Positions 1-64,000 of a stretch of 64,000 nucleotides of DNA are shown here, in pieces. Each line of letters begins with the position of its first letter. Positions within the stretch are counted from its first letter, which is position 1. The notes beneath the pieces were generated by a model, which saw only the letters and a list, made by a program, of their open reading frames with translations, was not told the origin of the DNA and did not search any database. The stretch covers positions 24-64,023 of the forward strand of contig JAZDIT010000044.1 of the NCBI GenBank assembly GCA_043804755.1, given 5' to 3'. Both the position numbers and the translations under genes were made by a program. Origin of the DNA: Patescibacteria group bacterium (GTDB taxonomy: Bacteria; Patescibacteriota; Minisyncoccia; Minisyncoccales; JAQTPW01).

Positions 1-71
1 TAAGGAGCGAGCCCGAAGCCAAAGCGCCCGCGAAGCGGGAAAGGGCGAGCGATTTTATTTGAATTATTACT

Positions 72-482
72 ATGCCAACAGTAAGACAATTAATTAAAAA
101 AGGAAGGGACAAAAAAAAGAAGCATACAAGAACGCCGGCTTTAAAATCCGGTTTTAATCCGTTGAAAAACCGGCCGAAGAAATTTTTATCTCCGTTTAAA
201 AGAGGAGTGTGCCTGAAGGTTTTTACCGTTACTCCCAAGAAGCCTAATTCGGCGCTGAGAAAAGTCTGCAGAGTACGCCTCACGAATCAAATGGAAGTTA
301 CGGCTTATATCCCGGGAGAAGGTCATAATTTGCAGGAACACTCAATCGTTCTAATAAGGGGAGGAAGAGTCAAGGATTTACCGGGTGTCAGATATCACGT
401 TGTCAGAGGAGTTTTGGATACGACCGGAGTTGAAAACAGAAAACAGGAAAGATCAAAATACGGAGTAAAAATGGCAAAGTAA
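72..482 (+). CDS. rpsL: 30S ribosomal protein S12
   Basis: Full-length S12 match ([11 protein letters not shown]...[15 protein letters not shown]...); first gene of the str operon order. Confidence 0.95.
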
Positions 483-485
483 TCT

Positions 486-950
486 ATGTCAAAAAAGAAA
501 ACAAGAAAAATAATACCGCCGGACATGAAATACAATAACGTCACGGTCCAAAAATTCATCAATCAGGTTATGAAAGGCGGGAAAAAAACAATAGCCAAAA
601 AATTAGTTTATGGCGCTTTTGATATTTTGAAGGAAAAAACCAAAAAAGATCCTTTGGAAATTTTCGATTTGGCGATTAAAAACGCATCGCCGCTTCTTGA
701 GGTAAAACCCAAAAGAATCGGAGGGGCCACTTATCAGGTTCCGAGAGAAGTGAGAGGAGACAGAAAACTGACGCTTGCAATAAGATGGATAATCCAGGCG
801 ACCAAAGCCAAAAAAGGAGTTCCGTTTAAAATAAAATTAGCCGAGGAAATAACAAATGCTGCGAATAACACAGGATCAGCAGTGAGGAAAAAGGAAGATA
901 CTCACCGTATGGCCGAGGCCAACAGGGCCTTTGCTCACTTTGCCTGGTAA
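486..950 (+). CDS. rpsG: 30S ribosomal protein S7
   Basis: S7 family sequence and position between rpsL and fusA. Confidence 0.93.
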
Positions 951-955
951 GATTT

Positions 956-3061
956 ATGCCCAGACTTTATCCAATTGAGAAATACCGTGATTTCGGAATA
1001 ATAGCTCACATAGACGCCGGAAAAACTACAACTTCCGAGCGAGTTTTATTTTACACGGGATTAACCCATAAAATCGGCGACATTGACGAGGGTACGACAG
1101 TAATGGATTTCATGATTCAAGAAAGAGAAAGGGGGATCACGATACAGTCGGCAGCTACGACTTGTTTTTGGAAACCGAGAAAAGAATCGCAGGGTAAAGA
1201 AAACGAATACAGGTTAAATCTTATCGATACTCCCGGCCACATTGATTTTACGGCCGAAGTCCAGAGATCTTTGAGGGTTTTGGACGGAGCGGTTGTCGTT
1301 TTTGACGGAGTTGCCGGAGTTGAACCCCAGTCGGAAACCGTTTGGAGACAAGCCGATAAATTCGGAACGCCGAGAATTTGTTTCATAAACAAAATGGACA
1401 GGATGGGTGCCGATTTCGAGGCCAGTTTGAAATCGATTTGGCAAAAATTGACCCCGAATGCGGTTGCCCTCCAAATTCCGATAGGTGCACAGGAAGATTT
1501 TGCCGGAGTCATCGATCTGATGGATATGAAATCCTTGAGATTCCAGGGGGACATGGGAGAAATTGTTATTGAAGAAGAAATTCCCCAAGACCTTAAGGGG
1601 AAAGCCGCAGAGTGGAGAAATAAAATGATTGAAAAAATTGCGGCAGAAGATGAAATTTTGCTTGAGAAATTTTTGGCGAAAGAAGAAATATCTGTCGATG
1701 AAATGCGCAAAGTCTTAAGAAAATCCACCATTGCATGCAAACTGGTTCCGGTGCTTTGCGGTTCTTCGTTGAAAAATAAGGGAGTCCAGCCGGTGCTTGA
1801 TGCAGTTTGTTTCTATCTGCCAAGCCCCATAGATCTTCCTCCGGTAAAAGGTATAGATCCGAAAACCGGTCAGGAAACCCAGAGGAAGGCTGACGATTCG
1901 GAACCATTTTCAGCTCTTGCATTTAAAATTACGGCAGATCCTTATGTAGGAACGCTGACTTTTTTCAGAGTTTATTCCGGTACCTTGCTTAAAGGCTCAT
2001 ATCTTTTGAACACATCGACCGGTGAGAAAGAAAGAATCGGAAGAGTTCTGAGGTTGTATGCGAATGAAAGAGAAGAAGTCGAAGAGGTTTTTGCCGGAGA
2101 CATCGCAGCTACCGTCGGTCTGAAGAATACTTTTACCGGTCATACGTTGTGCGATGAAAATCATCCTATAATTTTGGAGAAAATTATATTCCCCGAACCG
2201 GTAATCTCCATCAAAATCGAACCTAAGACAAAAGCCGATCAGGAAAAAATGGGCATGGCTTTAAAGAAAATGTCCGAAGAAGATCCGACTTTCAAGGTCA
2301 AAGGGGATTTGGAAACGGGAGATACGGTTATTTCCGGAATGGGGGAATTACATCTTGACATAATTGTCGACAGGATGAAAAGAGAATTCAAGGTTGAAGC
2401 CAATGTCGGCAGGCCACAAGTTGCCTACAAAGAGACGATTCGTCAGGAAGCTGAAGCAGAAGGCAAATACATTAAGCAATCCGGCGGTCGCGGCCAGTAC
2501 GGACATGTCTGGCTGAGGGTTAAACCTAAGGAAAGGGGCCAGGGATTTGAATTTATAGATGGCATTAAGGGAGGAACGATACCGCGGGAATTCATACCTG
2601 CCGTTGAAAAGGGTGTGAAAGAAGCAATGGACAAGGGAGTCATCGCCGGTTATCCTTTCGTGGATGCGGAAGTGACTTTATACGATGGTTCATTCCATGA
2701 AGTTGATTCTTCAGAAGTCGCATTCAAAATCGCGGCTTCAATGGCTCTTCAGGAAGCGGCAAAAAGAGCAAAGCCGGTTTTATTGGAACCGATAATGAAA
2801 TTGGAAGTGATAGTCCCCGAAGAATTTTTCGGAGACGCGATAGGAGATTTATCATCAAGAAGAGGAAAAATCGAAGAAACAAAAGACAGGCTGAATCTGA
2901 AGGTAATCGACGTAAAGGTGCCTTTGTCGGAAATGTTCGGGTATGCGACGGCTTTGAGATCCTTGACAGAAGGCCGAGGAACTTTTACTATGGAATTTGA
3001 CCATTATGAAGAAGTCCCTCCGAATATCACGCAGGAAATAGTCGAGGGTAAGAGGAAATAA
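956..3061 (+). CDS. fusA: Elongation factor G
   Basis: GTPase motifs [18 protein letters not shown]; 701 aa EF-G architecture. Confidence 0.95.
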
Positions 3062-3149
3062 GGAGGGATTTACAACATTGACAAATCGTTTAAAATCACT
3101 AAAATAACATTATAACTTTAATAAGCTAAATAATTAAAAATACAAATCT

Positions 3150-4349
3150 ATGGCAGAAAAAGAAAAATTTTTGAGGGAAAAGCCTCACGTAAATATCGGA
3201 ACGATAGGCCACGTCGACCATGGTAAAACCACAACCGTGGCGGCGATTTTGCATGTTTTAAAACTGAATGGTTTTAAAGCAAACGAAAAAGGAGTCGATC
3301 AAATTGATGCTGCTCCCGAAGAGAAAGCAAGAGGATTGACGATTTCCATCTCGCATCTCGAATACGAGACTGCAAAAAGACACTATGCGCATATCGATTG
3401 CCCCGGCCACGCCGACTATATCAAAAACATGATTACCGGCGCCGCGCAGATGGATGGCGCAATTTTGGTGGTATCCGCTCCCGATGGCCCGATGCCTCAG
3501 ACGAGGGAACACATAATTTTGGCGAGACAGGTCGGATTGCCCGCTTTGGTAGTTTTTCTGAACAAGGTTGATGCGGTTGATGATCCGGAAATCATTGATT
3601 TGGTTGAAAGCGAGGTGAGAGAGCTTTTGAAGAAATACGAATTCCCCGGAGATGAAATTCCGATAATACGCGGATCCGCGCTGAAAGCAATCGCGGCCAC
3701 ATCGGCCGATGATCCTGCCGCAAAAGCGATTATGGACTTGATGAACGCGGTTGACACTTATATTCCCACACCGGTCCGTGAAACCGACAAGCCGTTTTTG
3801 ATGGCTGTCGAAGATGTGTTCACGATCGAAGGCAGGGGAACTGTCGCGACGGGAAGAATAGAAAGAGGAATTGTAAAACCCAATGACGAAGTTGAATTAG
3901 TCGGGATCAAGCCGACTTCCAAAACGACTGCAGTCAGCGTCGAAATGTTCAATAAAATGCTGGATGAAGGAATGGCGGGCGATAATGTCGGAATTTTGTT
4001 AAGAGGTTTGAAAAAAGAAGATGTGGAAAGAGGACAAGTCCTGGCAAAGCCGGGATCCAGTACTCCCCATGAAGAGTTTGATGGCAAGGTTTACGTATTG
4101 TCGAAGGAAGAAGGCGGAAGACATACTCCTTTCTTCACCGGCTATAAACCCCAGTTGTATTTCAGAACTACTGATATAACCGGAGATGTTACTTTGCCGG
4201 AAGGCACGGAAATGGTCATGCCCGGAGACACTGCGCAATTGAAAATAAAATTAATCGCTCCAATCGCCATGGAAGAAAACCAGAGATTCGCGATAAGAGA
4301 AGGAGGAAAGACGGTGGGTGCCGGAGTGATTACCAAGATAATAAAATAA
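3150..4349 (+). CDS. tuf: Elongation factor Tu
   Basis: [18 protein letters not shown] motifs; 399 aa. Confidence 0.96.
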
Positions 4350-4388
4350 GACCTGATTTTTTAGGAACGCCTTACCGATTTACGCAAA

Positions 4389-4724
4389 ATGGCAAAGCCG
4401 AAAACAGAAGCAACCGAAAACAAAGCAAAGATCCGCATCAAATTGCGGGCTTACGATCACAAAGTGATCGACAGTTCAGCAAAACAAATTGTTGAAACCG
4501 CTTTGCGCTATGGTGCCGAAGTTTCCGGGCCTGCGCCGCTGCCGACAGAAATCAACAAGTATACGGTAAACAGATCTTCCTTTGTCCATAAAGATGCGCG
4601 GGAACAGTTTGAAATGAGGATGCACAAGAGATTGATTGACATACTGAATCCGAATCAGAAAGTGATAGACGCCCTGATGAGCTTAAACCTTCCTGCAGGA
4701 GTGGACATTGAGATAAAAATGTAA
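4389..4724 (+). CDS. rpsJ: 30S ribosomal protein S10 (short N-terminal extension)
   Basis: [16 protein letters not shown]... S10 core; follows tuf. Confidence 0.9.
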
Positions 4725-4731
4725 TTGAAAA

Positions 4732-4755
4732 CCCGCCGCAAGGCGGGTTTTGGTT
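4732..4755 (+). terminator. Rho-independent terminator-like hairpin after rpsJ (CCCGCCGCAAGGCGGG + TTTTGGTTT)
   Basis: GC stem with GCAA loop followed by a T-run, 8 nt after the rpsJ stop. Confidence 0.55.
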
Positions 4756-4845
4756 TATACTTGAAATAAAATCGCATTCAGGATTTCTTTGATATTGGTT
4801 GACGGATATAGATTTATATTTTATCGTTTAAGAAAGGAGGGACGT

Positions 4846-4875
4846 ATGTCGTATTTTTATCTAGCTTCAGCGTGA
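4846..4875 (+). CDS. 9-codon upstream ORF (MSYFYLASA) with consensus ribosome-binding site; possible leader peptide
   Basis: AAGGAGG at 4834-4840, ATG 5 nt downstream, stop TGA at 4873-4875; lies inside the rpsJ-rplC non-coding insert. Confidence 0.3.
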   Translation: MSYFYLASA

Positions 4876-5024
4876 GGCTGCCCAAAACCGCAAGACTATC
4901 CAGGTATGTAATTTCTGATTGGCAACTAGTCTTGTCGCCGGTATTCAGCAGCCTAACCCAATATGCCCGTTTATCTGTCTGTTGAAACATACCAACAGCT
5001 CTAAACGGGTCCTTTTTATTTTTT

Positions 5025-5048
5025 CCGCCGAAAGGCGGGTTTTGGTTT
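5025..5048 (+). terminator. Second copy of the terminator-like hairpin (CCGCCGAAAGGCGGG + TTTTGGTTTATA)
   Basis: Near-identical 30-nt direct repeat of the 4732-4760 element. Confidence 0.45.
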
Positions 5049-5114
5049 ATAGCTTAAATTTACCCGACAGGATTAAGATGGGTTTTCTAAATATTCTTGA
5101 ACTGGGGAAAACTG

Positions 5115-5143
5115 TTGACATTATGTTTGGCTTAATATATACT
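5115..5143 (+). promoter_or_regulatory. Candidate sigma70 promoter for rplC and downstream genes (TTGACA-17-TATACT)
   Basis: Consensus -35 hexamer, 17-nt spacer, 5/6 match at -10; about 115 nt upstream of rplC. Confidence 0.45.
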
Positions 5144-5217
5144 TTCTTTATGAGTATACTATCTACATCCTTCGTCTGTTGACGAAAGATTAGAACAAGT
5201 ACTAACCGTTTTAATTC

Positions 5218-5244
5218 GCGGGGTTAGTGCCCCGTGTTTTGTTG
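5218..5244 (+). promoter_or_regulatory. Attenuator-like hairpin in the rplC leader (GCGGGG-TTAGTG-CCCCG + TGTTTTGTTG)
   Basis: GC stem plus T-rich tail, ending 14 nt before the rplC ATG. Confidence 0.3.
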
Positions 5245-5258
5245 AAGAAACAAAAAGA

Positions 5259-5849
5259 ATGAAATTCATCATAGGAAAAAAAGTCGGAATGACGCAAATG
5301 TTTGATGAAAAAGGGAATATAACACCCCTGACTTTGATTGAAGCCGGCCCATGCGAAGTTTTGCAGTTAAAGAATATGGAAAAAGATGGCTATGAAGCTA
5401 CTCAGATTGGTTTTCAAAAAATAGAAAAGGCAAAAAGAATCAAAAAACCGCAAACCAGCAAACCTTTCAAGTTTATGAAAGAATTCAAGGGAGAAAACCT
5501 GAAAGTCGGAGATAAAATAGACGTTTCGGTTTTTAAAGAAGGAGACAAGGTGAAAATATCCGGAATTTCAAAAGGAAAAGGTTTCCAGGGGCCGATGAAG
5601 CGCCATGGTTTTCATGGCAGAGCTTCGGTAAGCCACGGTACGAAACACGAATTGAGAACTCCGGGATCCACCGGCTCTTCAATGCCGGAGCACGTTGCCA
5701 AGGGAAAGAAAATGGCCGGTCACATGGGGGCCGAAAGAGTGAGCGTTAAGGGTTTGAAAATAATGAAAATTGATTTGGAGAATAATTTGATAGCAATAAA
5801 GGGAGCAGTCCCCGGAAGAAGGGGGACTTTATTGGAAATAAAAGGATAA
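5259..5849 (+). CDS. rplC: 50S ribosomal protein L3
   Basis: L3 family sequence (KKVGMTQMFDEKGN...). Confidence 0.93.
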   Translation: MKFIIGKKVGMTQMFDEKGNITPLTLIEAGPCEVLQLKNMEKDGYEATQIGFQKIEKAKRIKKPQTSKPFKFMKEFKGENLKVGDKIDVSVFKEGDKVKISGISKGKGFQGPMKRHGFHGRASVSHGTKHELRTPGSTGSSMPEHVAKGKKMAGHMGAERVSVKGLKIMKIDLENNLIAIKGAVPGRRGTLLEIKG

Positions 5850-6481
5850 TGGTTAAAATAACAGCTTACAACCAGGAAGGGGAAGAAACGACAGAAGTCC
5901 TTTTGCCGAAGGAGGTTTTTGAAGTTAAAATGAACCCGGATTTGATACACCAGATAATTGTTTCACAGCTGTCTAACCAAAGGCAGGTTATTGCCAGCAC
6001 CAAAACCAGAAGCGAGGTTTCGGGAGGAGGCAGAAAACCATGGAGACAGAAAGGAACGGGTCGCGCGAGGCACGGTTCGACCAGATCTCCTTTGTGGCGC
6101 CATGGCGGGATAACTTTTGGGCCGAGAAACAAGGTTGTTTTCAAAAGAGAAATTCCCGAAAAGATGAGAAAAACGGCTCTTTTTATAGCGTTATCGGATA
6201 AAGTAAAAGACAATCTGCTGATAGTTTTGGATGATTTAAAATTGGAAAAGACAAAGACCAAAATTATGGCAGGCATTTTAAATAAACTTCCCTTAAAGGG
6301 AAAAACAGCATTGATTGTTTTGCCGAAAATGGAAAAGAGTTTGATCTCGGCTTCCCGCAATATCCCCGGAATCGGCACAACTCAGGCCAAAGATCTGAAT
6401 TGTCTGGACGTGCTTTCATATAAATACCTGATTTTATTAAAGGACAGCATAAAAGTAATAAAGGAAATTCTTTGTAAATAA
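5849..6481 (+). CDS. rplD: 50S ribosomal protein L4
   Basis: L4 family; overlaps the rplC stop. Confidence 0.9.
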   Translation: MVKITAYNQEGEETTEVLLPKEVFEVKMNPDLIHQIIVSQLSNQRQVIASTKTRSEVSGGGRKPWRQKGTGRARHGSTRSPLWRHGGITFGPRNKVVFKREIPEKMRKTALFIALSDKVKDNLLIVLDDLKLEKTKTKIMAGILNKLPLKGKTALIVLPKMEKSLISASRNIPGIGTTQAKDLNCLDVLSYKYLILLKDSIKVIKEILCK

Positions 6482-6486
6482 AAGTT

Positions 6487-6879
6487 ATGGCTTTTAATAT
6501 TTTTAAAAAAGAGGAATCCGGTGCGAAAGAAGTTGCGGTTCCGAAAAGCGAGGAGAAAAAAGAAAAAACAGCGAGAACGCCGAAAGGAAAGAGGCCCGGT
6601 TTTGCCTGGAGGATTCTAAAAGCTGCGCATGTCACCGAAAAAGCAACCGATTTATCCAATAAGGACAAGTATATTTTCAACGTTTACAAGAATGCAAATA
6701 AAAACGAAATACGGAAAGAAGTAGAAAACATATACGGCGTAAATGTCGTTTCTGTGAACATAATCAACGTCCATGGAAAGAAAAGAAGATTGGGAAAGAC
6801 CATGGGAATCAAGCCGGGATACAAGAAAGCGATCGTCGGAATACAAAAAGGACAAAAAATAGAACTGATGCCGAGATAA
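6487..6879 (+). CDS. rplW: 50S ribosomal protein L23 (N-terminal basic extension)
   Basis: L23 core in the C-terminal 90 aa; operon position. Confidence 0.88.
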   Translation: MAFNIFKKEESGAKEVAVPKSEEKKEKTARTPKGKRPGFAWRILKAAHVTEKATDLSNKDKYIFNVYKNANKNEIRKEVENIYGVNVVSVNIINVHGKKRRLGKTMGIKPGYKKAIVGIQKGQKIELMPR

Positions 6880-6891
6880 TTTTAAACAAGT

Positions 6892-7683
6892 ATGGTTTAT
6901 TCGAAATTATTTACAAAAAAAGAACCCGAAAAAAGATTGCTTTTGTCTTTGAGAAGAAAGGCGGGACGCTCCACTTCATCGGGAAGAATAACGGTCAGGC
7001 ATCAGGGAGGCGGCGTGAAAAGACTTTACAGGATAATCGATTTCGGTCAGGAAAAAATAAACGTTCCGGGCAAAATTTCGGCCATTGAATACGATCCCAA
7101 CAGAACTTCTTTCATAGGTTTGGTAGAATATAATGACGGCGATAAAAGATATGTTATTTTGGCCAAAAATTTAAATGTGGGAGATTCAGTAATTTGTGCC
7201 GATAATACGGAATTGAAAATCGGCAATCGGACAAAACTGAAAAATATACCAATCGGTACGGAAGTTTATAATATAGAAATCGAGCCCGGAAAAGGCGGAA
7301 AACTCGTGCGGGGAGCGGGAACTGCAGCAAAAGTTATCGCCCAGGAGCCTCCGTTTACGCATTTGGAAATGCCGTCGGGGGAAAGCAGAAAATTTCCTCA
7401 GGAAAGTTTTACTTCATTGGGAGTAGTTTCGCACGAAAAGCACACATTCGAAATTTTGGGTAAAGCAGGTCTTAACAGAAAGAAAGGAATCAGGCCGACA
7501 GTACGCGGAACCGCGATGAATCCCGTTGACCACCCCCACGGAGGGGGAGAAGGAAAGACAACGACCGGGTTGAAGTATTCGAAGACGCCCTGGGGTAAGC
7601 CGGCACGGGGAGTCAAAACCAGAAAGAGATTTTGGACAGACAGATTTATTCTTAAGAGAAGACAAAAAAAGAACAAGAAATAA
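6892..7683 (+). CDS. rplB: 50S ribosomal protein L2
   Basis: L2 motifs (GRNxxGxITxRHxGGG, MNPVDHPHGGGEG). Confidence 0.95.
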   Translation: MVYSKLFTKKEPEKRLLLSLRRKAGRSTSSGRITVRHQGGGVKRLYRIIDFGQEKINVPGKISAIEYDPNRTSFIGLVEYNDGDKRYVILAKNLNVGDSVICADNTELKIGNRTKLKNIPIGTEVYNIEIEPGKGGKLVRGAGTAAKVIAQEPPFTHLEMPSGESRKFPQESFTSLGVVSHEKHTFEILGKAGLNRKKGIRPTVRGTAMNPVDHPHGGGEGKTTTGLKYSKTPWGKPARGVKTRKRFWTDRFILKRRQKKNKK

Positions 7684-7704
7684 GTTTTAATATTCAAAAT
7701 AAAC

Positions 7705-8043
7705 ATGTCTAGATCACTTAAAAAAGGTCCCTTTGTCGATCAAAGACTTCTGGAAAAAATTCAGAAGCTGAAACCGGATTCAAAGGATATCATAAAAACC
7801 TGGAAAAGAGCCTGTTCCATTACGCCGGAAATGGTTGGTTTTACTTTCGGAGTGCATAACGGAAAGGATTTCATAACCGTAAAAGTGAATGAAGATATGG
7901 TAGGCCACAAACTGGGCGAGTTTTCCCCGACGACTAAATTTTCAAGACATGGAGGAAGAATGCAAAGGGAATTGGAATCCAAAGTGGTTGAAAAAGAGGC
8001 CGTAAAGGTTGAAGAAGTAAAGAAAGAACCTAAAGCAAAATAA
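7705..8043 (+). CDS. rpsS: 30S ribosomal protein S19 (C-terminal Lys/Glu-rich extension)
   Basis: S19 core ([11 protein letters not shown]...HNGK...). Confidence 0.92.
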
Positions 8044-8095
8044 GAACCTGCGCAAGCGTAGAACCTTGATTCTTCGCTCCGCTCAGAAAAAAATT
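8041..8095 (+). repeat. Intercistronic palindromic repeat unit (variant), rpsS-rplV junction
   Basis: TAAGAACCTGCGCAAGCGTAGAACCTTGATTCTTCGCTCCGCTCAGAAAAAAATT-ATG; member of the family seen at six loci. Confidence 0.8.
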
Positions 8096-8620
8096 ATGAT
8101 TGCCACCGCAAAGCTTAAATATTTAAGGATAGCTCCCAGAAAAGTCAGGCTCGTAGCGGATTTGATAAGAGGAAAAAGAACTGATAGGGCTCAGGCCGTT
8201 TTGAGCTTTGCGAACAAAAAATCGGCACTAATTATCCTTAAACTTTTAAAACAGGCGATAGCCAACGCAAAAAACAATTTGCATCTGGACGAGTCAAATT
8301 TATACATATCGAAAATAACAGTTGACGGAGGACCTATGCTGAAAAGATTCCGGCCGCGAGCCAGAGGGTCAGCTTATGAAATTCAGAAAAAAACTTCGCA
8401 TATCCTGATCGTCCTCGATGAAATTGAAAAAAGAGGGAAAAAAGAAAAAATCGTCAGAGAACCTGTAAAGGCGGAAGAAGAAGTGGCCGCTGAAAAACCG
8501 CAGGAAAAATCCGGTGAGGAAGTGACGGCGAAAAAATCGAAAATGAAAGTGGAAAAAGAAATCGCAAGGCCGAGAACAGGAAAGGGAACCACTAAAATTT
8601 TCAGAAGGAAATCTTTTTAG
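8096..8620 (+). CDS. rplV: 50S ribosomal protein L22 (C-terminal Lys/Glu-rich extension)
   Basis: Start moved to the ATG at 8096 (MIATAKLKYLRIAPRKVRLVADLIRG); the track's TTG start at 8066 lies inside the repeat. Confidence 0.9.
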   Translation: MIATAKLKYLRIAPRKVRLVADLIRGKRTDRAQAVLSFANKKSALIILKLLKQAIANAKNNLHLDESNLYISKITVDGGPMLKRFRPRARGSAYEIQKKTSHILIVLDEIEKRGKKEKIVREPVKAEEEVAAEKPQEKSGEEVTAKKSKMKVEKEIARPRTGKGTTKIFRRKSF

Positions 8621-8623
8621 AAT

Positions 8624-9277
8624 ATGACACACAAAGTTCACCCTAAAATTTTTCGGATAAGAGTAACGGCGGATTGGGATTCGAGATGGCTGGATAAAAA
8701 GAGATTTGTTTACAATTTGGAAGAGGATTATAGAATCCGCGAATTTTTAAATAAAAAACTGGCCAAAGTCGGAATAGAAAAAATTGAAATCGAGAGAGCA
8801 CCTGGAAAGGTTAATGTAATCTTATCCAGCGCGCGGCCTGGTTTGATTTTCGGAAGAGGAGGTGCGGGCATCGAAGAAATAAAGAAGGAAATAAGCAGAA
8901 AGATATTGAAAAAAGTGGCCGGGAAAGTTCCCGAATTCAGGCTGGAAGTGAAGGAAATCAGAAATCCCTGGTTGTCCTCGACCTTATCTGCACAATATAT
9001 AGCCCAGCAGCTTGAAAAAAGAATGCCGTTCAGGAGAGTTTTGAAGCAGGTTATGGGTAAAATTACCGCGAATAAAGAGGTAAAGGGAGCAAGGATAAAT
9101 GTCGGAGGCAGATTGGACGGATCGGAAATAGCAAGAAAGGAAGTCATGAAACAGGGTCGGCTTCCCCGCCAGACGATAAGAGCCGACATAGATTATGGAA
9201 CCGCGGAAGCTAATTGTACTTATGGAATAATCGGGATTAAAATCTGGATATATAAAGGAGAAAAATTCGAATCATAA
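8624..9277 (+). CDS. rpsC: 30S ribosomal protein S3
   Basis: S3 family, KH domain. Confidence 0.93.
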   Translation: MTHKVHPKIFRIRVTADWDSRWLDKKRFVYNLEEDYRIREFLNKKLAKVGIEKIEIERAPGKVNVILSSARPGLIFGRGGAGIEEIKKEISRKILKKVAGKVPEFRLEVKEIRNPWLSSTLSAQYIAQQLEKRMPFRRVLKQVMGKITANKEVKGARINVGGRLDGSEIARKEVMKQGRLPRQTIRADIDYGTAEANCTYGIIGIKIWIYKGEKFES

Positions 9278-9298
9278 TGAAAAATACAAACGAAATTC

Positions 9299-9703
9299 AT
9301 GTTGCAACCAAAAAGAGTAAAACATAGAAAATGGAAAAAAGGAGTATCAATCGGTATTGAAACGCGGGGGACGACTTTGGTTTTCGGAACGTACGGATTG
9401 AAAAGCATGGGTTCATCTTTTATTACGGCAAGGCAATTGGAAGCAGCAAGACGCACCATTTTGAGATATTTGAAAAAGGGCGGAAAATTTTGGATAAGAA
9501 TTTTTCCCGATAATCCGGTTACAAGCAAAGGATCGGAAGTTCCGATGGGAGGCGGGAAAGGAATGGTTGACCATTACGCGGCCCACGTGAATCCTGGAAG
9601 AATAATTTTCGAACTGGAAGGGTTGAAGGAGGAGGTTGCCAAAGTGGCTTTGGGCATGGCTGCCGATAAATTGTCGGTAAAAACAAAATTTGTTAAAAGA
9701 TAA
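9299..9703 (+). CDS. rplP: 50S ribosomal protein L16
   Basis: L16 family (MLQPKRVKHRK...). Confidence 0.93.
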   Translation: MLQPKRVKHRKWKKGVSIGIETRGTTLVFGTYGLKSMGSSFITARQLEAARRTILRYLKKGGKFWIRIFPDNPVTSKGSEVPMGGGKGMVDHYAAHVNPGRIIFELEGLKEEVAKVALGMAADKLSVKTKFVKR

Positions 9704-9745
9704 GAATCTTACCTTCGGTAAGAGTCTTGATTCCATAAATTTCAC
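9701..9745 (+). repeat. Degenerate intercistronic repeat unit, rplP-rpmC junction
   Basis: TAAGAATCTTACCTTCGGTAAGAGTCTTGATTCC...; UUCG-loop hairpin flanked by AGAAYCTT direct repeats. Confidence 0.6.
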
Positions 9746-9771
9746 TACGTTCAATTTATGAAAATAAAAAA

Positions 9772-9960
9772 ATGAAAATCAGCGAATTACGTCAAAAATC
9801 AAAAGATGAATTGAAAAAAATTTCTGATGATAGCCGGGAGAAATTGAGGCAGTTGAGATTTGATTTAGCCTCAGGCAAAGTGAAGAATGTACGCGAGATA
9901 CGTCAGATAAAAAAAGACATCGCGAGAATAATGACATTATTTAAACAAAATCTTAAATAA
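9772..9960 (+). CDS. rpmC: 50S ribosomal protein L29
   Basis: L29 family, 62 aa, operon position. Confidence 0.88.
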   Translation: MKISELRQKSKDELKKISDDSREKLRQLRFDLASGKVKNVREIRQIKKDIARIMTLFKQNLK

Positions 9961-9965
9961 TATTT

Positions 9966-10295
9966 ATGGCAAAAAAGCAACTAAAAGGAAAAATTGTTTC
10001 GAATAAAATGCTGGAAACGGTCGTTGTTAAGATTGTAAGGATAAAAGAACACAAAAAATACAAAAGGCGTTACAAGACGCAAAAGAAATACAAGGCCGAT
10101 ACCCTGAAAAAGGTTTATAATGTCGGTGATACGGTTTTGATAGAAGAATGCAGCCCGATTTCCAAAGACAAAAAATGGAAAGTCATTAAAAGATTGGCGG
10201 AAAGCAAGTTGATTGAGGCGGAAGAGATTATTGAGCCGGAAATCGAAAAAAAAGAGGAAATAAAGACAGAAGAAAAAACAACAGAGGTAAAATAA
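9966..10295 (+). CDS. rpsQ: 30S ribosomal protein S17 (C-terminal acidic extension)
   Basis: S17 core (GKIVSNKMLETVVVKIVR...). Confidence 0.9.
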   Translation: MAKKQLKGKIVSNKMLETVVVKIVRIKEHKKYKRRYKTQKKYKADTLKKVYNVGDTVLIEECSPISKDKKWKVIKRLAESKLIEAEEIIEPEIEKKEEIKTEEKTTEVK

Positions 10296-10296
10296 A

Positions 10297-10668
10297 ATGA
10301 TACAACTGAGAACAAGATTAAAAGTCGCCGATAATACGGGAGCGAAAATCCTGCAGTGTTTTCATATTTTAGGAGGAAGCAAAAGGAAATGGGGCCAACT
10401 GGGCGACATGATAGTCGGCGTCGTAAAAGAAGCGGAGCCCAGGAGATTGGTAAAAAAACATGAGGTAATCAGGGCGGTTATCATAAGGCAAAAGAAATTA
10501 TACAAGAGACGGGACGGTTCATATATCCGTTTTGACGACAATGCCTGTGTCATTTTGGAAGGAAAAACCAAGGAACCGAAAGGGGGACGAATTTTAGGTC
10601 CCGTTGCAAAGGAAGTGAAAGAAAAGGGATTTGACAATGTTGCGGCTTTGGCCGAAGAGTTAATATAA
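10297..10668 (+). CDS. rplN: 50S ribosomal protein L14
   Basis: MIQLRTRLKVADNTGAK... L14. Confidence 0.95.
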   Translation: MIQLRTRLKVADNTGAKILQCFHILGGSKRKWGQLGDMIVGVVKEAEPRRLVKKHEVIRAVIIRQKKLYKRRDGSYIRFDDNACVILEGKTKEPKGGRILGPVAKEVKEKGFDNVAALAEELI

Positions 10669-10776
10669 GAACCTTCGCAAAGCGAAGAACCTTGGATGTC
10701 TGCGGCAAATAAGAACCTTGCCTTCGGCAAGAACCTTGTCTTTTCACTGCGGCTCAGAAATAAAATATTCAAAATT
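10666..10776 (+). repeat. Two tandem intercistronic repeat units, rplN-rplX junction
   Basis: TAAGAACCTTCGCAAAGCGAAGAACCTTGG... then TAAGAACCTTGCCTTCGGCAAGAACCTTGTC...GGCTCAGAAATAAAAT. Confidence 0.85.
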
Positions 10777-11082
10777 ATGAAATTGAAAAAAGGAGATACA
10801 GTTTTAATAATTTCGGGAAAATACCGTGGTAAAAAGGGAAAAGTTTTGGTTTCTTTTCCTGAAGCGGAAAAGGTTTTGGTTGAAGGGATTAATATAAGGA
10901 AAAAGCACCAGAAGGCAAAAAAAGAGGGACAAAAGGGTCAGATAATAGAGATGCCTGCTCCCATTTCGGTTTCGAATGCGATGCTGGTTTGTCCCAAATG
11001 CGGCCAGGCCACGAGAATTGGTTCAAAATTAGTTGAAAAAAAGAGATACAGGAGCTGCAAGAAATGCGGCCAAGAAATATAA
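10777..11082 (+). CDS. rplX: 50S ribosomal protein L24 with a C-terminal Cys4 zinc ribbon
   Basis: Start moved to the ATG at 10777 (MKLKKGDTVLIISGKYRGKKGKV); C-terminus CPKCGQ...CKKCGQ; the track's N-terminal extension is a translated repeat. Confidence 0.9.
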   Translation: MKLKKGDTVLIISGKYRGKKGKVLVSFPEAEKVLVEGINIRKKHQKAKKEGQKGQIIEMPAPISVSNAMLVCPKCGQATRIGSKLVEKKRYRSCKKCGQEI

Positions 11083-11134
11083 GAACCTTGCCTACGGCAA
11101 GAACCTTGTTTCTTCGCTGAGGCTCAGAAATAAA
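11080..11134 (+). repeat. Intercistronic repeat unit, rplX-rplE junction
   Basis: TAAGAACCTTGCCTACGGCAAGAACCTTGTTTCTTCGCTGAGGCTCAGAAATAAA-ATG. Confidence 0.85.
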
Positions 11135-11689
11135 ATGACATATTTGCAAGAAAAATATAAAAAAGAAGTTATTCCTGCAATGAAGGAAAAATTCGGATTC
11201 AAAAGTCCGATGGCGGTTCCCAGAATTGAAAAAATAGTCGTGAATACCGGTTTCGGAAGGGGAGTTGCCGGAAAGTCTTCTGAAGATCAAAAGAAAATAC
11301 AAAAGGGTATTTCGGACGATTTGGATTTGATTTGTGGCCAAAAGTCAATTTTAAAACCGGCCAAAAAATCCATAGCTAGTTTTAAAATTAGAGAAGATAT
11401 GCCCATAGGAGCCGCAGTTACCTTAAGGAGGAAAAAAATGTATGATTTTCTTGAAAGGCTAATTCAAATAACATTGCCGAGAATGCGCGACTTTCGGGGA
11501 GTGGATTCAAAGGCGGTTGATAAAAGAGGAAATTTGACTTTGGGGATAAAAGAACATATTGTTTTTCCGGAAGTATCACCCGAAAGAGCAAAAAACATCT
11601 TTGGATTGGAGATTACCATCGTTATGAATGCGAGAAACAAGGAAGAGGGCGTACAATTATTAAAATTAATGGGTTTTCCTTTAAAGTAA
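11135..11689 (+). CDS. rplE: 50S ribosomal protein L5
   Basis: Start moved to the ATG at 11135 (MTYLQEKYKKEVIPAM...); L5 family. Confidence 0.92.
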   Translation: MTYLQEKYKKEVIPAMKEKFGFKSPMAVPRIEKIVVNTGFGRGVAGKSSEDQKKIQKGISDDLDLICGQKSILKPAKKSIASFKIREDMPIGAAVTLRRKKMYDFLERLIQITLPRMRDFRGVDSKAVDKRGNLTLGIKEHIVFPEVSPERAKNIFGLEITIVMNARNKEEGVQLLKLMGFPLK

Positions 11690-11734
11690 ATTAAATAATA
11701 AACTTTCTGTTAATTTCTTATTATATCCGAAATT

Positions 11735-11920
11735 ATGGCAACGAAATCACAAATCGAAAAATCTAAAAAAAAGCCTAAATTCAAATGCAGGGTTGTCAGA
11801 AGATGCTTCAGATGCGGCAGAAAAAGAGCATATATGCGAAAATTCGGATTATGCAGGGTTTGTTTCAGGGAAATGGCCAACAAAGGATTGATCCCAGGGA
11901 TCAGGAAATCATCTTGGTAA
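11735..11920 (+). CDS. rpsN: 30S ribosomal protein S14, zinc-binding type Z
   Basis: 61 aa, [26 protein letters not shown]. Confidence 0.93.
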
Positions 11921-11959
11921 AAGAACAGAAAACAAAAATAATAAATTTCAAACATCACC

Positions 11960-12346
11960 ATGGATAAAATCTCCGAAATGCTAACCTCAATAAGAAATGC
12001 ACAAGCCGTGTTGAAACCGGCGATTTCTGTTCCTTATTCGGATTTGAAATACGAAATCGCAAAGATACTGGAAAAGGAAGGATTTGTCGAAAAAATTGAG
12101 AAAAAAGGGAAAAAAGTCAAAAAAACCTTTGAAATAAATTTGAAATACAAAGACGGATATCCAGCAATTTCCGGCCTGAAAAAAGTTTCAAAGCCTGGGC
12201 AAAGGATTTACGTAAATTACAAGGAGATTAAGCTGGTTATGGGAGGATTCGGATTTTCCGTCATTTCCACCTCAAAAGGCGTTTTGACCAACAAAGAAGC
12301 GAGAAAACAAAAAGTCGGAGGAGAATTAATTTGTGAAGTTTGGTAA
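11960..12346 (+). CDS. rpsH: 30S ribosomal protein S8
   Basis: S8 family. Confidence 0.92.
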   Translation: MDKISEMLTSIRNAQAVLKPAISVPYSDLKYEIAKILEKEGFVEKIEKKGKKVKKTFEINLKYKDGYPAISGLKKVSKPGQRIYVNYKEIKLVMGGFGFSVISTSKGVLTNKEARKQKVGGELICEVW

Positions 12347-12347
12347 C

Positions 12348-12914
12348 ATGAGCAGAATAGGGAAAAAGCCAATAAAAATACCAGAAAAAGTTGAGGTTAA
12401 AATAGATTGTGTCACACCAACGACCCAAAAGATTTTCGTTTCCGGACCGAAGGGTGAATTGTCTTTGGATGTTCCGAAAGAAGCCAGAGCCGAAATAAAA
12501 GAAGGCAGTATATTCGTTTATCCGCAGGTTGAAACGAAAAAAACTAAAGCAATGTGGGGATTATTTAGAGCGTTGATTTTTAATCTGATAGAGGGCGTAA
12601 CAAAAGGATATGAAAAGAAGCTGGAAATTGAGGGTATAGGTTATGGCGCTCAGGCGATAGGAGCAGAATTGGAATTAAAAGTCGGATATATTAATACTAT
12701 AAAGTTAAAGGCTCCCGCCGGAATAAATTTTTCGACTGAAAAGAACGTAATTACCGTTTCAGGGATAGATAAGGAATTGGTCGGCCAGATTGCGGCGAAA
12801 ATCAGGAAAATAAAACCAGTCGAACCCTATAAAGGGAAAGGAATAAAATATGTGGGAGAAGTTGTCAGGAGAAAAGTCGGTAAGAGAGTAGCTGCAACCA
12901 CTCCCGGAGCTTAA
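12348..12914 (+). CDS. rplF: 50S ribosomal protein L6
   Basis: Start at the ATG at 12348 ([12 protein letters not shown]); L6 family. Confidence 0.92.
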
Positions 12915-12919
12915 AAAAT

Positions 12920-13312
12920 ATGTTAGAAAGAAAAGGCAAAAGAATAAGGCGTCATAAAAGAATCAGAGCCAAAATAACCGGCACGAAAGAGAGGCCACGT
13001 CTTGGAGTTTTCTGTTCAAATGCACATATCTATGCGCAATTGATAAATGACGAAAAGGGCAAGGTTTTGGCGATTGCAAGCGATCTCAAATTGAAGAAGC
13101 AGCAAACCGGACAAAAAAGCGAAGTCAAAAAAGAAGGAGAGATAAAAAGAACGGGAAAGGTGGCCAAGGCTTTTGAAGTGGGCAAATTATTGGCAAAATC
13201 GGCCATGGAGCTGAAAATCGAAAATGTTGTTTTTGACAGAGGAGGTTTCCAGTATCACGGGGTGGTTAAAGCTTTGGCAGACGGAGCCAGAGAGGGAGGA
13301 TTAAAATTTTAA
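12920..13312 (+). CDS. rplR: 50S ribosomal protein L18
   Basis: L18 family. Confidence 0.9.
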
Positions 13313-13329
13313 ATTAAACATCAGAGAAA

Positions 13330-13872
13330 ATGGAAAACACGCAAAAAGAAACAAGTAAAAAAACGGACAGGCCTCAATTTTCGATGAACAGGCGGTCGTT
13401 TTCTCCTAAACCGGCTTCGGAGTTTGATTCGAAACTTCTGGATTTGGCGAGGGTTACAAGAGTCACTAAAGGTGGAAAACAAATGAGATTCCGTGCCGTT
13501 GTCGTCATCGGAGACAAGATAAAAAGAGTCGGCGTAGGAGTTGCAAAGGGTCTGGATGTCCAGCAAGCCGTTGAAAAAGCGACAAGGATGGCCAGAAAGA
13601 ACATGATTGAAGTGCCGATAGTCCAGGGTTCAATTCCGCACGAAGTTTATGCGAAATACGGACCGGCTGAAGTTTTACTCCGTCCGCAAAGGAAAGGAAG
13701 AGGTTTGGTGGCGGGAGGAACCGTAAGGGTTATTTGCGCTTTGGGAGGAATAAAGGATATTTCTTCGAAAATTTTAGGAAGAACGGGAAATAAATTGAAC
13801 AATGCAATGGCGACAATCATAGCATTAAAAAAGATTAAACATGGAATTACACCAGTTAAGGCCAACTCATAA
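13330..13872 (+). CDS. rpsE: 30S ribosomal protein S5
   Basis: S5 family (dsRBD plus S5 C-terminal domain). Confidence 0.92.
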   Translation: MENTQKETSKKTDRPQFSMNRRSFSPKPASEFDSKLLDLARVTRVTKGGKQMRFRAVVVIGDKIKRVGVGVAKGLDVQQAVEKATRMARKNMIEVPIVQGSIPHEVYAKYGPAEVLLRPQRKGRGLVAGGTVRVICALGGIKDISSKILGRTGNKLNNAMATIIALKKIKHGITPVKANS

Positions 13873-14272
13873 GCGGAAAAAAACAAAAAGAATAGGAAGA
13901 GGAGGCGTCCATGGATTCAATTGCGGCAGGGGAGCCAAGGGCCAGAATTCGAGAGCCGGAAAGAAATTCAAGCCGATTATCCGCGAATTGATTAAAAGAT
14001 ATCCCAAACTGAGAGGTTACAGATCCAAGAAAATTAATGATAAGCCCGCGGTTTTGAATTTGGAAATTCTGGACAAAAAGTTTGAAAGTGGGGATAAAAT
14101 ATCGCCGAAAGTGTTGATAGAAAAAAGAATAATCCGTAGAATAAATGGTAGAGTCCCCAAAGTCAAGATTCTGAGCAAGGGGGAGTTGAAAAAAGCCTTG
14201 ATTTTCGAAAATATCTCAGTTTCAAAAATCGCAAAAGAGAAAATCGAGAAAGCCGGCGGCGAAATAAAATAG
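13841..14272 (+). CDS. rplO: 50S ribosomal protein L15 (follows S5 directly; no L30 gene)
   Basis: MELHQLRPTHKRKKTKRIGRGG... L15; overlaps the rpsE 3' end by 32 nt. Confidence 0.9.
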   Translation: MELHQLRPTHKRKKTKRIGRGGVHGFNCGRGAKGQNSRAGKKFKPIIRELIKRYPKLRGYRSKKINDKPAVLNLEILDKKFESGDKISPKVLIEKRIIRRINGRVPKVKILSKGELKKALIFENISVSKIAKEKIEKAGGEIK

Positions 14273-14293
14273 AGGAATCGTTTCAAAAAATAA

Positions 14294-15574
14294 ATGAATT
14301 GGTTCAATAAATTAATCCAAATTTTCAAAACACCGGATCTGAGGAAAAAAATCCTCTTTGTATTGGGGATTTTTGCTATTTTCAGGATAATGGCGAATAT
14401 TCCCGTCCCGGGGATCGACGCCGAAAATATCAAGAATTTCTTCAATCAATTCCAGGTTTTCGGACTTTTGAATGCTTTCACCGGAGGAGCTTTGGATAAT
14501 CTTTCAATCATTATGTTAGGATTAGGGCCTTATATCACCGCCACGATTATTTTTCAGTTGCTGACGATGATTTTTCCCCAACTCGAAAAAATATACAAGG
14601 AAGAAGGAGCAGCCGGACGCCAAAAATTCAATCAGTATTGCCGGATAGGCGCCGTACCTTTGGCCGCTCTTCAGGCCTATGCAATGCTTATGCTTTTCCA
14701 AAGACAGAACGTCATCGGCACATTGTCGCCGAGCGTACTTTTAACTTCTATAGTCACAATTACCGCGGGCGCAGTATTTTTGATGTGGCTCGGAGAATTG
14801 ATTTCCGAAAAAGGAATAGGAAACGGAGTTTCTCTCCTTATTTTTGCCGGAATCGTAGCCGATTTTCCGAACAGTTTACGGCAGATACTTGTCGCCTGGG
14901 ACCCTTCTAAAATTCTTTTTTATATTTTATTTTTCACGATGTCTCTGCTTATCATAGCTGGCGTCGTTTTAATCAATGAGGCAAGAAGAAACATACCCGT
15001 TTCTTACGCCAAAAGAGTTCGGGGCACGAAAATGTACGGGGGCGTTTCCACCTACCTGCCTCTGAACGTAAATCCGGCAGGTGTAATCCCCATAATTTTC
15101 GCATTGTCGATTTTAATGATTCCCGGAATGGTGGGAAGTTTCTTGAGCGGGGCGAGCGGCCAAGTCGGGAACATTGCAAAAGGCGTTGCCGATTTTTTCC
15201 AGGATCCCTGGACGAACGGTATATTTTATTTCGTACTGGTCGTCGTTTTCACTTACTTTTATACCGCAGTCACGTTTGATCCCAAAGCCATTTCGGAAAA
15301 TCTTCAAAAAATGGGTGGATTTGTGCCGGGAATTCGTCCCGGGCAGTCAACCGCAAGTTTCATGTATTATATCCTGAATCGAGTGCTGTTAATCGGAGCT
15401 TTATTTTTGGGCACGATCGCCATCATGCCTTCGATTGTCCAGGGCATAACCAATATCCAGCAATTCCAATTTTTAGTCGGGGGCACTTCGCTACTCATCG
15501 TTGTTTCCGTTGTTCTGGAGACCATGAGGCAGATAAAAGCCCAGCTTCAGATGAGGGATTATGAAACTTTCTAA
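14294..15574 (+). CDS. secY: Preprotein translocase subunit SecY
   Basis: 10-TM SecY family; spc operon position. Confidence 0.95.
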   Translation: MNWFNKLIQIFKTPDLRKKILFVLGIFAIFRIMANIPVPGIDAENIKNFFNQFQVFGLLNAFTGGALDNLSIIMLGLGPYITATIIFQLLTMIFPQLEKIYKEEGAAGRQKFNQYCRIGAVPLAALQAYAMLMLFQRQNVIGTLSPSVLLTSIVTITAGAVFLMWLGELISEKGIGNGVSLLIFAGIVADFPNSLRQILVAWDPSKILFYILFFTMSLLIIAGVVLINEARRNIPVSYAKRVRGTKMYGGVSTYLPLNVNPAGVIPIIFALSILMIPGMVGSFLSGASGQVGNIAKGVADFFQDPWTNGIFYFVLVVVFTYFYTAVTFDPKAISENLQKMGGFVPGIRPGQSTASFMYYILNRVLLIGALFLGTIAIMPSIVQGITNIQQFQFLVGGTSLLIVVSVVLETMRQIKAQLQMRDYETF

Positions 15575-16238
15575 AAAAAATCCACTAATTATAATTTTAC
15601 TCGGCAAATCCGGCTCCGGAAAAGGTACGCAGGCCGATCTTTTGGTTGAAAAGTTCAAGCTTGATTATATAGGAAGCGGAGACCTGTTAAGGAACAGGGC
15701 AAAGAAAAACGACTTTGTCGGCAAAAGAATTGCCCAAATTCTTTCAGAAGGAGATCTTATCCCGCTGCCTGCGATTTTTAAATTATGGATGGATGAAACG
15801 GAGAAAATCATAAACAAAAACAAAAACTTCCGGGGTATGGTTATGGACGGAAATCCTAGAAGAATCATGGAAGCTTACCTCATTGACGATGTTTTCAAAT
15901 TTTACAGATGGGACAAAAATGTGAAAGTGTTTCTGGTAGATATTTCCGACAAGGAGGCGATTTGGCGGCTGACAAACAGGAGAATCTGCAAAAAGTGCAA
16001 AGAAATAGTTCCTTTCACGAAAGAGTTCAGAAACATAAAAGTTTGCCCGCAGTGTGGCGGCGAGCTTGAAAAACGATCAGATGATACGATAAGCTCCGTC
16101 AAAAAAAGATTGGCCTGGTTTCGGAAAGACGTACAGCCGATAGTGAATTATTACAAAAAAGCGGGAAAACTGGTAAAAATTGACGGGGAGCAGAGCATAG
16201 AAAACGTTTTCAAAGACATTTTAAAGGCGCTTAAATGA
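15561..16238 (+). CDS. adk: Adenylate kinase with a zinc-binding lid
   Basis: GKSGSGKGTQ P-loop; lid CKKC...CPQC. Confidence 0.93.
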   Translation: MKLSKKNPLIIILLGKSGSGKGTQADLLVEKFKLDYIGSGDLLRNRAKKNDFVGKRIAQILSEGDLIPLPAIFKLWMDETEKIINKNKNFRGMVMDGNPRRIMEAYLIDDVFKFYRWDKNVKVFLVDISDKEAIWRLTNRRICKKCKEIVPFTKEFRNIKVCPQCGGELEKRSDDTISSVKKRLAWFRKDVQPIVNYYKKAGKLVKIDGEQSIENVFKDILKALK

Positions 16239-16251
16239 CCTTTTGGGAAAC

Positions 16252-17061
16252 ATGATCAAAATAAAAACTTCCGAAGAGATTGAAATAATATCAGAGGGTG
16301 GAAAAATCCTGGCAGGAATTATGAAAGAGCTGGAAAAGCAGGTTAAGCCGGGAATTGCCACAAAAGAACTAGACAGGCTCGCAGAGGGCCTGATTTTAAA
16401 TTCAGGAAGCGAATGTTCGTTCAAAAATTATTGTGTGCCAGATGACAGTTCTTTGCGGGATCCGTATCCCTCCTGTCTTTGCACTTCCATAAATGAAGAA
16501 ATCGTCCATGCGATACCTTCCGTAAGGGTCTTAAAAGAAGGGGATATCCTTTCGCTGGATTTGGGACTGAAACATAACGGTTTCCATTCTGATATGGCCC
16601 TGACCGTTCCGGTGGGCGAAGTTGACCAAAAGGTCAGGAAACTGATTGAGGTTACTAAAGAGGCATTGGAAATAGGGATAAAACAAATAAAGCCGGGAAA
16701 CAAGATCGGCGACATCAGCCGGGCCATACAAAAATACGTAGAAGGCTGGGGGTTCAACGTCGTCCGTGAACTTTGCGGCCATGGCATAGGAAAAGATGTC
16801 CACGAAGATCCGGAAATTCTGAATTCTGTTTCTTTTGACAAGATAACCGTGGATAAAGTGGATTATTACGGTAACGGGGAAATAGAATTGAAAGAAGGCA
16901 TGGTTTTGTGCGTGGAACCGATGGTGACGGTGGGCGATTGGCGGATCAAAAGATCAAAAGACGGATTCGGATTTGAAACGAAGGACGGTAGTTTGTCGTG
17001 CCACTTCGAGCACACGATAGCCGTCACAAAAAACGGCCATTCGATTTTAACTGCACTATAG
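16252..17061 (+). CDS. map: Methionine aminopeptidase type I
   Basis: MetAP fold; start set at the ATG at 16252 (the track used TTG at 16243). Confidence 0.9.
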   Translation: MIKIKTSEEIEIISEGGKILAGIMKELEKQVKPGIATKELDRLAEGLILNSGSECSFKNYCVPDDSSLRDPYPSCLCTSINEEIVHAIPSVRVLKEGDILSLDLGLKHNGFHSDMALTVPVGEVDQKVRKLIEVTKEALEIGIKQIKPGNKIGDISRAIQKYVEGWGFNVVRELCGHGIGKDVHEDPEILNSVSFDKITVDKVDYYGNGEIELKEGMVLCVEPMVTVGDWRIKRSKDGFGFETKDGSLSCHFEHTIAVTKNGHSILTAL

Positions 17062-17066
17062 GAACT

Positions 17067-17090
17067 GCGCCGGGCATCCGGCGCTTTTTA
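17067..17090 (+). terminator. Rho-independent terminator after map (GCGCCGGGCATCCGGCGC + TTTTTA)
   Basis: Perfect GC hairpin followed by a T-run. Confidence 0.7.
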
Positions 17091-17136
17091 ATTTTAAGAT
17101 TGATTTAAGATCTGCAAAACGGTAAAATAACATAAT

Positions 17137-17859
17137 ATGCATCTATCCGTTGTCATTCCGGCCTATAATGAAGAAAAAAGATTGCCCAAAACTCTTGAGG
17201 TAATTGACTTGTATCTGGAAAAGAAAAATTACGATTATGAGATAATCGTTGTTTCGGACGGATCGAAAGATAAAACTGCTGAAACCGTGAATAGTTTGAA
17301 ATCGCATATTGCAAACTTGAAATTGATCGATAATAAAGAAAATCGCGGTAAAGGATATGTCACGAGACAGGGAATGCTTGCAGCTGCCGGAGATTTCAGA
17401 TTGTTTACCGACGCCGATGATTCAACCTCAATCGATCAAATCGAAAAAATGTGGCCCGAATTTGAAAACGGTTACGATATAGTCATCGGTTCACGGGACG
17501 TGAAAGGCGCCATTTTGGATCCGCCTCAGCCGTGGATAAGGAAAAACGTTCTGGGCGAAGGATTTGAACTGTTCAGAAAAATTGTCATCGGCCTTTGGGA
17601 CATCCATGATACCCAGTGCGGATTCAAATGTTTTACGAAAAAATCGGCGGAAGCAATTTTTCCGAAATGCACCATTGACCGTTTCGCATTCGATCCGGAA
17701 ATTCTGGTTATTGCCAGAAAAATGGAATGCAAAATAAAAGAAATTCCCGTCATCTGGAAAAACGACCTGTCTTCCACGGTTAAATTGAAATCAATGATAA
17801 AGATGGCCCTCGATTTGATAAAAATCAGACTGAATTTGATTAATAAAAAATATGGATAA
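17137..17859 (+). CDS. GT2 family glycosyltransferase (polyprenol/dolichol-phosphate sugar transferase-like)
   Basis: VVIPAYNEE ... DADDS ... GFKCF motifs of GT-A family 2. Confidence 0.8.
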   Translation: MHLSVVIPAYNEEKRLPKTLEVIDLYLEKKNYDYEIIVVSDGSKDKTAETVNSLKSHIANLKLIDNKENRGKGYVTRQGMLAAAGDFRLFTDADDSTSIDQIEKMWPEFENGYDIVIGSRDVKGAILDPPQPWIRKNVLGEGFELFRKIVIGLWDIHDTQCGFKCFTKKSAEAIFPKCTIDRFAFDPEILVIARKMECKIKEIPVIWKNDLSSTVKLKSMIKMALDLIKIRLNLINKKYG

Positions 17860-18910
17860 AAAACCTGCCCCGTCCCGAATCGGAAGTTCCGGTGCGGGGT
17901 TTCCTTCGGAGTTGAGGTTCGATCCTGTCAGCAGGGATTGGGTTGTTATTGCCACTGGACGGGCGAAAAGACCGGAAATGTTCAAGGACGAATCGAGAAA
18001 AAAAGAAAACGCGCCGAAAGAAGATTGTCCGTTTTGTAAAATGAGCAAGCAGGAAAAACCCGCTTTAATCATATCCGGCGGGAAAAAAGCGGTGATTGGC
18101 GATAAATTGCCGGACGACTGGTCGGTAGTCGTAATACCGAACAAATACCCCGCTTTCTGCAAATCTGATTCATTGAACGCAAGATCTGACGGTCCCTATC
18201 AGATAATGGATAGCGTCGGTTTCCACGAAGTCGTCATAACGCGGGACCATGAGAAAAAACTGGCCAATTTATCTTTAGAGCAAATGAAAGAGGTGATTGA
18301 CGCGTATCAGGATAGATATCTGGTTTTGAAAAAAAACAAATTCGTATCTTATATTTTGATTTTTCACAACAGCTCCCGGGAAGCCGGAGCTTCCATCGCC
18401 CATCCGCACTCGCAAATAATTGCAATTCCTTTTATAGATCCCGATCTCCATTCCAGTATTAACGGTTCCAGGGTTTATTTCCAAACTCACGAAGAATGCG
18501 TCCATTGCGTGATGTTGGATTGGGACAGAAAGGATGGCAGGAGAATCGTTTTCGAAAACGAAGATTTTGTCGTTTTAATACCATTCGCTTCCCGGATAGC
18601 TTTCGAAACGAGGGTTTATCCCAAAAAACATCAGGTGCATTTCGAGGATATAACCGATAACCAGAAAAAATTCTTTGCCGAGGCCCTTAAAGTCGCCCTG
18701 GAAAAGCTTTACAAAGGGCTTGATGACCCTCCGTACAATTTTTTCATCCATACGGCTCCCTGCGACGGCAGAGATTATGGCCATTATCACTGGCATCTGG
18801 AAATTTTTCCCAAAACTTCCACGTGGGCCGGATTCGAACTTGGAGCGGGTATCGAGATTTCAACTATTGAGCCGGAAGCGGCCGCGGAGTACTTAAGAAA
18901 GCAGAAATAA
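17852..18910 (+). CDS. galT: Galactose-1-phosphate uridylyltransferase (HIT family, class I)
   Basis: CPFC zinc site, HPHSQ active-site motif, 352 aa. Confidence 0.8.
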   Translation: MDKKPAPSRIGSSGAGFPSELRFDPVSRDWVVIATGRAKRPEMFKDESRKKENAPKEDCPFCKMSKQEKPALIISGGKKAVIGDKLPDDWSVVVIPNKYPAFCKSDSLNARSDGPYQIMDSVGFHEVVITRDHEKKLANLSLEQMKEVIDAYQDRYLVLKKNKFVSYILIFHNSSREAGASIAHPHSQIIAIPFIDPDLHSSINGSRVYFQTHEECVHCVMLDWDRKDGRRIVFENEDFVVLIPFASRIAFETRVYPKKHQVHFEDITDNQKKFFAEALKVALEKLYKGLDDPPYNFFIHTAPCDGRDYGHYHWHLEIFPKTSTWAGFELGAGIEISTIEPEAAAEYLRKQK

Positions 18911-18913
18911 TTT

Positions 18914-19675
18914 ATGAAGCCATTAATTGTTGCAAACTGGAAATGCAAACCCGCGACTTCTAAAGAGGCCGTTGAACTCTTCAATAAGATATCGGAAGGC
19001 GTGGAAGATGCCAGAAACGTTGAGGTTGTTATTTGCCCTCCTTTTATTTATCTCCCTGAAATCAATAATAAATATCACATATCACTTGGCGCCCAGAATT
19101 GTTTTTTAGATAAAAAAGATGTTTCCAGCCAGGTTATTTCTCCGCAAGCTGCGAAAGAAGCCGGATGCGAATATATAATTATCGGGCATTCTTCACGAAG
19201 AATTTTTTTAGGGGAAACTGACGAAATAGTAAACAGGGGGTTAAAGGATGCCCTTTTTGCCGGTCTTTTGCCGATCTTTTGCACGGGCGAGACAAACAAA
19301 GAGAGAGAAATGGGTCGGACTGAAGATGTTTTAGAAAGGCAAATTAGAAAAGGATTGGATGGAATCTCCGCCAGTGAGGTTTCGAAGATCGTGATCACAT
19401 ATGAACCCGTATGGGCGATCAGTGAAGGCGATCCTTACAAGACAAAAGAAATTCCCACTCCCGAGAATATAAAAAAAGCCAAAGTTTTTATCGAAAATAT
19501 TCTTAAGAAAATCTACGGTAGTGGTGGTGGTACCATCAGAATTATTTATGGCGGCAGTGCCAATGCGGATAATTCAAAATGGATTTTAGAGGACGCCGGC
19601 ATGGATGGGCTTCTGGTGGGCGGCGCTTCTCTTGACCCGCAGGAGTTCTTGAAAATTGTAAAAAACTGCCGCTAA
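18914..19675 (+). CDS. tpiA: Triosephosphate isomerase
   Basis: ANWK, IIGHSSRR, YEPVWAI, GGS motifs. Confidence 0.9.
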   Translation: MKPLIVANWKCKPATSKEAVELFNKISEGVEDARNVEVVICPPFIYLPEINNKYHISLGAQNCFLDKKDVSSQVISPQAAKEAGCEYIIIGHSSRRIFLGETDEIVNRGLKDALFAGLLPIFCTGETNKEREMGRTEDVLERQIRKGLDGISASEVSKIVITYEPVWAISEGDPYKTKEIPTPENIKKAKVFIENILKKIYGSGGGTIRIIYGGSANADNSKWILEDAGMDGLLVGGASLDPQEFLKIVKNCR

Positions 19676-19698
19676 ACAAGCTGTAAAATTCCAAAAAT

Positions 19699-19718
19699 GC
19701 CGCTTTGAGCGGCGTTTT
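19699..19718 (+). terminator. Rho-independent terminator after tpiA (GCCGCTTTGAGCGGC + GTTTT)
   Basis: Hairpin plus T tract. Confidence 0.6.
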
Positions 19719-19721
19719 CAT

Positions 19722-19750
19722 TAGACAGTTTACATTCGTTATTTTATAAT
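19722..19750 (+). promoter_or_regulatory. Candidate promoter TAGACA-17-TATAAT; ATG at 19757 sits at +7 (leaderless start)
   Basis: 5/6 at -35 and 6/6 at -10, 17-nt spacer; no ribosome-binding site before the ATG. Confidence 0.4.
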
Positions 19751-19756
19751 AAATCT

Positions 19757-20008
19757 ATGAAGGAAGATTATTTAAAAAATTTAAAGGAGTTTTCTCAAGG
19801 TCTAATAGGCCTCGGCCAGCTTATAGAGGAAAGCTTGTTACGAAAGCAGTCCCTCGAAGATGAGATAAAAAAAAGAGAAGCGGAAATAAGAAAGATACAG
19901 AACGATATTTTCGCCTTAAAAAGCGAATTAACCAAAGTCGGAATGGATCTGGTGAATCTTGAAGCGAGAAGAGAAGAGATCGGGAAGAAAAAGGATAAAA
20001 ATGCCTAA
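19757..20008 (+). CDS. Small coiled-coil protein (83 aa), function unknown
   Basis: Heptad-rich Glu/Lys sequence; overlaps the alaS start by 8 nt. Confidence 0.4.
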   Translation: MKEDYLKNLKEFSQGLIGLGQLIEESLLRKQSLEDEIKKREAEIRKIQNDIFALKSELTKVGMDLVNLEARREEIGKKKDKNA

Positions 20009-21776
20009 TATGAATTCCGTGGAACTTCGTAAGTCTTTTCTGGATTTTTTCAGGGAGAAAGGACATACCATCATACCATCGGCTTCTTTGATCCCCGAAA
20101 ACGATCCGACGGTGCTTTTTACCACCGCCGGCATGCACCCTCTGGTGCCTTTTTTGTTGGGGGAGAAACATCCCGGTGGAAAGAAATTGGCGAATGTTCA
20201 GATTTGCATCCGGACGGACGATATTGAGGAAGTAGGAGACGAAGTCCACCATACTTTTTTTGAGATGTTGGGTAACTGGTCACTTGGCGATTATTTCAAA
20301 GAGGAGACTATTAAATTGAGTTTTGAATTTTTAACATCAGAAAAATGGCTGAATATCAATAAAGACAATCTGGCCGTTTCTGTTTTTGTTGGAGATGAAG
20401 ATGCCCCAAAAGATCAGGAATCGAAAAAAATCTGGCTTGATCTTGGTATCTCCGAATCAAGAATAAAAGAACTTCCCAAGAAAGACAACTGGTGGGGACC
20501 GGCCGGGCAAACCGGGCCTTGCGGTCCGGATACGGAAATGTTTTATTGGGTCGGGACGGAAGCGGTTCCTAAAGAGTTTAATCCGACAGACAAAAGATGG
20601 GTGGAGATTTGGAATGATGTTTTTATGCAGTATTTCAAGGATATGGATGGAAAATATGAACCGCTTCCCCAGAAAAATGTTGATACCGGCATGGGTCTGG
20701 AAAGGATGCTGTCTGCGATGAACGGTCTGGCAGACGATTATAAAACGGATGTTTTCTTGCCGATCATCGAAAAAATAGAGGAATTGTCTGGCAAAAAATA
20801 TGAAGAAAACAAAAAAGAATTCAGGATTATTGCCGACCACGTTAAAGCCGCCACTTTTATCATTGGCGACCGAAAGGGAGTAGAACCGTCCAATTCTGGC
20901 CGAGGTGACGTAGTTAGACGCCTGTTAAGAAGAGCCATTCTTAGCGGAAGGGAATTAAGTTTACCGAAATTTTTTTTGGTACCATTAGTTAAAAAAATTA
21001 TTAAAATTTATGGTACTGCTTATCCGGAAATTAAGAGAAAAGAAAATGATGTTATAACTATAGTTGAAAATTGGGAAGAAAAATTCGAGAAAAGTATAGA
21101 AGCTGGAATAAAAGAAACTACTTCGCAAATAAGGACTTACAATGGGCTAACAGGAGTCGCAGCTTTTAAATCTTATCAAAGTTCAGGAACGCCCATCTCG
21201 GGTAGTATAAAAATAGCTAAAAAATTAGGTGTTAAAATCTCTCCAAATATAGAGCAAGAATTTAAGGAAGAACTTAGAAAACATCAAGAACTTTCCAGAA
21301 CCGCTTCCGCCGGAATGTTCAAAGGTGGTTTGGCTGATTCGGGCCTTCAGGCTACAAAATACCATACTGCAACCCATCTTTTGTTGGCGGTCCTGAGGCA
21401 GGTTTTAGGAGAGGGAGTTTTCCAAAAAGGCAGCAACATCACTGCGGAAAGAATGAGATTCGATTTCTCCCATCCCCAAAAAATGACGGAAGAAGAGATA
21501 AATAAAGTGCAGGACTTGGTGAATCAAAAAATCAAGGAAGATATGTCCGTAATATGCGAAGAAATGCCCCTGTCGGAAGCCAAAGAAAAAAAAGTAATGG
21601 GTGTTTTCGAAAGCAAATACGGAGACATCGTGAAGGTTTATACGATAGGCGATTTTTCACGGGAAATTTGCGGTGGTCCGCACGTTGCAAAAACATTCTC
21701 ATTGGGTAAATTTAAAATTGTAAAAGAAGAATCTTCTGGTGCGGGAGTCAGAAGAATAAAGGCGGTTTTGGAGTAG
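20001..21776 (+). CDS. alaS: Alanyl-tRNA synthetase, short form (catalytic plus editing core; no C-terminal C-Ala/DHHA1 region)
   Basis: Class II AlaRS N-terminal domain, HTATHLL editing motif; start set at the ATG at 20001. Confidence 0.85.
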   Translation: MPNMNSVELRKSFLDFFREKGHTIIPSASLIPENDPTVLFTTAGMHPLVPFLLGEKHPGGKKLANVQICIRTDDIEEVGDEVHHTFFEMLGNWSLGDYFKEETIKLSFEFLTSEKWLNINKDNLAVSVFVGDEDAPKDQESKKIWLDLGISESRIKELPKKDNWWGPAGQTGPCGPDTEMFYWVGTEAVPKEFNPTDKRWVEIWNDVFMQYFKDMDGKYEPLPQKNVDTGMGLERMLSAMNGLADDYKTDVFLPIIEKIEELSGKKYEENKKEFRIIADHVKAATFIIGDRKGVEPSNSGRGDVVRRLLRRAILSGRELSLPKFFLVPLVKKIIKIYGTAYPEIKRKENDVITIVENWEEKFEKSIEAGIKETTSQIRTYNGLTGVAAFKSYQSSGTPISGSIKIAKKLGVKISPNIEQEFKEELRKHQELSRTASAGMFKGGLADSGLQATKYHTATHLLLAVLRQVLGEGVFQKGSNITAERMRFDFSHPQKMTEEEINKVQDLVNQKIKEDMSVICEEMPLSEAKEKKVMGVFESKYGDIVKVYTIGDFSREICGGPHVAKTFSLGKFKIVKEESSGAGVRRIKAVLE

Positions 21777-21792
21777 ATGTTTTTGTGATAAA

Positions 21793-23013
21793 ATGGAAAA
21801 GGTAGGAAAAATCAAAGGGATGAAATCTTTTTTATTCAATAGATCCAGAAGAAAAGCCCTTTTGGCCGTAGATTTTGGAAGCGAATCGGTAAAATCTCTC
21901 GCATTCGGGAAGGAAAACGGGAAAATTCTGATTTTCGGCCATTCGATCCATTATTTTGAAAACCCGGAAATATTCGGAAGAGCCGCTTTGGCGGAAGAAT
22001 TCGTAAAAACGGCAATTTCAAATTCAATAAATGACTTGAAAAGACAGAATAATAAGGAACTCGACGGGGTAATTCTCGGATTGCCGTCCAGCATTCTGAA
22101 GGCGAGAATTTTCTGCGAAACATATGAACGGGGGAAAAGCCCGAAGAAAATTAGCGGGAAAGAAGAAAAAAATATTTACGGTTTGGTTATTGAGCAGGCG
22201 AAAAAGAACATATCCCGGATTTATGCCGAAGACCACGGAATTATGCCTCAGGATATCCATTTTATTGTTCTGAAAATATCAGGGATAAAAATCGATGGCT
22301 ATGAGGTGGAAAAAATTTCAGGTTTTTCGGGAGAAACGATAGAATTTAAGTTTGTGGCAACTTTTTTGCCGAAACATTATCTGGAAATTTTTGAGAGGAT
22401 TTTTAACCAACTGGGGTTAAAAATCCTGCGGATAACCCATGAGATAGAATTGTTGCCGGATATTATTTCGAATACGGCTTCGGATGGCATTTTCATCGAT
22501 TTGGGAGGAGATATCACCCAAATATTCCTTGTAAGGAAAGGTGAATTAGAAAAGTTTGAAGAAGTGAACGTTGGCGGAAGAATTTTTTCGAGAATAATTT
22601 CTCAAACGCTCGGGATTTCCGATGATGAAGCGAGAATTATAAAAGAAAAATACACGAATAAAGAACTGTCTGAAGAAGGCAGGAGAAAATTAAAAGAGAT
22701 TATTTCAAGAGATTTGCAGAATTGGTTCGATAATTTAAAATTAAAACTGTTCAAGAATAAAAAGTTCTTGCCTTCGCAGATTTTCATCTTCGGAGGGGGA
22801 AGCCGGATGCTTGGGGTTGAGGATATTCTTACTGATGGTGACTGGGGATCCAATCCGCTTTCCGAAGACCCTGTTTTGGCAGAGCCTTATTTTTCATTTA
22901 TTTCCAACCCCAAAGCTAAACCAATTTCGCCCTTCGATATCAAAAAGAACATAGATATTATAAAAGGATTAAATAACCCGCAATTTACGCCAGTTTTTCT
23001 TCAAATAAAATGA
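21793..23013 (+). CDS. Actin-fold ATPase of the PilM/FtsA family
   Basis: LLAVDFGSESVKS, IDLGGDITQI, FGGGSRMLG phosphate/adenosine motifs. Confidence 0.55.
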   Translation: MEKVGKIKGMKSFLFNRSRRKALLAVDFGSESVKSLAFGKENGKILIFGHSIHYFENPEIFGRAALAEEFVKTAISNSINDLKRQNNKELDGVILGLPSSILKARIFCETYERGKSPKKISGKEEKNIYGLVIEQAKKNISRIYAEDHGIMPQDIHFIVLKISGIKIDGYEVEKISGFSGETIEFKFVATFLPKHYLEIFERIFNQLGLKILRITHEIELLPDIISNTASDGIFIDLGGDITQIFLVRKGELEKFEEVNVGGRIFSRIISQTLGISDDEARIIKEKYTNKELSEEGRRKLKEIISRDLQNWFDNLKLKLFKNKKFLPSQIFIFGGGSRMLGVEDILTDGDWGSNPLSEDPVLAEPYFSFISNPKAKPISPFDIKKNIDIIKGLNNPQFTPVFLQIK

Positions 23014-24290
23014 ACAATCAACCTCCAAAAATTTTCGATATACTGCCTCCGCAAAAACAAAAAATAGAATATAATCTATCCCCCAAAAAACCGGAAAAAC
23101 GTCCGTCGGCAACGTCCGAAAAGAAAAACGATTCCAGGCCCTCTTTTCTCAAGAAATTCCTGATACTTTTATTTTTTTTGATAATAATATTCGTTTTGGC
23201 TTCGCAATTTCTTCTGGCGAGAACTGAAATCCAAATTTGGCCCGAAACCCAAACTCTCGGTTCAAAAGAAAAGATAACGGTAAATACGGCTCAGAGTACG
23301 GTAAGCGTTTCTGCAAAAAGCATTCCCGGGAAGATTTTCGAAGAGGAAAAAACGGTTTCACAGGAGTTTCTGGCAACCGGAAAAGTCACAAAGGGCGAGA
23401 AAGCCCAAGGCAAGATTGTGGTTTATAATAATTATTCCACCGCAGCGCAGGTTTTAGTGGCTAATACGAGATTCATTTCCTCCGACGGAAAACTTTTCAG
23501 GACCGTTGAAAAAGTTACGATACCGGGCGGCACTCTTTCTGGCGGTAAACTTCAGCCGGGCTCACTCGAAATAAAAGTTGTCGCGGACCAGGCTGGTGAG
23601 GATTACAATATCGGAGCCACGACATTTTCCATACCGGGTTTCGTGGGTACTCCGAAATACACTGCTTTTTACGGAAAATCTTTTGAGAAAATGACGGGCG
23701 GATCAATCGGCGAAGTTCCGCAGGTTACGAAAGAAGATCTCGATAAGGCTAAAAAAGCCCTGACAGACAGAGTTCTCGAGGAAGGCGAAGCGTCTTTGAA
23801 AGTCAAAATTCCCTCTGACTATATTTTGCTTGACGGAGCGATAACTTCCGAAATTATTTCGGCTACCTCTTCCGCGATTGTAGGAAAAGAAAGCAAAAAT
23901 TTCACTTATCAAGCCAAAGCAAAATTAAAAGCAGTAGTTTTTAAGGAATCAGATTTCAAAAATTTTCTCATGGAAATAGCCGTTTCCAAAAAGCCGGATG
24001 GACAAAAAATCCAGGAAGAGAGTTTGAAATCGGGATCGATTACCGTTGATTCGATTGATATAAATGCGGGGAAAATTTCTTTGAGTTTTGATATGTCCGC
24101 CAAAACTTATTCGGACATTAATGAAGAACAGCTGAGGGAAGCATTGAATGGAAAGCCCATTGAAGAAGCCCAACAAATAATGTCCAACCAAGAGGGAATT
24201 GTCAAAGCTCAGATAAAATCCTGGCCTTTCTGGATAAGCAGGATGCCGGAAGACGCCGAAGAAGTCAAAATAGAGCTCATTCTTGACTAG
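23010..24290 (+). CDS. Bitopic membrane protein, PilN-like N-terminus plus large extracytoplasmic domain
   Basis: N-terminal KIFDILPP peptide, then a single TM helix; 4-nt overlap with the upstream ATPase gene. Confidence 0.4.
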   Translation: MNNQPPKIFDILPPQKQKIEYNLSPKKPEKRPSATSEKKNDSRPSFLKKFLILLFFLIIIFVLASQFLLARTEIQIWPETQTLGSKEKITVNTAQSTVSVSAKSIPGKIFEEEKTVSQEFLATGKVTKGEKAQGKIVVYNNYSTAAQVLVANTRFISSDGKLFRTVEKVTIPGGTLSGGKLQPGSLEIKVVADQAGEDYNIGATTFSIPGFVGTPKYTAFYGKSFEKMTGGSIGEVPQVTKEDLDKAKKALTDRVLEEGEASLKVKIPSDYILLDGAITSEIISATSSAIVGKESKNFTYQAKAKLKAVVFKESDFKNFLMEIAVSKKPDGQKIQEESLKSGSITVDSIDINAGKISLSFDMSAKTYSDINEEQLREALNGKPIEEAQQIMSNQEGIVKAQIKSWPFWISRMPEDAEEVKIELILD

Positions 24291-24326
24291 GGGAGGATAA
24301 TCTGGTAATATTTAACCATTGCCCAT

Positions 24327-24551
24327 TTGATGAACCAAGATAAAAGAAATTTACAGAAAAGAGGAATAGTTCTGGAGGCTTTACCAAGCACGCTTTTTAA
24401 GGTAAAGTTGGAAGACGGGAAAGAGGTTTTAGCCCATTTGGCTGGAAAATTAAGAATATTCAGAATCAAAATTTTACCAGGTGATAAAGTGATGGTGGAA
24501 ACTAATCCCTATGACGAAAAGAGGGGAAGAATAGTTTACAGGGGAAAATAA
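24327..24551 (+). CDS. infA: Translation initiation factor IF-1
   Basis: S1-like OB fold; IF-1 family. Confidence 0.92.
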
Positions 24552-24639
24552 TCTCACTCGGCGCGATATGGGCGCGTAATAACGAATTGTTGTTGACCAA
24601 TAATTCGTTTCATGTTATATATTTAATGTTTTGTCATAA

Positions 24640-24753
24640 ATGAAAGTTAAGCCTTCCGTCAAAAAAATTTGTAAAAATTGTGAAGTCGTCCGCAGAAAGG
24701 GGCGAGTTTATATAATATGCAAAAACCCCAAGCATAAACAGCGTCAGGGGTAA
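24640..24753 (+). CDS. rpmJ: 50S ribosomal protein L36 (zinc ribbon)
   Basis: [37 protein letters not shown]; missed by the 60-aa ORF cutoff. Confidence 0.93.
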
Positions 24754-24770
24754 ACTCTTATCAATATTTT

Positions 24771-25160
24771 ATGCCGAGAATCGCAGGGATAAGCATCCCG
24801 GAAAACAAACAAATAGGGATAGCGTTGGGATATATTTATGGAATAGGTCCTTCTTTAAGCAGGAAAATTTTGAATGAGGCCAAGATTGAACCTACGCGAA
24901 AGGCATCCGAATTGACCACGGATGAGGTTTCGCGTCTGAAAGACATTATTGAAAAAAATTACAAAATCGAGGGGGAACTGAGGAGAGAAATTATGATGAA
25001 TATAAAGCGATTAAAAGATATAAACAGCTGGAGAGGCGTTCGTCATATTAAGGGACTGCCGGTCAGGGGACAAAGGACTAAAACAAATACGAGAACCGTC
25101 AGAGGAAATGTCAGAAAAACCGTAGGTTCCGGAAGAAAACCTGCGGCGGAAGCAACGTAA
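24771..25160 (+). CDS. rpsM: 30S ribosomal protein S13
   Basis: MPRIAGISIPENKQIGIALGYIYGIG... Confidence 0.95.
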   Translation: MPRIAGISIPENKQIGIALGYIYGIGPSLSRKILNEAKIEPTRKASELTTDEVSRLKDIIEKNYKIEGELRREIMMNIKRLKDINSWRGVRHIKGLPVRGQRTKTNTRTVRGNVRKTVGSGRKPAAEAT

Positions 25161-25172
25161 TAGATAATCTAA

Positions 25173-25628
25173 ATGGGGAAAAAGCACGTAATTAAAAAAA
25201 GCGAAGAAGAATTGGTGAAAGAAGGGGCTAAGATGGAAGAAAATTTGAAAAAAGAGCCCCAAATAGTCGCGCCATCAAAAAGGATTGACGAGGGGCGCGT
25301 CTATATCAAATCTTCCTATAATAACACGATAATTACTTTGACCGATAAGAACGGCAATGTTTTAGGTTGGGTAAGTTCTGGCGGAATCGGATTTAAGGGA
25401 AGCAAAAAAGCCACCCCGTTTGCCGCGTCGAAAGTCGCGGAAAATGTCGCACAGATTGCCCAAAAGATCGGGGTTTCGAAGATCGCGGTTTTTGTGAAAG
25501 GGATAGGATCGGGCAGAGAATCGGCAATAAGGTCATTAGCAGCCAGAGGATTCGATATCCTTTCCATTAAAGACGAGACACCCATACCTCACAACGGTTG
25601 TCGTCCGCCAAAAACAAGAAGGGTTTAA
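25173..25628 (+). CDS. rpsK: 30S ribosomal protein S11 (N-terminal extension)
   Basis: S11 core ([27 protein letters not shown]). Confidence 0.9.
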
Positions 25629-25650
25629 CAATTTTCGTCACACTCAAATT

Positions 25651-26280
25651 ATGGAAGATCCAAAATGTAAAATTTGCAGAAGATTAGGAACCAAAGTCTT
25701 TTTGAAAGGAGACCGCTGTTATTCTGCGAAATGCGCTTTCTTAAGAAGACCATATCCGCCAGGTCCGAAACACAAAAGAAGGACACGCCAGCTTTCCGAA
25801 TACGGAAAAGAATTAGCCGAAAAGCAAAAATTAAAAAATTGGTATAATTTGAATGAGGGGCAGTTCAGAAATTACGTTAAAAAGGTTCTTTCCAAGCGAG
25901 GAAAAGTGGAGAATGCGGCCGAGGAACTTATCGTCAATCTGGAGAATCGTTTTGACAACGTGGTTTTTCGGCTGGGGTTCGCTCCTTCAAGGCCTCAGGC
26001 TCAGCAGATAGTTTCTCACGGTCTTTTGTCCGTTAACGGAAAAACTATAGATACTCCGTCTCACAAAATGAAAATCGGAGACGTCATAAGCCCTCGTCCT
26101 CAGAAAATTAAAAAAATTATTTTCCAAAATCTTAAAAATATTATTAAAAATTATAAAACTCCGAAATGGCTGCAGCTTGATGCCGAAAAATTGGAAGGGA
26201 AGGTAATCGGAAAGCCGACCATTGGAGAAGCGGCGCCGCCAGCGGAGGTTTCAGTTATTTTCGAATTTTATTCTCGATAA
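25651..26280 (+). CDS. rpsD: 30S ribosomal protein S4 (zinc-ribbon N-terminus)
   Basis: CKICRRLG...CYSAKC Cys4; S4 domain. Confidence 0.92.
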   Translation: MEDPKCKICRRLGTKVFLKGDRCYSAKCAFLRRPYPPGPKHKRRTRQLSEYGKELAEKQKLKNWYNLNEGQFRNYVKKVLSKRGKVENAAEELIVNLENRFDNVVFRLGFAPSRPQAQQIVSHGLLSVNGKTIDTPSHKMKIGDVISPRPQKIKKIIFQNLKNIIKNYKTPKWLQLDAEKLEGKVIGKPTIGEAAPPAEVSVIFEFYSR

Positions 26281-26303
26281 ATTAACCATTAATAAACTAA
26301 TTC

Positions 26304-27089
26304 ATGATTCCCTTACCAACTCAACCAAAAATCGTCAAAAGAGAAGGAAACAAAGTCCTGTTCGAGATAGAGGCTTTATATCCCGGATACGGGGTCACGG
26401 TCGGAAACTCCTTGAGAAGGGTTTTGTTGTCGTCTCTGCAGGGGGCCGCAGTAACCCAAATGAAAATAAAAGGTGTTTCCCATGAATTCTCGACCATCCC
26501 GGGCATCAAAGAAGACGTCATAACGATAATGCTCAATTTGAAAAAATTGAGGTTCCGCGCCTTTTCCGACGAGCCTCAAATGGGCAGACTGCATATAAAG
26601 GGCGAGAAAGAAGTAAAGGGCTCCGATTTTGAATTACCGAGCCAGGTGGAACTGATAAATGGCGACAGCCATATAGCTTCTTTGACCGCCAAAACTTCCG
26701 ATTTGGAACTGGAAATAACGATAGAAAAGGGAATCGCATATTCTCCGCGCGAAGGCAGAAAAAAAGAAAAAGTAGAGATAGGAACGATTCCCATAGATGC
26801 GATTTTCTCTCCGATTAAAAGAATAAGTTTTAAAGTTGAAAATATGCGCGTCGGTGAAAGAACTGATTTTGACAAGCTTTCTCTGGAGATTGAAACCGAT
26901 GGTACGGTAAAGCCGGAAACGGCATTCGCACAGGCTTCAGAAACCCTGGTCAAACATTTTTCATTGCTTGCAGAGACATTTCAAACAGAAGAATCATTAC
27001 CGTCGGCTAAAACCGCATCGGGAAAAAAGGCAAGAAAGAAAAAGACAGTTTCTTCCGTAAAAAAACATGAGAAAAAGAAAAAAGGGTAG
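26304..27089 (+). CDS. rpoA: DNA-directed RNA polymerase alpha subunit, N-terminal domain only (no alpha-CTD; Lys-rich tail)
   Basis: Alpha NTD motifs (GNSLRRVLLSS...); 261 aa ending in KKARKKKTVSSVKKHEKKKKG. Confidence 0.88.
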   Translation: MIPLPTQPKIVKREGNKVLFEIEALYPGYGVTVGNSLRRVLLSSLQGAAVTQMKIKGVSHEFSTIPGIKEDVITIMLNLKKLRFRAFSDEPQMGRLHIKGEKEVKGSDFELPSQVELINGDSHIASLTAKTSDLELEITIEKGIAYSPREGRKKEKVEIGTIPIDAIFSPIKRISFKVENMRVGERTDFDKLSLEIETDGTVKPETAFAQASETLVKHFSLLAETFQTEESLPSAKTASGKKARKKKTVSSVKKHEKKKKG

Positions 27090-27417
27090 AAAATTAAGCC
27101 TGAAAACCGATCAGAGAAAAGCGCTTTTGAGATCGGTGGCAGAATCTCTTTTCTTAAAAGAAAAGATAAAAACTACTGAAGCCAAAGCCAAGGAGGTTGC
27201 CGGTTTGGTGGAAAAAATGATAACGAAAGCCAAAAAAGGCGACATGGCGGCAGTGCGAAGTCTATCGAGATTTTTTTCGGATAGAATAGTGAAAAAGCTG
27301 ATAAAAGAAATCGCACCGAGATATGTGGCCAGAATGGGAGGCTATACCAGAATAATCAAACTTGGACCGAGGAAAAACGATGCCTCAAAAATGGCGATAG
27401 TGGAATTAGTTAAATAA
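27067..27417 (+). CDS. rplQ: 50S ribosomal protein L17
   Basis: L17 family. Confidence 0.9.
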   Translation: MRKRKKGRKLSLKTDQRKALLRSVAESLFLKEKIKTTEAKAKEVAGLVEKMITKAKKGDMAAVRSLSRFFSDRIVKKLIKEIAPRYVARMGGYTRIIKLGPRKNDASKMAIVELVK

Positions 27418-27555
27418 GAACCTTCGCTTCGCGAAGAACCTTGATTCTTCAGAAATAAGAACCTTCGCTTCGCGAAGAACCTCGATTCTTCGGAAATAAG
27501 AGCATTCGCTTCGCAAAGAACCTTGATTCTTCGCAAGCTCAAAAATGAAAATAAA
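27415..27555 (+). repeat. Tandem array of three intercistronic palindromic repeat units (41-nt period), rplQ-rplM junction
   Basis: TAAGAACCTTCGCTTCGCGAAGAACCTTGATTCTTCAGAAA, then a near-identical second unit, then a third unit extended to GCTCAAAAATGAAAATAAA-ATG. Confidence 0.9.
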
Positions 27556-27903
27556 ATGGAGCGCAAAACTTATACAATAGACGCAACAAACAGAGTATTG
27601 GGAAGATTGGCGGTGCAGATAGCAAATTTATTGAGGGGGAAAAGGAAAACGGATTACGTTCCTTATAAAGATATGGGAGATTTCGTCGTGGTGAAGAATA
27701 TCAAAAGCATCATGGTGACCGGGAAAAAAACCGATCAAAAAAAGTACTACAGCCATTCCGAGTATTTGGGAGGCCTCAAGGAAATATCCTATAAAAAACT
27801 TTTCGAAAAAAATCCGGCGGAAGTCCTGAAAAGAGCCGTTTTCGGGATGCTGCCCATAAATAAGCTCAGAAACGAGCAAATTAAAAGATTGATAATAGAG
27901 TAA
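27556..27903 (+). CDS. rplM: 50S ribosomal protein L13
   Basis: Start moved to the ATG at 27556 (MERKTYTIDATNRVLGRLAVQIANLLRGK). Confidence 0.92.
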   Translation: MERKTYTIDATNRVLGRLAVQIANLLRGKRKTDYVPYKDMGDFVVVKNIKSIMVTGKKTDQKKYYSHSEYLGGLKEISYKKLFEKNPAEVLKRAVFGMLPINKLRNEQIKRLIIE

Positions 27904-27910
27904 ACCAATT

Positions 27911-28432
27911 ATGGAAAAAACCGTTACCAAAAAAATCGTAAAGAAGGAAGCAAAAGATGTGAAAGAAAAAAAACCGAGAGCGGTGAAGACTAAGAAAAAG
28001 GCTGAAATTTCAGCAGAAGTGGTCAAACTGGTTTCAAAACCCGGAAAATATTTTGAAGCTGTCGGAAGAAGAAAAACTTCAATAGCCAGAGTGAGAATTT
28101 TTCCGCAGGACGAAGGAGATTTTTCGGTCAACGGAAAAACCCTCGATCAATATTTCGGCGACAAAGATCTCCAAACGATAGCTCAAGATTCTCTGAATGC
28201 GATGAATACTTCCGATAAATTCCGCGTTTCAGTCGTATTAAAGGGCGGCGGTTTGCACTCACAGGCCGAAGCGATAAGACATGGAATAGCAAGAGCCTTG
28301 GTTTTATTTAATTCTGAATTCAAGAAAAAATTAAAAAAAGCAGGATTCTTGACGAGAGATCCGAGAATGAGAGAGAGAAAGAAGTTCGGTTTGAAGAGAG
28401 CAAGAAGAGCGCCACAGTGGCAAAAACGGTAA
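27911..28432 (+). CDS. rpsI: 30S ribosomal protein S9 (about 40-aa Lys-rich N-terminal extension)
   Basis: S9 core with C-terminal ...KRARRAPQWQKR. Confidence 0.9.
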   Translation: MEKTVTKKIVKKEAKDVKEKKPRAVKTKKKAEISAEVVKLVSKPGKYFEAVGRRKTSIARVRIFPQDEGDFSVNGKTLDQYFGDKDLQTIAQDSLNAMNTSDKFRVSVVLKGGGLHSQAEAIRHGIARALVLFNSEFKKKLKKAGFLTRDPRMRERKKFGLKRARRAPQWQKR

Positions 28433-28458
28433 AATCCATCATCCACACAATGATTTCA

Positions 28459-28485
28459 GGGTTGAGTTTTACTCAACCCTTTTAA
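28459..28485 (+). terminator. Rho-independent terminator after rpsI (GGGTTGAGTTTTACTCAACCC + TTTT)
   Basis: 8-bp stem plus T-run. Confidence 0.65.
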
Positions 28486-28520
28486 ATAATCCGTTATTCC
28501 TGTATAATTACATTACTAAT

Positions 28521-29204
28521 ATGCTACACGAGATTATAGATAAATTTTATTTGGACAGGCAAAAAGACAAAGATCAACGCCATTTTTATATTACCGATGC
28601 GGGAAAATGTCCGCGGGCTATATTCTTCAAATTCAAAAACGCTCCCAGGGAAGAAATGGGTGCGAATATTCTGAGAATGTTCGATCACGGAGATCACATC
28701 CATCAGTTGATAATGAAGCCTTTACTTTCCGTCAGGGAAATCCATGTGGTCGCTTCCGAAGTGAATATCCCGCCCCAGGCGCTTATTTCGGGCCGGGCAG
28801 ATGCGATTTTAAGCGATGGGAAAGATTTGTATGTTCTTGATATAAAAAGCATGAACAGCATGATTTTTAAAAACCTTGAAGCTGCCAAAGAAGAAAATAT
28901 TGATCAAGTCCAGCTATATTTGCACTATTTCAGGATTCCCAAAGGGTTGCTCTTATACGTTGATAAGGACAGGCTCGATTTGAAAGAGTTTGAGGTGGTC
29001 TATGACAAAGAAAGGGCGGAAAATCTTCTAAAAAATTTGAGTGAATTGAAAGAAAAAATAGATAAAAACACTATCCCTACGAGAATCGCAAGCTATCCCG
29101 ATGATTGGCAATGTAAATATTGCGCTTTCAAAGAAATTTGCAAAATGGCGAATGGCGGTGAGATTGGCTGGGAGGATTTCAAAAAAAAGATAGAAAAAAG
29201 TTAA
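28521..29204 (+). CDS. Cas4-like PD-(D/E)xK nuclease with Fe-S cluster cysteines (DUF83/RecB-nuclease family), standalone
   Basis: N-terminal Cys (GKCP), GRADAIL, LDIK, QLYLHY motifs; C-terminal C-x2-C-x5-C (CKYCAFKEIC). Confidence 0.7.
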   Translation: MLHEIIDKFYLDRQKDKDQRHFYITDAGKCPRAIFFKFKNAPREEMGANILRMFDHGDHIHQLIMKPLLSVREIHVVASEVNIPPQALISGRADAILSDGKDLYVLDIKSMNSMIFKNLEAAKEENIDQVQLYLHYFRIPKGLLLYVDKDRLDLKEFEVVYDKERAENLLKNLSELKEKIDKNTIPTRIASYPDDWQCKYCAFKEICKMANGGEIGWEDFKKKIEKS

Positions 29205-29240
29205 CAAAAAAACAGCCCGTACGGGCTGTTTTTTTGTTTG
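29205..29240. terminator. Bidirectional terminator between convergent genes (A7-CAGCCCGTACGGGCTG-T7)
   Basis: Perfect palindrome flanked by an A-run and a T-run. Confidence 0.75.
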
Positions 29241-29245
29241 AAAAC

Positions 29246-30538
29246 TTATGGAAGCAACTTCGCTGAAGAGAGAATATCGCCTTCCGACAATGCGTAAAGC
29301 CTGTTATCGGCGGTGTTGAAAGATAATTCAGGCGCATTGAATTCTCCGAAATCGTAAATGTTTATTTTGTCCCGATTGTCAATTTCGCTGATTTTTATGC
29401 TGTTTCCGGTATTGAACGCAATATAATTGGAATTTATCCAGAAGATATCTCCGATTTTTTCAGAAAAGCGGTTCAGGAACAATTTGTCGCCGGTTTTCCC
29501 CAGCGGCGGCTCATTGCTGTCCTGCAGGAAAAGAATCCAAATTTCGTAATCAGAAAAGTAGACGATTTTTCTCGAATCAGGCGATAACTTCAGGCCTTTT
29601 ATTGGTTCAAAGAATTCTTCAAAAATTCCCGATTGTGAATTCAACTGATATAATACTTGATTCTCCTGGATGAAAATTTGCCCGGGGAAAATAACTAATT
29701 TATATTCGGTTTCCTGTTTCAAAGAAAATGGTGTTGAATTGATTTTTTCCTTTTGCATATATGTTAGATCGGATTTGTAGACATACCCCGAATTATCCAG
29801 ATAATAAATATTACTGTTAATTCTTTGGGAAACGATAATATCCGCGGGAATCGAGGTGGTTGCTTTTTCTGTGAGAACCGGCGGATTTTTGCCGATATCG
29901 AGAGTAAAATTTTTCATCTGTTCTTTCATGCCGATATCCAGATTGATTTCAAGGGGATTTTGAGTAAATTGGACATTCAACAAATCTGCCCCCTTCTGAT
30001 AAATATCTTTTTCGCTAATCAGCTGGCTTTTGACGCCATTCGAAAGATTGTACAATTTTAACGTCCATATATCCGTTCCTCCTGCGGCTTGATTTTCCCG
30101 AATAACCATATTCTTTCCGTCAGGCGATAACCAAAAATCTTCTGCATTTTCGGTCAGAATTGTATAATTCTGATTTTCTGGAAACAAAACTATTGATTTT
30201 ATCTCGGTCACGGTTTTTTCTTTTATTTCCAGATTCTTTTCCCACGATTTGTATCCTTCCTTTTTTACAGTAATTTTATAATTTTTGGGCAATAAATTTT
30301 CAATAAGAATTGAACCGAAGAAAAAATCGGTCCTTTTCGACAACTTATCGTCAACATAGATTTCGGCTTGTTTTGGGTCAGTTTTTACGAAAATTCCGCC
30401 CGTTTGAGTTATTTTTTTGGCGGTAAAATCGAATCTATATCCCTGAGAATACAAAACCGCGACGGGAGCCGCTATTAAAAATAAAAGAAAGCAAGCGAAA
30501 AAGAGTATAGTTCGGGTTCTTTTAGTCATTTTAAACAT
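29246..30538 (-). CDS. Membrane-anchored PEGA-domain / TolB-like beta-propeller protein
   Basis: N-terminal TM helix; PEGA-like block (PKNYKITVKKEGYKSW); repeated SPDG/SPDS propeller-like motifs; start set at MFKM because the track's upstream extension covers a promoter. Confidence 0.55.
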   Translation of the reverse strand: MFKMTKRTRTILFFACFLLFLIAAPVAVLYSQGYRFDFTAKKITQTGGIFVKTDPKQAEIYVDDKLSKRTDFFFGSILIENLLPKNYKITVKKEGYKSWEKNLEIKEKTVTEIKSIVLFPENQNYTILTENAEDFWLSPDGKNMVIRENQAAGGTDIWTLKLYNLSNGVKSQLISEKDIYQKGADLLNVQFTQNPLEINLDIGMKEQMKNFTLDIGKNPPVLTEKATTSIPADIIVSQRINSNIYYLDNSGYVYKSDLTYMQKEKINSTPFSLKQETEYKLVIFPGQIFIQENQVLYQLNSQSGIFEEFFEPIKGLKLSPDSRKIVYFSDYEIWILFLQDSNEPPLGKTGDKLFLNRFSEKIGDIFWINSNYIAFNTGNSIKISEIDNRDKINIYDFGEFNAPELSFNTADNRLYALSEGDILSSAKLLP

Positions 30539-30542
30539 TCCT

Positions 30543-30571
30543 ATTCTACAACAAAAATGCGCTTTTTGCAA
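30543..30571 (-). promoter_or_regulatory. Candidate minus-strand promoter (TTGCAA-17-TAGAAT) for the PEGA protein gene
   Basis: Reverse-complement reading of 30543-30571. Confidence 0.4.
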
Positions 30572-30581
30572 TTGTGCTTAT

Positions 30582-30610
30582 TTGACAAAACTGTGATAAT
30601 TAGGTAGAAT
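30582..30610 (+). promoter_or_regulatory. Consensus-like sigma70 promoter TTGACA-17-TAGAAT for the GC-rich island genes
   Basis: 6/6 at -35, 17-nt spacer, 5/6 at -10; GGAGG ribosome-binding site 5 nt before the ATG at 30656. Confidence 0.55.
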
Positions 30611-30655
30611 ATTCCATAGTGGAAACAGCACCTGAACAACTGAAACGGAGGCGAA

Positions 30656-30892
30656 ATGGCTGCTAACATCGTCATCAGGACCCAGAGTAATACTGTCCAT
30701 GTGTTTGATAAAAATAACAATCCGGTTCCCTTATTTGAGGGGAAGTATGAGGAGGTAAAATATCGAATTTGCTTGCAGTTTCAAGGAAACGACACAATTT
30801 TTGTAAATCAAACGCGACCGGGTCAGAACGACTTGGTCAAGAAAAGGGAGTGGCAATATGAAAGCGGAAGAACTCAAAAAGGAATTCTATGA
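30656..30892 (+). CDS. Hypothetical protein (78 aa), GC-rich island
   Basis: ORF with promoter plus ribosome-binding site; about 50% GC against a 38% background. Confidence 0.5.
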   Translation: MAANIVIRTQSNTVHVFDKNNNPVPLFEGKYEEVKYRICLQFQGNDTIFVNQTRPGQNDLVKKREWQYESGRTQKGIL

Positions 30893-31580
30893 CGCCGGTA
30901 AGTTTACTGAAGGTCTGGCTGCGGTCATCAAGGCACTTCAGGATTCGACTGGGAACGATGATCCTGAATGGCCCAATTTGCTCGCCCTAAAAGCGTGGTT
31001 CCATTACCGCCTCAAAGACTATGCTCTCGCCCAGGATTCGGCAAAGGAAGCAGGGCCGGTTTTATGGGCCCGAGAGTGTTTGGCCTACATTGCCGCTTAC
31101 GTGGATAAAGATGATGCGGCATTGCGGCAATTTCTGGATGAGCTCGGCGATAACATCAACGTCACCAATGCCATGATCATTCGTGCCAGAGATAATGACA
31201 GCACTATTGCTCACGGCGAAGTCCTCATGAGAACACTTCTCATCCGCGGCGAAGGGGTAGAGACTGCTAATCTCTATCATAACGCCGGTCGTTACTTCCT
31301 GGCAAAGCCGAGGGACGACAGCGACTACGTTCTGGCTCTGGGATTTTTCACGGTCGCTGCGGCTCTATATGGCACTACTGGAAATTGGCATCACCGGGGC
31401 GCTCTCGCCTTCTGGCGATCTAGTGCCCTAGAACATTTTATGGACAAAAAATCTGCCATAAGCGCCGTCGAAGATTCTCTCCGCTGCTGGACCGAGGCGA
31501 TAGCTCTTGATCCGACAAACAAGCAGCATCTGGAAAAATGGCAAGGCGCCATTAACCGGTTAAGCGAACTCCGGAAATAA
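30858..31580 (+). CDS. Hypothetical alpha-helical protein (240 aa), GC-rich island
   Basis: AAAAGGGAG ribosome-binding site before the ATG; GC-rich codons; no recognisable family. Confidence 0.55.
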   Translation: MKAEELKKEFYDAGKFTEGLAAVIKALQDSTGNDDPEWPNLLALKAWFHYRLKDYALAQDSAKEAGPVLWARECLAYIAAYVDKDDAALRQFLDELGDNINVTNAMIIRARDNDSTIAHGEVLMRTLLIRGEGVETANLYHNAGRYFLAKPRDDSDYVLALGFFTVAAALYGTTGNWHHRGALAFWRSSALEHFMDKKSAISAVEDSLRCWTEAIALDPTNKQHLEKWQGAINRLSELRK

Positions 31581-31585
31581 TCAAT

Positions 31586-31627
31586 GCGCCCGGTCGACGT
31601 TGTCGACCAGGCGCTATTTTATTTCGT
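31586..31627 (+). terminator. Rho-independent terminator (13-bp GC-rich stem GCGCCCGGTCGAC/GTCGACCAGGCGC + TATTTTATTTCGTTTTT)
   Basis: Long hairpin plus T-rich tail. Confidence 0.75.
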
Positions 31628-31649
31628 TTTTAAATAGTAGAATATTAAA

Positions 31650-32834
31650 ATGACCATTTTCCCTAAAATAGAACAAATAACCAGAGATGCGACACTATCG
31701 CATTTCTTTTTGATGTTCGGATACAAGCTGTTTTCCATTTACTTTCCCTTGTTTTTGGTTTCAAAGAATTTTTCATTACACCAAATAGGGTATACAAATT
31801 TTCTCATATATCTTCCGATGGCGCTTTTTGCTCCAATTGCCGGATATCTCAGTCACAGAATAAATCTGGCGGTTCTTTCAGCCTTGGGCATCGCAGGATA
31901 CGGAATCTATGCTTTGGGGATGATTATTTTCCCCACTAATTTTACTTTTTATTTATTCCAGATAGTTTTGGGTATTTCAGCCGCTCTGTTTTTTGTCTCT
32001 TCCCGGGCGATGCTGATGGGTTCTAAATTGGAGAGCTACGACAGGGCTTTTGCATGGTTTTATTCGGCCAATTCCTATGCTGCCGCCATTTCCCCGGCAA
32101 TAGGGGCTTTAATCATCTGGAGATTCGGTTTTATCGGTGTTTTCGTTTTGAGTTTGGTTTTGCAGTTTTTCAACGCCATTTTCTTCTTTAGGCGATTTAA
32201 GAAACAAGTTACTCACCTGCCCGATAATATTAAGATTGGGGAATCTGTGAAAAATTATTTTTCATCCCTTGGAAAGATTAAGAATAAAAACAACTCTCCT
32301 TTCATTTTGATTTCTTTTTTAGTTTTGATTTTAGCCGGGTTTAACAATACCTTTTTTGTCTTGTATTTAAAAAATCTTGGTATGTCGCAGAGTCAAATTT
32401 TAATATTCAATTCTCTCTTAAACCTGGTGTTCTTGCCAACCTCTCTGTGGGTGATAAAATGGGTTTCCAAATTCAGGAGCGAGATCAATGTTTCTTGGGG
32501 AAGTCAGGTTGCCGGATTTTTTTCTTTTTTGCTTGGTGGATTCTACAGCATCATGAATTTTTATACCGTATTTGTTGTGACACTCGGAAACTACATTGGA
32601 AGCTTGATCGCCGACTCCGGTCGAAGCGGTCTTTTGTCCAGAAAGTTAAAAGATCACACCGAAGAATCGGCGGCTATCGATACTATTTTTTCTCCATTGG
32701 CCACGTCGATCGGGGCCGTAATCGGAGGATTGATCATCGGTCCCCTGGGGTATCCTTTGATATTCGTCGGTTTCGGGGCGTTGCTTTTCGGTTCGGGATT
32801 TTTTACGAGAATATTTACAAAGAGCGGAAATTAA
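31650..32834 (+). CDS. MFS transporter
   Basis: 12 predicted TM helices, MFS-like loop motifs. Confidence 0.75.
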   Translation: MTIFPKIEQITRDATLSHFFLMFGYKLFSIYFPLFLVSKNFSLHQIGYTNFLIYLPMALFAPIAGYLSHRINLAVLSALGIAGYGIYALGMIIFPTNFTFYLFQIVLGISAALFFVSSRAMLMGSKLESYDRAFAWFYSANSYAAAISPAIGALIIWRFGFIGVFVLSLVLQFFNAIFFFRRFKKQVTHLPDNIKIGESVKNYFSSLGKIKNKNNSPFILISFLVLILAGFNNTFFVLYLKNLGMSQSQILIFNSLLNLVFLPTSLWVIKWVSKFRSEINVSWGSQVAGFFSFLLGGFYSIMNFYTVFVVTLGNYIGSLIADSGRSGLLSRKLKDHTEESAAIDTIFSPLATSIGAVIGGLIIGPLGYPLIFVGFGALLFGSGFFTRIFTKSGN

Positions 32835-32925
32835 CTACACTCTGTTTCGGAAAGCACCCGTTGCCAGCCGATCGGGCGCTATTTTATTTCTTTTAAATTC
32901 TGCTAAAATATTGATGTTTCGGGGT

Positions 32926-32954
32926 TTGTCAAAAACAAAAAAATCGGATAATAT
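32926..32954 (+). promoter_or_regulatory. Candidate promoter TTGTCA-17-TAATAT upstream of mreB
   Basis: Spacing and hexamer matches. Confidence 0.3.
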
Positions 32955-32979
32955 TAAAAAAGCAAAGCGATAAAATTAC

Positions 32980-33993
32980 ATGTCTATATTCGTAAGAAAA
33001 ATCGGAATCGATTTGGGGACCTGCAACTCGGTCGTATTTATACCGGGCAAAGGGCCCGTTTTACAGGAGCCGTCAGTAGTGGCGGTGACTTTGGATGACA
33101 ACAAAATTCTGGCGGTAGGGGAGGCGGCAAAAGAAATGACAGGAAGGACTCCCGACACAATAAAAGTGTATCGTCCTTTGCGGGACGGCGTCATAGCCGA
33201 TTACAGGGTTACCCAGGCAATGCTTAAACATTTCATCGATAAAGTTTCGGGTACCCTGAAATTTTTAAAACCTGAATTGTTGATAGGAGTTCCCGCAGGC
33301 ATTACTTCCACGGAAAGGAGGGCGGTTATCGAAGCCGGAGTCTCGGCAGGAGCCAAAGCGGTTTATATAGCGAAAGAACCAATACTGTCTGCTATCGGAG
33401 CGGGGGTTCCCATTAATTCCTGTTCGGGACACATGATTGTAGATATTGGCGGAGGAACGTCGGAAGTGGCTGTAATTTCTTTGGGAGGAATAGTAACCTG
33501 CCATTCTCTGAGAGTAGCTGGAGACAAACTTGATGCCGCAGTTTCCGATTACATAAAGAAAAAATATAATCTCGCAATCGGGGAGCAGACTGCCGAAGAA
33601 ATCAAAATAAGAGTGGGTACCGCTTTGCCCGAAAAAGAGGAAAAATTCATCGAAATAAGAGGAAGAGATCTGGTTTTGGGTCTTCCCAAAAATATCAGAG
33701 TTTCTTCAAGCGAAGTTTGTGAAGCAATGAGCGACACTCTCGCCGAAATAATCCAGGTCATAAAATTGGTATTGAGGGACACTCCGCCGGAATTGTCGGC
33801 GGACATTATGGATAAAGGCATGGTTTTAGCCGGCGGCGGGGCTTTACTGCGGAATATCGACAAATTGATTTCCCAGAATACCGGAGTTCCGTGCATCCTG
33901 GCTGAAGATCCTCTGTTGTGCGTTGCAAAGGGAACGGGCTTGATGCTTGAAAGCTTGGACGTTTATAAAAAGAGCTTAATGAGCAAAAAATGA
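32980..33993 (+). CDS. mreB: Rod shape-determining protein MreB (paralog 1)
   Basis: GIDLGTCNSVVF ... actin-fold MreB family. Confidence 0.9.
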   Translation: MSIFVRKIGIDLGTCNSVVFIPGKGPVLQEPSVVAVTLDDNKILAVGEAAKEMTGRTPDTIKVYRPLRDGVIADYRVTQAMLKHFIDKVSGTLKFLKPELLIGVPAGITSTERRAVIEAGVSAGAKAVYIAKEPILSAIGAGVPINSCSGHMIVDIGGGTSEVAVISLGGIVTCHSLRVAGDKLDAAVSDYIKKKYNLAIGEQTAEEIKIRVGTALPEKEEKFIEIRGRDLVLGLPKNIRVSSSEVCEAMSDTLAEIIQVIKLVLRDTPPELSADIMDKGMVLAGGGALLRNIDKLISQNTGVPCILAEDPLLCVAKGTGLMLESLDVYKKSLMSKK

Positions 33994-34871
33994 AAATAAT
34001 CGGCCATCAAAATAACTGGCGGTTTCTGAAAAATTTGGCGGAAATCGGTAATTTTTCGCATGCATTTCTTTTTTGCGGCCGCGAGCATCTGGGCAAGAAA
34101 ACGATAGCGGTTGAATTCTTAAAACTGGTTTTCGGAAAAGATATTTCAATGCATTCCGATTTCAACCTTGTGGAGCCCCTGGAAAATGAAATTCAGATTT
34201 CCCAGATAAGGGATTTGAACTGGAAGCTTTCTTTAAAACCTTTTTCTGCGCCATTCAAGGCCGCGATAATAGATAAAGCGCATTTGATGAATCAGGAGGC
34301 ACAGAATTGTTTCCTGAAAACGCTGGAAGAGCCGAAGGGCAAAACGGTACTTATTTTAATCAGCGAATATCCCGAGTTACTATTACCGACGATACGTTCG
34401 AGGGTCCAAAAAGTGAAATTTTATCCGGTTGGGAAAAAAGAAATAGAAAATTATTTAACGGAAGAAAAGAGATCTCTGGAAGAGATAAAATTGCTTTCCG
34501 AAATTTCCATGGGCAGACCGGGGATAGCGATTGATTTCATTTCCGATCCGCAAAAACTGACCGGTTTCAAGAAAAGGGTCAGGGAGCTTACCGCCGTTTT
34601 AAATTCCGATTTGGCCTCGCGTTTCCAATACGCAAAAGATTTATCGGAGGCAGGCGATCTGAAAGAAATCCTGAATATCTGGCTTGATTACTTCAGAAAT
34701 ATCCTTCTTTCAAACTTGAAATTGCAGAAAAACTGGATGACTCTGAAAAAGGATTATACGCTTGAAAAGCTGAAAATCATTTTAAAAAACATACAAACCA
34801 CGATATTCCTGATTTCAACGACAAATATAAATCAGAAACTGGCTTTGGAATTATTACTAATGGAAATATAA
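33990..34871 (+). CDS. holB: DNA polymerase III delta-prime subunit
   Basis: Degenerate Walker A, CFLKTLEEP and PTIRSR clamp-loader motifs. Confidence 0.75.
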   Translation: MKIIGHQNNWRFLKNLAEIGNFSHAFLFCGREHLGKKTIAVEFLKLVFGKDISMHSDFNLVEPLENEIQISQIRDLNWKLSLKPFSAPFKAAIIDKAHLMNQEAQNCFLKTLEEPKGKTVLILISEYPELLLPTIRSRVQKVKFYPVGKKEIENYLTEEKRSLEEIKLLSEISMGRPGIAIDFISDPQKLTGFKKRVRELTAVLNSDLASRFQYAKDLSEAGDLKEILNIWLDYFRNILLSNLKLQKNWMTLKKDYTLEKLKIILKNIQTTIFLISTTNINQKLALELLLMEI

Positions 34872-34874
34872 CAT

Positions 34875-35435
34875 ATGGCAATTTACCAAGATATCATCGA
34901 CAGGATAAAGCCCGAATGCGACAAAACCGTTTCGTTCTTCAACAGAGAAATGGAAAAAATAAGGACCGGCAGGGCAACACCGGCTTTGGTCGAAGACGTG
35001 GTTGTTGATTGTTTCAACCAGAAGCTTCCTCTAAAGCAATTAGGAGCCATTTCGATTCCTGAAGCCAGACAGATTCTCATACAGCCGTGGGATGCGTCCT
35101 ATATTCCCGGAATAGTCGCGGCTCTCGAAAGGACCGGAGTCGGTGCAAATCCGATAGTCGATAAAAATTCAATCCGGATAAGCCTTCCTTTGATTACGGC
35201 GGATTACCGCAAGGATTTGATGCGCTTGATTTCCGAAAAGCAGGAAGAAGCCCGCAAAACGATCAGAAAATGGCGCGAGGAAGCGTGGAACGAAATACAG
35301 GTGGGTTTTCGCGAAAGTACTGTCAGGGAAGACGACAAGTTCAGGGCAAAAGACGATTTGCAAAAATTGGTCGATGAATATAGCAAAAAAATAGAAGAGA
35401 TAGGGGAAAGGAAGAAAAAAGAAACCGAACTTTAA
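34875..35435 (+). CDS. frr: Ribosome recycling factor
   Basis: RRF family. Confidence 0.92.
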   Translation: MAIYQDIIDRIKPECDKTVSFFNREMEKIRTGRATPALVEDVVVDCFNQKLPLKQLGAISIPEARQILIQPWDASYIPGIVAALERTGVGANPIVDKNSIRISLPLITADYRKDLMRLISEKQEEARKTIRKWREEAWNEIQVGFRESTVREDDKFRAKDDLQKLVDEYSKKIEEIGERKKKETEL

Positions 35436-35436
35436 A

Positions 35437-36519
35437 ATGTTTTTGACAATTACCATCGCTTTTTTTAGTTTAATAGGGCTTGTTGTTCTCCATGAATTCG
35501 GGCATTTTATCGTTGCCAAGCGCTTTGGCGTGAGAGTCGAGGAATTCGGCATCGGCTATCCTCCGAAATTATTCGGAAAGAAAATCGGCGAAACCGTTTA
35601 TTCCCTGAACCTTCTGCCTTTCGGCGCCTTCGTGAAAATGCCGGGCGAAATCGAACAATCCGACGACCCGAGGAGTTTTTTCAATAAACCGGTATGGCAA
35701 AGAGCGCTGATTGTCGTTGCCGGAGTGGTATCATTCTGGATAATTGCAGCCGTTTTATTCAGCATAGTTTTAATGATGGGGGCGCCTACGGCCATTTCCG
35801 ATGAGGAAACGGCTGGCATTGTGAATCCAAAGGTTCAGATTACCGCAGTTGCGAAAGATTCTCCCGCTTTTGTGGCCGGTTTGCAGGCTGGAGATAACAT
35901 AATAGGAATAAAAGTTCCCGGTGCGGATTTCACGGATATCAACAAGGTGAAAGATTTTCAGGATTTTGTAAATTTGTCCAAAGGGCAAAGCATCGATTTA
36001 AAAATAGAAAGGGGTAATGAAAATTTCGAGGTCAATCTGGTTTCGCGCTTAAATCCTCCCAACGGAGAAGGCCCCTTGGGGGTAGCTTTGGTCAGAGTTG
36101 CGATTATGAGCCATCCCTGGTGGCAAGCTCCCTGGCAGGGGATTCTAGCCACTTTTGACACGACAAAGGGAGTCATTTTGGGTTATGCCAGAGCTTTAAC
36201 GAATCTTTTTAACGGATTGCCTACGGGAGTAGAACTTACGGGGCCTGTCGGAATAGTATCTTTATTCAGCCAGGTCGGAAAATTGGGAGTGAATTATTTT
36301 CTGCAGTTTGTCGCAATCATCGCCGTTTATGTCGCGATATTCAACATTTTACCCATTCCTTCGGTTGATGGCGGGAAACTTTTATTTCTTGCCATAGAAG
36401 CAGTACGGAGAAAGCCCGTCAATCCGAAAATCGAGCAGGGCATTACCACCGTTTTTTTCACCCTTCTGCTTTTAGTGATGGTTTGGGTAACTATAAAAGA
36501 CGTAATAAGATTGTTTTGA
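35437..36519 (+). CDS. rseP: RIP metalloprotease RseP (site-2 protease, M50, with PDZ domain)
   Basis: LHEFGHF HExxH motif within a TM helix; PDZ region. Confidence 0.85.
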   Translation: MFLTITIAFFSLIGLVVLHEFGHFIVAKRFGVRVEEFGIGYPPKLFGKKIGETVYSLNLLPFGAFVKMPGEIEQSDDPRSFFNKPVWQRALIVVAGVVSFWIIAAVLFSIVLMMGAPTAISDEETAGIVNPKVQITAVAKDSPAFVAGLQAGDNIIGIKVPGADFTDINKVKDFQDFVNLSKGQSIDLKIERGNENFEVNLVSRLNPPNGEGPLGVALVRVAIMSHPWWQAPWQGILATFDTTKGVILGYARALTNLFNGLPTGVELTGPVGIVSLFSQVGKLGVNYFLQFVAIIAVYVAIFNILPIPSVDGGKLLFLAIEAVRRKPVNPKIEQGITTVFFTLLLLVMVWVTIKDVIRLF

Positions 36520-36550
36520 TATAAACAAAATCAAGATTTTATTTTAAAAA

Positions 36551-37795
36551 ATGCGCCAATCAAAACTTTTTACAAAGATTTCAAAAGAATTTCCAAAAGA
36601 TGAAAGCAGCATCAACGCCCGTTTTCTGATAAGAGCCGGTTTTATCGACAAATTAATGTCGGGCGTATTTTCATTTCTTCCGTTGGGTTTGGCTGTCATG
36701 GGAAAAATTGAAAACATCATCCGCGAAGAAATGAACAAAATCGGAGGCCAGGAAATTTTATTGCCGGCTCTGCATCCCAAAGAAAACTGGCAGCTTACCG
36801 ACAGATGGAAATATCCCGAGATGTTTAAACTCAAGAATCGGGCGGAAAAAGATTTCAGTCTGGGGTGGACTCATGAGGAAATCGTCACGCCTTTGATCAA
36901 AAAATTCGTAAAATCCTACAAAGATCTTCCGGTTTACGTTTACCAGTTTCAGGATAAATTTCGCGACGAATTGCGGGCAAAATCCGGTCTTTTGAGAGGG
37001 ATGGAATTCACAATGAAAGATCTCTATTCTTTTCATGCGAGTGAGAGCGATTTAGACGAATATTATGAAAAGGTAAAAGGAGCTTATTTCAGGATTTTCG
37101 AGCGCTGCGGTCTTGGGAAAGTGACTTTTCTGACTTTGGCCTCGGGGGGCGCTTTCAGCAAATATTCCCACGAATTTCAGACGATAACCCCCTATGGGGA
37201 AGACGAGATACATCTCTGCCCTAAATGCAAAATTGCCGTCAATAAGGAAATTATCGAAGACGAAAAACATATGTGTCCCGGATGCAAACGCAAGAATATG
37301 GAAGCCAAGAAATCAATTGAAGTCGGCAATATTTTCAAACTCGGAAATAAATTTTCAGAACCCTTCGGGCTGAAATTCAAGGAAAAAGACGGCAGTGAAA
37401 AGTTATTGTCGATGGGATGCTACGGAATAGGTTTGGGGCGATTAATGGGAGCCGTCGTCGAAGTTCACCACGACGAAAAGGGAATTATCTGGCCAAGAAC
37501 CGTATCTCCTTTCCTGGCGCATCTGATTGAAATAAAGGGACAAAATTCGAAAGTTAAAAAAGAAGCCGAAAAACTTTATCAGGTTTTACAGAAAAAAGAA
37601 GTAGAAGTATTATATGACGATAGGGACGACAAAACTGCCGGAGAAAAGTTCGCAGAGTGCGATCTCATCGGGATTCCCGTTAGAATAGTCGTTTCCGAGA
37701 GAACTTTGGAAAGGGGCTGCGCCGAAATCAAAGGAAGGCAGGAAGAAAAAACAAAATTAATAAAATTAAGCCAAGTCACAAAAAATGTTGGATAA
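36551..37795 (+). CDS. proS: Prolyl-tRNA synthetase, short bacterial-type without editing insertion; Cys4 insert
   Basis: Class II motifs; CPKC...CPGC insertion. Confidence 0.85.
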   Translation: MRQSKLFTKISKEFPKDESSINARFLIRAGFIDKLMSGVFSFLPLGLAVMGKIENIIREEMNKIGGQEILLPALHPKENWQLTDRWKYPEMFKLKNRAEKDFSLGWTHEEIVTPLIKKFVKSYKDLPVYVYQFQDKFRDELRAKSGLLRGMEFTMKDLYSFHASESDLDEYYEKVKGAYFRIFERCGLGKVTFLTLASGGAFSKYSHEFQTITPYGEDEIHLCPKCKIAVNKEIIEDEKHMCPGCKRKNMEAKKSIEVGNIFKLGNKFSEPFGLKFKEKDGSEKLLSMGCYGIGLGRLMGAVVEVHHDEKGIIWPRTVSPFLAHLIEIKGQNSKVKKEAEKLYQVLQKKEVEVLYDDRDDKTAGEKFAECDLIGIPVRIVVSERTLERGCAEIKGRQEEKTKLIKLSQVTKNVG

Positions 37796-38837
37796 AATTT
37801 GGAAAATATTTTCGGAAGACATCGCAATTGATTTGGGAACGGCAAATTCCGAGGTTTATGTAAGGGGGCGGGGAATAATCATCCAGGAACCGAGCGTCGT
37901 TGCCATCAACCAAAAAACCGGGCAGATTCTTGCAATAGGCGAGGAGGCGAAAAAAATGGTTGGCAGAACGCCGGCTCATATCGTGGCTACAAGACCTCTG
38001 AGATCGGGCGTGATTTCCGATTTTGAAGTGACCGAGCAGATGCTCAGATATTTTATTGAAAAAGCCCAACGGAAAAAATTCGCTTTGTCGGCCAGGCCAA
38101 GAGTTATAATAGGTATTCCTTCCGGGGTGACGGAGGTGGAGAAAAAAGCCGTGATAGATGCCGCAAAATCGGCCGGAGCGAGGGAAGTTTTTTTGATTGA
38201 AGAACCAATGGCTGCTGCGATAGGCGCACGGCTTCCGGTACAGGAAGCGGGCGGGAATTTCATAGTCGATATCGGCGGAGGAACCGCGGAAATCGCAATA
38301 ATCTCCCTTGGCGGAATAGTTTTATCCAAAAGTTTGAGGATAGCGGGCGACAAACTGAATGAAGACATAATCCAGTTTGCTCAGGAAGAATATAAGCTCC
38401 TTATCGGGGAAAGAACCGCCGAAGCGATTAAAATCGGAATAGGATCGGCTTATCCGCTGAAGGAAAAAAGGGAGCTTCCCATGCGCGGAAGGAACTTGGT
38501 AACGGGCCTTCCTGAAGAAATACTCGTTTCGGATGAAGATATAAGGAGAGCCATGGAAAAATCCGTAAAGAGAATTGTCACTGAAATCAAAACCGCAGTG
38601 GAAGAGAGTCCGCCGGAATTGCTGGCTGACATCATGGCGTCGGGAATTTATTTTTCGGGCGGGGGATCTTTGTTGCGCGGATTGGATATTCTTGTGGCTA
38701 AAGAAACGAAAATTCCCACGCGCCTTATTGAAGACCCGATGACTGCGGTTGTGAGGGGAGCGGGAATGGTTCTGGAAAATCTTGATGAACTCGAAGACGT
38801 GCTCGTGGAAACTGCGGAACTCGAACCGCCAAAATAA
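37785..38837 (+). CDS. mreB: Rod shape-determining protein MreB (paralog 2)
   Basis: AIDLGTANSEVYV...; full MreB fold. Confidence 0.9.
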   Translation: MLDKIWKIFSEDIAIDLGTANSEVYVRGRGIIIQEPSVVAINQKTGQILAIGEEAKKMVGRTPAHIVATRPLRSGVISDFEVTEQMLRYFIEKAQRKKFALSARPRVIIGIPSGVTEVEKKAVIDAAKSAGAREVFLIEEPMAAAIGARLPVQEAGGNFIVDIGGGTAEIAIISLGGIVLSKSLRIAGDKLNEDIIQFAQEEYKLLIGERTAEAIKIGIGSAYPLKEKRELPMRGRNLVTGLPEEILVSDEDIRRAMEKSVKRIVTEIKTAVEESPPELLADIMASGIYFSGGGSLLRGLDILVAKETKIPTRLIEDPMTAVVRGAGMVLENLDELEDVLVETAELEPPK

Positions 38838-38890
38838 GAACCTTCGCTTCGCGAAGAACCTTGATTCCTCGCTAACGCTCAGAAATAACG
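38835..38890 (+). repeat. Intercistronic repeat unit, mreB-gatC junction
   Basis: TAAGAACCTTCGCTTCGCGAAGAACCTTGATTCCTCGCTAACGCTCAGAAATAACG-ATG. Confidence 0.85.
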
Positions 38891-39175
38891 ATGTTATCTA
38901 AAGAAGAAGTACAACATATCGCAAAACTTGCGAGATTAGGCATTACTTCCGAAGAAGAAGGAGAATTTGCGAAAGATCTTTCTTCGATTTTGGATTACAT
39001 TGAAAAACTTAAAAAAGTAGACGTTTCGAATATCCCGCCTGCCAGCCATGCCGTTTTGGTTGAGAATATGATGAGAGAAGATTCGGAGGGGGAAAAATCC
39101 GACGGCCAAAAACTATTGGGTTTGTCTCCGGAAACGAAAGACGGATTTTTAAAAGTAAAATCGATTTTCAAATGA
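38891..39175 (+). CDS. gatC: Glu/Asp-tRNA amidotransferase subunit C
   Basis: GatC family, 94 aa. Confidence 0.88.
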
Positions 39176-40596
39176 TGGATCCGACCTCACTCACAATCGA
39201 AGAAACTCATGAAGGACTGGAAAAAAAAGAATTTTCAGCCGTTGAATTGTGCAAATCCTACCTTAATTCGATAAAAGAAAAGGACAAGGAAATCCATGCC
39301 TTCCTTTCTTTAAACGAAGAGTCTGCTCTTTCTCAGGCGAAAGATATTGATAATCTAATTTCGGAAAAAAAATCAATTTCGGTTTTGTCCGGGATTCCTT
39401 CGGCGATAAAAGATGTCATCTTGGTCGAAGGATTAAAATGCACGGCAGGTTCCAAGATACTTGAAAATTATAAAGCTCCTTATGATGCAACTGTCATCAA
39501 AAAGTTAAAGGCACAGGGTGTAGTGATACTCGGCAAGACGAATATGGACGAGTTTGCCATGGGAAGTTCTACCGAAAATTCCGCTTTCGGACCGACCAAG
39601 AATCCTCACAATTTGGAAAGAGTTTCCGGCGGGTCTTCGGGCGGATCGGCGGCGGCAGTCGCGGCAAATATGTGCACATTCGCCCTCGGGTCTGATACAG
39701 GCGGATCTATACGGCAGCCCGCATCGTTTTGCGGAGTTGTAGGATTGAAACCGACCTACGGGGCGGTTTCCCGATATGGTTTGATGGCGATGGCTTCTTC
39801 ACTGGACCAAATAGGACCGTTTGCGAAAACGGTTGCAGATTGCAAAACCGTTTTTGACATAATAAAAGGAAAGGATACTTTCGATTCGACCAGCGTTGAC
39901 ATTAATCTAAAATCTGAAATTTTAAATCTTAAATCTTTAAAGATCGGCGTTCCCAAAGAATATTTTATAAAAGGAATGGATCCAGAAGTTGAACGGCTTG
40001 TGAGGGAAGCGATAAAAAAAATTGAAAACACGGGAGCAAAAATAGAAGAAATCAGTTTGCCGCATACGGAATATGCATTGGCAACCTATTATATAATTAT
40101 GCCGGCCGAAGTTTCCGCCAATTTGGCGAGATACGACGGGATAAAATACGGGTTATCCAAAAGCGGCGGCAAGGATCTGCTGGATGTTTACTTGCAGAGC
40201 AGGGAAGAAGGATTCGGCAAGGAAGCCAGAAGGAGGATAATGCTGGGAACCTACACTTTATCAGCCGGATATTACGATGCCTATTATCTGAGGGCTCAAA
40301 AGGTCAGGACATTGATAAAAAACGACTTCGAGGATGTTTTCAAAAAAGTTGATGCCATTTTTACGCCCGTATCTCCGACTACGGCATTCAAAATAGGCGA
40401 AAAAGTAGAAGATCCGTTAACGATGTATCTGTCCGATATTTTCACCGTTTCGGTGAATCTGGCGGGTTTACCTGCAATTTCCATACCTTGTGGTAAAATA
40501 AATAAATTGCCGGTCGGTTTGCAAATTATCGGCAAGCCCTTCGAGGAACAGAAAATTTTGGAAATCGGAGAAATTATCGAAAAACAATTGAAATAA
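39172..40596 (+). CDS. gatA: Glu/Asp-tRNA amidotransferase subunit A
   Basis: Amidase signature ([12 protein letters not shown]). Confidence 0.93.
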
Positions 40597-40598
40597 AT

Positions 40599-41126
40599 AT
40601 GCCGACAGATATAAACGATATAATCCAATATTTGAGTCCGATTATTTCAACCATTTACAGATGGTTGCCCGTATTAAGGATTGTCTTTTTGGCGATCTCC
40701 GTATTTCTTTTTGGGTTTATAATTTTCGCTTTGCTTAATACAACCTGGCTGAATAAATTATATCTGTGGGATGCGAAGGAATTTCTTACCAAACAGCCCT
40801 ATACGGTCAAAAAACTTTTTAAACAATGGCAGAAAATAAAAGTCCGGTTGGAGACAGGTATGGAAACGGAATATAAGCTGGCCGTTATTGAAGCGGACTC
40901 TCTCACTGATGATATTTTAAAGAGGATGGGATTTTTTGGAGAAACGCTGGGAGAAAGATTGGAAAAGGTGACAACAGCTATTCTCCCCGATATTGCCGAA
41001 TTGGCGGAAGCGCATAAAATCCGCAATAATATAGTCCGTGACCCCGACTACAGGTTATCAGCGGACGAAACAAAGAAAGTAATCGGTTCGTACGAAAAAG
41101 CCTTGGTCGAATTGCAGGCGCTGTAA
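40599..41126 (+). CDS. Hypothetical membrane-anchored protein
   Basis: N-terminal TM helix, then a helical cytoplasmic domain. Confidence 0.5.
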   Translation: MPTDINDIIQYLSPIISTIYRWLPVLRIVFLAISVFLFGFIIFALLNTTWLNKLYLWDAKEFLTKQPYTVKKLFKQWQKIKVRLETGMETEYKLAVIEADSLTDDILKRMGFFGETLGERLEKVTTAILPDIAELAEAHKIRNNIVRDPDYRLSADETKKVIGSYEKALVELQAL

Positions 41127-41133
41127 CGGATTA

Positions 41134-41162
41134 TTGAAATCGGGAGGAAAACGTGTTAAACT
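41134..41162 (+). promoter_or_regulatory. Candidate promoter TTGAAA-17-TAAACT upstream of the tRNA cluster
   Basis: Hexamer matches and spacing. Confidence 0.3.
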
Positions 41163-41177
41163 GTAGGCACCGCGCAT

Positions 41178-41249
41178 CGCGGGGTAGAGAACGGGTTATC
41201 TCGCGACTCTCATAAGGTCGAGAAGTGGGTTCAAGTCCCACCCCCGCAA
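41178..41249 (+). tRNA. tRNA-Met (CAU), initiator-like
   Basis: Hand-folded cloverleaf: acceptor CGCGGGG/CCCCGCA with C1:A72 mismatch, A11:U24 in the D stem, anticodon loop CUCAUAA, T arm GTGGG-TTCAAGT-CCCAC. Confidence 0.65.
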
Positions 41250-41295
41250 CAATCTGACTTCTCCGCCTAATAGGCGCTAAAAAGCCTCAGACCAG

Positions 41296-41367
41296 GCCGG
41301 CATAGCTCAGTGGTAGAGCAATGGCATCATAAGCCAGTGGTCGAGGGTCCGAATCCCCCTGCCGGCA
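41296..41367 (+). tRNA. tRNA with CAU anticodon (elongator Met or Ile2)
   Basis: Acceptor GCCGGCA/TGCCGGC, D arm GCTCAGTGGTAGAGC, anticodon loop AUCAUAA. Confidence 0.6.
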
Positions 41368-41379
41368 TAAAGAAAACGA

Positions 41380-41455
41380 GGACTCATGGTGTAGCCTGGT
41401 CTAACACGCCTCCCTGTCACGGAGGAGATCGGGGGTTCAAATCCCCCTGGGTCCG
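41380..41455 (+). tRNA. tRNA-Asp (GUC)
   Basis: Acceptor GGACTCA/TGGGTCC, anticodon loop CUGUCAC, T arm GGGGG-TTCAAAT-CCCCC, discriminator G. Confidence 0.65.
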
Positions 41456-41502
41456 CAACATAAAATATCCTTTTTGGATGTTTTTTGTTTTTGTTGGAAA
41501 AT

Positions 41503-41536
41503 TAATAAAAATAAAAACCCCGGTCTCGAACCGGGG
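41503..41536 (-). terminator. Rho-independent terminator for the minus-strand pyrEF gene (CCCCGGT-CTCGA-ACCGGGG, then a T-run on the minus strand)
   Basis: Hairpin with an A-run on the plus side (a T-run for the minus transcript). Confidence 0.65.
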
Positions 41537-41559
41537 CTTCACGCATTTATGATTGCGTG

Positions 41560-42867
41560 TTAGTTGATGTTAAGCTCCTCCTTCAGGAGGCGTTTCACTT
41601 CGGCAACGGGATCGGCCGCGCCGAAAATCTGTCGGCCCATCACGAGCTTGCTGGCGCCATTGTTTCTGGCATTGACCGGAGTATCTACCCTCCCTTGGTC
41701 GTTTGGATCAACACCAGGCGAACGGATTCCCGGAGTCGCGAGTTCCTTGTCGGGATAAAGGCGCTTGAGTTCTGACACCTCTTCCGCAGAACAGACGAAA
41801 CCATGGACGCCGGCGCGATTGGCAATCTCCGCCAGCTTCAGGACTTCTTCCATCGGGCGGCGTGTATAAATTTCCTCACAGGTGCCTTCCTTGAGCGAGG
41901 TCAGTACGGTAACTGCGAGAACCTTTGTCGGAGTGTCTTTGAGTAACTCGACCGCTGCCTTTGCCATCTCCTCCCCACCCGATGCATGGATGGTTGCGGC
42001 CCATGGTGGGTTGGGAAGCAAGTGTTTGATGATATTCTCCACAGTGTTCTTGATGTCATGGCATTTGAGGTCTGCCATGACCCGGCCGTACACCTGCAGG
42101 TTCGGGATGAGGTCCTTGATCCCCTCGTTTAGGAGGAGGTCGTTAGCCTTCAGGATACATCCTGAAGTTCTCAACTGGTCGATCACCGGCAGGATTTCCT
42201 CCCAGCTCTTTCCGTCCAGAGCGACTATGAGGGGATTTTTCTGTTCCACCTCGGCATCGCACCGCAACATGAGCCCGCTCGTAATGAGATATTTGCGGAT
42301 GTCATGAAGAGTTAAACCGGGCCAGATGCCTACCTTGATGCCCATTTCCTGGAACTTCTTTTTCCATCCCTGTTGCCGGTCAACCAGCACGATGTGGGGC
42401 AGAACTTGGAGTCCCATGGAAACGCACTTTAGGTATGGCGCTAGTTTGGAGGCGCCGTCGGTTATGACGTCATCGATTATGCACACGCTTTCATCGAATC
42501 TTGCCTCGCCGATGACGTCTGCTTTGGCCACCCTTCCTTCTTTCGGTTTCTCCCGAAGGGTAACGTAGGGGATGCCCGTTTTGACGGATATGAGGCCAGC
42601 AAAACAGCTGACCGCATCGGGCACTTCCGCGAACCGGTCGGGGCCGAGGCGCCGCAGTGCGTTGGCATATGTCTCCGCTAAGAAATCTAGCGCCTTTGGG
42701 TAGTTTCTGGCGTCTCTCAGATTAATATAAATATCTGTCTTCCCGCCACTCTTAAGCGGCAGGCTCCGGGCGTTGTCGGACTTGATCAAACCGTAATGGA
42801 GGAGCTCCTCTATTACAGAGATCTGTTCCCATTTAGTCAGCCAGGGTTGTCCAGAAATGTCCATCAT
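41560..42867 (-). CDS. Fused orotate phosphoribosyltransferase / OMP decarboxylase (PyrE-PyrF, UMP-synthase-like); GC-rich, probably acquired
   Basis: N-terminal PRPP-binding motif (IIDDVITDGAS); C-terminal OMPdecase motifs (LIVALDG, DLKCHDIKNT); about 55% GC; GGAGGGAG ribosome-binding site. Confidence 0.75.
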   Translation of the reverse strand: MMDISGQPWLTKWEQISVIEELLHYGLIKSDNARSLPLKSGGKTDIYINLRDARNYPKALDFLAETYANALRRLGPDRFAEVPDAVSCFAGLISVKTGIPYVTLREKPKEGRVAKADVIGEARFDESVCIIDDVITDGASKLAPYLKCVSMGLQVLPHIVLVDRQQGWKKKFQEMGIKVGIWPGLTLHDIRKYLITSGLMLRCDAEVEQKNPLIVALDGKSWEEILPVIDQLRTSGCILKANDLLLNEGIKDLIPNLQVYGRVMADLKCHDIKNTVENIIKHLLPNPPWAATIHASGGEEMAKAAVELLKDTPTKVLAVTVLTSLKEGTCEEIYTRRPMEEVLKLAEIANRAGVHGFVCSAEEVSELKRLYPDKELATPGIRSPGVDPNDQGRVDTPVNARNNGASKLVMGRQIFGAADPVAEVKRLLKEELNIN

Positions 42868-43029
42868 CTTTCTCCCTCCCTTTTTAGATTTTGAGCCAAT
42901 AAAATCTTATAAATTTACCTCCTTTTATTTATTGAATTTTCGGCTTGCTGACCCCAATATGCCACAAAATTTAAAAAAAATCAAGAGGCACTTTTGGCTG
43001 GCTATTAGAGTTTTCCACATATTTTGGGG

Positions 43030-43058
43030 TTGATTTCAGCTTAAAATTAAGGTAAAAT
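43030..43058 (+). promoter_or_regulatory. Candidate promoter TTGATT-17-TAAAAT for pheST
   Basis: Hexamers and spacing; 9 nt before the ATG region. Confidence 0.4.
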
Positions 43059-43066
43059 GATAGAAT

Positions 43067-44104
43067 ATGGCGGTCAAATTTAATCTGAAAATACTGAAAA
43101 ATCAGATCAAAAAAGGGATAGATAGCGCAAAAGACGAGAAAGAACTGAATGATATTCTAAAGGAATATATGGGTAAAAAAGGGCATCTGACCCTTATTTT
43201 GCGTTCTTTAGAGAGATTGCCTAAAGCAAAAAGAGCAAAAATAGGCAAAGAAGCAAATGAACTGAAAAATTATTTTCGGGTTCAGTTTGAAGAAAAAGCC
43301 GGGAAAGTCAAAGAAAAAATGCATAATGAAGCGGATGCGAAAGAGTGGATTGATATAACCGTGCCAGGGAAGAAACCGGCTCTCGGCCATTTAAATCCTT
43401 TGACGTTGGCAAAAATGGAAGTGGAGGAAATTTTCCAGTCAATGGGGTTTTCTGTTGTACAAGGTCCCGACATCGAAACCGAATGGTATAATTTCGATGC
43501 TTTGAATATTCCCAAAGATCATCCCGCAAGAGACCAATGGGACACTTTTTGGCTGAAAACCGATAATAACCCGCAACTGCTGCTTAGAACGCACACAAGC
43601 CCCGTCCAGGCGCGCTACATGGAAAAAAACAATCCGCCCTTGAGGATAATCGTTCCGGGAGACGTTTTCAGGCATGAAGCCACCGACGCCTCGCACGAAT
43701 TCCAGCTTTATCAGGTGGAAGGATTGATGGTGGATAAGGGAATTTCCGCCGCAAATTTCAAGGCGATTGTGGAAGAATTCTTTAAAAGATTTTTCAAAAA
43801 AGAGACAAAAATAAGATTAAGGCCTGATTTTTTCCCTTTTACGGAACCTTCCTTTGACGTCAGCATAAGTTGCCTGGTTTGCGGAGGAAAGGGTTGCCCA
43901 GTTTGCAAACAAACCGGTTGGGTGGAAGTTGCCGGCGCCGGAATGGTTCACCCGAACGTTTTCAAAAATTCAGGGCTGAATCCCAAAGAATGGCAGGGAT
44001 GGGCATTCGGTTTCGGTTTGGAAAGATTGACTATGATGAAATATAAAATAGATGATATCAGATTGTTCCGTTCCGGAGATTTAAGATTTTTAAATCAATT
44101 CTGA
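43067..44104 (+). CDS. pheS: Phenylalanyl-tRNA synthetase alpha subunit
   Basis: Class II core motifs. Confidence 0.92.
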   Translation: MAVKFNLKILKNQIKKGIDSAKDEKELNDILKEYMGKKGHLTLILRSLERLPKAKRAKIGKEANELKNYFRVQFEEKAGKVKEKMHNEADAKEWIDITVPGKKPALGHLNPLTLAKMEVEEIFQSMGFSVVQGPDIETEWYNFDALNIPKDHPARDQWDTFWLKTDNNPQLLLRTHTSPVQARYMEKNNPPLRIIVPGDVFRHEATDASHEFQLYQVEGLMVDKGISAANFKAIVEEFFKRFFKKETKIRLRPDFFPFTEPSFDVSISCLVCGGKGCPVCKQTGWVEVAGAGMVHPNVFKNSGLNPKEWQGWAFGFGLERLTMMKYKIDDIRLFRSGDLRFLNQF

Positions 44105-46140
44105 TGAAATTTTCATATAACTGGTTACAATCTTTTTTCACAAAAAAATTGCCTATACCCGAAGAACTGGCAAAAGTTTTAACGTTACATTTCGCGGAAG
44201 TTGAAGATGTAAAAAAAGAAGGAAACGATTCCGTCCTGGATATCGATGTCAGGCCTAACAGGGCCGGCGATTGCTTATCTCATATTGGCATTGCGCGGGA
44301 AATATCAGCGATATTGAATTACAAATTAAAAATTCCGGATTCCAAATTTATTGAAGATAAAAAGCTTAAAGCAAGAGATTTTGTAAGCGTAAGATTTGAA
44401 GGTAAGGGTCCCTGTGCAAGATATACGGCAAGGGTCGTCAGCGGATTGGAAGTGGGTCCTTCGCCGGAATGGATTCAGGAAAGGCTGCGAGTCTGCGGTT
44501 TGAGGCCGATTAACAACGTCGTTGATATAGCAAACTACGTTATGCTTGAAACGGGTCAACCTCTGCATGCCTTTGATAATGAGAAAATAGAGGGCAGGGG
44601 AATAGTGGTGAGATTCGCAAAAAACGGGGAAAGAATCGTAACTCTGGACGAAAACAAATATGATCTGGATGATGAAATATTAGTGATTGCCGACAGTAAA
44701 AAACCGATGGCGATAGCGGGTATTAAAGGCGGAAAAATTCCCGAAGTGGATAAAAATACGAAAACGATAGTCATAGAGTCGGCAAATTTCAATTCTCAGG
44801 TTATCAGAAGGGCTTCAGGGAAAATAAATTTAAAAACGGATGCTTCTTTGAGATTTGAGCATGGGATAGACCCGAACATGGCGGAATCTGCGATAAACAG
44901 GGCGGCATATCTGATTAAAAAAATTGCCGGCGGGAGAGTAACAGGAGGATTAATCGATATTTACCCGAAAAAAATTTTCCCGAAGTTTATAAAACTGGAT
45001 TTGGCATATGCAAAAAGTCTTTTAGGAGTGGAAATTCCCACGGAAAAGATAAAAACTATTCTCGAAAATCTTGATTTCGAAATCAGAAACAGAAAATTAA
45101 AGAATCCGAAATTTTTGGACATCAAAGTCCCGACCCGCAGGATTGACGTTTCAATACCGGAAGACCTGATCGAAGAAATCGGAAGAATTTACGGTTATGG
45201 AAAAATTACCGCCGTTTTCCCCAGAACCTCTCTTATCCCTCCGAAAAGGAACTTGGATATTTTCTGGGAGGATGCAGTGAAGAATATTCTGAAAGAAATC
45301 GGTTTCACGGAGGTTTACAATTATTGTTTCATATCGGATGCGGATAAAGACATATTCGGTAACGGGAAACTGATTGAAATTGAAAATCCTTTGAGTGTCG
45401 ACCAAAAATATCTGAGGCCGAGCTTGGTACCGAATTTATTGAAAGCCGTCCAAAAAAACGAAAAGAATTCGGGGAAAATTAAAATTTTCGAACTCGGGAA
45501 AACTTTTAAAAAAGAAGGAAGCGATTTTAAAGAGAAAAGAATGCTTACCCTTGCGGTTTTGGGAGAAGAATTTTACGGGTTAAAAGGCGTTGCTGATGCA
45601 TTGTTGGAGAAGCTTGGCATAGGAAATGTCTGGTATGATTCGTTCAAGCCGACTCCCGAGGAAACCAAATTATCGATGTGGCATTCAAAAAAGTGCGCGG
45701 AAGTCAAAATCGACGATAAGGAAATCGGCTTTCTTGGAGAAATTTCCCCAAGAGTTCTCGGAGATCTGAAAATTTCCAGAACAACCGTGCTGGATATTGA
45801 TTTCGATTTATTGTGCAAACATTGTTCGGAAGAGCATGAATACCGGCCGATTTCCAAATTTCCGGCCGCAGTGCGCGATATTTCAATCCTGGTTCCAAAA
45901 GACGTATTGGTTGAGGAAGTTTTAAATAAAATCGAAAAAGCCGGAGGAAACACCATACGCGACATAGATCTTTTCGATATTTATGAAGGTAATGAACTCC
46001 CCGGGCAGAAGAAAAATCTGGCTTTCCATATAATCTATCAGGCAGAAGACAGAACGCTGTCTTCGGTCGAAATAGACGAGATACAAAATAAAATAATAAA
46101 AGCTTTGGAAAAGATGTCGGAATGGCAGGTAAGAAAATAA
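44104..46140 (+). CDS. pheT: Phenylalanyl-tRNA synthetase beta subunit (short form)
   Basis: B3/B4, B5 and anticodon-binding domains; 678 aa. Confidence 0.9.
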   Translation: MKFSYNWLQSFFTKKLPIPEELAKVLTLHFAEVEDVKKEGNDSVLDIDVRPNRAGDCLSHIGIAREISAILNYKLKIPDSKFIEDKKLKARDFVSVRFEGKGPCARYTARVVSGLEVGPSPEWIQERLRVCGLRPINNVVDIANYVMLETGQPLHAFDNEKIEGRGIVVRFAKNGERIVTLDENKYDLDDEILVIADSKKPMAIAGIKGGKIPEVDKNTKTIVIESANFNSQVIRRASGKINLKTDASLRFEHGIDPNMAESAINRAAYLIKKIAGGRVTGGLIDIYPKKIFPKFIKLDLAYAKSLLGVEIPTEKIKTILENLDFEIRNRKLKNPKFLDIKVPTRRIDVSIPEDLIEEIGRIYGYGKITAVFPRTSLIPPKRNLDIFWEDAVKNILKEIGFTEVYNYCFISDADKDIFGNGKLIEIENPLSVDQKYLRPSLVPNLLKAVQKNEKNSGKIKIFELGKTFKKEGSDFKEKRMLTLAVLGEEFYGLKGVADALLEKLGIGNVWYDSFKPTPEETKLSMWHSKKCAEVKIDDKEIGFLGEISPRVLGDLKISRTTVLDIDFDLLCKHCSEEHEYRPISKFPAAVRDISILVPKDVLVEEVLNKIEKAGGNTIRDIDLFDIYEGNELPGQKKNLAFHIIYQAEDRTLSSVEIDEIQNKIIKALEKMSEWQVRK

Positions 46141-46161
46141 GAAATCATATTATTATTCAAC

Positions 46162-48084
46162 ATGACAAAAGAAAACAAACCAGAATCAAACTATACGGCA
46201 AAAGATATTTATGTTTTGGAAGGGCTTGATCCGGTCAGGAAACGGCCGGCAATGTATATAGGTTCTACGGGACCGGACGGTCTTCATCATTTGGTTTGGG
46301 AAGTGGTTGATAATTCGCTTGATGAAGCGATGGCCGGCTTCGCAAAAAACATTGAAGTTGCTTTGCTTGTGCATGACAGAGTGAGAACAAGCGATGACGG
46401 AAGGGGAATTCCCGTTGATATACATAAGCAAACGAAAAAATCCGCCCTGGAAACAGTTATTACCACTTTGCATGCGGGTGGAAAATTCGGCGGAGAGGCC
46501 TATAAAGTTTCAGGAGGTTTGCACGGAGTCGGAATTTCGGTGGTCTGTGCACTATCTACATGGATGAGGGCGGAAGTTTGCCGGGACGGATTTCTGCACG
46601 CGCAGGAATATTCAAAAGGAAAAGTGAAAACACCCGTCAGAAAAGAAGGAAAATGCAAAAAAACCGGAACGACAATAATCTTTGAACCCGATGTGGAAAT
46701 TTTCAAAGAAATAAAGTTTGAATCGAAAAGAATAATCAACCATCTGAGGCAACAGGCCTATCTTACGAAAGGAGTCAGGATCAACATTATCGACAGCAGA
46801 GAAAAACCGGAAAAAACATACACATTTTATTTTGAAGGAGGTCTCGCTTCATATGTGAAGTATCTTATAAAAGGAAGCGTTCCAAGGCATCCGAATCTGT
46901 TTTACGTTTCTGGAGAATACGGCGGAATTTTGGTTGAAGCCGGTTTCCAATATACCGAAGAATTCGAAACCTATGAAGAAAGTTTCGCAAATAACATCTG
47001 GACGCAAGAAGGAGGCACTCACCTTACCGGTTTCAGGACTGCGATAACAAGAACATTCAACGATTATGCAAGGAAAAACAGTCTTCTCAAAGAAGATGAA
47101 GAGAATTTAAGCGGAGAAGATATAAGGGAAGGACTGACCGGAGTCGTTTCGGTGAAAATACAGGAACCTCAATTCGAGGGCCAGACAAAAGCAAAACTCG
47201 GCAATGCCGAGGCAAAAGTATCAGTAGAAAACGTGGTCTCCGATGCTTTGGCGGATTTTCTCGAGAGAAACCCGCAGGATGCGAGAGCTATCATCGAAAA
47301 ATGCATTTTGTCACAAAAGGCGAGGAAAGCTGCAAAAGTTGCAAAGGAAACGGTTTTAAGAAAGGGAATTCTCGATGGGTTGGCTTTACCCGGAAAATTG
47401 GCGGATTGCACCTCGCGAAAACCAGAAGAATGTGAATTATTTATAGTAGAAGGTGAATCGGCTGGTGGTTCAAGCCGCCAGGCGAGAGACAGACATTTTC
47501 AGGCCATTTTGCCCTTAAGAGGGAAAATACTGAATGTGGAAAGAGCGCGCCTCGATAAAATTTTGGAATCAAAAGAAATTAAATCTTTGATCATAGCTTT
47601 GGGCATGGCTATTGCGGATGATTTTGATATTGAAAAAGCCAGATACCATAAAATAGTTATAATGTGTGATGCCGATTCGGATGGAAACCACATAAGGACT
47701 TTGCTTTTGACCTTCTTTTACCGGCACTTCAGGCCTATAATCGAGAGGGGATATTTGTATATCGCCCAGCCGCCTCTTTACAGAATCCAGTCGGGAAAAG
47801 ACATAAAATACGCATATTCAGAGGAACAGAAGAATGAAGTGGTAAAATCCCTTAAAAAAGCAATCGGTATAAATATCCAAAGATATAAGGGTTTGGGAGA
47901 AATGAACGCTGAACAACTCTGGGAGACGACAATGGATCCAAAAAACAGGGTTTTGTTGCAGGTTGCCATTGATAATACAAAAGAGGCCGACAGAACCTTC
48001 GATATTTTGATGGGCGACGAGGTTTTACCGAGAAAAAAATTCATCCAGACGTACGCAAAGAAAGTGAGAAATCTGGACATATAA
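46162..48084 (+). CDS. gyrB: DNA gyrase / topoisomerase IV subunit B
   Basis: GHKL ATPase, TOPRIM (EGESAGG, DADSDG). Confidence 0.92.
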   Translation: MTKENKPESNYTAKDIYVLEGLDPVRKRPAMYIGSTGPDGLHHLVWEVVDNSLDEAMAGFAKNIEVALLVHDRVRTSDDGRGIPVDIHKQTKKSALETVITTLHAGGKFGGEAYKVSGGLHGVGISVVCALSTWMRAEVCRDGFLHAQEYSKGKVKTPVRKEGKCKKTGTTIIFEPDVEIFKEIKFESKRIINHLRQQAYLTKGVRINIIDSREKPEKTYTFYFEGGLASYVKYLIKGSVPRHPNLFYVSGEYGGILVEAGFQYTEEFETYEESFANNIWTQEGGTHLTGFRTAITRTFNDYARKNSLLKEDEENLSGEDIREGLTGVVSVKIQEPQFEGQTKAKLGNAEAKVSVENVVSDALADFLERNPQDARAIIEKCILSQKARKAAKVAKETVLRKGILDGLALPGKLADCTSRKPEECELFIVEGESAGGSSRQARDRHFQAILPLRGKILNVERARLDKILESKEIKSLIIALGMAIADDFDIEKARYHKIVIMCDADSDGNHIRTLLLTFFYRHFRPIIERGYLYIAQPPLYRIQSGKDIKYAYSEEQKNEVVKSLKKAIGINIQRYKGLGEMNAEQLWETTMDPKNRVLLQVAIDNTKEADRTFDILMGDEVLPRKKFIQTYAKKVRNLDI

Positions 48085-48126
48085 GAGATTTGACATTTTT
48101 ACCGTCTTCGGTTACCATAAAAGTGT

Positions 48127-48145
48127 GGCCGAAAGGCCGTTTTTT
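48127..48145 (+). terminator. Rho-independent terminator after gyrB (GGCCGAAAGGCC + TTTTTT)
   Basis: GNRA-like loop hairpin plus T6. Confidence 0.7.
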
Positions 48146-48165
48146 AAAACGCAAAATTTATTACC

Positions 48166-48357
48166 ATGGGAATTTTTACAAAAATTACAACATTTTTTAA
48201 GGAGGTCGCAATAGAAATGAAAAAGGTTAACTGGCCCACCCGCCAGGAAACGATAAAATACACCTTGATAGTTCTGGGTATTTCGGTAGGAGTGGCCATT
48301 TATCTCGGTGGCCTCGATTTTCTGTTTACTACGATATTAAACAGGTTTGTATTTTAA
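48166..48357 (+). CDS. secE: Preprotein translocase subunit SecE
   Basis: 63 aa, single C-terminal TM; precedes nusG. Confidence 0.85.
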   Translation: MGIFTKITTFFKEVAIEMKKVNWPTRQETIKYTLIVLGISVGVAIYLGGLDFLFTTILNRFVF

Positions 48358-48359
48358 CC

Positions 48360-48905
48360 ATGCCAAGACAAATTCTTCCACAAGAAAGAAATTGGTACGT
48401 ACTCCACACGTATTCGGGTTATGAAGATGCTGTTGCCAAAAATTTGAAACAGCGTATTGAATCGTTGGGAATGGAAGATAAGATTTTCAACGTCATTGTG
48501 CCAAAGGAAAAAAAGATTAAAATAAAGGACGGAAAGAGAAGAGTGACCGAAGAAAAGGTTTATCCGGGATATGTATTGGTGGAAATGGTAGTTACCGATG
48601 ATTCCTGGTATGTCGTCAGAAATACTCCGAATGTAACCGGATTTGTCGGAGCGGGTACCACTCCTGTACCGGTTTCAAAAGAAGAAATAGACAATCTGAA
48701 AAAGAGAATGGGGGTTGAAGAACCGCAATATAAGATAGAAGTTGAAGTCGGAGATTTGGTAAAAATTGTCGACGGCCCTTTCAAGGATTTCGACGGAAAA
48801 GTTTCCGAAGTCGATGCCGAAAGGGGAAAAGTGAAAGTGTTGGTCAATATGTTCGGTCGAGATACTCCAGTCGAATTGGATTCGTTACAAATTAAGAAAG
48901 TTTAA
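48360..48905 (+). CDS. nusG: Transcription termination/antitermination factor NusG
   Basis: NGN plus KOW domains. Confidence 0.92.
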   Translation: MPRQILPQERNWYVLHTYSGYEDAVAKNLKQRIESLGMEDKIFNVIVPKEKKIKIKDGKRRVTEEKVYPGYVLVEMVVTDDSWYVVRNTPNVTGFVGAGTTPVPVSKEEIDNLKKRMGVEEPQYKIEVEVGDLVKIVDGPFKDFDGKVSEVDAERGKVKVLVNMFGRDTPVELDSLQIKKV

Positions 48906-48917
48906 TTACTAATCACT

Positions 48918-49340
48918 ATGGCTAAAAAGATAAAAGCGGTACTTAAATTGCATATTCCTGCTTCACAAGCTACTCCCGCGCCTCCCGTAGGACCGGCTTT
49001 GGCTCAGCACGGATTAAACATTATGGAATTCTGCCAGAAATTCAATGCCGCTACAAAAGATCTGGTTGGCTTTAAAATTCCCGTTGAAATCATCGTTTAC
49101 GAAAACAGGACATATGATTTTGTTTTGCATCAGCCGCCTGCGTCAGAACTATTGAAAAAAGCTTTAGGAATCGAAAAGGGTTCAGGCGAACCCAATAAGA
49201 CCAAAGTCGCCAAGATCACGAAAGCTCAGCTTCGCGAAATTGCTGAAAAGAAAATGCAGGATCTGAATGCAAACGATATTGAAGCTGCGATGAAGATTAT
49301 CGAAGGAACTGCTAAAAACATGGGAATTACTGTTGAGTAA
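48918..49340 (+). CDS. rplK: 50S ribosomal protein L11
   Basis: L11 family ([19 protein letters not shown]). Confidence 0.95.
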
Positions 49341-49354
49341 TTCCTGTTTTTTAT

Positions 49355-49894
49355 ATGGCACAAAGACCATCAAAAGACGAATATTATCTCAATATTTCGA
49401 GACAAATCGGTTTAAGATCAACCTGTTTTAGAAATAAAGGGGGCGCGCTTATTGTTCGCGAAGATCAGATTGTTGCCACCGGTTATATCGGCGCTCCGAG
49501 GAAGACAAAAGACTGTTTGGAAAGAGGTGAATGCTTAAGAGACAGATTAAAAATTCCTCACGGGAAAAGGTACGAGATGTGTCGTTCGGTGCATGCCGAA
49601 ATGAATGCGATAGTCAACGCAGCCAGAGCTGGAGTAAGTCTTCTCGGCGCGGATATTTACATTTCCTTTGAAAATCCTAAAGATGGTACTCCTAGAGACA
49701 GTTTTCCGTGCTTTATATGCAAAAAATTAATCATCAATTGCGGAATAAACAGGGTAGTTTGTTCTACCGCAGAAGATAAAATGATAACCTTTCGGGTGTC
49801 TGATTGGGTTAAAGATTGGCAGGAAAAGGATCTCGTGGACGATGAACATCAATTCGGCACAGATTTAAATCTCAAGGAAGGACTCAAGGAATAA
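49355..49894 (+). CDS. dCMP deaminase (cytidine/deoxycytidylate deaminase family)
   Basis: HAEMNAI ... PCFICKKLI zinc-binding motifs. Confidence 0.85.
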   Translation: MAQRPSKDEYYLNISRQIGLRSTCFRNKGGALIVREDQIVATGYIGAPRKTKDCLERGECLRDRLKIPHGKRYEMCRSVHAEMNAIVNAARAGVSLLGADIYISFENPKDGTPRDSFPCFICKKLIINCGINRVVCSTAEDKMITFRVSDWVKDWQEKDLVDDEHQFGTDLNLKEGLKE

Positions 49895-49895
49895 C

Positions 49896-50468
49896 ATGCA
49901 AAATAAAATTGTTTGCGTTGTGGGTATGGCGGGTTCGGGAAAGAGCATAGTGTCTGATGAGCTGGTTAAAACCGGCTTTTTATATTTAAGATTCGGTCAG
50001 ATCACACTTGATAAAATCAAAGAAGATGGACTTGAAGTAAATGAGGTTAATGAAAAAAAAGTGAGGGAGGATTTTAGAAAACAGTTTGGAATGGGGGCTT
50101 TTGCAATTTTGAACATTCCTAAAATTGAAGAATTGCTAAAAAAGACAAATGTGGCAGTTGACGGACTTTACAGCTGGTCGGAATACAGAATCCTAAAGGA
50201 GAAATACGGCGATTCGATGTATGTTGTGGCAGTGTATGCTCCGCCGAAAATGAGGTATGATAGATTAGAAAATCGGAGTGCCGAAAATGACAATAATAAC
50301 CGTTTCCGGCCGTTCACAAGAAAAGAAGCAAAGAATAGAGATTACGCAGAGATCGAAAACATAGAGAAGGGGGGACCGATCGCGATGGCGGATTTCACCA
50401 TAATGAATACCGGTACGACAGATGAACTTAAAAAAGAGATTAATAAATTTTTAACGCTTATTGGATAA
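49896..50468 (+). CDS. P-loop nucleoside/nucleotide kinase of unknown specificity
   Basis: GMAGSGKS Walker A; NMP-kinase-like size; sits between dCMP deaminase and tmk. Confidence 0.45.
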   Translation: MQNKIVCVVGMAGSGKSIVSDELVKTGFLYLRFGQITLDKIKEDGLEVNEVNEKKVREDFRKQFGMGAFAILNIPKIEELLKKTNVAVDGLYSWSEYRILKEKYGDSMYVVAVYAPPKMRYDRLENRSAENDNNNRFRPFTRKEAKNRDYAEIENIEKGGPIAMADFTIMNTGTTDELKKEINKFLTLIG

Positions 50469-50473
50469 ACACC

Positions 50474-51106
50474 ATGCAAAAAAACACATATCCCGGGAAA
50501 TTCATAGTTTTTGAAGGTTTGGACGGTTCGGGGCAGAGCACGCAGGCAGGAAAATTAGTTGATTTTTTGAACGAACCGAAACAAAAATTAAAATTCGGGC
50601 ATACCGGTGCTCATCTTACAAAAGAGCCTACTTCATACTTGATAGGAGGTCTCCTCAGAAGCCAATTGAGTGGAGATTGGAAATCTTCGCAGGAATGTCT
50701 CCAATTGCTTTTTTCAGCCGATAGAGCACATCATTTGGAGAAAGAAATTATTCCCTTGCTTGAAAGAGGAGTAACTGTTGTTTGCGATCGTTATTTTTTT
50801 TCAACAATGGCTTACGGTTCTTTGGATATAAAAGATAAAAAATGGTTGGTAGATTTGAATAGAAATTTTCTGTATCCCGATATAACTTTTTTATTAAAAG
50901 TTTCTCCGAAAGTCTGTATAGAAAGAATTAATAAAACTCGTTACGGAGTAACTTTATTTGAGAAAGAGCAATCATTAGCGAAGGTATGGCAGAATTTTAT
51001 TGTTCTACCAAAGAAATTCAAAAACATCCATGTTATTAATGGAGAAAAATCAGTTGACAAAGTTTTTGAAGACATACGGAAGATTATAAATGGGAAATTA
51101 GTATAA
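50474..51106 (+). CDS. tmk: Thymidylate kinase
   Basis: FIVFEGLDGSGQST P-loop; DRY motif. Confidence 0.88.
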   Translation: MQKNTYPGKFIVFEGLDGSGQSTQAGKLVDFLNEPKQKLKFGHTGAHLTKEPTSYLIGGLLRSQLSGDWKSSQECLQLLFSADRAHHLEKEIIPLLERGVTVVCDRYFFSTMAYGSLDIKDKKWLVDLNRNFLYPDITFLLKVSPKVCIERINKTRYGVTLFEKEQSLAKVWQNFIVLPKKFKNIHVINGEKSVDKVFEDIRKIINGKLV

Positions 51107-52401
51107 TGGCGAAAATCTTCGTTTACGATGAATTTGCACCCGAGGACATTGCGATGATGCAGGCTCTTTATTCGAGGAGCCCAAAAAGCGTTACAGAGCA
51201 TGTTGAACAGGTAAAACAGACTGGCTCGGGCAAGTTCATGGAACGGTTTTATGTCGGTTACGGACATGCGAGCATTGCCGATTGCGGAAGTACCACCATT
51301 TTTATCGAAGGAATCAGCATTTTGGGGGATAAAGCAATCCAGGATTGGCCTTTTTACAGCGGACAGGAAACAAGCACCCGGTATGTTGATATGGCCAAAA
51401 GACCGATTGTCGATCCGATAGGCACGGGAGCATCGAAAAAGATACTCGATAAATGGATGGCATTCTACGCGGAAAATCTGCCCTTGATGGAAAGATTTTT
51501 AACAGGAAAGTACCCCAAAAAAGAATCCGACGATGAAAATGTTTACAAAAAAGCAATCAAAGCAAGAGCATTTGACATTTTGAGGGCATTTTTGCCAGCA
51601 GGAATCACAACACAACTTAGCTGGCACACAAATCTGAGGCAGGCTTGGGACAAGCTTTCCATTTTAAGGTATCACCCGTTAGATGAGGTCAGAACGACTG
51701 CAGAAAGCATCCTTGCAAAATTAAAAGAAAAGTATCCGCATAGTTTCAGCCATCGTCCGACGGAAGAGCAGGAGAGTTACAGGGAATATGCCGGCAAGAA
51801 TTACTTTTTATTCAATCCGCCGAAAGAAGAGGTGGTTGAATTTTCTTTAAAAACAGACATTAAGAAGGAAGAGTTGGAGAAATATAAGGATATAACAGAG
51901 AACAGACCCCCAAGGACGGGTCTCCCCATCTTCCTTTTCGAGTTGGGAATCTTGACCTTTGATCTTATTTTAGATTACGGCTCTTTCAGAGATTTGCACA
52001 GACACAGAAATGGGATTTGTCGGGTTCCGCTTTTGAGAACGGATATAGGGTTCAATCCCTGGTATCTGGAAGAATTGCCGGCCGATATAAAAGAAAAAGC
52101 TCTAAAACTTATAGAAGAACAGAAAGAGACAATCACGAAATTAAATGCGCCTCCGGAGATTTTGCAATATTATATCGCTCTCGGGTTCAATGTGCCATGC
52201 CACATTACTTACGGTTTGCCCGCGACCGTTTATGTCGTAGAATTGAGATGCGGGAAAATGGTACACCCGACTTTGAGAAAAATTGCGTTCAAGATGAGAG
52301 AGGCCTTGCTTGATAGATTTCCGAATCTTAAAATGAATTGCGACCTGGAACCCAGCGAATGGGACGTTTCAAGGGGTCTTCAGGATATAATAAAGAAATA
52401 A
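51106..52401 (+). CDS. ThyX-like (flavin-dependent thymidylate synthase family) protein, apparent tandem pseudo-dimer
   Basis: Second half has an RHR motif (LHRHRNG); first half has a GH...S..E.S.RY block resembling the ThyX substrate-binding region; 431 aa is about twice a ThyX monomer. Confidence 0.45.
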   Translation: MAKIFVYDEFAPEDIAMMQALYSRSPKSVTEHVEQVKQTGSGKFMERFYVGYGHASIADCGSTTIFIEGISILGDKAIQDWPFYSGQETSTRYVDMAKRPIVDPIGTGASKKILDKWMAFYAENLPLMERFLTGKYPKKESDDENVYKKAIKARAFDILRAFLPAGITTQLSWHTNLRQAWDKLSILRYHPLDEVRTTAESILAKLKEKYPHSFSHRPTEEQESYREYAGKNYFLFNPPKEEVVEFSLKTDIKKEELEKYKDITENRPPRTGLPIFLFELGILTFDLILDYGSFRDLHRHRNGICRVPLLRTDIGFNPWYLEELPADIKEKALKLIEEQKETITKLNAPPEILQYYIALGFNVPCHITYGLPATVYVVELRCGKMVHPTLRKIAFKMREALLDRFPNLKMNCDLEPSEWDVSRGLQDIIKK

Positions 52402-52403
52402 AT

Positions 52404-53096
52404 ATGGAAATTTCAAAATTAATCGACCAGACATTTTTAAAAGCTGATGCGACAGATGAAGAGATAAAAAAGGTTTGCGAAGAGACGGCGAAATACGGAT
52501 TCCGCGGGCTTTGTGTTTTACCCCAGCACACGAAATTGGCCAAAGAGTTGCTGAGGAATTCCGGAGTCAAAGTCACGACTCTGATTGATGAGCCGACTGG
52601 TGCGAGTTTGCATGAAAGAAGAATAGAAATGGTAAGAAAGGCGAAAGAGGACGGTTCCGATGAAGTTGATGTTGTTATGAAGATCGACATTTTCAAAAAC
52701 GGAAAATACGGTGAGGTTTTGGCCGATCTCAAGGAAATTACACCGATTCTTCCCACGAAAGTGATCATTGGTTCCGGTTATCTTACCGACGAAGAGATTA
52801 AGAAAGCATCTGAAACAGTAAAGGAATCCGGAGCAATTTGCGTAAAGACCGCTACCGTGAATGATCCTTTGGATCATTCGGAATTGGATGAAAAGACGAA
52901 ACATGTGAGAATAATGCGGGAATCAGCACCAGGATTATTGATAAAAGCGGCAGGTTCAATAAGAACTTTAGCTGATTTAAAACAGATATTTGAAGCCGGA
53001 GCTGATATCATCGGAACCAGTTCCGGTGTTGAAATCGTAAATGAAGCAACCGGTGCCGGGATAACAACTGACGAGGAGTGGAGGAAAATAGAGTAG
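52404..53096 (+). CDS. deoC: Deoxyribose-phosphate aldolase
   Basis: DeoC family (IDQTFLKADATDEEI, VKT Schiff-base lysine region); start moved to the ATG at 52404. Confidence 0.8.
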   Translation: MEISKLIDQTFLKADATDEEIKKVCEETAKYGFRGLCVLPQHTKLAKELLRNSGVKVTTLIDEPTGASLHERRIEMVRKAKEDGSDEVDVVMKIDIFKNGKYGEVLADLKEITPILPTKVIIGSGYLTDEEIKKASETVKESGAICVKTATVNDPLDHSELDEKTKHVRIMRESAPGLLIKAAGSIRTLADLKQIFEAGADIIGTSSGVEIVNEATGAGITTDEEWRKIE

Positions 53097-53254
53097 GGCG
53101 CTCAGGTAATGTTTTCCAAGGATATACAATAATTTTCCCAGCGTGAAAATTTTGTTCATTTCTCGGCTCGCTGTTTGTAACCATGCCAGCTCGCCTGCGA
53201 AGTGCTCCTTGCAAAGCATTGCCCTCGCTTTGGGAGAAAAATAAAATAAATAAA

Positions 53255-54703
53255 ATGCCTTATAAACCAACAATCGGGCTGGAAATTCACATAGAGCTGA
53301 ATACCAAAACGAAGATGTTCTGCGGTTCTTTGAACAACCCGGAAGAAAGACGTCCCAACGTCAATGTTTGCCCCGTCTGTATGGGCCATCCGGGAACTTT
53401 GCCCGTCATAAACGAAGAAGCGGTCAAAAAGACAATCAAAACTGGCCTTGCTCTAAACTGCCAAATTCCCGAATATTCCAAGTTTGACAGGAAAAATTAT
53501 TTTTATCCCGACCTGCCGAAGGGCTATCAGATTTCACAGTACGATATGCCTCTTTGCAAGGAAGGATATCTGGAAATTACCGGAAGAAAAATCAGAATAA
53601 CGCGCGTTCATCTGGAAGAAGATACCGGAAGGTTGATACATCCCGAGGGAGCCGGTTATTCCCTGGTTGATTTTAACAGGGCAGGAATTCCGTTGATGGA
53701 ACTTGTAACCGAGCCGGATATCGGTTCTGGCCAGGAAGCCAAAGATTTCGCCGAAGAACTACATCGAATTTTACATTACCTTGAAGTTTCCGATGCTGAT
53801 ATGGAAAAAGGCGAAATGCGAGTAGAAGTAAACATTTCTCTTTCAAAAAATGAGAAACTGGGGACAAAAGTTGAAATCAAAAACTTGAATTCATTCCGTT
53901 CAGTTGAGAGGGGAATTGATTTTGAAACCAAAAGGCAAGCCGAATTGCTAGAGAAGGGAGAAAAAATCATTCAGGAAACCCGGGGTTGGGATGACGTAAA
54001 GGGAATCACTTACAGCCAGCGGGAAAAAGAAGAAGCCCACGATTACAGATATTTTCCCGAACCGGATCTCCCTCCGCTTCATTTTGTTCCAGAATACATT
54101 ACAAAAATACGTGCCGAAGTTTCGGAATTGCCTCAGCAAAAACGGGCAAGATTCAAAAGGGAATTTGAATTGGATGAGAAAACGATTGAAATTTTTGTCC
54201 AAAATAAACACCTTGGAGAGTATTTCGAAAAAGTCATCAGTGAGTTTGGACCCAACCTCTCGCACGAGAAAATTATGGATCTCATAAAGCTTGCGTCAAA
54301 TTACCTGATTTCCGACCTGCTCGGATTGCTGAAAGGAGAGCCAATATCCGGGAATTTCCCGATAACTCCTGAAAACTTCGCACAGTTTATAGGTCTTATT
54401 TGCGATGAAAAAATATCCAGTAAACTGGCAAAGCAAATCTTGCCTGAAATGTTTACAACAGGTGCCGATCCCAACCATATTATAGAAGAAAAAGGGTTGG
54501 AACAGATAACCGATAAATTGGAGATTGAAAACATAATAAGAGAGATAATCGCAAAAAATCCCAAAGTTGTTGAGGACTACAAAAGAGGAAAAGAAAACTC
54601 TGTGCAGTTTCTTATAGGTCAGATAATGGCCCAAACGAATGGTAAAGCCAATCCCCAAATAGCCAGGGGAACATTGCTGGAAGAATTGACAAAACTGAAA
54701 TAA
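53255..54703 (+). CDS. gatB: Glu/Asp-tRNA amidotransferase subunit B
   Basis: GatB family; start moved to the ATG at 53255 (MPYKPTIGLEIH). Confidence 0.92.
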   Translation: MPYKPTIGLEIHIELNTKTKMFCGSLNNPEERRPNVNVCPVCMGHPGTLPVINEEAVKKTIKTGLALNCQIPEYSKFDRKNYFYPDLPKGYQISQYDMPLCKEGYLEITGRKIRITRVHLEEDTGRLIHPEGAGYSLVDFNRAGIPLMELVTEPDIGSGQEAKDFAEELHRILHYLEVSDADMEKGEMRVEVNISLSKNEKLGTKVEIKNLNSFRSVERGIDFETKRQAELLEKGEKIIQETRGWDDVKGITYSQREKEEAHDYRYFPEPDLPPLHFVPEYITKIRAEVSELPQQKRARFKREFELDEKTIEIFVQNKHLGEYFEKVISEFGPNLSHEKIMDLIKLASNYLISDLLGLLKGEPISGNFPITPENFAQFIGLICDEKISSKLAKQILPEMFTTGADPNHIIEEKGLEQITDKLEIENIIREIIAKNPKVVEDYKRGKENSVQFLIGQIMAQTNGKANPQIARGTLLEELTKLK

Positions 54704-54714
54704 TCTCGTATAAT
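54686..54714 (+). promoter_or_regulatory. Perfect consensus sigma70 promoter TTGACA-17-TATAAT upstream of mraZ
   Basis: 6/6 and 6/6 hexamers with a 17-nt spacer; AAGGAGG ribosome-binding site and ATG follow at 54738-54755. Confidence 0.65.
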
Positions 54715-54752
54715 ATTAAACTATAACGTTCATTCATAAGGAGGCGGGGAAA

Positions 54753-55184
54753 ATGGTTACGAGAGGATTTTTCGGCTCGCATTTGTGTCGTCTCGCTGGA
54801 AACAGATTGCCGCTTCCGAGTAAATATCGTTCAGCATTCGGAGGGAAAGCGTTTATCGGGTTGAGCCCTGATAAATGTTTGGTTCTGTTTCCTGACTTTC
54901 CCGGAAAATTTCCGGGGACGATTACAGTGCAGGAAATTTCTGTGTGTAGCGGCAGTTTGATTACTCTGTCAAGGATCACAACTGCCAAAGAGGTGGTAGT
55001 TGCAGGTTGCGGGGATTATCTTGAGATCTGGGACAGTTTTAAAAGGTGGGAAAAAGAAAAAAAGAAAGCACAGAGGTTTTTGTTTAAATTGTTGAAGACA
55101 AAGGAGGATAGCGCATGGATGTTATTCTTGAGGAACTTCGCAAGAAATTTCCTCCGTTTAATAGCAATTGGTCTGGGGAAATAA
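54753..55184 (+). CDS. mraZ: Transcriptional regulator MraZ
   Basis: Two MraZ-type repeats (GNRLPLPSKYR...CLVLFP and ...DYLEIWDSFKRW). Confidence 0.7.
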   Translation: MVTRGFFGSHLCRLAGNRLPLPSKYRSAFGGKAFIGLSPDKCLVLFPDFPGKFPGTITVQEISVCSGSLITLSRITTAKEVVVAGCGDYLEIWDSFKRWEKEKKKAQRFLFKLLKTKEDSAWMLFLRNFARNFLRLIAIGLGK

Positions 55185-55242
55185 AAAGGCGATGGCGGGA
55201 GTCGCGTAAACTTCTGAATTCTCGCCTTCGGGCAAGCAAAAA

Positions 55243-55270
55243 GCGCGGATAGTCGATGACTGTCCGCGCT
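55243..55270. terminator. Bidirectional terminator between mraZ and convergent miaA (GCGCGGATAGTC-GAT-GACTGTCCGCGC)
   Basis: 12-bp stem with one mismatch; T-run on the minus side. Confidence 0.7.
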
Positions 55271-55271
55271 A

Positions 55272-56174
55272 TTAATTTAGAAAAGGCTTAATCAGTTTCT
55301 CTGTTTCTATGTAGTTTTTTATCCAGTGTATGCGTTTGTCTCTTTTGAACCATGTCATCTGGCGTTTTGAGAAATGTCTAATTTTCTTTTGAAGGAGTTC
55401 AACCATTTCCTTATAACTTATTTTTTTCTGCAGATATAGGGCGATATATCGGTATTCCAAGCCAAATTCTTCCAATCTTTTCCAGGAAATTCCCGATTTG
55501 CGGAGTTTTTTTATTTCCGAAACCATTCCCGACTTCAATCTTCTTAGAAGGCGTTTGCGGATTAATTTTTTAAGTTCATCAGGTTCTTTTTTAACGCCAA
55601 TCAATAAAACGGGATAGGGGAGCGGTTTTCCTTTTAAAACAGGTATAGGTTTTTTAGTTTTTCTGACTATTTCAATCGCCCTTATCAGTCTTCGTGGATT
55701 ATTTTTATCAATGTTTCTTGCCCTTTTTGGGTCTAGTTCTTTCAAAATATCGTAAAGTTCTTTTACCGATTTTTTTTCAAGTTTTTTTCTTAGTTCCCAG
55801 TCAGGAATAACTTCAGGAATTATCGTTCCGTCTATCAGCGACTGTATATAGAATCCGGTTCCGCCGCAGATAATCGGAATTTTTTTCTTGGTGAAAATTT
55901 TATTCAGAGCTTTTTCCGCCAATTCCCTGTATTCCGTAACGGTGAATCTTTTTTTGGGACTGGAAACATCCAAAAGATAATGGGGAATATTCCGCATTTC
56001 TTTTTTAGTCACCTTGCCAGTCCCGATATCCATTCCTCTGTAAACCTGTCTGGAATCGGCCGAAATCACTTCTCCATCGAATTTTTTCGCAAGTTTTACG
56101 GCTAGGTCGGATTTGCCCGAAGCAGTGGGGCCCAAAACAACAATTATTTTTCTATTTATTTTTGGTTTTTTCAT
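55272..56174 (-). CDS. miaA: tRNA dimethylallyltransferase
   Basis: GPTASGKS P-loop; MiaA family. Confidence 0.9.
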   Translation of the reverse strand: MKKPKINRKIIVVLGPTASGKSDLAVKLAKKFDGEVISADSRQVYRGMDIGTGKVTKKEMRNIPHYLLDVSSPKKRFTVTEYRELAEKALNKIFTKKKIPIICGGTGFYIQSLIDGTIIPEVIPDWELRKKLEKKSVKELYDILKELDPKRARNIDKNNPRRLIRAIEIVRKTKKPIPVLKGKPLPYPVLLIGVKKEPDELKKLIRKRLLRRLKSGMVSEIKKLRKSGISWKRLEEFGLEYRYIALYLQKKISYKEMVELLQKKIRHFSKRQMTWFKRDKRIHWIKNYIETEKLIKPFLN

Positions 56175-57162
56175 TTATCAATTTGTTTAGGATTTTCCAC
56201 CTCCTTATTTTTTCCATTGAAGAGATGTTATCTTTCATTTTCGAAACCGCGGTTTCCGGACGCGGAGAGTATTTATTCACAAACGCAATGTCAAACTTCA
56301 AATCTTTCGCGAACTTTCTTGTATTCTCGAATTGCAGCCGTGTTTCACCCGGAAATCCGACGATGAAATCGGTGGCCAGATTAACATCCGGGATTTTTTT
56401 CCTTATTTTTTCGATTAGTTTTTTATATTCCCTTGCAGTATAAGTGCGGTTCATCAATTTTAAAATTTTATCGTCTCCCGACTGTACTGGAATGTACAGA
56501 TATTTTGATATTTTTTTATTTCCGGCAATCGTGTTGATAAGCTTATCCGAAAAATCTTTCGGGTTAGAAGACAGAAAATGAATTGAGAAGTCTCCGGTAA
56601 TATCGCTTACTTTCTTGAGCAGTTTTGCGAAATTAATGTTTCCCGCTTTATAATCATTAACATTCTGTCCGAGAAGACATATCTCTTTGTAGCCATTTTT
56701 AACCGCTCGTTTTGCTTCCCTGATGATTTCTTCTGAAGGACGGCAGGACAGACTGCCTCTTGTTTGCGGAACGACGCAATATGTGCAGGAATTTTTGCAT
56801 CCGTAGGAAATCGGGATCAAAGCTCTTTTATCGTTCCTGCAAGGAGAAGTGTCGGAATACTTTTTATTGTCGATAAAGAGATCAAATTTATCTTTAAGTT
56901 TTTTCAGGTCTTGTTTTAAAACACAGCCAGCCAGCGCTATTTTGAGTTTTGGATTTTTATCTTTAAGTTCTTGAAAGTTTTTGACAACGCCATAAATCCT
57001 GTCTACGGCAGATTGCCTTACCGAGCACATATTTACCACCAAAAAATCCGCTTCGATGATATCCAGGGCGGGTTTATATTTTTTTCTTTCCAAATCCGCC
57101 GCGATTCTCTCCGAGTCCGATTTATTCATCTGACAGCCGTAGGTAAGGATAAAGTATTTCAT
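56152..57162 (-). CDS. Radical-SAM methylthiotransferase (MiaB/RimO family) without the C-terminal TRAM domain
   Basis: N-terminal MTTase domain plus CKNSCTYC radical SAM motif; 336 aa. Confidence 0.75.
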   Translation of the reverse strand: MKYFILTYGCQMNKSDSERIAADLERKKYKPALDIIEADFLVVNMCSVRQSAVDRIYGVVKNFQELKDKNPKLKIALAGCVLKQDLKKLKDKFDLFIDNKKYSDTSPCRNDKRALIPISYGCKNSCTYCVVPQTRGSLSCRPSEEIIREAKRAVKNGYKEICLLGQNVNDYKAGNINFAKLLKKVSDITGDFSIHFLSSNPKDFSDKLINTIAGNKKISKYLYIPVQSGDDKILKLMNRTYTAREYKKLIEKIRKKIPDVNLATDFIVGFPGETRLQFENTRKFAKDLKFDIAFVNKYSPRPETAVSKMKDNISSMEKIRRWKILNKLINEKTKNK

Positions 57163-57181
57163 CTTTTACATATTAAAATAG

Positions 57182-57206
57182 AAAAACAGCTCCTTTGGGC
57201 TGTTTT
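57182..57206. terminator. Terminator-like hairpin (A5-CAGCTCCTTTGGGCTG-T4) between minus-strand genes
   Basis: Palindrome with flanking A and T runs. Confidence 0.45.
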
Positions 57207-57218
57207 CCTTATTTTCAA

Positions 57219-58814
57219 TTAATGAATCTCCTCTTTCTTTTCCTTTATGAAATATCTCCATTGTTCCAAAAGTTCTACGAAAATCTGGAAAGGCAGGTCT
57301 ATGAGGGCGATTACGAATACCAGAGCAGTGTTATACTTGTTCCATTGTCCGGAAAGCCATTTACCCAGTCTTATGAAGGGGAGCGAAATCCAGTCAATCA
57401 AGAATCCGAGAAATCCACCCTTTTCTTCCTCAATAGATAATTCTTTCGCTCTTTCTTTTATTTTTGTACCGGCAAAGAAAATGAGCGAAAAAAACAGGAC
57501 AAATATTATTCTTGATGGCCAACTGAAGTCTAATTTTCCAAGCCCCCACCAGATCAGACAGAATGTCAGGAAAAAAGTTGCGGAATAAAGTATGAAAATT
57601 GTGCCCTCCATTATGGCATTTTTTATGTAAGCGGAATGTATCGGATAAACGTCTTTTTTCTCGGTTTCGTAAACAACCTTCATCGTTTCCATAATGACTT
57701 TTTCCAGATTGCTTTTCCTGGGAGGTGTGATGCTCAGAACTAAAATAAGCATCAGAAGCGGGGGAATCGCGACATTCAGCCCCATGGCCTGCCAGCTGAA
57801 TTGGTGGAGTATTTTTGTGTCGATGGGCCATTCAATCAGAAGGGCCAGAAGCATTTTTGTAATGAAAATGGAAATCGTGCTGTAGGCCGCCGCACGCGAC
57901 ACCCTGGATTTCTGCTGCCGTAATCTCAACTGGTAAAATTCCCTTATTTTGGTTTCAAGAATTTCAGGATTACTCAAATTCTCATAGGCTCTGGTCGGGT
58001 CGTTTGATAAAATGTCGCTTAAAATCAAGTAAGGAGTGTCGTATTTTTCGCAGACTCTGTAAAATTTTTCAGAAAGCGGATGACGAAGCTGTTTCGAAAT
58101 ATCATCCCAGATAGAATAGACGTTTTTTGTCACTTCATCCAGTACGCTTTTGTTGGATTCTTCCAAAAGGAGGTTCCATTGCGGGAATCTTCTTTTCAGC
58201 AGATGATAAACGACGATTGGGGCATCCAGCTTGAAAAGAGCCTTATGGACGGCGATATAAATTTGGATGTTTTTTTCTTCATCGGACAGGCCGTCTATAA
58301 GCTTAATTTTCTCCTTCATCAGATCCGACATATACTCTATCATTATTCTTTCTTCCCTTGACGGATCAAGTATTTCTTCCACTTCGCATGCCGCAATCGT
58401 GGACATCCAGTCCTGAAGCCGGACTCTGCTTTTCCCTCCTTCCGGATGGCTGTTTTCGATTATGAATATATATTTGTCCAGTACTTTCTGGACGGTGCCT
58501 ATTTTCGATTCGGGTATTTTGTCGTTCGGGAAATGGCCCCCTCTTATCAATTCGAGCACGAACGGCTGGGCCTCGATTTTTTGCCCCACTCTCAGAAATA
58601 ATTTTCTTTTGAGAATTCTTTCTATGGCACCTCTCCTGAGAAGGTGTTCTTCGCGCCAGTCTATTACGCCCCTGATTTTTTCGTAAAAAGCGGCAACCTG
58701 GCTGGCAACTTCATCGACGTGTATCGTAGCGACGCCCTCTTTTTTCTGGAGGGAATCGTACCAGGCTTTGTGCTGCTGCAGCAATTTTTGCGTTTGTTGG
58801 GATAATTCTGTCAT
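57219..58814 (-). CDS. Hypothetical protein with a large soluble N-terminal domain and a C-terminal polytopic membrane region
   Basis: 531-aa ORF; several hydrophobic helices in the last 230 aa; no recognised motif. Confidence 0.5.
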   Translation of the reverse strand: MTELSQQTQKLLQQHKAWYDSLQKKEGVATIHVDEVASQVAAFYEKIRGVIDWREEHLLRRGAIERILKRKLFLRVGQKIEAQPFVLELIRGGHFPNDKIPESKIGTVQKVLDKYIFIIENSHPEGGKSRVRLQDWMSTIAACEVEEILDPSREERIMIEYMSDLMKEKIKLIDGLSDEEKNIQIYIAVHKALFKLDAPIVVYHLLKRRFPQWNLLLEESNKSVLDEVTKNVYSIWDDISKQLRHPLSEKFYRVCEKYDTPYLILSDILSNDPTRAYENLSNPEILETKIREFYQLRLRQQKSRVSRAAAYSTISIFITKMLLALLIEWPIDTKILHQFSWQAMGLNVAIPPLLMLILVLSITPPRKSNLEKVIMETMKVVYETEKKDVYPIHSAYIKNAIMEGTIFILYSATFFLTFCLIWWGLGKLDFSWPSRIIFVLFFSLIFFAGTKIKERAKELSIEEEKGGFLGFLIDWISLPFIRLGKWLSGQWNKYNTALVFVIALIDLPFQIFVELLEQWRYFIKEKKEEIH

Positions 58815-58819
58815 ATAAT

Positions 58820-60544
58820 TTATTTTTTCTCCGTTACCTCCATTTTAATCCTTTCTAAGAATTTAGTTAATTTCAATACTTCAATTTCTTTTTTGCCTCT
58901 CGACCTTACTGCAACCGACTTTGCTTTCACTTCCTTGTCGCCGACAACCAGCAGGTAGGGAATTTTCTGCATTTCCCCGTTTCTTATTCTTTTGGAAACC
59001 GTGTCATTGTCATTGCTCAGCTCACAACGGATGTCAGCTTCTACAAGGGTTTTGACCACCTGTTCCGCATATTTATTATGGGTTTCGGAAATCGGAATTA
59101 CGCAGGCCTGTATCGGGCTTATCCAAAGAGGAAATGCACCGCCGAAATGCTCGGTGAGAATTCCTATAAACCTTTCAAGGGAGCCGTATATTACTCTGTG
59201 GATTACAACGGGAGTTTTCTCTTTTCCGTCTTTGTCTATGAAAGTGAGTTTGAAATTTTTCGGTATCTGAAAATCAAGCTGAATTGTTCCCAACTGCCAT
59301 TCCCGTCCCAGCGAATCTTTCATCAGAATGTCGATCTTCGGTCCGTAAAAAGCTCCGTCTCCTTCTAACACCACGAAAGGTTTTTTACTGCCCTTTAGGA
59401 TTTCTTTCAGTTCTTTTTCCGCCTTATCCCAGGTGCTCACATCACCCATGAATTTTTCAGGTCTTGTACCAAATCTGAAAGAATATTCAAGGTTGAATAT
59501 AGAATAAAACTTTTCGGCTATTTCAAATATTTTTTCATACTCTTCTTTTATCTGGTCTTCGGAGATGAAAATATGGGCATCGTCTTGGGTAAATTCCCGT
59601 ACCCTGAGCAATCCGTTAAGAGTGCCGGAACGTTCATAACGGTGCAGGATATCGCAGTCGGACAGGCGGAGAGGAAGTTCACGATAACTTCTGCTTTTGC
59701 TTCCGAAAACAATCATCGCATTCGGGCAATTCATAGGCTTCAATCCATATATTTCGCTTTCTTCCGTTTCACAAAGAAACATTTCTTCGCGATAATGATC
59801 CCAATGGCCCGACGTTATATACAGCTCTTTTTTATTCAAAAGGGGACTTCTTATTTCTTTGTAGCCGTATTTTATATGTTCCTTTCTCCAAAAATCCAGA
59901 AGTTGATTCAGCAGAATAATGCCTTTGGGCAGCCAGTAAGCCATTCCGGGCGCGGTTTCGTGAAACATAAACAAATCCAGTTGCGGACCCAGCTTCCGGT
60001 GGTCTCTTTTTTCGGTTTCTTCCTGCAATTTCAGATAATCCTCGAGTTCTTTTTTAGTTTCGAAGGCCAAGCCGTAAATTCTGGTCAGCATCTGGTTTTT
60101 TTCCGAGCCTCTCCAATAAGCTCCAGCCAGTTTGAGCAGTTTGAAGGCATCTGTCGGAATTTCTTTCGTTGACTCCACATGTGGTCCGGCGCAGAGGTCT
60201 ATGAATCCGACGGCTCCCGAAGGAAGAATGGTTTCATAAATAGTGATATTTCCTTCCAATTCATTTACAAGTTCTATTTTATAAGGCTGGCTGGCAAATA
60301 TTTTTTCCGCTTCGGACTTTGATACACATTTTTTAACGAATTTTATATCTTGCCCTATCAATTCCCGCATTTCCCTTTCTATTATCGGAAGATCCTCCAA
60401 GGTTATGGGGTTTTTCAATCCAAAATCGTAATAAAAGCCGTTTTCTATCGCAGGCCCTATCCCGAATTTTACATCTGGATACAGTTTCTGGACGGCAAAA
60501 GCCATGATGTGCGATAACGAATGGCGAGTTGTTTCCTGTTTCAT
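58820..60544 (-). CDS. thrS: Threonyl-tRNA synthetase (short form, no N-terminal TGS domain)
   Basis: Class II core, anticodon-binding domain, editing HxxxH region. Confidence 0.9.
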   Translation of the reverse strand: MKQETTRHSLSHIMAFAVQKLYPDVKFGIGPAIENGFYYDFGLKNPITLEDLPIIEREMRELIGQDIKFVKKCVSKSEAEKIFASQPYKIELVNELEGNITIYETILPSGAVGFIDLCAGPHVESTKEIPTDAFKLLKLAGAYWRGSEKNQMLTRIYGLAFETKKELEDYLKLQEETEKRDHRKLGPQLDLFMFHETAPGMAYWLPKGIILLNQLLDFWRKEHIKYGYKEIRSPLLNKKELYITSGHWDHYREEMFLCETEESEIYGLKPMNCPNAMIVFGSKSRSYRELPLRLSDCDILHRYERSGTLNGLLRVREFTQDDAHIFISEDQIKEEYEKIFEIAEKFYSIFNLEYSFRFGTRPEKFMGDVSTWDKAEKELKEILKGSKKPFVVLEGDGAFYGPKIDILMKDSLGREWQLGTIQLDFQIPKNFKLTFIDKDGKEKTPVVIHRVIYGSLERFIGILTEHFGGAFPLWISPIQACVIPISETHNKYAEQVVKTLVEADIRCELSNDNDTVSKRIRNGEMQKIPYLLVVGDKEVKAKSVAVRSRGKKEIEVLKLTKFLERIKMEVTEKK

Positions 60545-60577
60545 AAAATTATTTAAAATCTCTTTTGAATTTATTTT

Positions 60578-60739
60578 TTAGATAGGTGCAGACTCCTTCG
60601 CAATCTTTAATTTTTTCGCAAATGCTGCAACACCTCGGCAGCACGCATTTTCTGTGGCGTTGGATCTGTCTTTGCACATTTTCCATAATTGTTTTTCGCA
60701 TTTTTCAGCGGAAAAGATATATTCTTTTAAAGTTGCCAT
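60578..60739 (-). CDS. Small Cys-containing hypothetical protein (about 53 aa)
   Basis: ORF beginning MATLKEY..., four Cys; weak ribosome-binding site. Confidence 0.3.
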   Translation of the reverse strand: MATLKEYIFSAEKCEKQLWKMCKDRSNATENACCRGVAAFAKKLKIAKESAPI

Positions 60740-61074
60740 ATCTTTCTCAGCTCGGCGGAATTGGATACAGAGAATTTCAAATCCCCCCGTTCGTAAAATT
60801 TCCATTCCTTCTTTTCCAGTGCGAATTTGAATAACGACAGACCTTCTTCCCTGAAATTTTGTTCCGTGCTGTTTCCCTCAAAATATTCTATCGAGTATTC
60901 GTCTCCGCTTCCTTCGTAAGATTGCTTGCCGTAATTTTTCATTAAGTCATAGGCGTCTTTCTCGAAGTCTGTAAATTCGGCGGTATAGCCCACGGGAGTT
61001 ATGGAGTCCTTTCTGGCCAAACCGCAGCATCCTATCCGTGTATTTTTGAATTCTACTCTTCGTAATACAATCAT
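60727..61074 (-). CDS. Hypothetical protein (115 aa) immediately downstream of dnaE
   Basis: ORF starts 4 nt after the dnaE stop; no recognised family. Confidence 0.4.
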   Translation of the reverse strand: MIVLRRVEFKNTRIGCCGLARKDSITPVGYTAEFTDFEKDAYDLMKNYGKQSYEGSGDEYSIEYFEGNSTEQNFREEGLSLFKFALEKKEWKFYERGDLKFSVSNSAELRKIWQL

Positions 61075-61077
61075 ATT

Positions 61078-64000
61078 CTAAGCTTCCAAAACTTCTTCAA
61101 TCGTTTCACAGATGACCTTTATGGTTCCGTCGCGCGAATCTGTGCGTCCGGAAATGAATACTATCTTATTTTCCTGGAAAACCGCCGGATTCCTTTCTAT
61201 TACGCTGGGAAAAACCACTATCTCTATTTTATCATTCAAATCCTCAAGATTCACGAATAACATCGGTTTTCCGTTTTTTGTGATTATTTTCTTGAAAGAG
61301 GAAATAATACCTCCCACTTTGACATTTTTATTTTTCGCGCCTGATTTCACTTTGGAAATCGGAGAAACTTTTTTTTCAAAAATCTGTCTGAAATTTTCCA
61401 GCGGGTTGCTCGTGACAAAAAGCCCCAATAATTCCTTTTCCCAGGCCAACTTTTCGCGTTCGGTTGCGGGAGCGGCAGGCGATAATTGGAAATTGTGGCT
61501 TTGCTTTTGCTGTTCTCCGAGGGATTCAAACAGGCCCTTTTGCCCGTTCAGCTTGTTTTTTTGGGTTTCTCTGGCTATTTCAAGCAGTCTTTCAAGATTG
61601 GATAAAAGCAGATTTCTTTCGGCTAATCTATCAAAAGCCCCGGCTTTTATCAAGCTTTCAAGCGATTTCTTATTCAGGTCTTTGGAGTTTACCCTGTTTA
61701 CGAAATCCTCAATTGACGGAAAGGGGCCGTTGGCTTTTCTCTCGCTGGTAATCGCCTCAACCACATTCGTGCCCACATTTTTAACGGCTGTCAATCCGAA
61801 ACGAATCTGATTCTGGCCGGGCACCACGGTAAAGTTTGCCAAGCTTTCGTTAACATCGGGAGGCAGAACTTCGACTCCCATTTTTTTGCTTTCACCGATG
61901 AGAAACCCGATTCTTTCCACGTCGGTTCTTTCCGAAGTCAGAAGAGAGCCCATAAATTCAACAGGAAAATGAGTTTTTAGGTATGCCGTCTGATAAGCTA
62001 TCAGCGCGTAAGCCGTAGCATGAGACCTGTTGAAGGAGTAGCTGGCGAACGGTTCTATCCAGTGCCAAATTTTTTTTGCTATATCTTCCCTGACGCCGTT
62101 ATTTTTAGCTCCCATTATGAATTTTTCTTTCTGATCGGCCATCAGTTTTTTTATTTTCTTTCCGATGGCTTTTCTTAAAACGTCCGCTTCCCCCAGCGTG
62201 AAACCGCACAGTTCTCTGGCAATTTTCATGACCTGTTCCTGGTAGACTATGATTCCGTAAGTCGATTCAAGAATGGGTTTCAGTTTCGGATGCAGATATT
62301 CCACAATTTTCTTCTTGTTCTTTCCCGCCACGTAATCGGGTATCAAAGCCATAGGACCGGGTCTGTACAGGGCGCACATCACGATTATATCTTCCAAATC
62401 GGTGGGTTTTAACTGCTTCAAATACATCTGCATGCCTTCCGATTCAAGTTGGAACACTCCTATGGTATTTCCTTTTTGGAGGTTGCGGTAAGTTTCCTTG
62501 TCGTCAAGCGGGATCTTTTCCAGATCTATTTTTTTATTCTGTACTACGTAAATTCTGGCAAGGGTGTCTTCGATGATCGTCAGGTTCTTCAGCCCCAGCA
62601 GATCCATTTTCAAAAGTCCCAGATCTTCGATGGAATGCATTTCGTACTGGGTTACGATGTTGAGATCGTCTTGGGTGGGGTGCTGGAGAGGGACGATATT
62701 GTCCAGTGAATCGGCGGAAATCACTACTCCGCAGGCGTGCGTTGAAGCATGTCTTGCGACCCCTTCAAGCTTTTTTGCAAAATCAACCAATTTCTTGGCT
62801 TTAGGATCTTCCAGATATTCCTGCCTGAATTCTTTTATGCTCGCAAGCGATTGTTCGAGAGTGAAGCCGAAGGGTATTAATTTTGCGATTCTGTCGCAAT
62901 AGCTGTAAGGGTAGGCGAGAGCCCTTCCCACATCCCTTATCACGGCTCTTGCCGCCATTGTTCCGAAGGTGATGATTTGGGCGACGTGGTCTTTGCCGTA
63001 TTTTTCCGAAATATAATTTAGAACCTCGTTTCTTCTCCTGTCGGTGAAATCCAGATCAATATCGGGCATGGAAATTCTTTCGGGATTCAGAAATCTCTCA
63101 AAGAGAAGGTCGTACTTGATCGGGTCGATATTTGTGATTCCCAAGACATAAGATACTATTGACCCTCCGGCCGATCCTCTGCCCGGGCCCACGACTACGC
63201 GGTTTTGTTTTGCCCAGTTTACGAAATCCTGGACGATCAGGAAGTAGCCGGCAAATCCCGTTTTTTCGATTACAGACAATTCATATTCCAAACGTTCAAT
63301 AACTTCCTTGGATTTTTCCGGATATTTGTTTTCTAATCTCTGGTAGCAGAGTTCCTTCAGGTACTCTTCAGCTGTTTTTCCTTCCGGCAGCGACGGATAT
63401 TTAGGCAATTTTGTTTTGCCCAGTTCGAATTCAAAATTGCACATGTCCGCGATTTTCTGCGTGTTCTCCAGCGCTTCAGGAGAGTCCTTGAACGCTTCCG
63501 ACATTTCGTCGGGGCTTTTTAGCGAGAAATCTTCCCCCTTCATCGTCAGCCTTTCGGGGTCGTTCGGATCGGCACCGGTATTAATCAGCATCAGGATATC
63601 CTGGGCTTCGGCATCTTCGGGTTTCAGATAATGGGAGTCGCATGTCGCAACCAGCGGGATGCCGGTTTTTTTTGACATCGCAATCAGGGCATCGTTTATG
63701 ATTTTTTGCGAAGGTGTATTCGGATGATTCTGGATTTCCAGATAAAAACTGTCTGTACCGAACATCTTCTGATATTTCAAAGCAAGCTCTTCGGCTTCCT
63801 TTAATTTCTTTGACAGAATCAACTGGGGTATTTCTCCCTGAAGGCAGGCGGAAAGAGCCACTAAACCTCCGCTGTGTTTCTCAAGAAGTTCGTGGTCTAC
63901 CCGCGGCTTATAATAAAAACCCTCGAGGTGTGCTCGAGTAGTAAGTTTGACTAAATTTCTGTAACCTTCGGCATCCTTTGCCAAAAGGATCAGATGATAT
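61078..64000 (-). CDS. dnaE: DNA polymerase III alpha subunit, 5' end beyond the window
   Basis: Polymerase core motifs (palm/fingers), OB fold; the ORF runs off the window end. Confidence 0.92.
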   Translation of the reverse strand, partial: YHLILLAKDAEGYRNLVKLTTRAHLEGFYYKPRVDHELLEKHSGGLVALSACLQGEIPQLILSKKLKEAEELALKYQKMFGTDSFYLEIQNHPNTPSQKIINDALIAMSKKTGIPLVATCDSHYLKPEDAEAQDILMLINTGADPNDPERLTMKGEDFSLKSPDEMSEAFKDSPEALENTQKIADMCNFEFELGKTKLPKYPSLPEGKTAEEYLKELCYQRLENKYPEKSKEVIERLEYELSVIEKTGFAGYFLIVQDFVNWAKQNRVVVGPGRGSAGGSIVSYVLGITNIDPIKYDLLFERFLNPERISMPDIDLDFTDRRRNEVLNYISEKYGKDHVAQIITFGTMAARAVIRDVGRALAYPYSYCDRIAKLIPFGFTLEQSLASIKEFRQEYLEDPKAKKLVDFAKKLEGVARHASTHACGVVISADSLDNIVPLQHPTQDDLNIVTQYEMHSIEDLGLLKMDLLGLKNLTIIEDTLARIYVVQNKKIDLEKIPLDDKETYRNLQKGNTIGVFQLESEGMQMYLKQLKPTDLEDIIVMCALYRPGPMALIPDYVAGKNKKKIVEYLHPKLKPILESTYGIIVYQEQVMKIARELCGFTLGEADVLRKAIGKKIKKLMADQKEKFIMGAKNNGVREDIAKKIWHWIEPFASYSFNRSHATAYALIAYQTAYLKTHFPVEFMGSLLTSERTDVERIGFLIGESKKMGVEVLPPDVNESLANFTVVPGQNQIRFGLTAVKNVGTNVVEAITSERKANGPFPSIEDFVNRVNSKDLNKKSLESLIKAGAFDRLAERNLLLSNLERLLEIARETQKNKLNGQKGLFESLGEQQKQSHNFQLSPAAPATEREKLAWEKELLGLFVTSNPLENFRQIFEKKVSPISKVKSGAKNKNVKVGGIISSFKKIITKNGKPMLFVNLEDLNDKIEIVVFPSVIERNPAVFQENKIVFISGRTDSRDGTIKVICETIEEVLEA

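Follow-up and report, generated by a model that had tools for sequence, protein, structure and literature searches.

In the canonical bacterial cluster, the gene for ribosomal protein L11 stands in the order secE-nusG-rplK-rplA-rplJ-rplL-rpoB-rpoC. A Parcubacteria subgroup lacking ribosomal protein L1, known as OD1-L1, is named in passages of PMC5220378, PMC7304191 and bioRxiv 10.1101/2022.01.07.475337 that cite Brown et al. 2015. L1 is reported to be lacking in Nealsonbacteria, the nearest named relatives of the organism described here (bioRxiv 10.1101/2022.04.20.488981; PMC5220378), and their closed genome DGGOD1a has been published as being without it (bioRxiv 10.1101/2022.04.20.488981). 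Loss of L1 in the OD1-L1 group is already known and published, although the literature searched gives it as presence or absence only, whereas here the site of the deletion can be mapped: it lies between rplK and a dTTP cassette that was already present.

The window, by which we mean the whole 64-kb stretch of DNA analysed, comes from a tiny-genome groundwater bacterium of the Parcubacteria. It keeps secE (48166..48357, plus strand; PF00584, E 4e-20), nusG (48360..48905, plus; PF02357 plus KOW) and rplK (48918..49340, plus; TIGR01632, 195 bits against a cutoff of 142) in the order and spacing customary for the canonical cluster, but rplA has been deleted, a nucleotide cassette now follows rplK, and rplJ, rplL and rpoBC lie at other sites. 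Downstream of rplK, and likewise on the plus strand according to open reading frames, Pfam and NCBIfam, are genes for a zinc-dependent dCMP deaminase of the ComEB/dCMP_cyt_deam_1 type (dcd; 49355..49894, 179 aa), a P-loop protein of NMP-kinase fold and UPF0200/SSO1041 type (49896..50468, 190 aa; AAA_18), a thymidylate kinase homolog (tmk; 50474..51106, 210 aa; TIGR00041, 143 bits against a cutoff of 83), a long-form ThyX (thyX; 51106..52401, 431 aa) and deoxyribose-phosphate aldolase (deoC; 52404..53096, 230 aa; TIGR00126, 157 bits against a cutoff of 117). These are followed by gatB (53255..54703, plus; NF004012, 635 bits), the conserved downstream boundary of the cassette. The intervals are 14 nt between rplK and dcd, 1 nt between dcd and the kinase gene, 5 nt between the latter and tmk, -1 nt between tmk and thyX, and 2 nt between thyX and deoC. 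A preliminary description, made from the sequence, had identified these genes correctly and had noted their co-directional, tight packing; its figure of 15 nt for the rplK-dcd gap is revised to 14 nt. The deoC start is most likely the ATG at 52404, which lies 2 nt past the thyX stop and gives 230 aa, as in relatives; a TTG at 52338 is less likely.

None of rplA, rplJ and rplL was found in the 64-kb window by tblastn with the E. coli and T. thermophilus L1 and the E. coli L10 and L7/L12 sequences as queries. The same queries recover these genes in dozens of control loci, with rplA detected after rplK in about 55 of them. L1 was found neither on the 64-kb contig, the only contig of the metagenome-assembled genome that was covered, nor, in relatives, within 10 kb of their cassettes. 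The absence of the three genes before gatB, as first described, is thus confirmed, and the suggestion that the missing L1 is real is supported as well, since a closed genome and dozens of contigs preserve the junction and Nealsonbacteria have been published as lacking L1. The organism probably belongs to the L1-less (OD1-L1) branch: as in that group, rplK has no rplA after it while the flanking synteny is intact, and the nearest named relatives by L11 are labelled Nealsonbacteria and Wildermuthbacteria. A further likeness to OD1-L1, and to CPR/Patescibacteria, is the missing L30 gene. No rpmD is present between rpsE (13330-13872) and rplO (13841-14272), both assigned by reading the ORF sequences rather than by HMM search, as these ORFs overlap and leave no room for it.

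The junction of rplK and the cassette is found again in 14 further assemblies, drawn from the genome collection and from public contigs, and in 32 of the 33 metagenome contigs that carry rplK. The frame pheT-gyrB-secE-nusG-rplK...gatB-miaA, with miaA on the minus strand and rplA absent, is shared by 14 loci of relatives, among them a closed Nealsonbacteria chromosome (CP179887.1); the convergent miaA lies downstream of gatB in nearly all relatives. Chance does not account for the arrangement, given how many independent assemblies share this junction and gene order. Five L1-bearing relatives read rplK-rplA-[cassette]-gatB. Another locus (L074) reads rplK-rplA-dcd-dut-tmk-rplJ-rplL, so that, compared with the canonical cluster, the cassette sits between rplA and rplJ. 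The proposal that the cassette was inserted in place of rplA is therefore not borne out; since L1-bearing relatives carry rplA before the cassette, it is rplA that was deleted beside an existing neighbor. We consider it about 80% probable that the locus is a lineage-typical housekeeping thymidine nucleotide operon in a fixed Parcubacteria slot, and that rplA was deleted from this slot in the OD1-L1 branch, so that rplK now abuts the first cassette gene. The slot lies between the secE-nusG-rplK(-rplA) unit and gatB/miaA and here holds dcd-kinase-tmk-thyX-deoC; a cassette was already in place before rplA was lost. The locus is of a known kind, and apart from a few unusual enzyme variants the operon is unremarkable.

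The first of the predicted steps, dCMP to dUMP, would be carried out by the zinc deaminase. It exceeds the gathering threshold of PF00383 (58.8 bits against 25), matches PHROG 174 'dCMP deaminase' (E 8e-34), and carries the zinc/catalytic motifs HAE at residue 80 and PCFIC at residue 118; it scores below the ComEB equivalog cutoff (TIGR02571, 73 bits against 219). Its gene adjoins tmk and thyX, a context that suggests dCMP as the substrate.

The second step, dUMP to dTMP with CH2-THF and NAD(P)H, would fall to the long ThyX as a flavin-dependent thymidylate synthase. It resembles the homotetrameric ThyX of T. maritima (TM0449) and M. tuberculosis in its match to Pfam Thy1 (PF02511, 69 bits against 24.8, residues 17-212 only) and in its first 50 listed Foldseek PDB matches, each of which is ThyX or its homolog PolB. 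It differs in being about twice as long, in scoring below the TIGR02170 equivalog cutoff (24.3 bits against 87.9), and in having its catalytic residues split between two halves. The N half keeps H54, E88, S90, R92, Y93, R160, N176 and R178, equivalents of H53, E86, S88, R90, Y91, R147, N163 and R165, with D80-W81-P82 replacing RHR. In the C half R295, R299-H300-R301 and R381 are preserved, equivalents of R74, R78-H79-R80 and R174, and S..RY is lacking; the full RHRxxxxxxxS motif is absent from either single domain. The secondary-structure pattern repeats in the AF2 model (pLDDT 81.5), and hhalign of the C-half profile against short ThyX places RHR in register (E 4.7e-5). The long ThyX, 63-80% identical across CPR, thus seems to have arisen by tandem duplication, its halves holding complementary catalytic residues, and we therefore predict a dimer with two, not four, complete sites. 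Its assignment as a thymidylate synthase is supported by exchange within the slot, since relatives have either short ThyX (eight loci) or ThyA plus DHFR (12 loci) where the window and five relatives have long ThyX. Relatives sometimes have glyA, folD or both next to the thymidylate synthase position. Long ThyX is adjoined by glyA and folD in one relative (L001) and by glyA in another (L090); both genes are absent from the window's cassette.

DeoC, with the lysine motifs VKT and IKAAG (the Schiff-base lysine motif), would interconvert deoxyribose-5-phosphate with glyceraldehyde-3-phosphate and acetaldehyde, in a direction that may be either. The cassette is predicted to encode de novo dTMP synthesis from dCMP, as opposed to thymidine salvage. 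The salvage-dependent lifestyle suggested in the preliminary description is conjectural, and anaerobic RNR genes occur on one relative contig (L088).

The route originally proposed, dCMP to dUMP to dTMP to dTDP, is plausible as far as dTMP; the step to dTDP, which Tmk or possibly the neighboring kinase would perform, is insecure, given that no Walker-A lysine is present in Tmk. Its best PDB matches are type I thymidylate kinases (P. falciparum 2yof, human TMPK), and their DRY, LID and dTMP-site motifs are conserved, but it has neither their P-loop arginine nor the invariant lysine (GLDGSGQST against GLDRSGKST). Alignment to 2yof (GLDRSGKSTQ) locates the missing lysine at Q21. This position is Q, T, S, L, M, H or G in 76 Tmk of the clade (the window's and 75 from relatives), against a background of conserved dTMP-site and LID motifs.

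The neighboring P-loop kinase (GMAGSGKS) has its best sequence and structural match in SSO1041, an 'adenylate kinase-related' UPF0200 protein of Sulfolobus (PDB 3lw7/3h0k, E 2e-13; AF2 model pLDDT 87, Foldseek TM 0.75-0.84 to 3lw7). We know of no established function for SSO1041. The CPR kinase differs in scoring under the NF006226 (PRK08356) equivalog cutoff, with 47.5 bits against 189. Determining its specificity by homology, as had been advised, yielded the family, UPF0200/SSO1041-like, and did not settle the substrate.

We hold it unlikely, though worth stating, that thymidine nucleotide synthesis in this clade is non-canonical, combining a lysine-less Tmk, a half-degenerate tandem ThyX and the UPF0200-like kinase as a dNMP kinase. 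If so, a basic residue relocated to position 142 of Tmk may partly compensate for the lost lysine, or Tmk may no longer be the kinase; the tandem-fused halves of ThyX would have degenerated complementarily, to half the usual number of active sites; and the near-universally conserved UPF0200-like protein could be the actual pyrimidine dNMP kinase as well as a free-standing relative of the kinase domain of the anti-phage dCTP deaminase. The narrower proposal, that Tmk is impaired or uses another mechanism and that the UPF0200-like protein is the real dTMP or general pyrimidine dNMP kinase, seems doubtful to us. Such a role would agree with the absence of the Walker-A lysine from 76 Tmk in which the dTMP-site and LID motifs are conserved, with the intact GSGKS and 70-80% identity of the kinase homologs across CPR, with the frequent position of this kinase, or of a second kinase type (kin2), between dcd and tmk in relatives, and with a weak match to the archaeal (d)CMP kinase model TIGR02173 and, for one homolog, a faint precomputed match to DNMK (PF21448). 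However, the good conservation of Tmk (50-79% identity) and its score over the TIGR00041 cutoff point to an active enzyme; K or R at residue 142 in 64 of the 76 might compensate; and three relatives whose Tmk has the Walker-A lysine (L005, L021, L034) also have such kinases.

Since dCMP deaminase, Tmk and ThyX are typical of phages, the cassette could be read as a nucleotide-metabolism island of mobile or phage origin that was acquired recently and inserted beside rplK. Jumbo Vibrio phages encode proteins homologous to the long ThyX over its full length, at about 30% identity, and cassette content differs among relatives, but this variation resembles gene-for-gene exchange inside a fixed slot. 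This slot is also occupied in Parcubacteria separated by deep divergence (L11 64-79% identical), L1-bearing ones included, GC content and GC skew are uniform over the region, and neither an integrase nor a transposase nor a tRNA gene turned up in the slot of the window in Pfam-annotated gene tables and a tRNA scan; recent acquisition is accordingly improbable.

It is still harder to credit that the deaminase and kinase form an anti-phage nucleotide-depletion system of dCTP-deaminase type rather than being housekeeping enzymes. The anti-phage dCTP deaminase is a kinase-deaminase fusion that requires both domains (Tal et al., bioRxiv 10.1101/2021.04.26.441389), and the same domain families are paired here, a UPF0200-like P-loop kinase and a zinc deaminase, which match adjacent parts of the PADLOC dCTPase model (the full-length kinase to positions 154-333, the deaminase to 340-484) and of NCBIfam NF041025. 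In the window, though, they are two separate small proteins in reversed order, with NF041025 scores of 56 and 41 bits, far under the cutoff of 400. Their operon partners are Tmk, ThyX and DeoC, with no defense island, and in the spc operon of other CPR genomes the position between adk and map is taken by close homologs of this kinase (72-74% identical).

An assembly or binning chimera, in which a nucleotide-metabolism contig was misjoined after rplK in a genome that truly has rplKAJL, had been named as what would overturn the preliminary description, and the metagenomic source and lack of rplA, rplJ and rplL on the contig fit it, but it is effectively refuted by the identical junction with both flanks in a closed chromosome and dozens of independent assemblies (NCBI, JGI, ENA, Logan) and by the absence of a compositional break.

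Genes of the housekeeping cassette are probably co-transcribed with one another. Co-transcription with rplK is uncertain because a terminator-like hairpin (49320..49353, plus strand; site call and RNAfold) overlaps the rplK stop and fills the 14-nt gap to dcd. It is AU-rich, with 12 pairs of which three are G-C, is followed by a U-tract, and is possibly a weak terminator or attenuator. Its sequence is not conserved in relatives; stronger hairpins occupy the position in four of them (L010, L011, L013, L061), and the genes overlap there in two (L018, L023). At the other end, gatB most likely starts at 53255, which leaves, by sequence inspection, a 158-nt spacer after deoC (53097..53254) with a weak promoter-like site at 53219-53247, compared with 2 nt in two close relatives (L001, L003). 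In three relative contigs, an M50 peptidase gene, rather than rpoC, precedes rpsL.

The cluster of pyrimidine deoxynucleotide genes directly after rplK is real, and its gene order and packing were verified in the window. On the forward strand, pheS (43067-44104), pheT (44104-46140), gyrB (46162-48084), secE (48166-48357), nusG (48360-48905) and rplK (48918-49340) are followed by a cassette encoding a Zn-dependent dCMP deaminase (dcd, 49355-49894), a P-loop kinase (49896-50468), a thymidylate kinase homolog (Tmk, 50474-51106), a 431-aa ThyX-family protein (51106-52401) and DeoC (52404-53096). The same strand carries gatB (53255-54703) beyond a 158-nt spacer (53097-53254) with a weak promoter-like site at 53219-53247. 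Intergenic distances within the cassette are 1, 5, -1 and 2 nt, and the gap between rplK and dcd, given in the preliminary description as 15 nt, measures 14 nt. The window begins with rpsL-rpsG-fusA-tuf and then the S10, spc and alpha operons, while an MraZ-like ORF and convergent miaA/miaB lie 3' of gatB. The reported absence of rplA, rplJ and rplL from the locus was borne out, as tblastn queries for ribosomal proteins L1, L10 and L7/L12 had no match in the window, and identical queries detected the genes in about 55 control loci. An Rfam scan of the window returned three tRNAs only and no ribosomal leader.

An assembly join at the rplK-cassette junction, which would have refuted the preliminary description, was excluded by three independent lines of evidence. 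First, contigs with close homologs of the ThyX-family protein, from a Nealsonbacteria MAG (L001) and a JGI metagenome (L003), carry the window's arrangement, secE-nusG-rplK-dcd-(kinase)-tmk-thyX-(glyA-folD)-deoC-gatB. Second, a scan for L11 using one genome per species yielded many cyanobacterial loci and about two dozen from Patescibacteria, and in 13 of the latter (L007-L011, L013-L015, L018, L023, L048, L061 and L082) no rplA comes after rplK. One of them, L048, is a closed chromosome (CP179887.1). In 11 of the 13, a nucleotide cassette lies inside the frame pheT-gyrB-secE-nusG-rplK ... gatB-miaA(-); the exceptions are L061, with other genes in the slot, and L082, with gatB directly after rplK. 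In the latter, an L1-less relative (L082 10001-12121), the slot thus has none of the nucleotide cassette. Third, a metagenome scan with Tmk as query gave 80 loci, 33 of which also contain rplK, and the cassette begins directly after rplK in all but one of these (32/33). Neither GC content nor skew changes abruptly across the region. The locus is real and conserved.

Relatives that retain L1 indicate how the junction arose. In all six such loci, rplA lies between rplK and the cassette: rplK-rplA-dcd-kinase...tmk in L034; rplK-rplA-x-kin-dcd-kin2-thyA-folA-tmk-mazG-gatB in L064, where kin2 is a second kinase type; rplK-rplA...glyA-dcd-kin2-tmk-longThyX-mazG-gatB in L021; rplK-x-rplA-dut-SIMPL-thyA-folA-tmk-gatB in L012; gyrB-secE-nusG-rplK-rplA-dcd-tmk-shortThyX-gatB-miaA(-) in L151; and rplK-rplA-dcd-dut-tmk-rplJ-rplL in L074. 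The order before the loss was rplK-rplA-[cassette]-gatB, with the cassette a pre-existing downstream neighbour of rplA, and rplA alone was lost in the window's lineage with both flanks kept. This mapping of the loss with preserved flanks also excludes an assembly error. The preliminary description had the cassette inserted where rplA normally follows rplK; the adjacency stands, but insertion is the wrong mechanism because L1-bearing relatives already have the cassette downstream of rplA. Lack of L1 is not new in this lineage and has been reported for the Parcubacteria subgroup OD1-L1 (PMC5220378, PMC7304191, bioRxiv 10.1101/2022.01.07.475337) and for a closed Nealsonbacteria genome (bioRxiv 10.1101/2022.04.20.488981). 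What is new is that the published presence/absence call becomes a genomic event, a deletion of rplA mapped to the rplK-cassette boundary.

Also new is that the slot is conserved while its contents vary. The thymidylate synthase position is occupied across relatives by the long ThyX (the 431-aa protein and its homologs), by a canonical short ThyX or by ThyA+DHFR, and glyA and/or folD adjoin it in some. The source of dUMP likewise differs, with dCMP deaminase in some relatives and DCD/dUTPase-fold proteins in others. In the window, the deaminase has HAE and PCxxC motifs, matches dCMP deaminase families and would convert dCMP into dUMP. DeoC scores above its equivalog cutoff with the lysine motifs present, and deoC next to gatB is conserved in the window's sub-lineage. 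The two genes are just 2 nt apart in the close relatives L001 and L003, compared with the 158-nt spacer of the window. The cassette encodes ordinary pyrimidine deoxynucleotide metabolism, and a non-canonical dTTP pathway in the clade is unlikely. Knowing of a conserved slot that exchanges thymidylate synthase types and dUMP sources helps in annotating the metabolism of CPR genomes. In locus L009 (9945-11378), the thymidylate synthase position holds a 477-aa protein with MtrA-like, ThyA-like and PterinBD (DUF4346) domains, an unusual fusion that hints at a different one-carbon carrier. In another relative, L088, whose RpsL is 84% identical to that of the window, genes for anaerobic ribonucleotide reductase (NrdD) and the NrdD activase (1-1229) lie about 9 kb upstream of rpsL, so these organisms do not rely on deoxynucleotide salvage alone.

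Both Tmk and ThyX carry unexplained variants, which is a further new finding. The AF2 model of the long ThyX (pLDDT 81.5) contains one secondary-structure pattern twice, and the first 50 matches listed in a Foldseek search of the PDB were ThyX or its homolog PolB. A profile of the C-terminal half aligns to short ThyX (E 4.7e-5) with the RHR motif in register. By alignment, in T. maritima numbering, the N-terminal half keeps equivalents of H53, E86, S88, R90, Y91, R147, N163 and R165, with DWP replacing RHR; the C-terminal half keeps equivalents of R74, R78-H79-R80 and R174 and lacks S..RY. At the sequence level, comparison of N-half and C-half profiles gave no significant internal repeat. Judging from the modelled pattern, the alignment of the C-terminal half to short ThyX and the motif register, the long ThyX looks like a tandem duplication in which the two halves have lost catalytic motifs in a complementary manner. 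We infer from the split motifs that a dimer would have two complete active sites. The best available evidence that the protein is a working thymidylate synthase, despite a low TIGR02170 score, is its in-place exchange with short ThyX or ThyA+DHFR. The family comprises 497 clusters at 50% identity (E <= 1e-30) and is 63-80% identical across CPR; homologs of about 30% identity, annotated as hypothetical, occur in jumbo Vibrio phages. The ThyX of Chlamydia is probably also a long form. Searching the literature for long or tandem ThyX proteins from CPR gave no relevant report.

The Walker-A lysine is otherwise invariant in Tmk. The P-loop of the window's Tmk reads GLDGSGQST, with Q at the lysine position (codon 21, 50534-50536), and that of solved type I enzymes reads GLDRSGKST. 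We aligned the window's Tmk with those of relatives from genomes and metagenomes. In 76 aligned Tmks of the clade, found in the window, L001, L003, L007-L011, L023, L048, L064 and most of L093-L158, the lysine is replaced by Q, T, S, L, M, H or G. Within the alignment it is kept only in six more distant cassette Tmks and in E. coli Tmk, and the DRY motif, LID and dTMP-site motifs are conserved throughout. Residue 142 is K or R in 64 of the 76 lysine-less proteins and mostly D, H or N in the lysine-bearing ones, a suggestive though not absolute covariation of a basic residue with lysine loss in these sequences. K142 as a universal stand-in for the Walker-A lysine was rejected, as 12 of the 76 have no basic residue there. 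No report of a lysine-less Tmk was found in the searchable literature.

The substrate of the P-loop kinase was to be determined by homology, which was found but gave no substrate answer. Its top match is the Sulfolobus UPF0200 protein SSO1041 (E 2e-13, TM 0.75-0.84), itself uncharacterised, followed by dephospho-CoA kinases, adenylate kinases and UMP/CMP kinases; its weak family hits include archaeal (d)CMP kinase and a model of an anti-phage dCTP deaminase. Along its whole length the cassette kinase matches the kinase portion of that model, and the cassette deaminase matches the portion next to it, so the gene pair looks like this fusion taken apart and put in another order and might be read as a defence system. 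Against such a role, other CPR genomes have homologs 72-74% identical in a housekeeping context, with adk and map on either side within the spc ribosomal operon (6001-6573 in both L091 and L092), and family members throughout CPR share 70-80% identity. Given the adk-map location, the kinase is a conserved housekeeping gene not tied to the dTTP cassette. Our best guess, held with low confidence, is a pyrimidine (d)NMP kinase. The kinase, the lysine-less Tmk and the split-motif tandem ThyX are each testable by single-protein expression, and the outcome for any one could lead to corrected automatic annotations in thousands of CPR genomes.

It is uncertain whether the cassette is co-transcribed with rplK. 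An AU-rich hairpin of 12 bp, followed by a U-tract (49320-49353), overlaps the rplK stop and leaves no room for a promoter before dcd; attenuated read-through from rplK into the cassette would be the likeliest arrangement. At the end of rplK, some relatives have strong terminators and others overlapping genes. A conserved terminator after rplK was rejected, since the hairpin is not kept across relatives.

Several minor features were noted elsewhere. At the 3' end of gatB is a perfect match to the sigma-70 consensus (TTGACA-17-TATAAT, 54686-54714), just upstream of the MraZ-like ORF (54753-55184), and a strong hairpin (55242-55270) separates this ORF from convergent miaA. Between rpsJ and rplC the window has a gap of 534 nt (4725-5258), whereas three relatives (L087-L089) have 110-185 nt; the window's gap has no Rfam match, and its sole ORF is a doubtful one of 87 aa with a TTG start. 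Genes for an M50 peptidase, a long AAA_17/ADK-like protein and a metallo-beta-lactamase precede rpsL in three relative contigs, with no rpoBC there. In the window, gyrB runs without interruption (640 aa). In L048 and L015, gyrB contains an in-frame insertion of 1.3-1.6 kb, most likely an intein, giving an ORF of 1172 aa in L048 (5690-9208), and the same split gyrB match occurs in L106, L108, L129, L134, L142, L148 and L149.

Follow-up and report, generated by a model that had tools for sequence, protein, structure and literature searches.

The thymidylate synthase ThyX is the sole enzyme of its kind in many pathogens, where it is a drug target. To our knowledge, all mechanistic and structural work on ThyX concerns a symmetric homotetramer. 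Leduc et al. reportedly described in 2004 the shared active sites of tetrameric ThyX, working with the ordinary single-domain enzyme and not with a natural fusion, and it is this sharing of sites that would make complementary loss in a fused pair of domains viable. The biochemically characterised ThyX of Chlamydia, at about 529 aa, might be of the long type that is described below.

In the canonical enzyme, each active site has been shown to lie at the junction of three subunits of the homotetramer (PMC3498832, the PBCV-1 structure paper). One subunit (A) provides the RHR motif and M. tuberculosis R199, which is equivalent to T. maritima R174 (PMC6514825, section 3.1), a second (B) provides M. 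tuberculosis S71 and R190, which hold the FAD phosphates, and a third (C) provides R87, the backbone of Q103, S105, R107 and Y108, the last three being equivalent to T. maritima S88, R90 and Y91 (PMC6514825). Likewise, in PBCV-1 ThyX, Q75 and R182 belong to one monomer, and a different monomer carries S88 and Q89 (PMC3498832). It has also been demonstrated that R174 activates dUMP, and that S88, R90 and Y91 have their role in the step of the flavin carbinolamine (PMC8316439). The premise of an earlier note on the DNA studied here, that ThyX sites are built at subunit interfaces, thus agrees with the published structures, which divide these residue sets among subunits.

Much less has been written about duplicated forms of the enzyme. 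The only earlier mention found in the literature is a remark that a ThyX of Chloroflexi "contains a domain duplication" and "has not been characterized" (Biol Direct 2009, PMC3224940). A literature search that reached a minority of subscription journals returned no split-active-site analysis, structure or assay of the long ThyX, a form that carries a ThyX annotation already but that seems never to have been characterised.

A double-length ThyX gene in a thymidylate operon

The window, a stretch of 64,000 nucleotides from a Patescibacteria group bacterium, contains an open reading frame of 431 aa at 51106..52401 on the plus strand, with an ATG start, exactly as first claimed. ThyX of T. maritima has 220 aa (its sequence was confirmed against PDB 1KQ4/1O26), and the description of the protein as about twice the length of a canonical ThyX monomer is therefore correct. 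The NCBI record of the exact protein reads [quoted passage not shown]. In a compact series of genes on the same strand, that for ThyX comes fourth:

49355..49894 (+), dCMP deaminase, which supplies dUMP (Pfam PF00383)
49896..50468 (+), P-loop (AAA_18) nucleotide-kinase-like protein, with a weak guanylate-kinase-like PHROG match
50474..51106 (+), thymidylate kinase (Tmk), for which dTMP is the substrate (Pfam PF02223, E 3.7e-39)
51106..52401 (+), long (two-domain) ThyX, 431 aa, whose ATG overlaps the stop codon of tmk by one base (TAATG)
52404..53096 (+), DeoC-like aldolase, whose ATG lies 2 nt past the ThyX stop

Translational coupling of the ThyX gene is probable within this operon, which produces dUMP and uses dTMP, and the P-loop AAA_18 kinase encoded between the dCMP deaminase and Tmk may act in the same pathway as a dNMP kinase. 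Parts of this neighbourhood recur in related loci of the candidate phyla radiation (CPR). The dCMP deaminase is found upstream of or adjacent to the long ThyX in 43 of 80 such loci, Tmk is linked to it in 31 and the P-loop kinase lies near it in 17, while linkage to the DeoC-like aldolase is not conserved (1 of 80). In Pfam scans, neither ThyA nor a canonical ThyX was found in the window or in the 80 related loci.

Natural fusions of the long ThyX to deaminases are encoded outside the window, one to a dCTP deaminase (PF22769; P0092, 660 aa) and three to a dCMP deaminase (PF00383; P0472, P0477 and P0482, 613-629 aa). These fusions give Rosetta-stone support for dUMP as the substrate, and, together with the operon and its synteny, they point to dUMP as the substrate and dTMP as the product.

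Both halves carry a ThyX domain

Both halves of the protein are ThyX domains, which occupy the following positions:

51106..51771 (+), N-terminal ThyX domain, aa 1-222, with the residues of the dUMP and flavin side (Pfam Thy1 and hhalign)
51811..52398 (+), C-terminal ThyX domain, aa 236-431 (structural model, Foldseek and hhalign)

The whole protein matched the Pfam Thy1 family (PF02511) in two stretches, with 69.2 bits against a gathering score of 24.8 (E 5.2e-19). Taken alone, the N half matched nearly the whole profile (positions 16-191; 56.3 bits, E 4.6e-15), and the C half matched its last 85 positions with a score that lies below the gathering score of 24.8 (17.1 bits, E 0.0049). The earlier note had named the lack of a Thy1 match for either half as the result that would refute its reading; what was found is a strong match for the N half and a sub-threshold one for the C half, and the reading is thus not refuted. 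When the halves were aligned to ThyX, as the same note had proposed, residues 43-216 of the N half were matched by hhalign to positions 42-204 of a T. maritima-type ThyX profile (E 4.8e-6, 86% probability). The C half was matched to the same type of profile with E 6.7e-4 and a probability of 27%, which leaves the assignment of equivalent residues uncertain beyond the RHR and ELR anchors.

For the C half, structural comparison was decisive. When residues 236-431 were modelled by themselves with AlphaFold (pLDDT 81.2, pTM 0.78), Foldseek matched the model 143 times in the PDB at E<=0.001, at best with E 6e-6, and with TM values of 0.5-0.65; among the 50 matches listed of these 143, all 50 are ThyX chains. 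The full-length model (pLDDT 79, pTM 0.77) likewise had ThyX in 50 of the 50 matches listed, at a query-normalised TM of <=0.32, which means that no solved structure spans both domains. Sequence searches of the PDB with the protein, the family profile and the C-half profile returned weak N-half matches or none. Confidence in the monomer model is lowest at residues 11-60 and 82-88, two stretches in which H54 and the loop preceding S90 are found. In ThyX, the matching regions become ordered around FAD and the substrate.

The duplication is invisible to direct self-comparison, as BLASTP gave no alignment of the N half with the C half and hhalign gave a weak one (E 0.005). The protein also does not reach the cut-off of the NCBIfam equivalog model TIGR02170 (24.3 bits versus 87.9). 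Its two ThyX domains, which are fused and have diverged from each other, very probably make up a thymidylate synthase, by predicted activity.

Active-site residues are divided between the halves

Residues were mapped with hhalign columns and with phmmer alignments to the M. tuberculosis and C. glutamicum enzymes, and are given in T. maritima numbering unless stated; the equivalences are those of a profile alignment and not of a ligand-bound structure. The main elements of the two domains are:

51265..51273 (+), H54-A-S56 in GYGH54AS56, where S56 is M. tuberculosis S71, the FAD phosphate contact from subunit B
51343..51351 (+), D80-W81-P82, at the canonical RHR positions of the N domain by profile alignment
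51358..51384 (+), S85-G-Q-E88-T-S90-T-R92-Y93, the second part of the motif (S83, E86, S88, R90 and Y91)
51583..51639 (+), R160 (R147) to R178 (R165, M. tuberculosis R190)
51988..52008 (+), R295-D-L-H-R299-H300-R301 (R74, Q75 and R78-H79-R80)
52246..52266 (+), R381 (R174, the dUMP-activating arginine) to H387 (a possible H178 equivalent), both present in 137 of 137 relatives

The N half keeps H54 (H53), S56 (M. tuberculosis S71), K76 (R74), E88 (E86), S90 (S88), R92 (R90), Y93 (Y91), R160 (R147), R178 (R165, M. tuberculosis R190) and H190 (H178), and it has lost RHR, in place of which it has DWP, as well as the equivalent of R174, where the alignment has a gap and the position is not conserved. 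The C half keeps R295 (R74), R299-H300-R301 (RHR), R381 (R174) and possibly H387 (H178). Here, RHR is followed by N-G-I-C-R-V-P-L-L, which puts I304, V307 and L309 at the positions of S83, E86 and S88; Y355 stands at the position of R147, and there is no equivalent of H53.

No single domain contains a contiguous RHRxxSxxxxSxR, and the motif is complete only across both halves. The N-half motif region, DWPFYSGQETSTR, is without RHR, while the C-half motif region, RHRNGICRVPLLR, is without both serines, and its position 13, which corresponds to R90, is a threonine in most relatives. Each of H53, R78-H79-R80, E86, S88, R90, Y91, R147, R165 and R174 occurs once per chain, in either the N or the C half. 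In terms of the canonical site, the C half keeps exactly the set of subunit A, and the N half keeps the sets of subunits B and C.

These results largely confirm what had been read from the sequence at first. The GH..S..E.S.RY block that the earlier note assigned to the first half is present as GYGH54AS56 and S85-G-Q-E88-T-S90-T-R92-Y93, and the second half does retain RHR without the serine-rich continuation, as L-H-R299-H300-R301-N-G-I-C-R has no Ser/Glu/Ser. The placement of FYS where RHR would be needs correction, since the alignment puts D80-W81-P82 there and makes F83-Y84-S85 the following "xxS".

Conservation and distribution

A search of 1.8 billion cluster representatives gave 2042 clusters with a relationship to the query, among which 497 reached E<=1e-30, and the best 150 of the 2042 are nearly all full-length two-domain proteins of about 420-500 aa. 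Conservation was measured in 137 of these, diverse representatives of the family that are 35-57% identical to the query. The complete residue split was found in 136 of the 137, and RHR in the N half in none (0 of 137). Eleven residues are invariant in all 137, namely S90, R92, D157, R295, D296, R299, R301, Y320, R381, H387 and R423. H54 is present in 133 relatives, S56 in 136, R160 in 129 and R178 in 115, and across the set of FAD- and dUMP-binding residues, conservation is 84-100%.

The same split is also seen in more distant homologues, including a jumbo Vibrio phage protein (30% identity), gp020 of Microcystis phage Ma-LMM01 (26%), a protein from an Acidimicrobiaceae MAG and one from a MAG labelled Methanosarcina. 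With 136 of 137 representatives and these phage and MAG homologues in agreement, the complementary degeneration is ancient and under selection and not the drift of a single lineage; it is real and does not reflect chance.

Relatives are encoded in at least 581 species-representative genomes. The genome scan covered the closest 80 loci, all of them from Patescibacteria, and breadth beyond this group rests on the few named matches (the Acidimicrobiaceae MAG, the Methanosarcina MAG and the phages). A very large share of the CPR/Patescibacteria appears to have the long form as its standard thymidylate synthase. The gene itself is an ordinary one, a housekeeping thymidylate synthase of CPR bacteria that belongs to a known family and represents a little-studied architectural variant.

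A proposed tetramer-like dimer and alternative readings

The best explanation, and a probable one, is a two-domain ThyX with complementary halves that carries out flavin-dependent dTMP synthesis as a dimer with two live sites. In the proposed mechanism, flavin-dependent conversion of dUMP to dTMP would be performed by an enzyme whose two fused ThyX domains take complementary roles. The C-terminal domain would be fit only for the first role, with RHR and the dUMP-activating arginine, and the N-terminal domain only for the second, with the serine and arginine that hold the FAD phosphates, and the third, with the S88/R90/Y91 loop over dUMP and flavin. Because the roles are divided in this way, two chains should pair as a tetramer-like dimer, in which two N-terminal and two C-terminal domains would reproduce the architecture of the tetramer. 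Under 222 symmetry, the sites would be formed by the domains (A,B,C), (B,A,D), (C,D,A) and (D,C,B). With C-terminal domains in the places of A and D, and N-terminal domains in those of B and C, two of these sites would be complete and two dead, and each live site would combine a C-terminal domain, an N-terminal domain and the N-terminal domain of the partner chain (N').

As published structures assign the two residue sets to different subunits of one site, a homodimer mimicking the tetramer is the likeliest reading. It is rather likely that the long ThyX forms such a homodimer, with two live sites instead of four, the geometry and number of sites being those predicted from the residue split. 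The fused pseudo-dimer that the earlier note had put forward is thus supported, in that both halves are ThyX, the split is present in 136 of 137 relatives and the residue sets match subunit roles; its oligomeric state is what these roles would suggest.

The same note had raised a different possibility, that of a divergent ThyX paralogue with another chemistry or substrate, e.g. another nucleotide C5-methylase or hydroxymethylase. ThyX-like enzymes do occur in nucleoside-antibiotic pathways, as exemplified by PolB of polyoxin synthesis, and a change of function would fit a score so far below the thyX equivalog cut-off, a sequence identity of less than 20% to characterised ThyX, and the family-specific invariant residues D157, R267, Y320, R391 and R423, which are without a canonical counterpart. 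However, all residues for dUMP activation and flavin binding are kept somewhere in the chain, the gene is embedded with a dCMP deaminase and Tmk and is fused elsewhere to a dCMP or dCTP deaminase that would feed it dUMP, and, found in at least 581 species genomes of bacteria with reduced genomes, it is a conserved gene of the housekeeping type and not one of secondary metabolism. Gene context and the deaminase fusions thus disfavour a paralogue of different function, which we regard as improbable.

The division of residues also bears on whether the N-terminal domain could be catalytic alone, oligomerising as an ordinary ThyX, with the C-terminal domain as a degenerate structural or regulatory appendage. 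Such an arrangement would agree with the N half being far more ThyX-like in sequence, and with the C half being without most of the motif residues. Yet RHR and the equivalent of R174, on which FAD binding and dUMP activation depend (PMC6514825; PMC8316439), are missing from the N half of essentially every member, whereas R299, R301 and R381 are fully invariant in the C half, which is overall as strongly conserved as the N half; catalysis by the N-terminal domain alone is accordingly very doubtful. An artefact of assembly or gene calling, in which two adjacent thyX-like genes would have been fused, was rejected and deserves practically no credence, as nothing was found in its favour, thousands of homologues of the same length come from independent assemblies without a stop codon or frame shift, and the full-length gene is also present in cultured phage genomes.

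Returning to the two-domain enzyme with complementary halves, a further elaboration is that it is an obligate asymmetric enzyme, whose two dead pseudo-sites have been repurposed and are lined by D157, R267, Y320, R391 and R423. We consider this unlikely. If so, possible uses would include a regulatory nucleotide site or a dedicated entry for NAD(P)H or a one-carbon donor, and the repurposing might be related to the supply of the methylene group in folate-poor CPR bacteria and phages.

If the proposed mechanism is true, the long ThyX would show cleanly how an oligomeric enzyme can subfunctionalise once it has been duplicated internally, and it would settle the part that each subunit plays in a shared active site. 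It would also provide a two-site enzyme with a defined asymmetry, which would be useful for dissecting half-site behaviour. The protein is moderately interesting as an example of complementary subfunctionalisation of a shared active site. In addition, the failure of the CPR long ThyX to match the curated equivalog model matters for metabolic reconstruction of these organisms.

Other features of the window

Several observations were made elsewhere in the window. A 435-aa open reading frame at 41563-42867 (-) has an OMP decarboxylase domain only in its C-terminal 225 aa, and its N-terminal 210 aa gave no Pfam or PHROG match. MreB is encoded by two full-length paralogues within 5 kb, at 32980-33993 and 37785-38837 (+), with MreB_Mbl matches of about 450 bits each, and an open reading frame for a PD-(D/E)XK or Cas4-like nuclease follows the rpoA region at 28521-29204 (+). 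The open reading frames at 57219-58814 (-; 531 aa) and 30858-31580 (+; 240 aa) matched no Pfam family at E<=1e-5.

Comparison with known systems

A "ThyX-like domain" is mentioned in a review of archaeal methionine sulfoxide reductases (PMC6211008), which is possibly another non-canonical use of the fold. The duplicated ThyX of Chloroflexi mentioned above (PMC3224940) comes with no residue analysis and is likened to the CPR protein by its description only.

The two-domain architecture itself is shared with phage proteins, namely gp020 of Microcystis phage Ma-LMM01 (491 aa), phrog_36506, and proteins of the jumbo Vibrio phages vB_VmeM-Yong and BONAISHI. The phage proteins match the query with TMq values of 0.63-0.77 in structural comparison and with a sequence coverage of 97%, but they are only 26-30% identical to it, and they are annotated as "thymidylate synthase", "thymidylate synthase-like" or "hypothetical". 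The PHROGs family of the long ThyX has 491 positions. Two-domain ThyX genes with the same split of catalytic residues occur in jumbo Vibrio phages, where they carry the annotation "hypothetical protein", and in cyanophages of the Ma-LMM01 type; they are located at L081:3920-5305 in Vibrio phage vB_VmeM-Yong MS32 and at L082:2890-4365 in Microcystis phage Ma-LMM01 (gp020).

The closest characterised systems are the canonical ThyX enzymes, such as T. maritima TM0449, M. tuberculosis Rv2754c and PBCV-1 A674R, whose fold is common to both halves of the protein described here, and whose overall catalytic and cofactor-binding residues and pathway context match those of the long ThyX. While the canonical enzyme is a single domain of about 220-260 aa with a contiguous RHRxxSxxxxSxR, which forms a homotetramer with four equivalent sites and one FAD per domain and depends on NAD(P)H and methylene-folate to convert dUMP to dTMP, the long ThyX has two fused domains between which the motif is split, and at most two of its sites are predicted to be complete.
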